In this document: positions 1-15,912 of the stretch, piece after piece
How positions within the stretch are numbered: the first letter of the stretch is position 1
Layout of the letters: the number at the start of each line of letters is the position of its first letter
Assembly (NCBI RefSeq): GCF_003231495.1
Contig: NZ_PQWO01000047.1
Span: 1 to 15,912 of the forward strand
DNA length: 15,912 bases
Origin: Acaryochloris thomasi RCC1774
GTDB lineage: Bacteria; Cyanobacteriota; Cyanobacteriia; Thermosynechococcales; Thermosynechococcaceae
Direction: 5' to 3'
The notes under the pieces: model-generated
Seen by the model: only the letters and a program-made list of their open reading frames with translations
Databases searched by the model: none
Told to the model about the DNA's origin: nothing
Program-made: the position numbers and the translations under genes

Positions 1-294
1 ATCATCAAGACGCCGAACCAACCGATGTATAAACGGTTGTCGGTGCTTGTGATCCAGCTACAAAAGCGCTCCCAGGCGCTGCCGCTTTCGCGACGTTGTA
101 GAACGGTTGTCATAATATGTATTGCGTATGTTTGTTAGGTATGTATGTTGAGCGACATTGAATAAGCTGTCGTCTCTGTAAACTAATGTAACAGAAATAA
201 TTAGAAATTGCAAGTCTGACCTTAGTGCCAAGAGCACTATCGACAAAATGTTAACCTTTGTTAAGGCTTTTACCTTTTCTAGGATTAACTAAAG

Positions 295-1044
295 ATGGCT
301 CGGTCTTCCTCGGCACAGGCAACATCAGAGATTACAGCGGCTGATGCCCAGGCTTTTATTCAATTGAACGGTCTCAGTAAGTCTTTTCAGGAAGGAGTTG
401 CTGACCGGCAAGTTCTTAGAGAAATCACGACCTCCTTTACGGCGGGAGAATTTGTTGTGCTTTTGGGACAAAGCGGGAGCGGTAAAAGTACGCTCCTTAA
501 CTTAGTCAGCGGCATTGAGCGGCCGACAACGGGACGAATCATCATTGATGGCGTTTGTCTCTCTGACTTGAATGAGCGACGATGCACTTTATTCCGTCGC
601 GATCGCATCGGCTTTATTTTTCAATTCTTTAATTTGATTCCGACCTTGACGGTGCTAGAGAACATTACGCTGCCACAAGAGTTAGCAGGCGTGCCCCAAG
701 CAGAGGTGAAAAAGAAAGCAATCGCACTTCTAGAGCGAGTGGGATTGGGCGACCGTGGGGAAACTTTCCCGGATAAGCTCTCGGGCGGACAGCAGCAGAG
801 GGTCGCGATTGCGCGGGCATTGGTTCATGACCCAATGCTGGTGTTAGCAGATGAACCGACCGGGAATCTAGATGAAGAGACAGGGGAGACGGTTCTAGAG
901 CTGCTGCTGGAGCTGACGCGCTCCGCCCATAAAACATTGATCATGGCGACCCACAATCCAGATATTGCTCAGCGGGCCGACCGGGTGCTGCGAATGCACG
1001 ATGGACAATTGGCAGAAGAGACAGTTCAGGATGTTCGCTCATGA
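295..1044 (+). CDS. ABC transporter ATP-binding protein, MacB/LolD-type
   Basis: 249-aa ORF with AGGA about 10 nt upstream of ATG 295. Walker [10 protein letters not shown] (nt 466-492). [18 protein letters not shown] region typical of MacB/LolD-type ATPases. ABC signature [15 protein letters not shown], Walker [15 protein letters not shown]-loop MATHN. The stop overlaps the next start (ATGA at 1041-1044). Confidence 0.92.
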
Positions 1045-3671
1045 TCGGTACAGAGGCAGCGACAGAACTCCGTAGCTCCAATCGCCCTCTTTGGCGGATG
1101 GCTTGGCGGCGCTTTAGGATGCGATCGCTTCAATATTTTTTGTGTCTAATCGGGGTCGCTCTCGGTGTGGCGATGATGGTGTCCATTGATCTAGCCAATG
1201 GATCGGCGCAGACGGCTTTCGAGTTGTCTACAGATGCGATCGCAGGTCGAGCCACCCATCAAATTGAAGCGCTGGCACCGGCAGGGATCAATGAGTCGGT
1301 GTATACAAAGATCCGGCGGGAGTTAGGGGGCGTGACGGTGGCCCCTATCGTTGACGGCTACGTCCTTGCACCTGACTTGGGTAACCAGCCCATGCGGTTG
1401 GTGGGAGTCGATCTGTTCGCAGAATCTCCCTTTCGCAACTATTTCGTTCCACAGAATCGGACAGTGGGTGAAGCGGGACTCCTCAACTTTTTGACACAGC
1501 CAAATACAGTAGTACTGGGCGCAGACGTGGCCGACCGCTATCAGGTGGCGCTGGGAGATCAAATCACGTTAGATCTCTCGGGGCGGCTGGAAACCGTAAC
1601 CGTTGTAGGAACAGTACAGCCGGAGAGTTCCACTACCCGTCGAGCCTTGAGCAGTTTGCTATTTACGGATATTGCCACGGCTCAGGAAGTTTTGGAGATG
1701 CCGGGGCATCTGAGCCACATCGATTTAATCTCAAGATCTGAGGCGGATTTGGCAGCAGTGGAGCAACTATTGCCGGAGGGGATCCAGCTTGAGACAGCGG
1801 CAGCGCAGAAAAATGCCGTGCGGCAGATGACGGCGGCCTTTCGGCTAAATTTGACGGCCCTAAGTCTGCTAGCGCTGGTAGTGGGAATGTTTTTGATCTA
1901 CAACACGGTCACCTTCAGCGTGGTGCAGCGACGGCCCTTATTCGGCGTGCTGCGCTGCTTGGGAACGACGCCGGGACAGCTATTCGTCTTGATTATGGGT
2001 GAGTCAGCCATCTTAGGCGTGCTCGGTTCCGCAGTGGGATTAGGACTGGGTGTGGTACTGGCCCGCAGCATTGTGGGGTTAATTACCCAGACGATTAATG
2101 ATTTTTACTTTGTCGTCAGCGTGCAGCAGGTCGCTATTTCTTCACTTTCTCTGATCAAGGGATTCAGTATCGGAGTGGCTTCAGCATTACTGGCTTCTCT
2201 GGTTCCGGCATTGGAGGCGATGCAGACCAGCCCGCAGACGATTCTGCAGCGCTCTTCATTAGAGAATAAAGTACAGCGACTGCTGCCTTGGTTGGTTTTG
2301 ACCTGGGGGCTGACGACGGTGGCGGGCATTCTGCTGCTGCGGATGCAGGCAGGTTTAGTGGTGGCGTTTTCGGGCTTGTTCTCAATTTTGTTGGGGGCAG
2401 CGCTGCTGACGCCGCCGATTACCACTGCGCTGATGCGAGTGGTGCAGCCTTTGACTGGGCGGCTAGGCGTTTTGGGACGACTGGCTCCTCGGGATATTAT
2501 TCGATCTTTGAGCCGGACTTCAGTTGCGATCGCAGCTCTCATGGTCGCCGTCTCCGTGATCGTGGGCGTCTCAATCATGGTCGGTTCGTTCCGGGTAACG
2601 GTGGTGCAGTGGCTTGACCAAACGCTGCAGGCCGATATCTATGTGTCCCCCCCCAGCACAACGGCTAATCGGGTCTTAGGGCAGCTCGACCCATCTGTCG
2701 TGGGTGAGATTAAGCGCTGGCCGGGGTTAGAAGAAGTGGTTACCTACAACGACGCCGACGCAACGGTGACGGCATTCAATTATGGCGAAGGACAAGATCT
2801 ATCCACAGTTGAAGTAGACAGACCCGTCAAGCTAATTTCTGCGGGGGGCGATGTTTCACATGGGCAGCGGCCCTACGCTTGGAAGAAAGAGCCGGGGACA
2901 GATCCCTGGGCAGCGCTCGATCGAGGGGAGGGCGTGATTATTTCAGAAGCGTTGATGCTCAAGGCCAGTCTGACAGAGCCGCCGACTTCCATTGTGATCA
3001 AGAGTCCACAGGGACCGCAGACCTTTCCGGTGGTGGCGGTGTTTTACGACTATTCGTCAGATGTAGGGACAATGATTCTGGACGACGATCTGTTTATTCA
3101 AAGCTGGGAAGACGATGGTGTGGCTTCCTTGGGCTTGTTTGCCCAGCCCGGATTTGAAGCAGATGATGTTGTAGACGAGCTGCGACAGCATTTCCAAGGC
3201 CGTACAGATGTGACCATTCAGTCTACGCGTAGCCTCAAAGATGGTTCCATCGAGATCTTTGATCGGACCTTTGCCATTACCCAGGCGCTGCGTTTGCTAG
3301 CCGTGATTGTGGCTTTTATCGGGGTTCTTAGTGCACTGATGAGCCTACAGCTAGAGCGATCCCGTGAAATCGGCATTCTGCGAGCCACCGGTATGACGCC
3401 GCGCCAGCTTTGGGGGTTGACGCTTCTTGAAACAGGACTAATGGGCAATGTTGCGGGGCTATTGGCGATGCCGCTGGGCTACGTGCTGGCCTGGATTTTA
3501 ATCTACGTCATCAACGTGCGATCCTTTGGCTGGACGCTGCAGATGCAGCTTAACCCCAGCTATTTTTGGCAAGCTTGGGCCGTGGCGGTGGTAGCGGCAC
3601 TGCTGGCGGGAATCTATCCAGCTTGGCGCTTGGGACGGGTCACAGTGGCAGCAGCAATTCGAGAAGAGTAA
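1041..3671 (+). CDS. ABC transporter permease, duplicated FtsX/MacB-like (876 aa)
   Basis: ATGA overlap with the upstream ATPase. N-terminal TM helix ([20 protein letters not shown]). Two long extracytoplasmic stretches, each followed by a TM cluster. Each cluster carries an FtsX-type cytoplasmic loop motif ([23 protein letters not shown] and [22 protein letters not shown]). Confidence 0.87.
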
Positions 3672-3718
3672 GGTCATCAGATATTTGCACAAGCCTTATC
3701 CATTCTTAAAGGATCAGG

Positions 3719-4111
3719 TTAGAGGTTTAATCGCTGTCGCTCTACGATGCGCTCATGAGTATTAAGCTTGAGTAAAGATATGGTGGTGCGCCCTTCTGTG
3801 GTTTTGCTGCTGATCTGGGCATTATGTCGGCTGAAATGATCGTTCCAACATTGCGTCCGAGGATTGAACAGAAAGCTAAAGTTTCCCGTTTCGGGGTCAA
3901 ACGAGCCAAGATCAGTCCCTTTGTGACGATTACAGCGCCAGCACGCGTAGGCCAAATTCTCTGCTGTTGTTTTGCCGCCGTGTTTGCGGGCAATGATGTG
4001 ATCGACTTCATGGGGATAAAAACTGGCATCGTTCGGCAGTAAGCAATATTCACAGCAATAATTGGCCTGATCCTTAACTTGGCGACGGAGTAAGGCGGGA
4101 ATATTTGTCAC
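3719..4111 (-). CDS. HNH (beta-beta-alpha-Me) endonuclease, 130 aa
   Basis: GTG start overlapping the upstream stop (GTGA; plus-strand tcac at 4108-4111). Full HNH signature: C20-x2-C23, H34-E-V-D37-H38, N52, C57-W-R-C60-N61-R-H63-K-G (nt 3920-4057). The C-terminal extension PRTQCWNDHF...GRTTISLLKLN is typical of small stand-alone HNH proteins. Confidence 0.87.
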   Translation of the reverse strand: MTNIPALLRRQVKDQANYCCEYCLLPNDASFYPHEVDHIIARKHGGKTTAENLAYACWRCNRHKGTDLGSFDPETGNFSFLFNPRTQCWNDHFSRHNAQISSKTTEGRTTISLLKLNTHERIVERQRLNL

Positions 4112-4461
4112 GATTCAGCCATTGCTGAGAGATAGGGGAGGTTGCCAGATTTAAGCAAAATAATGAGATGTTCAATCTGTTCATATTCGTCTAACTCTTG
4201 ACATTCCTCTGACGTGATTGTTTCTGCTGCATTCCGATCTAGAAGATATGTCAGACGCTGCTGCATTTCTGTGGTGGGCCGAAAGTCAGCAATCTGATCC
4301 GGGGTGGGCTGGCTAGCAAGAAAGTCGAGAATGTAGCGATAAACTTGAGCAGATAGTGTGGCTGGTTGCAGGCAGCGGCGCAGCAGCTCAGGGATTTGAT
4401 CGCGGATGGGGGCGACTTGTTCCATTAGATCGTCGGGGATTTCAATCGTGAGTGTAGCCAT
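4108..4461 (-). CDS. Small acidic helical protein, putative antitoxin/immunity partner of the HNH nuclease (117 aa; the alternative upstream ATG at 4488 gives 126 aa)
   Basis: The ORF ends 4 nt inside the HNH start. ATG at 4461 is preceded by AGGGAGAAG about 8 nt upstream, whereas ATG 4488 has no SD. The N-terminus MATLTIEIPDDL resembles cyanobacterial antitoxin-like proteins. By hand count there are 20 D/E against 8 K/R. Confidence 0.6.
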   Translation of the reverse strand: MATLTIEIPDDLMEQVAPIRDQIPELLRRCLQPATLSAQVYRYILDFLASQPTPDQIADFRPTTEMQQRLTYLLDRNAAETITSEECQELDEYEQIEHLIILLKSGNLPYLSAMAES

Positions 4462-4632
4462 TGGGTACTTCTCCCTAGCAAATCGCATTTGGTTAGGAGC
4501 ATATGATAGCCCCCTCTATTTTCAGAGTTATCCAGATCTGGCTCTTGGGGTAACATGAGTACCTCCAGGGTAAATTACAAATCTTGTTGTGAGCGAAGCT
4601 GAGCAAACCTATCAGCAATGCAGTGTTGAAAA

Positions 4633-5757
4633 ATGCAAATATTGAAATGGCTAGCAGGACTATCGCTGATCCTGTTGTTAATAGTCTCTCCTGTTTGGGC
4701 AGTAGAGCAGGGAAATGTCCAGTGGTTAGAGCCTGCCGAAACGCCCGCTTTCAAGAAAGCGATCGCACCTGTTCCCCTCAAGTTCCCGCAGGATTTTGGC
4801 CCCCATGAGGACTATCAAACAGAGTGGTGGTATTACACGGGAAACTTAGAGACCGAGACCGGACGACCCTTTGGCTATGAGCTGACACTGTTTCGTCGGG
4901 GTCTAACAACCGGTGAAGCGGAGCCGGGATCCCTGTGGCGCAGTAATCAGATTTATTTTGCACACTTCACCCTCAGCGATATCCAAGATCAGAATTTTTA
5001 TCCGCAGGAGCGCTTTAGTCGAGGAGCCGCCGGTTTAGCCGGAGCACAGGCAGATCCCTATCGGCTGTGGCTTGATGACTGGTCGATTGAAGCCACATCA
5101 CCCGAACAAGTGCAGCTCCAGGCTAAAGGAGAAGAAGTCTCGTTGGATTTGACCCTGTCGCTGACAAAGCCAGTACTCCAGGGCGATCGCGGCTACAGTG
5201 CCAAAGGCTCCGAACCGGGAAATGCTTCTTACTACTATTCGGTGGTTCAACAGCCCACAACGGGCACGGTCACAGTACAGGGAGAAAGCTATCCTGTCTC
5301 AGGCTCGAGCTGGACTGATCATGAGTATTCCACCAGCGCTCTCAGCGAAGGAACCGAGGGCTGGGATTGGTTTTCACTGGAACTAGACGATGGATCTGCC
5401 CTCATGCTCTACGGCTTGCGAACGGCAGACAACAACACGACGCCAGAATCTAACGGCACTTACATTAGCCCTGAGGGAAAGGTCATGCATCTCAACCGCG
5501 AGGATTTTGAGATCGATGTGCTGAAAACTTGGAAAAGTCCACAATCTCAGGCCGTTTATCCAGCCAAGTGGGATATTGCGATTCCTCGATTGGATCTCAA
5601 TGCTAAGGTGTCTCCGTTAATAAACAATCAAGAGCTACTGTTCTCGACAACTTACTGGGAAGGGGCTGTGAAGCTTTCCGGCTCTCGTTCTCAGCAAGTG
5701 ATCAAAGGCAAAGGATATGTTGAACTCACTGGCTATGAGCGAAGCTTGGCACTCTAA
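4633..5757 (+). CDS. Secreted AttH / CrtC-like (hydroxyneurosporene-synthase fold) lipocalin-like domain protein
   Basis: 374-aa ORF with signal peptide MQILKWLAGLSLILLLIVSPVWA/VEQ. The motif HEDYQTEWWYYTGNL...FGYELTLFR is characteristic of the AttH/CrtC N-terminal domain. The C-terminal half is beta-rich. This family is classically linked to MacB-type ABC transporters (Agrobacterium attE-H). Confidence 0.78.
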   Translation: MQILKWLAGLSLILLLIVSPVWAVEQGNVQWLEPAETPAFKKAIAPVPLKFPQDFGPHEDYQTEWWYYTGNLETETGRPFGYELTLFRRGLTTGEAEPGSLWRSNQIYFAHFTLSDIQDQNFYPQERFSRGAAGLAGAQADPYRLWLDDWSIEATSPEQVQLQAKGEEVSLDLTLSLTKPVLQGDRGYSAKGSEPGNASYYYSVVQQPTTGTVTVQGESYPVSGSSWTDHEYSTSALSEGTEGWDWFSLELDDGSALMLYGLRTADNNTTPESNGTYISPEGKVMHLNREDFEIDVLKTWKSPQSQAVYPAKWDIAIPRLDLNAKVSPLINNQELLFSTTYWEGAVKLSGSRSQQVIKGKGYVELTGYERSLAL

Positions 5758-5867
5758 GCTCGGCTGTTTTGTAAAGTACTTCTGTCTTCTTAGAAAAAGA
5801 ATAGATCCCGAAGTTGCCTTTACGATGAGAATGCTTGGAGACTCAAAAAACTCGGATTGTAGTAGTC

Positions 5868-6329
5868 ATGGGCGTAAGCACTAAAAAACGACGGAAGTTG
5901 ACCGTTAATAATCGGCTGTATGTCTGGTATGTCAAGGAAGACTATGACTTTCCCAACTATGTATTGCACGTTTTCTCCGATGACAAACAGTTCATCGTTC
6001 ATTACCACTTGCGACAGTCTAGCGATATAAGGCATATTATCGTTCATGGACCTGATTTTCCGCGTGTAGCTGGCACTGGCGGAGTCTGGCGTCGATTTCG
6101 ATGTCCAGAGTGGGGTATAGAAAATGGTGCAGTAACTCCCCGCACTGTTCGGAATCTGATTGATTGGTGCCAATCGTCAGGCAATACTACAGAAGTTGAT
6201 TATGTTGGTAAAGCCGTCCCGCTCGGTGGTTGTTGTATATCCTGTGGCGTCAATCTTCGTGGCATGATTCCAATCAGCTCAAATTGTTGCCATAAGTGCG
6301 GCTATCCAGTCGCGGAGAGGGCTGGCTAG
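5868..6329 (+). CDS. Hypothetical protein with C-terminal double-CxxC zinc ribbon (153 aa from ATG 5868; TTG 5835 gives 164 aa)
   Basis: Longest ORF in a low-GC stretch. The C-terminus CCISCG-x17-CCHKCGYP forms a 4-Cys ribbon. The N-terminal part (KRRKLTVNNRLYVWYV...LHVFSDDKQFIVHY...VTPRTVRNLIDW) resembles a widespread uncharacterised small-protein family. No clear SD. Confidence 0.5.
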   Translation: MGVSTKKRRKLTVNNRLYVWYVKEDYDFPNYVLHVFSDDKQFIVHYHLRQSSDIRHIIVHGPDFPRVAGTGGVWRRFRCPEWGIENGAVTPRTVRNLIDWCQSSGNTTEVDYVGKAVPLGGCCISCGVNLRGMIPISSNCCHKCGYPVAERAG

Positions 6330-6480
6330 AAGTTTCATTGCATGTATAGATTGGCTTGAGGATCTGAGATCATCCTAACTTGTACAAAATCATCAGAAGT
6401 CACGGCAAACCTTTTAACTGAGAATTATTCCTGCCTACGCTACACTCATGGCTAGCTGGTTCTAGCACAGGAGATCATCA

Positions 6481-7395
6481 ATGGATTTTGCAGGCGCGCT
6501 GCCGGTTTTTGTCATTACTCTTAGAGAAGGGGTCGAAGCAGCACTTGTAGTCGGCATTGTCCTCGCAGCTTTAACCAAAAGTCGCAAAGATGACCTAATT
6601 CCCTGGGTCTATTGGGGTATTTTGGCTGGAATTGGGGGCAGTTTACTGATCGGGCAACTGCTGAGTTGGGGACTTCGTAAAGTTGGAGAAGTTAATCCTC
6701 AGCTACAACCAGTGCTAGAGCCGTTCTTGAAAAGTGGACTTTGTGTGGTTGCGATCGCAATGCTGAGCTGGATGCTGATCTGGATGACCCAGCAATCCCA
6801 ATCCCTCAAAGGAGAGATCGAGAATTCTCTCACGTCCTCGCTACAGAGCAGTGCAGCGGGGTGGGGCGTTTTTACACTGGTGGGCATTGCTGTTCTGCGA
6901 GAGGGTTTTGAAACCGTCCTGTTCATTTTTGCCAATGCACAACAGAACTCAGCTGCATTAGGTGCCGTCCTTGGGTTATCCGGGGCCGTTGGCATTGGCT
7001 TTGCCCTGTTCAAATGGGGAATCAGAATTAACCTGCGTCGATTCTTTCAAGTGATGGGCATTTTTCTACTGCTCATTGTGGCCGGTCTCGTCATTTCTGC
7101 CCTCAAAAATATCGACGCAGCGATCTATGCCCTTAGTCTGCTCAAACCAGCCAATACCCTCTGTTTTTCTACCGATTCCTGCGTTCTGGGAGCGCTCGCC
7201 TGGGATGTCAGCGCCGTTTTGCCCGACAGCCAATTTCCGGGGGTTATCTTCAAAGCCCTGTTGGGATACCGCGACCACCTCTACTGGCTGCAGGTAATCA
7301 GCTATAGTCTATTCTTAACCATCGTTGGTACCTCATACCTTCGGAGCTTAGGTCAACCACCCGCCAAACTTTCGAACCATTCATCAGCATCGTAG
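6481..7395 (+). CDS. FTR1/EfeU-family high-affinity iron permease
   Basis: 304-aa polytopic membrane ORF with AGGAG 7 nt upstream of the ATG. It has the two hallmark REGxE motifs: REGVEA (nt 6523-6540) in TM1 and REGFET in TM4. Confidence 0.88.
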   Translation: MDFAGALPVFVITLREGVEAALVVGIVLAALTKSRKDDLIPWVYWGILAGIGGSLLIGQLLSWGLRKVGEVNPQLQPVLEPFLKSGLCVVAIAMLSWMLIWMTQQSQSLKGEIENSLTSSLQSSAAGWGVFTLVGIAVLREGFETVLFIFANAQQNSAALGAVLGLSGAVGIGFALFKWGIRINLRRFFQVMGIFLLLIVAGLVISALKNIDAAIYALSLLKPANTLCFSTDSCVLGALAWDVSAVLPDSQFPGVIFKALLGYRDHLYWLQVISYSLFLTIVGTSYLRSLGQPPAKLSNHSSAS

Positions 7396-7412
7396 GAACT
7401 TCCCTGAACCCC

Positions 7413-7847
7413 ATGAAAGATCTCGACACCTCAAAGACAACGGCCCTGCTTAACAGCATCATGGAATTTGAGCTGGCTGGTGTGGTTCGCTATACCCACT
7501 ATTCGCTCATGGTTACGGGGCCAAATAGAATTCCCATTGTTGATTTCTTCAAAGCTCAGGCTAGTGAATCACTGCTCCACGCTCAGGAAGCAGGAGAAAT
7601 CATCACGGGTCTAGAAGGACACCCAAGCCAACGCATCTCAACCATTGAAGAAACCCATCGTCACTCAGTCCAAGACCTGCTGCAGGAGAGCCTGAACCAC
7701 GAGCAAAAAGCCCTGCATTTATACAAAGAACTGCTGGATGTTGTAGAAGATGCCAGCATCTACCTAGAAGAATATACGCGCACCAAAATTGGTCAAGAAG
7801 AGATGCACAATCTCGAAATCAAGAAAATGCTCAGGGATTTTAGTTAA
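7413..7847 (+). CDS. Ferritin-like four-helix-bundle protein (bacterioferritin/Dps superfamily)
   Basis: 144-aa ORF 17 nt downstream of the FTR1 gene. It aligns by eye with bacterioferritin: LNSIMEFELAG matches LNKLLGNELVA, and ESLNHEQKAL and QEEMHNLE match the E94 and E127-x2-H130 regions. The first E/H pair has altered spacing (ESLLH), and there is no Met equivalent to the Bfr heme ligand. Confidence 0.72.
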   Translation: MKDLDTSKTTALLNSIMEFELAGVVRYTHYSLMVTGPNRIPIVDFFKAQASESLLHAQEAGEIITGLEGHPSQRISTIEETHRHSVQDLLQESLNHEQKALHLYKELLDVVEDASIYLEEYTRTKIGQEEMHNLEIKKMLRDFS

Positions 7848-8035
7848 CAGAAGCTGGGGGGCCACTTAATACTGTCTCCCCTCAATGGACTGCTTGTCAT
7901 GCGAAAGAGAGGCTGACCGTAACCCAGTCAATTGCAGGCATTATTGAGTAGCTTCGTTCCCCAAAATCGGGTCCAGAGAGCTGGAGTGATTTTGATATGG
8001 TAGATGGAAGCTTTTAGCAATCTGGGCTTAAGAAT

Positions 8036-9715
8036 TTGAAGGGATACACCGACCGGCTGAGTGGCTGGAAGAGTTTTAGGCAATTCAACGGTTGGACCGT
8101 TGGGGTGGTTGCGATCGCATCCTTAATTGCAACGCCAATCCTCGTGGTGCTAGCCAGCGTTTTTTCTAACCAAAGCAACACCTGGGGACATTTAGCATCT
8201 ACGGTGCTACCGCAATACATTCTTAATTCCTTTGGCTTGATGCTGGGCGTTGGCGCAGGCGTTTTGCTTTTGGGGGTCGGCACCGCTTGGCTGGTGACCC
8301 TCTGCTCCTTCCCTGGTAGCCGTTTTTTTGAATGGGCATTGCTGCTGCCCTTGGCAGCTCCTGCCTATTTGCTGGCCTATACCTATACCGAGTTTTTAGA
8401 TTATTACGGCCCGATACAGACGGCACTGCGGGGGGTATTTGGCTGGCAAAGCGCGACTGACTACTGGTTCCCCAATATTCGGTCTCTGTGGGGTGCGATC
8501 GCAATGCTGAGCCTGGTTCTCTACCCCTATGTTTATCTGCTTGCCAGAGTTGCTTTTTTAGAGCAGGCCACCTGTACCTTAGAGGCCAGTCGTGCCCTAG
8601 GGTGCAATCCTTGGCAGGGCTTTCGCCGAGTTGCCTTACCCTTGGCTCGTCCTGCGATCACCGCCGGTTTAGCGTTAGCACTCATGGAGACGCTGAATGA
8701 TTTTGGTACCGTGCAGTACTTTGGCGTCTCGACCTTTACGACGGGTATCTATCGCACCTGGTTCGGCAGCGGAGAACGTCAGGCCGCAGCCCAGTTAGCC
8801 GCCGTCTTGATGATGTTTATTTTGGGCCTCATTCTCCTGGAGCGCTGGTCTCGACGGCGGGCCCGCTACTATCAAACCAGCAGTAGTCAGCAGCAGCTCT
8901 CGACCTACAGACTTGTAGGTCTGCGGGCCTGCTTGGCCGTACTCGTTTGCCTGAGTCCCATCGTGCTGGGCCTCTTGATTCCCGGAGGGCTGCTGCTGCA
9001 GATGACGCTGAGTGAGAGAACCGCTCGCTTTAATCAGAGCTTTTTCGAGTTAGCCAACCACAGCCTACTGTTAGCTTCCGTGACGGCGGCCATTGCAGTT
9101 CTACTATCACTGTTTTTAGCCTATGGAGTCAGGCTGCAGGGCAACCCGCTGCTGCGGTTTGGCGTCCGTATTTCGTCGATGGGCTATGCCGTGCCGGGGT
9201 CAGTAATTGCGGTAGGAATTTTGATCCCGATCGCTTGGGTTGATAATTCACTCAATACCTGGATGACGAACACCTTTGGCTTCTCTACAGGGCTTTTGCT
9301 CAGCGGCACGGTTGTGGGGTTGGTTTTGGCCTATCTGGTCCGATTTTTGGCCGTATCCCTCAGCACTGTCGAGACCGGCCTCGGCAAAATTCGGCCGACC
9401 CTGGATGATGCCTCTCGCAGTTTAGGCCAGGGTACTGTCGGCACCTTGCGCAAGATCCATGTGCCGATTATGGAAGGGAGTCTGTTCACAGCGGTGATGC
9501 TGATCTTTGTGGACGTCATGAAAGAGCTCCCGGCCACCATTGTGATGCAGCCGTCTAACTTTGAGACCTTAGCAGTGCGGGTCTATCAATACGCCGAGGA
9601 TGAACGCCTGATTGAGGCGGCGGCTCCAGCTTTAGCAATTATTGTGGTAGGGCTACTGCCAGTGCTGTTGTTGAGCTGGCAAATTACGCGATCGCGTCAA
9701 AGAAGCACCAACTAA
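8036..9715 (+). CDS. futB: Fe(3+)-type ABC transporter permease, fused duplicate (FutB/FbpB/HitB-like)
   Basis: 559-aa ORF. The only in-frame start after the stop at 8015-8017 is TTG 8036. It has two homologous six-TM halves, each with an EAA loop (LEASRALGCNPWQGFRRVALPLARPAI; DDASRSLGQGTVGTLRKIHVPIMEGSL). The iron assignment is supported by the neighbouring FTR1 and ferritin-like genes, but a ThiP-like specificity cannot be excluded. Confidence 0.75.
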   Translation: MKGYTDRLSGWKSFRQFNGWTVGVVAIASLIATPILVVLASVFSNQSNTWGHLASTVLPQYILNSFGLMLGVGAGVLLLGVGTAWLVTLCSFPGSRFFEWALLLPLAAPAYLLAYTYTEFLDYYGPIQTALRGVFGWQSATDYWFPNIRSLWGAIAMLSLVLYPYVYLLARVAFLEQATCTLEASRALGCNPWQGFRRVALPLARPAITAGLALALMETLNDFGTVQYFGVSTFTTGIYRTWFGSGERQAAAQLAAVLMMFILGLILLERWSRRRARYYQTSSSQQQLSTYRLVGLRACLAVLVCLSPIVLGLLIPGGLLLQMTLSERTARFNQSFFELANHSLLLASVTAAIAVLLSLFLAYGVRLQGNPLLRFGVRISSMGYAVPGSVIAVGILIPIAWVDNSLNTWMTNTFGFSTGLLLSGTVVGLVLAYLVRFLAVSLSTVETGLGKIRPTLDDASRSLGQGTVGTLRKIHVPIMEGSLFTAVMLIFVDVMKELPATIVMQPSNFETLAVRVYQYAEDERLIEAAAPALAIIVVGLLPVLLLSWQITRSRQRSTN

Positions 9716-9792
9716 TTAGAATATTTGAAAGTGGCGGCTTACAACCTTGTGACGGCAGGTCCTTGAAGAGTGCATCAGTTCAGGAGAAAGCG

Positions 9793-10212
9793 ATGGACGA
9801 TTGGTTAAAGCAGATACAGGGCGAATTTAGCACGATCACGCGAGATGTGGATAACCTACTCTGGGAGATGGCAAAGCAGGGTGGAAAAGCCACGGAGCAG
9901 CTACTCGATAGCTCTTTAGAGGCGATGGATGATATAGAGGAGCGGGTCGCTCCTGTCTTCGGAGATTTAAGCGACCGCCTAGACCAAACATTAGAAACCC
10001 AATTTCTTTATCTGGACCAGCACTTAACGCCCTGGCTGGAAGAAGTCTCTGCACCCGTCACTCAGACTATTAATCCCTGGCTACAGGACCATTCAGCCTG
10101 CATTGGCTGTCGTCACTATCACGGTATGGCCTACGGTAATAACATCTTAGTATGTGCGATGTATCCCTATGGTCCAGAGTCTGATGCCTGCAAAGACTGG
10201 GACTCTGTTTGA
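9793..10212 (+). CDS. Hypothetical helical protein with C-terminal Cys4 motif (139 aa; TTG 9763 is an alternative start)
   Basis: ATG 9793 is preceded by AGGAG (9782-9786). The C-terminus is C-IG-C-RHYHG-x10-LVCAMYPYGPESDAC-KDW (nt 10099-10191). This is a CxxC...C...C module recurrent at C-termini of cyanobacterial proteins. Confidence 0.6.
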   Translation: MDDWLKQIQGEFSTITRDVDNLLWEMAKQGGKATEQLLDSSLEAMDDIEERVAPVFGDLSDRLDQTLETQFLYLDQHLTPWLEEVSAPVTQTINPWLQDHSACIGCRHYHGMAYGNNILVCAMYPYGPESDACKDWDSV

Positions 10213-10399
10213 ACCGACAGCGCTTCAGAGAAATAGAGAAATCTATAGGGGTGCGATCGCAACTCCAACTCATGATTTGAGCGCGCCTTCAACGACCGCA
10301 GCACATCTTTACCCAAGCTCACCCCTTAAAAAGAGTTCAAGGCTGATACAGAACCCATCTTCTTGGGAACACTGCAATACGAGAGCAGAAGAGCCTGTT

Positions 10400-10759
10400 A
10401 TGAACCAGCAAGACATATTGAATCAAATTGTTGCAGAGTTCCATAAAGATCCTGGCAATCAAATCATCATTGGAATGACTGAACTGACTGAGTTTGCGTC
10501 AGAAGAAATAGGCAAGGAAGTAACGCCAGAAGATTTATGTGAAGCGTTACAGGCACATCACAACGAGCAAGCTGGAGAAGAGCATCTGAACATCGTAGAT
10601 GCAGCATCAGCACTCTGTAATCAAGTGGCGGATCGCTGCTGGGGTGAGTGCTTAGATGAAGACTACGATGAATGGGATGAGGTTGACATCAGCATCGATT
10701 GGGAAGATGTTGATCTAAATACTTCGGACAACCTGTACGCCACAATCAGGCCGTGCTGA
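10400..10759 (+). CDS. Hyper-acidic hypothetical protein (119 aa)
   Basis: An internal ATG of the 201-aa track ORF was chosen as the start. The 82 upstream codons overlap the previous gene, are P/S/T-rich and contain a HIP1 site. The protein from MNQQDILNQ is D/E-rich (ECLDEDYDEWDEVDISIDWEDVDLN). Confidence 0.5.
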   Translation: MNQQDILNQIVAEFHKDPGNQIIIGMTELTEFASEEIGKEVTPEDLCEALQAHHNEQAGEEHLNIVDAASALCNQVADRCWGECLDEDYDEWDEVDISIDWEDVDLNTSDNLYATIRPC

Positions 10760-10836
10760 TAATTTGGCTTCGTTGAACAAAAACAATCCCATGGGAGACC
10801 TGTGCATAGAGTGCCATTTTTCAGTTTTCTCAGCCC

Positions 10837-10870
10837 AAGGCTTCACTTTATTTGAAGCTTTAAATTTTTG
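10837..10870 (+). terminator. Candidate intrinsic terminator downstream of the acidic-protein gene
   Basis: Stem AAGGCTTCA (10837-10845), loop CTTTATT, stem TGAAGCTTT (10853-10861; one G-U pair), followed by AAATTTTTG. The stem is weak and AT-rich. Confidence 0.35.
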
Positions 10871-11015
10871 AGTAAGCTTTTGGGCTAGGGCTAGTCCTGG
10901 TCATTTTGCATGTTCTAGACCCGGATATCTATCTCACTACAAATGCCTCTCCCTAACGGTTCAGACTATTTTGACCTAAAGGTAGGTTCAATCTGTGAAT
11001 CGGCAGCATTGATAT

Positions 11016-11111
11016 CTACCTATGGTTTCTATGGAACAGATAGATATTGCTGTATTGTGTGGCCGCGATGCCAAGGGTTGCCAGCGCTAAGAGAATTGAA
11101 AGACTGAGCAT
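11016..11111 (-). CDS. Small hydrophobic ORF, 31 aa (MLSLSILLALATLGIAATQYSNIYLFHRNHR)
   Basis: Below the ORF-track length cutoff. ATG preceded by the same GGAGCA hexamer (plus-strand 11117-11122) with a 5-nt spacer. One TM helix followed by a basic tail. Confidence 0.3.
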   Translation of the reverse strand: MLSLSILLALATLGIAATQYSNIYLFHRNHR

Positions 11112-11144
11112 AGCATTGCTCCTACTTAAGTCTGAGATCAGAGT

Positions 11145-11249
11145 CTACTCGCTGCGAACTGAAGTCTGAGCTTCTAGGGAGAAGTGATACCCAAAGACGC
11201 AGGCGATCACCCAAAAGCTGATGAGTTGTGTAAATAGAAAAGACCACAT
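11145..11249 (-). CDS. Small hydrophobic ORF, 34 aa (MWSFLFTQLISFWVIACVFGYHFSLEAQTSVRSE)
   Basis: Below the ORF-track length cutoff. ATG preceded by GGAGCA (plus-strand 11257-11262) with a 7-nt spacer. One predicted TM helix. Lies downstream of, and on the same strand as, the 117-aa ORF. Confidence 0.3.
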   Translation of the reverse strand: MWSFLFTQLISFWVIACVFGYHFSLEAQTSVRSE

Positions 11250-11360
11250 GACACGGTGCTCCAAGTTAAGGGTGTCGCTTTGTACGCTTCTTTCAATCAA
11301 CCTACAATTGACTTTCACTCGTTGTGTATGAAGAAGTGGGATTTGTACCTCTACTTATCT

Positions 11361-11714
11361 CTAGAGCTTGCCCAATAGTGTAGACAATTGCCTCACCCCA
11401 CTGGGTAGTATTGTCGTGATGGCCTTGAGAAAGTTTCCGGCAAGTTGCTTCGATATATGAAGCAGAGGCCAGCTTCCCTCAAGACTCCAGCTTTTACCTG
11501 ATCTGAAGACCGACAAAGAGGTTTTGGCCATTGTCTCATTTCGCCATTCATCTTGCTCAATTCCATACACGATGGTAGTTCTAGCTTTATTATCTCTAAC
11601 CTGTATCTGACAAAAGATATCTTTGTCGGTGCTCTGGATCGCCTTCTCAGTTTTCTCAGCGAACTCGACCAATACCCTCAGCAAGTTCGTCGTTGGCATA
11701 TAGAAATGGATCAT
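11361..11714 (-). CDS. Hypothetical protein (117 aa)
   Basis: The only long ORF in this low-GC stretch. No recognisable motif and a weak ribosome-binding context. Confidence 0.4.
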   Translation of the reverse strand: MIHFYMPTTNLLRVLVEFAEKTEKAIQSTDKDIFCQIQVRDNKARTTIVYGIEQDEWRNETMAKTSLSVFRSGKSWSLEGSWPLLHISKQLAGNFLKAITTILPSGVRQLSTLLGKL

Positions 11715-11766
11715 TTAGGTCTCAGACAACCCTCGTAGATTGAAGGTATCGAGGTTGGAGAACCAA

Positions 11767-12075
11767 ATGATAAACAAGAAAAGCCACCAAATTAATACCG
11801 CTCTTGTTGGACTCGCCGTTGCTATCCTTGGCTTAACGACGGGCCGCACGGTTGAAGCGAAAACCCTTGATCACGCCATTGAGAACCAGTCAGAGACGCA
11901 GCTGGTTGCCCTCAAGTTCAAGAAGTTTAAGAAAGGCCACCACGGTCACAAAAAATTCCATCACAGTCCGAAGCGATTCAAGAAAGTGAAGAAGATCCAC
12001 CGCGGTCACGACAAATTTCATGGCAAGAAATTTGTTGGCCACAAGAACTTCCATCATGGTCACCATTTTCGTTAG
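11767..12075 (+). CDS. Secreted His/Lys/Phe-rich (histatin-like) low-complexity protein, putative periplasmic metal-binding protein
   Basis: ATG 11767 is preceded by GGAGAA; the track start TTG 11740 is less likely. Signal peptide MINKKSHQINTALVGLAVAILGLTTGRTVEA/KT. By hand count the mature part has 14 His, 17 Lys and 8 Phe. The motif H-x-G-H-x-K-F-H recurs (HHGHKKFHH, HRGHDKFHG, VGHKNFHHGHH). Confidence 0.65.
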   Translation: MINKKSHQINTALVGLAVAILGLTTGRTVEAKTLDHAIENQSETQLVALKFKKFKKGHHGHKKFHHSPKRFKKVKKIHRGHDKFHGKKFVGHKNFHHGHHFR

Positions 12076-12512
12076 TTCTTTACTCTGAGTCCCTGAACCA
12101 AAACTAGCTGGTGATCAATTTCTTCGATTCTGTAGGTCCAGTTTTTCTGACCTAGCACCTCGCTGCTGCACACCCGTTCTATCGGTGGCGAGGTCCCTAT
12201 CCACAGGCTCTTAAGCAATATCATGGCTCTGCAGGACTCTCACAACGGCAACGGCCCTTTACCTTTTGAAGTGGGCCGTGGGCGTCAATATCTTTGCAGA
12301 TTTCTTAGCCCCTGAATCGTTAAACTGCCTTCAAAAATGCCGCTCTAGGTATTCGGGCCCTGGGACTTGAGGCGGTCTTCCCTAGTCAGATCCTTCCCAG
12401 CTCATCTGAGAAAAGAATGGCAGCCCTCTCTATCAATCCAAATCTGTAAGCAGCATAACGACTACACAGAATTGTTCGATTTCTATTATTTTTGACACGT
12501 AGAGGATGAATC

Positions 12513-12860
12513 ATGGTTTACCCTAAAACTGCTCTATATTCCCTTGGGCTTGTAATGAGCGTATTTTCCATTAGTCTTCCGGCCCTGTCGGCACCTCGTG
12601 CCAACGAACCGAGCGAGCCGACTGAACTCGCTTCTGGTTTAGGTACTCCCATTATCAGCTCCCGCTCTCCTCTAGTGGAGAAAACAGAGACATCATCGCG
12701 CTCAGCAAATAGTATCGAAACTCGCATCGATTTAGGTATTGATATTCCCCGCCAGTCTACATCCTCACAAATCTCATCTTTCCGCTGGCAGCCAGAATTA
12801 CGTAATGGACAGCGGCGGAGCGACTTACAAAGTCGTTCTTTATTCCAGTCTGAGCTGTGA
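12513..12860 (+). CDS. Secreted Ser-rich hypothetical protein (115 aa)
   Basis: GAGGA 7 nt upstream of the ATG. Signal peptide with ALSA/P cleavage context. The remainder is low-complexity and S/T/E/R-rich, and probably disordered. Confidence 0.45.
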   Translation: MVYPKTALYSLGLVMSVFSISLPALSAPRANEPSEPTELASGLGTPIISSRSPLVEKTETSSRSANSIETRIDLGIDIPRQSTSSQISSFRWQPELRNGQRRSDLQSRSLFQSEL

Positions 12861-12878
12861 GATTGCTAGTTCGACGAT

Positions 12879-15392
12879 TCAGACGATTAGCCGCCAAAGA
12901 CCTGCGGCCAGACCAATCGTGGTCAAATGCTGGGGCATAAGAGTCCAGAATGATTGACGGCCGATTTTCTGAGTTAACAGCAGGGTTAGAACGACTGCGG
13001 CCATCAACGTTGACCCCTGCAAAAAGTTGATGACGGCCGGATGGGCTACCAAAATCGGCAGGTCAATACTCGAGAGACCAAAGGTCGCTAGCGTAATCGG
13101 TAAAATTTGCCCCGCCTCGGTTAAGCCCAAGTCAAGGTAGTGAGCTAGGCTGCTGCCAAGGACGAGCGGGAGGTAGCCATAGGCCATCTCGACAAAAGGG
13201 CGGGGCTTTCTCTGTAAGGAATATTGAAACCTGTAGGTGATTAGAGGGATTAGAGATGCGATCGCAAGCACACCAACAGACACCCCTAAGTGCGGCCAAA
13301 ACTCACCTAAGCGCAAATTGACCGGCAGCAGCGACTCGATCTCCGGCAACCGATGCAGGAAAATACCGCCCAGCAACAGCAGCAGCAGCGCCACCTCATA
13401 GCTACGGGGCTGATGGGTCGTCCACAGCTCAATCCCAGGGGGGCGCAGATTCACCTCAACCGAGCGATGGGGACAAGCCTTGAGGCAGGTCATACACAAT
13501 ACACAGTCTCGATTTTCCTCTAGCTGAGCGGGATGAGAATAGATCGGACAGCCGTTCGTTTCTTGTCCCTCACCCTTTTCAGGACCGCCCTTGTAGCACT
13601 GGTAGGTACTGCACTCCGCCGAACAGGTGCCCTGCTGGGCGCGCAGCTCGGTCATCGAAAGTTTGGCAAACAGGCCGTTCATCCCACCAATCGGGCACAG
13701 GTAGCGGCACCAAAAGCGACGCTCAAAGATCACGGAAAAAATTACTGCCCCCGCCGTAATCAACAGCAGCAGACAGCTCGACAGATAGGCCGTATTCTCT
13801 AGATTCCATAGCTCCTCCCAGAGGAAGATCAGCACAAATAAACTGTAGAGAAACCAGCCGCCCCATCGTTCCGCTTCCTGGCGAGGCCAGCTTTTGAGCT
13901 GCCGGGGCACCAGCCACAGCGACAGCTTTTGCGCCACCTCGCCATAGATCATGAATGGACAGACCGAACACCACAAACGACCTACGAACGGAAAGCTGAG
14001 CAGCACCAACGGCCACCACCAAGCCCAAAACAAATTGAGAGCTACGTTCTGATCACGCTGCTGCGGCCCTAAGAACAGCAGCAGGACAACGAGGGCAAAA
14101 GCCGTGAGCGTAAAGCCGTAGTTAATGCGGGTGGGCCACCAGTCACTACGCAGAAACGCGCGAAGTCCTGGATAGGCATTCAGTAAGTTCAGTCGGAACC
14201 GCTGCTTAGGTGCTTGAGCTGGCCAAAACAATTCTTCCGTCAGGTTACAGCTGCCAGAAACCTGAGCCATCGCTCGCTCAATCAATCCCTGCAATTCGGC
14301 TAAATTACCAGGGAAGCTATAGGCCTGCAGTCGTCTGAGAGCGGTCGAGGAAATACCGCGCCTCGAGATACCCTGCTCTTGGGCAGTCAGGCTAATGTAA
14401 TAGCTAACCTGCGTCTTCATGTCAGCCTTGCGAACCCGCAGCGGCGGTACTTTAATGGAGTGCCCGACCCAGCCATCAATCTCAGGGAGAACCTGCTCAG
14501 AAACCATCATGATCCGAGCCTGTGTTTTTTGAGGTGCTACTTGAGAATCACGCGAGACAGGAGTATAGCTTTCGGTCTCCAGAAGAACCTGAAGCTTTTG
14601 CTGTAGCTCTTTTGGTAGCTCTTGAATATTGTTGAGAACGAGGGTGCCCTGCCCCAAGGCTTTTAAAAAACCAGGCTGCCCTCCTGCTCGGCCAAAGAGT
14701 TCGGCCCCGCTAGCCTGTAGCGTTCTGCAGTTGACCTGAATAATTGGCTCGCGTCGCCACTGAGAGCCAAAGTGAATCAGAGCCGCTGCATTATCTTTTT
14801 CCAGACCGGGTTCACCAAAAACGAGGACGGAGCTGCGATCTTGACTGGCCTCCTGAATTTGCTGGCGGAGTTTACTCGCATAGCGGCTCTTGCCGACAAT
14901 GCCGCGCTGCGCTCGAGGGACAAGATAGGGGCGCAGAATGGTCTGTCGTTCCTGCTCTTGGGCAAGCTGTGCCGAGACCTCAGCCAGGTCTTGCGATAAC
15001 TGTCGTGAAACAAGCTGCACCATCTCAGGATGCTGGACTGCAATCTCAAGGAACTCAGCTTTGGGAATCATCCATAGCTGGCAATCTGTAAGGGTAATCG
15101 CCGTATACTGGGTCGGCTGCTCTAGCAGGAGTTCATTAAGGTGCAGAACGGTGCCGGGTAAGAGACTGCTGGCCCAGGCCGCACTTTTTTCATGGGTGCG
15201 ATATTGTTCCATTCTGCCTTCGTACAGAATGTACAGGGCATCTGGCTGCGTATCTTCTAGGACGAGTCGCCGATTTTCCGCAACGCTAATCTCCTGAAGC
15301 GATGGGGCCAGGGCTTTGAGGATGGGTTCAGGGAAGAGGTTGAGTTGAGATCGCTCTTTTAGCCAGATGATAGACTGCTTTGGAGATTCCAT
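12879..15392 (-). CDS. Multidomain protein: cNMP-binding-like domain + sigma54-activator-type AAA+ domain (degenerate) + NapH/NosR-like polytopic 4Fe-4S membrane domain
   Basis: 837-aa uninterrupted ORF with GAGGA 6 nt upstream of the ATG. aa 8-135 form a CNB-like beta-roll (nt 14988-15371). aa 160-380 align by eye along their length with NtrC central domains (VLVFGEPGLEKD, ELFG, GTLVLNNI, ARIMMVSE, VPPLRVRKADM, FPGNLAELQGLIERA). aa 420-837 contain about 9 TM helices with CSVCP (nt 13956-13970), CRYLCP (13692-13709), CSAECSTYQC...GCP and the ferredoxin motif CVLCMTCLKACP (13470-13505). Confidence 0.85.
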   Translation of the reverse strand: MESPKQSIIWLKERSQLNLFPEPILKALAPSLQEISVAENRRLVLEDTQPDALYILYEGRMEQYRTHEKSAAWASSLLPGTVLHLNELLLEQPTQYTAITLTDCQLWMIPKAEFLEIAVQHPEMVQLVSRQLSQDLAEVSAQLAQEQERQTILRPYLVPRAQRGIVGKSRYASKLRQQIQEASQDRSSVLVFGEPGLEKDNAAALIHFGSQWRREPIIQVNCRTLQASGAELFGRAGGQPGFLKALGQGTLVLNNIQELPKELQQKLQVLLETESYTPVSRDSQVAPQKTQARIMMVSEQVLPEIDGWVGHSIKVPPLRVRKADMKTQVSYYISLTAQEQGISRRGISSTALRRLQAYSFPGNLAELQGLIERAMAQVSGSCNLTEELFWPAQAPKQRFRLNLLNAYPGLRAFLRSDWWPTRINYGFTLTAFALVVLLLFLGPQQRDQNVALNLFWAWWWPLVLLSFPFVGRLWCSVCPFMIYGEVAQKLSLWLVPRQLKSWPRQEAERWGGWFLYSLFVLIFLWEELWNLENTAYLSSCLLLLITAGAVIFSVIFERRFWCRYLCPIGGMNGLFAKLSMTELRAQQGTCSAECSTYQCYKGGPEKGEGQETNGCPIYSHPAQLEENRDCVLCMTCLKACPHRSVEVNLRPPGIELWTTHQPRSYEVALLLLLLGGIFLHRLPEIESLLPVNLRLGEFWPHLGVSVGVLAIASLIPLITYRFQYSLQRKPRPFVEMAYGYLPLVLGSSLAHYLDLGLTEAGQILPITLATFGLSSIDLPILVAHPAVINFLQGSTLMAAVVLTLLLTQKIGRQSFWTLMPQHLTTIGLAAGLWRLIV

Positions 15393-15580
15393 CGTTTATC
15401 CTCTATGTCTTCCCTTTATCTTGCCAGACTGCTCCTCACACCTAAGCTAGAGGCGAACAATCTTGACCTTTGGGTGCCCGCAGCACTACTAGGGGTGATT
15501 ATGATCGCTGCGGTCTATTTCTCAAGGATTTGAAGCAGATTTTAGAGGTCTAAATAAGCAGAAGGGATGGAGACGGAGTG

Positions 15581-15808
15581 ATGGCTTGGGAATACATGAC
15601 ATTGACGCTGTTCATCTTACCCGGCACTAAAATTCAGGAGGTCACGATTCGAGATGAGATTCAAAAATCTTGGAACGGCCTACTGTTTGTTGATTTGCTC
15701 AATGGTCTAGGGGCTGAAGACTGGGAATTAACCGGTATCTACAAGCTTACAAACATGAGCATGTGTGTTTTTAAGCGGCCAGCGAATCTAGGGCGTGTCA
15801 TCAATTAA
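15581..15808 (+). CDS. DUF4177-like small protein (75 aa)
   Basis: MAWEY...LLNGLGAEDWELTGI...CVFKRP matches the WEY / LNxLGxEGWEL / FKR pattern of DUF4177 proteins. GGAG-rich leader (GGATGGAGACGGAG). The last 8 nt overlap the convergent transposase stop. Confidence 0.5.
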   Translation: MAWEYMTLTLFILPGTKIQEVTIRDEIQKSWNGLLFVDLLNGLGAEDWELTGIYKLTNMSMCVFKRPANLGRVIN

Positions 15809-15912
15809 GCCATACAACAGAGGCTGCTAGGTAAATAGCTCCTAGAAAATTGACGGCTCGTTTATCGTAGCGTGTGGCAATTGCCCGATACTGCTTGATC
15901 TTGGCAAAAAAG
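15801..15912 (-). mobile_element. IS5-family (DDE) transposase gene, 3' end only; the element continues beyond the window edge
   Basis: The reverse-strand translation, open to the window edge, is FFAKIKQYRAIATRYDKRAVNFLGAIYLAASVVWLN*. The R-x-IATRYDK-x-A-x-NFL-x5-LAA-x3-WL motif is the conserved C-terminus of IS5/IS4-superfamily DDE transposases. It is absent from the ORF track because it is truncated. Confidence 0.68.

What the first reader, a model, noticed from the sequence alone, without database searches (positions are those of the whole stretch)
3719..4488. Translationally coupled acidic-protein/HNH-nuclease pair: candidate nuclease toxin-immunity or defence module
A 117-aa strongly acidic helical protein (20 D/E against 8 K/R) ends with TGA inside the GTG start of a compact 130-aa HNH nuclease. 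The nuclease has a complete metal-finger catalytic signature and no other domains. The inhibitor-first order, the 4-nt overlap and the acidic partner recall HNH DNase toxins held in check by acidic immunity proteins (colicin E7/E9-Im7/Im9) and type II TA organisation. The antitoxin-like N-terminus MATLTIEIPDDL fits this picture. The pair sits on the opposite strand, wedged between genes that normally form one transporter unit. That placement is what one would expect for a selfish or accessory cassette.
Basis: partly seen in the sequence, partly recalled or inferred. Interest (0 to 1): 0.65.

Follow-up and report, generated by a model that had tools for sequence, protein, structure and literature searches.

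The report
Conserved acidic-protein / HNH-nuclease gene pair
A small acidic protein of an undescribed family is always encoded just upstream of a compact Septu-type (PtuB-like) HNH nuclease in many cyanobacteria and their plasmids; it looks like a new toxin-antitoxin-like nuclease/inhibitor module, but inhibition and toxicity are untested.

Summary
On the minus strand, a 117-aa acidic helical protein (4461->4108) ends in a TGA that overlaps the GTG start of a 130-aa HNH nuclease (4111->3719). Both are genuine, strongly conserved genes. The key test passed: all 80 reference-genome loci with this HNH carry the partner directly upstream, mostly with the same 4-nt overlap. So do distant relatives (30-38% identity, Chloroflexota) and three of 19 cyanobacterial plasmid hits examined, including Nostoc PCC 7120 pCC7120alpha. 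Neighbouring genes are otherwise unrelated, so the module is autonomous. In the window it fills a 961-nt insertion in a normally contiguous ABC-ATPase/FtsX-permease/lipocalin unit. That junction holds MazF and PIN cassettes in other organisms. The HNH is the nuclease domain of Septu PtuB without PtuB's PtuA-binding tail. The partner matches no Pfam, NCBIfam, PADLOC or PDB family. It is not a colicin/Im pair and not Septu. The best reading is a type II toxin-antitoxin-like inhibitor/nuclease module (confidence about 0.55). Binding, inhibition, toxicity and substrate (DNA or tRNA) remain untested. This is a new family of a known kind and of moderate interest.

The parts
4108..4461 (-). Partner gene: 117-aa acidic (pI 4.2), predicted all-helical protein of an undescribed family. 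It has an N-terminal MxxITIExPDEL...LPELL segment and a C-terminal FLASxPTPxxIxxF..S..Q.RL..LL.(K/R)N..G.LT..E..ELDEYE.IEHL..LLK module.
   Evidence: No Pfam, NCBIfam, PADLOC or PDB family. 1559 clusters at 50% identity.
3719..4111 (-). HNH nuclease gene: 130 aa, GTG start. Zinc-finger (CxxC...CxxC) beta-beta-alpha-metal nuclease with D37-H38, N52 and N61. It corresponds to the HNH domain of Septu PtuB without the PtuA-binding C-terminal domain.
4108..4111 (-). GTGA: the partner's TGA stop overlaps the nuclease's GTG start (translational coupling signature).
   Evidence: The same 4-nt overlap occurs in 57 of 87 loci.
4471..4476 (-). Shine-Dalgarno-like AGGGAG, 9 nt upstream of the partner ATG at 4461. 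It supports the 117-aa start over the ATG at 4488.
   Evidence: sequence read directly; family alignment.
3672..4632 (.). 961-nt segment carrying the pair. It lies between the stop of the FtsX/MacB-type permease (3671) and the start of the CrtC-type lipocalin gene (4633). GC here is 0.44-0.50, against 0.53-0.57 in the flanks.
295..3671 (+). Host context, upstream: ABC ATPase (295-1044) and MacB/FtsX permease (1041-3671). Not part of the module.
4633..5757 (+). Host context, downstream: CrtC-N plus Lipocalin_9 protein, normally directly behind the permease. Not part of the module.

Best explanation
This is an autonomous, horizontally mobile two-gene module of the type II toxin-antitoxin kind. 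Gene 1 encodes a small acidic helical protein that is made first. Stop/start overlap then couples its translation to that of gene 2. Gene 2 is a compact PtuB-type zinc-finger HNH nuclease. The inferred mechanism is that the partner binds the nuclease stoichiometrically and keeps it inactive, probably through its invariant acidic helix (E86-x-x-E89-L-D-E92-Y-E94-x-I-E97-H98) covering the nucleic-acid groove or metal site. When the partner is lost or displaced (proteolysis, loss of the plasmid or locus, or an infection signal), the free nuclease would cut DNA or a tRNA and arrest growth. That would give plasmid or locus addiction, or abortive-infection defence. Shown here: the genes are real, strictly co-inherited, co-diverging, translationally coupled, patchily distributed, plasmid-borne and independent of neighbours, and the nuclease active site is intact. 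Inferred only: physical binding, inhibition, toxicity, the trigger and the substrate.
For: (1) Strict pairing. 80/80 GTDB species loci with an HNH relative have the partner immediately upstream on the same strand. The spacing distribution peaks at -4 nt (57/87). (2) Pairing persists at 30-38% partner identity, in Caldilineaceae and other metagenome contigs, and on plasmids: Nostoc PCC 7120 pCC7120alpha, Synechocystis PCC 6714 pSYLB and Geminocystis pGM01. (3) There is no conserved third gene. Upstream and downstream neighbours fall into more than 70 unrelated Pfam families each. (4) Pairwise identities of partner and nuclease correlate (r = 0.89), and the partner diverges 1.2x faster, as antitoxins usually do. 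(5) Mobility. In the window the pair sits in a 961-nt lower-GC insertion that splits a normally contiguous operon. The same junction holds PemK/MazF and PIN cassettes elsewhere. Partners in one 90%-identity cluster occur in both Leptodesmis and Synechococcus sp. Nb3U1. There are 19 plasmid records, some next to integrases, CRISPR-cas, BrnT and an anti-phage dCTP deaminase. (6) Decay is on the nuclease side. L010 has an in-frame stop in the HNH with an intact partner. L088 keeps the partner but has lost the HNH that the otherwise syntenic L089 retains. (7) The nuclease is catalytically intact and PtuB-like. PtuB nucleases are growth-arresting effectors that cut DNA or tRNA-Tyr (PMC12673091; PMC13096335). 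(8) An HNH-domain type II TA toxin has been validated experimentally (Flag-TA, PMC12643550).
Against: There is no direct evidence of binding, inhibition or toxicity. The partner has no detectable DNA-binding domain, and no conserved operator lies upstream, so classical autoregulation is unsupported. The partner was never seen with any other toxin type. Both proteins are unusually well conserved for a conflict system: mean 59% and 66% identity across orders. The family nuclease is not markedly basic (median pI about 7). The two decay cases are too few to be statistically meaningful. The AF2 models are mediocre (pLDDT 68 for the partner, 58 for the HNH). A positive-cofactor role for the partner fits the co-conservation equally well.
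Confidence: 0.55

Rival explanations
1. A two-subunit defence nuclease in which the small protein is a positive adaptor or sensor. It would be a functional stand-in for the PtuA ATPase of Septu: it recruits, targets or activates the PtuB-like HNH on an infection cue rather than simply inhibiting it.
For: The HNH is PtuB-like over residues 11-125, and the top Foldseek rows are PtuB chains (not significant). PtuB works only with a partner. The strict one-to-one pairing and high conservation fit an obligate complex. Some copies lie in defence-rich plasmid regions.
Against: The partner has no ATPase or any sensor domain. The HNH lacks the PtuB C-terminal domain that mediates partner binding in Septu. 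Immediate neighbours in 80 loci show no defence enrichment. No family member was found in viral contigs or phage records that would hint at an arms race. Upstream gene order with a 4-nt overlap is typical of antitoxin-toxin pairs.
Confidence: 0.2
2. A chromosomal housekeeping or repair nuclease with a dedicated regulatory or chaperone subunit. It would be vertically inherited and not a selfish or conflict element.
For: Sequence conservation is high and clade-specific sequence signatures exist. Synteny is conserved within Nostoc, with a SpoU methylase downstream in 10 loci.
Against: Distribution is patchy: 199 matching stretches among 185,579 species genomes. Context varies between genera. The window copy is an insertion into an operon. 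Plasmid copies sit next to integrases. Near-identical partners occur in distant genera. Pseudogenised and deleted nuclease copies exist.
Confidence: 0.1
3. A colicin or pyocin-type secreted HNH DNase with its acidic immunity protein (E7/E9-Im7/Im9-like), or a polymorphic-toxin/immunity cassette.
For: An acidic small partner next to an HNH nuclease.
Against: The HNH matches PF01844 and PtuB, not a colicin DNase. The partner matches no immunity family. The partner is upstream, whereas immunity genes follow colicin toxin genes (established knowledge). The nuclease is only 130 aa, with no delivery, receptor or pre-toxin domains, and no secretion or lysis genes are conserved nearby.
Confidence: 0.03
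4. A free-standing HNH homing endonuclease with a helper protein, spreading by cleavage of empty target sites.
For: An insertion lies precisely in a short intergenic junction of a conserved operon. HNH homing enzymes are common (established knowledge).
Against: There is no association with introns, inteins or phages. Insertion contexts are all different, so there is no recurrent homing site. No flanking repeats stand out from chance. The HNH lacks the DNA-binding modules of homing enzymes.
Confidence: 0.05

Closest known systems
Septu PtuB / retron-Eco7 PtuB HNH effector nucleases
   Same: The nuclease aligns to PADLOC PtuB profiles over nearly its whole length (E 1.5e-10, residues 11-125). 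It has the same four-cysteine zinc finger plus catalytic His (compare PtuB C43/C46/C78/C90 and H57). The PtuB chains 9vhl_F and 8eea_G are the top two Foldseek rows (weak). Like PtuB, it is always encoded with a partner that presumably controls it.
   Different: No PtuA ATPase is present. The 130-aa protein ends before PtuB's three-helix C-terminal domain, which binds PtuA. Its partner is a 117-aa acidic helical protein unrelated to PtuA and encoded upstream with a 4-nt overlap.
Type II toxin-antitoxin modules (generic), including the HNH-domain Flag-TA of Yersinia enterocolitica (PMC12643550)
   Same: A small upstream gene is translationally coupled to a downstream nuclease. The module is autonomous, occurs on plasmids and in variable chromosomal sites, and shows decay on the nuclease side. 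Flag-TA shows that a beta-beta-alpha-metal nuclease can be a type II toxin neutralised by a folded antitoxin near its active site.
   Different: The Flag toxin has three domains and more than 400 aa, with an EsaD/YeeF-like nuclease and a YezG/EsaG-like antitoxin. Here the toxin candidate is a bare PtuB-type HNH domain and the partner belongs to a different, undescribed family. No DNA-binding domain or operator was detected, and toxicity is untested.
Colicin E7/E9 DNase - Im7/Im9
   Same: An HNH-superfamily nuclease is paired with a small acidic helical protein.
   Different: The HNH subfamily is different, the partner family is unrelated, the gene order is opposite, there are no translocation or receptor domains, and the protein is not secreted.
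DUF896/YnzC (UPF0291) and DUF7667 helical-hairpin proteins
   Same: The partner's C-terminal LT..E..EL..Y hairpin gives weak hits to these families: 6 and 12 of 69 members, best E 0.017 and 0.0021. YnzC is the top Foldseek row (E 1.8).
   Different: All hits are below the curated thresholds and cover only about 40 residues. They give no functional information.

Membership tests
Type II toxin-antitoxin system | Two adjacent small genes in one operon, with the antitoxin usually upstream and stop/start overlapping or abutting | tested here: met
   GTGA overlap in the window. 57/87 loci show the -4 nt overlap and almost all lie within +-10 nt.
Type II toxin-antitoxin system | The pair is inherited as a unit, independent of neighbours, with a patchy or mobile distribution including plasmids | tested here: met
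Type II toxin-antitoxin system | The toxin alone arrests growth | not testable with these tools
   Only indirect evidence: an intact catalytic motif, and one pseudogenised and one deleted HNH beside intact partners.
Type II toxin-antitoxin system | The antitoxin protein binds and neutralises the toxin | not testable with these tools
No natural fusions were found.
Type II toxin-antitoxin system | The antitoxin carries a DNA-binding domain and autoregulates through an operator | tested here: inconclusive
   No RHH, HTH or AbrB match in 69 family members. No conserved upstream motif beyond HIP1. The N-terminal strand-helix segment is conserved.
Septu (PtuA-PtuB) | PtuB-type HNH nuclease | tested here: met
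   PADLOC PtuB profiles, best E 1.5e-10, residues 11-125.
Septu (PtuA-PtuB) | Adjacent PtuA ABC/SMC-like ATPase | tested here: not met
   No PtuA ATPase was found next to the pair in the window or as a recurrent neighbour in 80 loci. The window's ABC ATPase at 295-1044 belongs to the MacB/FtsX transporter.
Septu (PtuA-PtuB) | PtuB C-terminal three-helix domain that binds PtuA | tested here: not met
   The protein ends at profile position about 150-170 of 213-247. In PtuB the C-terminal domain is residues 153-216.
Colicin DNase / Im immunity pair | Colicin-type DNase domain and Im-type immunity protein | tested here: not met
   Pfam gives only PF01844 and PF14279 for the nuclease and nothing for the partner.
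Colicin DNase / Im immunity pair | Toxin with receptor or translocation domains, and the immunity gene downstream | tested here: not met
   The nuclease is 130 aa and single-domain, and the partner is upstream.
HNH homing endonuclease | Located in an intron, intein or phage genome, or at a recurrent homing site | tested here: not met
   The partner has no phage match, and viral contigs gave only two distant HNH hits that lack the partner. Insertion contexts are all different.

The most novel reading that the evidence does not exclude
The pair would be a minimal, ATPase-free derivative of the Septu effector. A new-fold acidic protein would replace PtuA as the keeper and sensor of a PtuB-type HNH. 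On phage infection or plasmid loss, the HNH would be released to cut a specific tRNA or DNA. That would define a widespread defence/addiction family in cyanobacteria and Chloroflexota (over 1500 clusters at 50% identity), with a previously undescribed antitoxin domain.
Probability: 0.25. Interest if true: 0.6.

Novelty: new member of a known kind. Interest (0 to 1): 0.45.

Why it matters
If the partner does hold a PtuB-type HNH in check, this adds a large uncharacterised family to the few known TA or defence modules that use an HNH nuclease as effector. The partner family alone has 1559 clusters at 50% identity. The module is present on plasmids of model strains such as Nostoc PCC 7120 and Synechocystis PCC 6714. 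It would show how a Septu-type nuclease can be controlled without its ATPase. It would also give the partner family, now annotated only as 'hypothetical protein', a function and a Pfam-type definition. The module is only about 750 bp, which makes it easy to test and possibly useful as a plasmid-stabilising or counter-selection cassette in cyanobacteria.

Tried and rejected

(2) Partner family identification failed. Pfam, NCBIfam and PADLOC gave no significant family for the window protein. PDB sequence and fold searches gave nothing significant. Scanning 69 diverse members gave only sub-threshold DUF7667 and DUF896 hairpin hits.

(3) The AF2 model of the HNH alone was poor in the catalytic core (pLDDT below 50 for residues 1-67). 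The Foldseek result, with PtuB chains on top at E 0.7 and 2.8, is only suggestive.

(4) A metagenome scan with the diverse partner alignment A3 failed because it had no conserved stretch. Distant partners were examined through the look-up of encoding contigs instead.

(5) A search for a conserved operator or promoter upstream of the partner in 78 loci found only HIP1 and AT-rich words. The promoter/terminator scan of the window region was at background level.

(6) A search for target-site duplications or terminal inverted repeats around the 961-nt insert found only short repeats indistinguishable from chance, for example a 9-nt inverted repeat at 3681-3689 / 4634-4642.

(7) The viral-contig and phage searches were checked for the module. 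Viral contigs gave only two distant HNH hits that lack an upstream partner, and the partner has no match in phage records.

(8) Longer partner-family proteins were checked for extra domains, and none were found. Two are tandem duplications of the C-terminal module.

(9) Literature searches for a described HNH/antitoxin pair of this type in cyanobacteria found nothing specific.

(10) The colicin/Im, homing-endonuclease and Septu memberships were considered and rejected on tested features.

Full report
**1. What is in the sequence**

The window is cyanobacterial. The HIP1 octamer GCGATCGC occurs 12 times against 0.33 expected, and all close homologues come from cyanobacteria.

Two ORFs lie head to tail on the minus strand.
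- The downstream ORF (4111->3719, GTG start, 130 aa) is an HNH nuclease.
- The upstream ORF is listed as 126 aa from an ATG at 4488. The family alignment shows the protein starts at the ATG at 4461 (MATLTIEIPDDL..., 117 aa).
- That start is preceded by AGGGAG at 4476-4471, with a 9-nt spacer.
- The partner's TGA stop (4110-4108) lies within GTGA, so stop and start overlap by 4 nt.
- The partner has 20 D/E against 8 K/R (pI 4.2). The HNH has pI 8.8.

**2. Both genes are real and belong to conserved families**

The partner has 238 word-indexed homologues (E down to 5e-52). A full HMMER scan of 1.8 billion representative proteins with the profile found 1559 clusters at E <= 0.001. Almost all of the 150 listed hits are proteins of 100-130 aa.

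The HNH has 2452 word-indexed homologues. Mean column identity is 66% for the partner alignment and 73% for the HNH alignment.

**3. The nuclease**
- It matches PF01844 at E 2.9e-15.
- Invariant family residues are C20, C23, H34, D37, H38, N52, C57, C60, N61 and K64, plus a conserved C-terminal half (FNPRTQxWxxHF ... GRTT..LL.LN..ER..ER).
- D37-H38...N52...N61 align with the catalytic DH...N...N of a Cas9 HNH domain (8d2k).
- In PADLOC the best matches are 20 PtuB (Septu) profiles, led by E 1.5e-10 over residues 11-125 against profile positions 41-150 of 247.
- Published structures describe PtuB as an HNH domain (residues 1-152, with a four-Cys zinc finger and catalytic H57) plus a three-helix C-terminal domain (153-216) that binds PtuA (PMC12673091). 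The window protein therefore corresponds to the PtuB nuclease domain without the PtuA-binding tail.
- The AF2 model was poor in the core (pLDDT 58). Its two best PDB matches were nevertheless PtuB chains (9vhl_F and 8eea_G, at E 0.7 and 2.8, not significant).

**4. The partner**
- The window protein has no significant match in Pfam, NCBIfam or PADLOC.
- Neither the PDB sequence search with the family profile nor the fold search gave a significant match.
- Among 69 diverse family members, only sub-threshold DUF7667 and DUF896 (YnzC) helical-hairpin hits appeared.
- AF2 predicts an all-helical protein (pLDDT 68).
- Family-wide conserved features are an N-terminal MxxITIExPDELxxxL...LPELL segment and a C-terminal module ending in an acidic helix, E..ELDEYE.IEHL...LK.
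- The C-terminal module also occurs as tandem duplicates without the N-terminal segment (P0305, P0330), so the protein has two modules.
- No RHH, HTH or AbrB signature was detected.

**5. Co-conservation, the decisive test**

A scan of one genome per GTDB species with the HNH alignment found 199 encoding stretches, and the best 80 were fetched. In all 80 loci, an ORF matching the partner profile lies directly upstream on the same strand.

Across 87 loci including the window, the distance from the partner stop to the HNH start was:

| Spacing | Loci |
|---|---|
| -4 nt | 57 |
| -8, -1, +2, +3, +7 or +10 nt | 28 |
| Larger | 2 |

Hosts are almost all cyanobacteria of many orders. A few Chloroflexota and Acidobacteriota bins also appear.

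Distant partner relatives (29-38% identity to the reference of that search) were looked up on their contigs. Each is again followed by an HNH gene, for example in a Caldilineaceae genome.

A tblastn search of PLSDB found the partner on 19 cyanobacterial plasmids. In three cases examined, the HNH follows it:
- Nostoc PCC 7120 pCC7120alpha, next to an integrase.
- Synechocystis PCC 6714 pSYLB, next to cas genes.
- Geminocystis pGM01, between BrnT and a DUF1156 gene and near an anti-phage dCTP deaminase.

In about 1 Mb of fetched DNA, no partner-like ORF preceded anything other than this HNH. No family HNH lacked the partner, apart from contig ends and two distant viral HNH hits. Partner and HNH pairwise identities correlate (r = 0.89), and the partner diverges 1.2 times faster.

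**6. Autonomy and mobility**

The immediate upstream and downstream neighbours in the 80 loci fall into more than 70 different Pfam families on each side, with no recurrent third gene. The one exception is a SpoU methylase that reflects synteny within Nostoc.

In the window, the pair lies on the opposite strand between a MacB/FtsX permease and a CrtC-type lipocalin gene. In 80 metagenome loci encoding relatives of that lipocalin, the permease end and the lipocalin start are adjacent in roughly 45. In L093 they are separated by 6 nt. The window has 961 nt at that junction, with lower GC (0.44-0.50 against 0.53-0.57). In other loci, the same junction has acquired a PemK/MazF cassette (L145) and PIN cassettes (L126).

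Partner proteins in a single 90%-identity cluster occur in both Leptodesmis sichuanensis and Synechococcus sp. Nb3U1. The partner has no match in phage records. Viral contigs gave only two distant HNH hits, and neither has an upstream partner. No flanking repeats mark the insertion.

**7. Decay pattern**

In L010 the HNH has an in-frame stop while the partner is intact. In L088 the partner is present but the HNH has been lost, whereas the otherwise syntenic L089, with the identical partner, keeps it. No converse case (HNH without partner) was seen. With n = 2 this is only a hint, but it points in the direction expected if the nuclease is the harmful component.

**8. Interpretation**

The most economical reading is a type II TA-like inhibitor/nuclease module. 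The acidic partner would be made first and in at least equal amounts through translational coupling. It would bind and silence a PtuB-type HNH. Loss or displacement of the partner would free the nuclease. PtuB-type nucleases cause growth arrest by cutting DNA or tRNA-Tyr. An HNH-domain type II toxin has also been validated experimentally (Flag-TA).

Binding, inhibition, toxicity, trigger and substrate are all inferences. The main rival is that the partner is an obligate positive adaptor or sensor, a 'mini-Septu'. Housekeeping, colicin-like and homing-endonuclease readings are disfavoured by tested features (see the membership table).

Points against a classical TA:
- No detectable DNA-binding domain or operator.
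- No swapping of the partner among other toxin types.
- Unusually high conservation.

**9. Novelty and verdict**

The nuclease is annotated everywhere simply as 'HNH endonuclease' and the partner as 'hypothetical protein'. No curated family covers the partner, and I found no paper describing this pair.

It is best classed as a new family within a known kind (two-gene toxin-antitoxin or defence nuclease modules), with a Septu-type effector controlled without its ATPase. Interest is moderate. The family is widespread, easy to test and present in model strains, but the organisation itself is conventional and the mechanism is unproven.

Noticed in passing
L145:3333-3894 and L126:2641-3800 (metagenome loci related to window 3672-4632): The same permease-lipocalin junction that holds the HNH pair in the window holds a PemK/MazF toxin with a small upstream ORF in L145, and PIN-domain genes with a small adjacent ORF in L126. 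This short intergenic junction seems to be a recurrent landing site for TA-type cassettes.
   Followed up: partly
L010:2943-3390; L088:3354-3906 versus L089: L010 has an HNH with an in-frame stop next to an intact partner. L088 has lost the HNH while the otherwise syntenic L089, with the identical partner protein, keeps it.
   Followed up: partly
L045:2650-3390 and 6106-6388: A Spirulinaceae contig carries a second partner-family gene about 3 kb downstream of the first pair. It is cut by the locus end, so its HNH could not be checked. One MAG (CASBQE01) has two separate pairs (L033, L055).
   Followed up: no
P0305, P0330 (partner-family representatives): Some family members are tandem duplications of the C-terminal FLAS.PT...LT..E..ELD module and lack the N-terminal MxxITIExPDEL segment. 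This suggests the partner is built from two separable modules.
   Followed up: partly
window 12879-15392 (-): An 837-aa protein combines a cNMP-binding domain, a sigma-54-type AAA+ domain and a C-terminal multi-pass membrane region with 4Fe-4S (Fer4_5) motifs. This is an unusual fusion for a cyanobacterium, which lacks sigma-54 (my own knowledge).
   Followed up: no
window 6481-9715 (+): An iron-related cluster: an FTR1-family iron permease, a ferritin-like (Dps-type) protein and a two-domain BPD_transp_1 ABC permease (FutB-like by my own knowledge).
   Followed up: no
window 11740-12075 (+): A 111-aa ORF with a hydrophobic N-terminus and a His/Lys-rich repetitive tail (HHGHKKFHH..., HRGHDKFHGKKF...). 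It has no Pfam match and may be a secreted metal-binding protein.
   Followed up: no
window 5835-6329 (+): A 164-aa ORF with no Pfam match ends in a Cys-rich zinc-ribbon-like tail (CCISCG...CCHKCG). It lies directly after the lipocalin gene.
   Followed up: no
L172 (Geminocystis plasmid pGM01, 43626-48964): The pair sits in what looks like a defence island: an anti-phage dCTP deaminase, a BrnT toxin plus a small ORF, the partner/HNH pair, then a DUF1156 protein.
   Followed up: no

Follow-up and report, generated by a model that had tools for sequence, protein, structure and literature searches.

The step from ferredoxin to plastoquinone in cyclic electron flow is still debated. One protein that bears on it is FesM, which reportedly has an N-terminal cAMP-binding-type domain, two cytoplasmic 4Fe-4S motifs and approximately nine transmembrane (TM) helices. 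We know of no description of FesM that includes an activator-type AAA+ module, the pseudo-enzyme state of such a module, a degenerate cNMP cassette or algal orthologs, and the sole genetics known to us for this family points to cyclic electron flow. Other described systems resemble parts of the architecture treated here. The Fer4_5/NapH superfamily also takes in metal reductases, and the cupric reductase CcoG/FixG, itself a membrane protein, has two 4Fe-4S motifs and shares the Pfam domain with the membrane-proximal Cys pair. VpsR, a relative of the sigma-54 activators, is controlled by a ligand and works independently of sigma-54. Cyanobacteria are stated in the literature to lack sigma-54. 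In Synechococcus sp. PCC 7002, the membrane Fe-S protein FesM is needed for photosystem I (PSI) cyclic electron flow and for photoheterotrophic growth (Xu, Liu & Zhao 2005, Plant Physiol 138:1586, PMID 15980195, as cited in PMC9003380).

Here we analyzed a stretch of 15,912 nucleotides from Acaryochloris thomasi RCC1774 (GCF_003231495.1 NZ_PQWO01000047.1:1-15912; the window) and one gene within it. On balance, we lean towards reading its product as a FesM-type integral-membrane Fe-S oxidoreductase with a conserved pseudo-activator half, and not as a transcription factor.

Results and discussion

An intact fused gene with misleading labels

The gene is an ATG-to-stop reading frame of 837 codons plus stop at 12879..15392. 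It lies on the minus strand, which the first-pass annotation had left unstated, and all features described below are on that strand. Four regions follow one another in the 837-aa protein: a cNMP-binding fold, a sigma-54-activator-type AAA+ module with its lid, a NapH-like Fe-S module with four TM helices and two predicted clusters, and five more TM helices. The three-part fusion proposed at first reading is thus borne out by the reading frame and by the Pfam and NCBIfam domain calls, with the AAA+, cNMP_binding and NapH-like assignments all supported in profile searches.

We considered whether the fusion could be an artefact of a frameshift or of two genes read as one. No frameshift or stop was found near nt 14136-14250, where a break had been thought possible. 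The fused reading frame was intact across the junction in 80/80 of the best relatives, taken from at least 569 species genomes, with lengths of 830-901 aa, and the algal orthologs carry the fused frame likewise, which together rule out such an artefact. The cyanobacterial HIP1 signature seen at first reading also proved real, with 12 copies of GCGATCGC observed against 0.33 expected.

An identical protein is recorded from A. thomasi RCC1774 under the misnomer "VnfA", and relatives are labelled "sigma 54-interacting transcriptional regulator", "VnfA", "NtrX" or "nitrogen assimilation regulatory protein". Since the phylum lacks sigma-54, such labels in hundreds of cyanobacterial and algal genomes invite wrong regulatory inferences.

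Rfam and tRNA scans of the window returned no matches, and a promoter and terminator scan around the gene found nothing above chance. Neighboring genes within the window, 3-6 kb away, encode an FTR1 iron permease, a ferritin-like protein and a FutB-like permease.

An activator-type N-terminal half with altered motifs

The cNMP-binding-fold domain spans residues 36-120 (15033..15287) and matches Pfam cNMP_binding with an E-value of 2.3e-13 and 50.4 bits against a cut-off of 27.5; the strands of its beta-barrel are modelled by AlphaFold2 at pLDDT >90. Its phosphate-binding cassette is degenerate, residues 83-97 reading LHLNELLLEQPTQYT as opposed to FGEMSLLTGEPRSAT in distant paralogs. All four contact residues of the cassette (Gly, Glu, Arg and Ser) are replaced in 225 cyanobacterial orthologs, which follow the pattern [IL][HN]LxELLLxQPxQxT, against FGEM[AS]LLTGEP[R]SA in the distant paralogs, where the Arg is kept in 33/86. 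A long linker helix in the AlphaFold2 model (residues 123-156, 14925..15026) joins the beta-barrel to the AAA+ module.

The AAA+ module consists of an alpha/beta subdomain of the sigma-54-activator type, delimited by Pfam, alignment and Foldseek (residues 165-318, 14439..14900), and a lid subdomain, delimited by Pfam and motif statistics (residues 319-382, 14247..14438). Both Pfam matches, to Sigma54_activat (residues 165-300, E 1.2e-16) and AAA_lid_14 (residues 319-382, E 2.7e-10), are above the curated cut-offs. Foldseek searches with the AlphaFold2 model (mean pLDDT 81.7) matched NtrC1, PspF, FleQ, VpsR and NtrX at E 1e-12 to 1e-9. NtrC1, PspF and FleQ, taken as isolated AAA+ domains, gave target-normalised TM-scores (TMt) of ~0.7, and longer chains gave ~0.4-0.47 (~0.42 for NtrX).

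The fold is kept and the motifs are lost. Walker A survives as the remnant GEPGLEKD (14793..14816; canonical GESGTGKE), with the P-loop Gly changed to Glu (E198) in 212/225 orthologs and with K199 and D200 in 225/225. Walker B survives as TLVLNN (14628..14645; canonical hhhhDE), NN standing for DE through N254 in 225 and N255 in 223 of the 225 orthologs. Sensor I, at position 299, is an invariant Glu and not Asn. The alignment reveals an 11-residue deletion in the arginine-finger segment, and no conserved Arg that could serve as the finger was found in residues 294-318 among the 225 orthologs. Also deleted throughout the orthologous clade is the L1 (GAFTGA) loop, aligned in this protein as FGRAGG----QPGF; in distant paralogs it is degenerate (GAIPSA, GAFAEA). 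The sensor II position lies in GNLAEL and is Ala in this protein, with Arg in 136/225 orthologs and Ala in 49/225. The canonical P-loop Gly is kept in 56/86 distant paralogs, and Walker B is degenerate even there. Variants of 1115-1121 aa contain a second AAA+ module, which we examined as a possible canonical activator domain and rejected; it repeats the degenerate module in tandem (GEAGVGK, LVLDH, no GAFTGA).

These findings bear on two accounts of the protein as a working member of the activator family. The first, implied by the database labels, is a sigma-54-dependent transcriptional activator. Its one point of support is that residues 133-394 resemble enhancer-binding proteins in Pfam and NCBIfam, at scores far below the equivalog cut-offs. 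The first-pass annotation had already held that the AAA+ core could not do its canonical sigma-54 work, and we concur, because the protein has lost the GAFTGA loop and carries no DNA-binding domain, profile searches of the 837-aa protein having found no HTH. Considering also the dead ATPase motifs, the nine TM helices, the lack of sigma-54 in cyanobacteria and the presence of orthologs in algal nuclear genomes, we regard this account as effectively refuted.

The second account, put forward in the first-pass annotation, is an active AAA+ ring, controlled by cAMP or cGMP and powered by ATP, which gates or assembles an oligomeric membrane redox module. Both folds it calls for are present and well modelled, the Walker A lysine is kept, and the P-loop Gly and cassette Arg persist in the above fractions of distant paralogs. 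Yet in the orthologous clade the cNMP contacts, Walker B, sensor I, arginine finger and L1 loop are lost and the P-loop is altered, and not even the distant paralogs have an intact Walker B. This pattern over 225 orthologs makes both ATP hydrolysis and canonical cNMP sensing by the N-terminal half unlikely, and a nucleotide-driven ring very improbable. Nonetheless, the altered Walker residues are nearly invariant, which argues that the pocket is under selection, and it may still bind nucleotide or another ligand.

A NapH-like membrane Fe-S half

From about residue 418 to residue 837, the protein is a polytopic membrane protein with nine predicted TM helices arranged as 4+5. The first-pass annotation correctly recognized that a NapH-like membrane Fe-S module takes the place of the HTH. 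The NapH-like core, TM1-TM4, covers residues 418-556 (13725..14141; NCBIfam, cysteine motifs, model and topology). It is followed by a cytoplasmic Fe-S domain at residues 557-663 (13404..13724; cysteine motifs and conservation) and by a C-terminal bundle of five helices, TM5-TM9, at residues 664-837 (12882..13403; model and topology). Lys plus Arg counts are 3/3/12/3/2 in the predicted cytoplasmic loops versus 1/0/1/0 in the outer loops, and the sequence places the NapH-like core facing the cytoplasm, on the same predicted side as the N-terminal domains.

The NapH/NosR-like character assigned to this half at first reading is upheld at the level of distant similarity. Pfam Fer4_5 matched twice (E 4.4e-9, above the curated cut-off). 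The best NCBIfam match for the membrane half is NapH/MauN TIGR02163 over residues 469-647, with an E-value of 1.7e-14 for the whole protein and 4.5e-15 for the C-terminal part alone, its score of 55.9 bits being far under the family cut-off of 213; the NosR model matched weakly (E 1e-4).

Two sets of cysteines after TM4, the atypical C590x3Cx4Cx15C615P and the classical C630xxCxxCxxxC640P, lead us to expect two clusters, and all eight Cys are invariant. Of these sets, the first-pass annotation had reported the classical one and missed the other. It had also counted two CxxCP motifs, of which one stands (C475-SV-C478-P, at the cytoplasmic end of TM2) and the other is in fact CxxxCP (C562-RYL-C566-P). 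Both Cys pairs are placed at the membrane surface. The full complement of 12 Cys is invariant in the 225 orthologs and also in paralogs at 25-30% identity.

Conservation among the 225 orthologs is graded, with a median identity of 92% in the Fe-S domain (where 74% of columns reach at least 98% conservation), 80% in TM1-4, about 60% in the AAA+ module and 44% in the cNMP-like domain, the least conserved of all. The Fe-S region is poorly modelled by AlphaFold2 (pLDDT <50). No recognisable family was found in Pfam for the five-helix bundle, and sequence searches for solved-structure homologs of the membrane half gave at best generic ferredoxin motifs at E >= 0.1. A fold search with a model of the C-terminal part alone found no significant match (best E 0.54), a weak negative because of the low model confidence (pLDDT 59).

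Membership of the core in the Fer4_5/NapH superfamily suits another account, in which the protein is a metal or cofactor reductase or an assembly redox relay resembling CcoG. Its Fe-S module would act at the membrane on Cu(II), Fe(III) or a thiol target, reducing it for delivery to photosynthetic or respiratory metalloproteins, and any effect on cyclic flow would be indirect. The FTR1, ferritin-like and FutB-like genes 3-6 kb away in the window fit such a role, as does the response of possible Synechocystis counterparts to iron and copper stress; slr0593 and slr1529 are candidate orthologs there, leads that come from annotation strings only. However, the iron-gene neighborhood is absent as a conserved feature in 80 other loci, the protein has no periplasmic or lumenal metal-binding domain, and no CcoG-type NCBIfam model matched at E <= 1, compared with 4.5e-15 for NapH/MauN. 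We therefore consider a metal reductase unlikely, though it is the alternative to which we give the most weight.

Distribution and gene context

The architecture is not rare. A scan of a genome collection found relatives in at least 569 species genomes, nuclear-encoded orthologs of identical architecture occur in green algae and Chromera, and more distant paralogs come from other bacterial phyla. The phyletic survey suggested in the first-pass annotation thus shows a family spread over hundreds of cyanobacterial genomes and into algae, with distant paralogs elsewhere. Identity among cyanobacterial orders is 60-71%. Such high conservation, together with survival of the transfer to algal nuclei, indicates that the protein does something important. 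We found no literature on the Chlamydomonas ortholog.

Conserved neighbors, which the first-pass annotation had suggested looking for, did not emerge: clustering of reading frames around 80 cyanobacterial loci uncovered only Nostoc-local synteny, and no nap, mau or NapG context. Contexts of the distant paralogs are heterogeneous. One paralog is flanked by nuoH-N and cydAB on its own strand, a quinone-pool context, yet nuo/cyd adjacency was seen in just 1/7. A small neighbor with four TM helices recurs beside distant paralogs and is absent from cyanobacteria.

Further features of the distant paralogs are pertinent to the possibility that the protein is a membrane-tethered redox sensor, whose Fe-S clusters report the state of the quinone or ferredoxin pool while the pseudo-AAA+/CRP-like half signals by binding partners, without bulk electron flux, much as NosR was originally viewed as a regulator. 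Some distant paralogs have additional GAF domains, one is followed by a gene for a Rex-type redox repressor and another lies near a cyclase. Moreover, a scaffold or switch role is common among pseudo-enzymes, the changed nucleotide pocket is nearly invariant in the 225 orthologs, and VpsR, itself controlled by a ligand, is the best sequence match among solved structures. On the other hand, neither an output domain in Pfam nor a conserved partner gene at the 80 loci was found, and the Fe-S/TM core is the most conserved part, as is typical of a catalytic electron-transfer site. A sensor is, in our judgment, improbable.

Proposed function

The best reading of the sequence is a quinone-linked membrane Fe-S electron-transfer protein in which the pseudo-activator module serves as scaffold or regulator. 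For this FesM-type oxidoreductase, we propose that a soluble reductant of the cytoplasm or stroma, most plausibly reduced ferredoxin, donates electrons to the two predicted clusters. From there they would travel by way of the Cys pairs to the plastoquinone pool, or run in the reverse direction. This transfer would feed PSI cyclic and respiratory electron flow, matching the phenotype reported for FesM in PCC 7002. The N-terminal half (CRP-like beta-barrel, long helix and AAA+ module) is a conserved pseudo-enzyme, most likely an oligomerisation or regulatory scaffold, which may still bind a ligand and would not be an ATP-driven motor.

A bolder version, which we offer as speculation with little chance of being correct, is that the family is a direct ferredoxin:plastoquinone oxidoreductase, conserved from cyanobacteria to green algae and chromerids and apparently lost in land plants. 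The dead AAA+ module would then build a fixed oligomeric platform, either a ring or a dimer, on which the donor docks, with activity set by a non-hydrolytic ligand switch. If true, this would be the entry into cyclic electron flow without NDH that has long been sought.

Given a conserved N-terminal half that is both pseudo-ATPase and pseudo-cNMP receptor, Fe-S/quinone chemistry and scaffold or ligand-switch roles deserve attention ahead of regulation by cAMP or ATP. The family also shows clearly how a module of the enhancer-binding proteins can be put to use outside transcription.

Comparison with known systems

The enhancer-binding proteins NtrC1, PspF, NtrX and FleQ share with the N-terminal half the fold of the AAA+ subfamily and the lid. 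Unlike them, the protein lacks GAFTGA, the arginine finger, the Walker B DE and the HTH, and its P-loop and sensor I are altered. VpsR of Vibrio cholerae (E 4e-21) also lacks GAFTGA, and its Walker B (LLLND) is likewise a variant; it is a soluble regulator, however, which binds DNA and carries a receiver domain but no membrane or Fe-S part.

The membrane half resembles the quinol-dehydrogenase ferredoxin subunits of the NapH/MauN family (TIGR02163, PRK09477) in having four TM helices, Cys-x(2-3)-Cys-Pro at the cytoplasmic ends of TM2 and TM4, and two 4Fe-4S motifs in a cytoplasmic domain that follows the helices. The first Cys pair, however, is in CxxCP instead of CxxxCP, one cluster motif is oddly spaced (Cx3Cx4Cx15CP), and the protein is longer at both ends, by five TM helices at the C-terminus and by about 400 residues at the N-terminus. 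CcoG/FixG is set apart by its FixG_C domain, absent here, as well as by the lack of a CcoG model match at E <= 1. The membrane Fe-S flavoproteins NosR/NirI (and RdhC/PceC) share the Fer4_5-type membrane Fe-S core, to which the NosR match at E 1e-4 corresponds, and are likewise electron-transfer proteins historically annotated as "regulators". In contrast to these, the protein has no periplasmic FMN-binding domain and no association with nos or rdh genes, and its N-terminal extension is cytoplasmic where theirs is periplasmic.

FesM of PCC 7002 is probably the characterised example of this architecture, a match by description and not by sequence, Synechococcus PCC 7002 not being among the 120 matches listed in homology searches with this protein and a Pleurocapsales ortholog. 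The first-pass annotation, which knew of no characterised example, was thus probably wrong on this point. By description, both are cyanobacterial membrane proteins with a cNMP-type domain, two cytoplasm-facing Fe-S motifs and about nine helices. The present protein is a further member of a known but barely understood family.

A single fused gene in cyanobacteria and algae

The gene is an ATG-to-stop ORF of 837 codons on the minus strand (12879-15392). Four Pfam families score above their curated thresholds in its product: cNMP_binding (residues 36-120, E 2.3e-13), Sigma54_activat (residues 165-300, E 1.2e-16), AAA_lid_14 (residues 319-382, E 2.7e-10) and Fer4_5 in two stretches (E 4.4e-9), which bears out the sensor and activator-type domains proposed in the first-pass annotation. 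Its NapH-like assignment stood in part: residues 469-647 match the NCBIfam NapH/MauN model at E 1.7e-14 (E 4.5e-15 when the C-terminal part was scanned by itself), with 55.9 bits under a cut-off of 213. Residues 133-394 align to many NCBIfam enhancer-binding-protein models, every score being far under cut-off, and no HTH domain was found in Pfam and NCBIfam profile scans. The cyanobacterial HIP1 signature proposed for the window was also recovered, with 12 copies of the octamer GCGATCGC against 0.33 expected, a strong excess (e.g., at 599, 1121 and 13258; one copy lies within the gene).

The fusion is real and ancient. When one genome per species was scanned, a relative was encoded in at least 569 of at least 600 pattern-matched species genomes. 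The best 80 of these were all cyanobacterial, 62-71% identical over essentially the full protein, and ORF calling gave an intact ORF of 830-901 aa at 80/80 loci; this is thus one gene, as first proposed, and not two separated by a frameshift or stop. Between cyanobacterial orders, orthologs are ~60-71% identical. Among the matches listed, the closest non-cyanobacterial relatives are nuclear-encoded green-algal proteins (43-55% identity; including Trebouxia, Coccomyxa, Micractinium, Chlamydomonas incerta, Volvox, Gonium, Ostreococcus, Picocystis and the streptophyte alga Klebsormidium), and one relative occurs in Chromera velia; land plants are absent from the 120 matches listed. The algal orthologs retain the order AAA+, lid, Fer4_5, with the cNMP domain detected by Pfam in only some, and the Walker motifs are similarly altered in both of those aligned (Trebouxia, Picocystis). 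This distribution points to transfer from the plastid ancestor with later loss.

More broadly, 418 proteins matched at E <= 1e-30 in a library of 50%-identity representatives, many of them full-length paralogs at 25-33% identity from sources including Armatimonadota, Chloroflexota and Syntrophus. Three variants of 1115-1121 aa (P0006-P0008, e.g., from Trichocoleus desertorum) contain the linker helix and degenerate AAA+ module in two tandem copies, the first with GEAGVGK and LVLDH, the second with GEPGLGKD and LLLNN, and neither with GAFTGA. These variants may inform how the module oligomerises.

The membrane half is the most conserved part

The first-pass annotation listed two CxxCP motifs and one CxxCxxCxxxCP motif. 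The inventory differs slightly: C475-x2-C478-P and C630-x2-C-x2-C-x3-C640-P agree with it, and these are joined by C562-x3-C566-P and C590-x3-C-x4-C-x15-C615-P. All twelve cysteines are invariant in the alignment, including in paralogs at 25-30% identity. Median identity between the studied protein and 224 orthologs was 92% for the Fe-S domain (74% of columns at least 98% conserved), 80% for TM1-4, about 60% for AAA+ (alpha/beta subdomain 62%, lid 56%), 60% for TM5-9 and lowest, at 44%, for the cNMP-like domain. Judged by these patterns, the conserved working part of the protein lies in its membrane half.

The AlphaFold2 model (mean pLDDT 81.7) has four helices ahead of the Fe-S domain and five behind it. 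Lysine plus arginine counts of 3/3/12/3/2 in inner loops and 1/0/1/0 in outer loops fit a predicted N-in, nine-TM, C-out topology under the positive-inside rule, in which the N-terminal domains, the two cysteine pairs and the two cluster motifs would all face the cytoplasm. No solved structure matched the membrane half by sequence, and a fold search with a C-terminal-only model found no match, a weak negative given that model's low confidence.

We lean towards a FesM-type membrane Fe-S oxidoreductase that would connect a cytoplasmic donor with the plastoquinone pool by electron transfer, its pseudo-activator/CRP-like half acting as a scaffold or non-hydrolytic switch. The analysis establishes the architecture, the logic of the topology, the state of the motifs, how conservation is distributed and how widely the family has spread; we infer cluster binding and quinone coupling, as well as the identity of the donor, which way the electrons flow and any involvement in cyclic electron flow. 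A reductase of metals or cofactors, resembling CcoG, is a clearly less probable reading of the protein.

A conserved pseudo-enzyme makes up the N-terminal half

In the AlphaFold2 model, the AAA+ part resembles the isolated AAA+ domains of NtrC1, PspF and FleQ (target-normalised TM-score ~0.7), with ~0.4-0.47 against longer multidomain chains (NtrX, DmpR, VpsR). Its functional motifs have been lost. Across the 225 cyanobacterial orthologs Walker A reads G-E-P-G-L-E-K-D, with invariant Lys and Asp and with Glu replacing the last P-loop Gly in 212; the Walker B Asp-Glu has become Asn-Asn (225/225 and 223/225), and sensor I is an invariant Glu. The arginine-finger segment holds no conserved Arg in these orthologs and is 11 residues shorter than in the distant paralogs, the GAFTGA-bearing L1 loop is deleted in the alignment, and sensor II is Arg in 136/225 and Ala in the studied protein. 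Most of 86 distant paralogs keep a canonical P-loop (GExGTGK), and in this set, too, Walker B is degenerate ([E/K/R][N/H]). The phosphate-binding cassette of the cNMP fold, FGEM[AS]LLTGEP[R]SA in distant paralogs (Arg in 33/86), reads [IL][HN]LxELLLxQPxQxT in orthologs, without the canonical residues.

Given these losses, the module is very unlikely to contact sigma-54 or to hydrolyse ATP, and cNMP binding of the canonical kind is unlikely as well. An identical database entry, from Acaryochloris thomasi RCC1774, is named 'Nitrogen fixation protein VnfA'; sigma-54 is absent from cyanobacteria (PMC5408793, PMC11345509), and we give the activator role implied by that label practically no credence. 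The active nucleotide-gated ring envisaged by the first-pass annotation fares poorly as well, with Walker A, Walker B and sensor I altered and arginine-finger and cassette residues lost in the orthologs, and we consider it quite improbable. The replacement residues are nearly invariant, so the pocket is still under selection and may conceivably bind a ligand without hydrolysis. On sequence grounds, this half is a conserved pseudo-enzyme. That the whole protein serves as a redox sensor or signalling scaffold seems doubtful, somewhat less so than an active ring.

Genomic context

No neighbour gene is conserved at 80 cyanobacterial ortholog loci. The window carries an iron-handling cluster (6481-9715, plus strand) comprising an FTR1 permease (6481-7395), a ferritin-like/Dps-type protein (7413-7847) and a FutB-like double BPD_transp_1 permease (8036-9715). 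It is not conserved beside the gene in other genomes and, since cyanobacterial orthologs lack conserved neighbours, its presence here is probably coincidental.

Seven distant-paralog neighbourhoods were examined. In a Syntrophus-like genome, P0246 (L081:1-13130) is flanked by nuoH-I-J-K-L-M-N and cydA-cydB, all in one orientation, and is directly preceded by a gene for a 204-aa protein of unknown function. Downstream of another paralog, P0154 (L087:8001-11531; same region in L088), and in the same orientation, comes a gene for a redox-sensing repressor of the Rex type (Put_DNA-bind_N and CoA_binding domains). Two of the seven, on unrelated contigs, have immediately downstream a homologous gene (L084:10542-10952, L089:4122-4565; 35% mutual identity, E 3e-12) for a membrane protein of ~140 aa with about four hydrophobic segments by eye; no such gene was found near cyanobacterial orthologs or in the window. 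At L089, a CHASE2 cyclase also lies ~5 kb away. Anecdotally, these contexts are suggestive of quinone-pool or redox biology.

Elsewhere, the plus strand of the window encodes a MacB-type ABC ATPase (295-1044), a fused FtsX/MacB_PCD permease (1041-3671) and a CrtC/lipocalin-type protein (4633-5757). On the minus strand, a 126-aa ORF (4108-4488) without a Pfam match shares 4 nt with the HNH endonuclease gene downstream of it (3719-4111), and the pair may form a mobile or defence module. Two plus-strand ORFs overlap within 9763-10759 (9763-10212 and 10154-10759), the first without a Pfam match and with a Cys-rich C-terminus (…CIGCRHYHG…C…C…). A 111-aa ORF (11740-12075, plus strand) with a signal-peptide-like hydrophobic N-terminus and a His/Lys-rich tail (…HGHKKFHHSPKRFKKVKKIHRGHDKFHGKKFVGHKNFHHGHHFR) may encode a secreted metal-binding peptide.

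Comparison with known systems

The protein is a true member of a family that has been mis-annotated and little studied, not a new kind of system; what may be new is the conserved pseudo-ATPase and pseudo-cNMP state, together with the algal orthologs. Its AAA+ module derives from enhancer-binding proteins but lacks all of that family's functional hallmarks. VpsR, the best sequence match among solved structures, also lacks GAFTGA in the alignment and has a variant Walker B. The membrane core would work in the manner of quinone-linked Fe-S proteins of the NapH/MauN/NosR class, although the protein scores below that class's membership thresholds and lacks its genomic context; NapH itself has cytoplasmic cysteine pairs and cluster motifs, as predicted here. 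Of the characterised proteins, FesM of Synechococcus sp. PCC 7002 (Xu, Liu & Zhao 2005), a putative ortholog, is very probably the closest. FesM reportedly combines a cAMP-binding-type domain with about nine TM helices and, on the cytoplasmic side, two 4Fe-4S motifs, features that agree with those of the studied protein.
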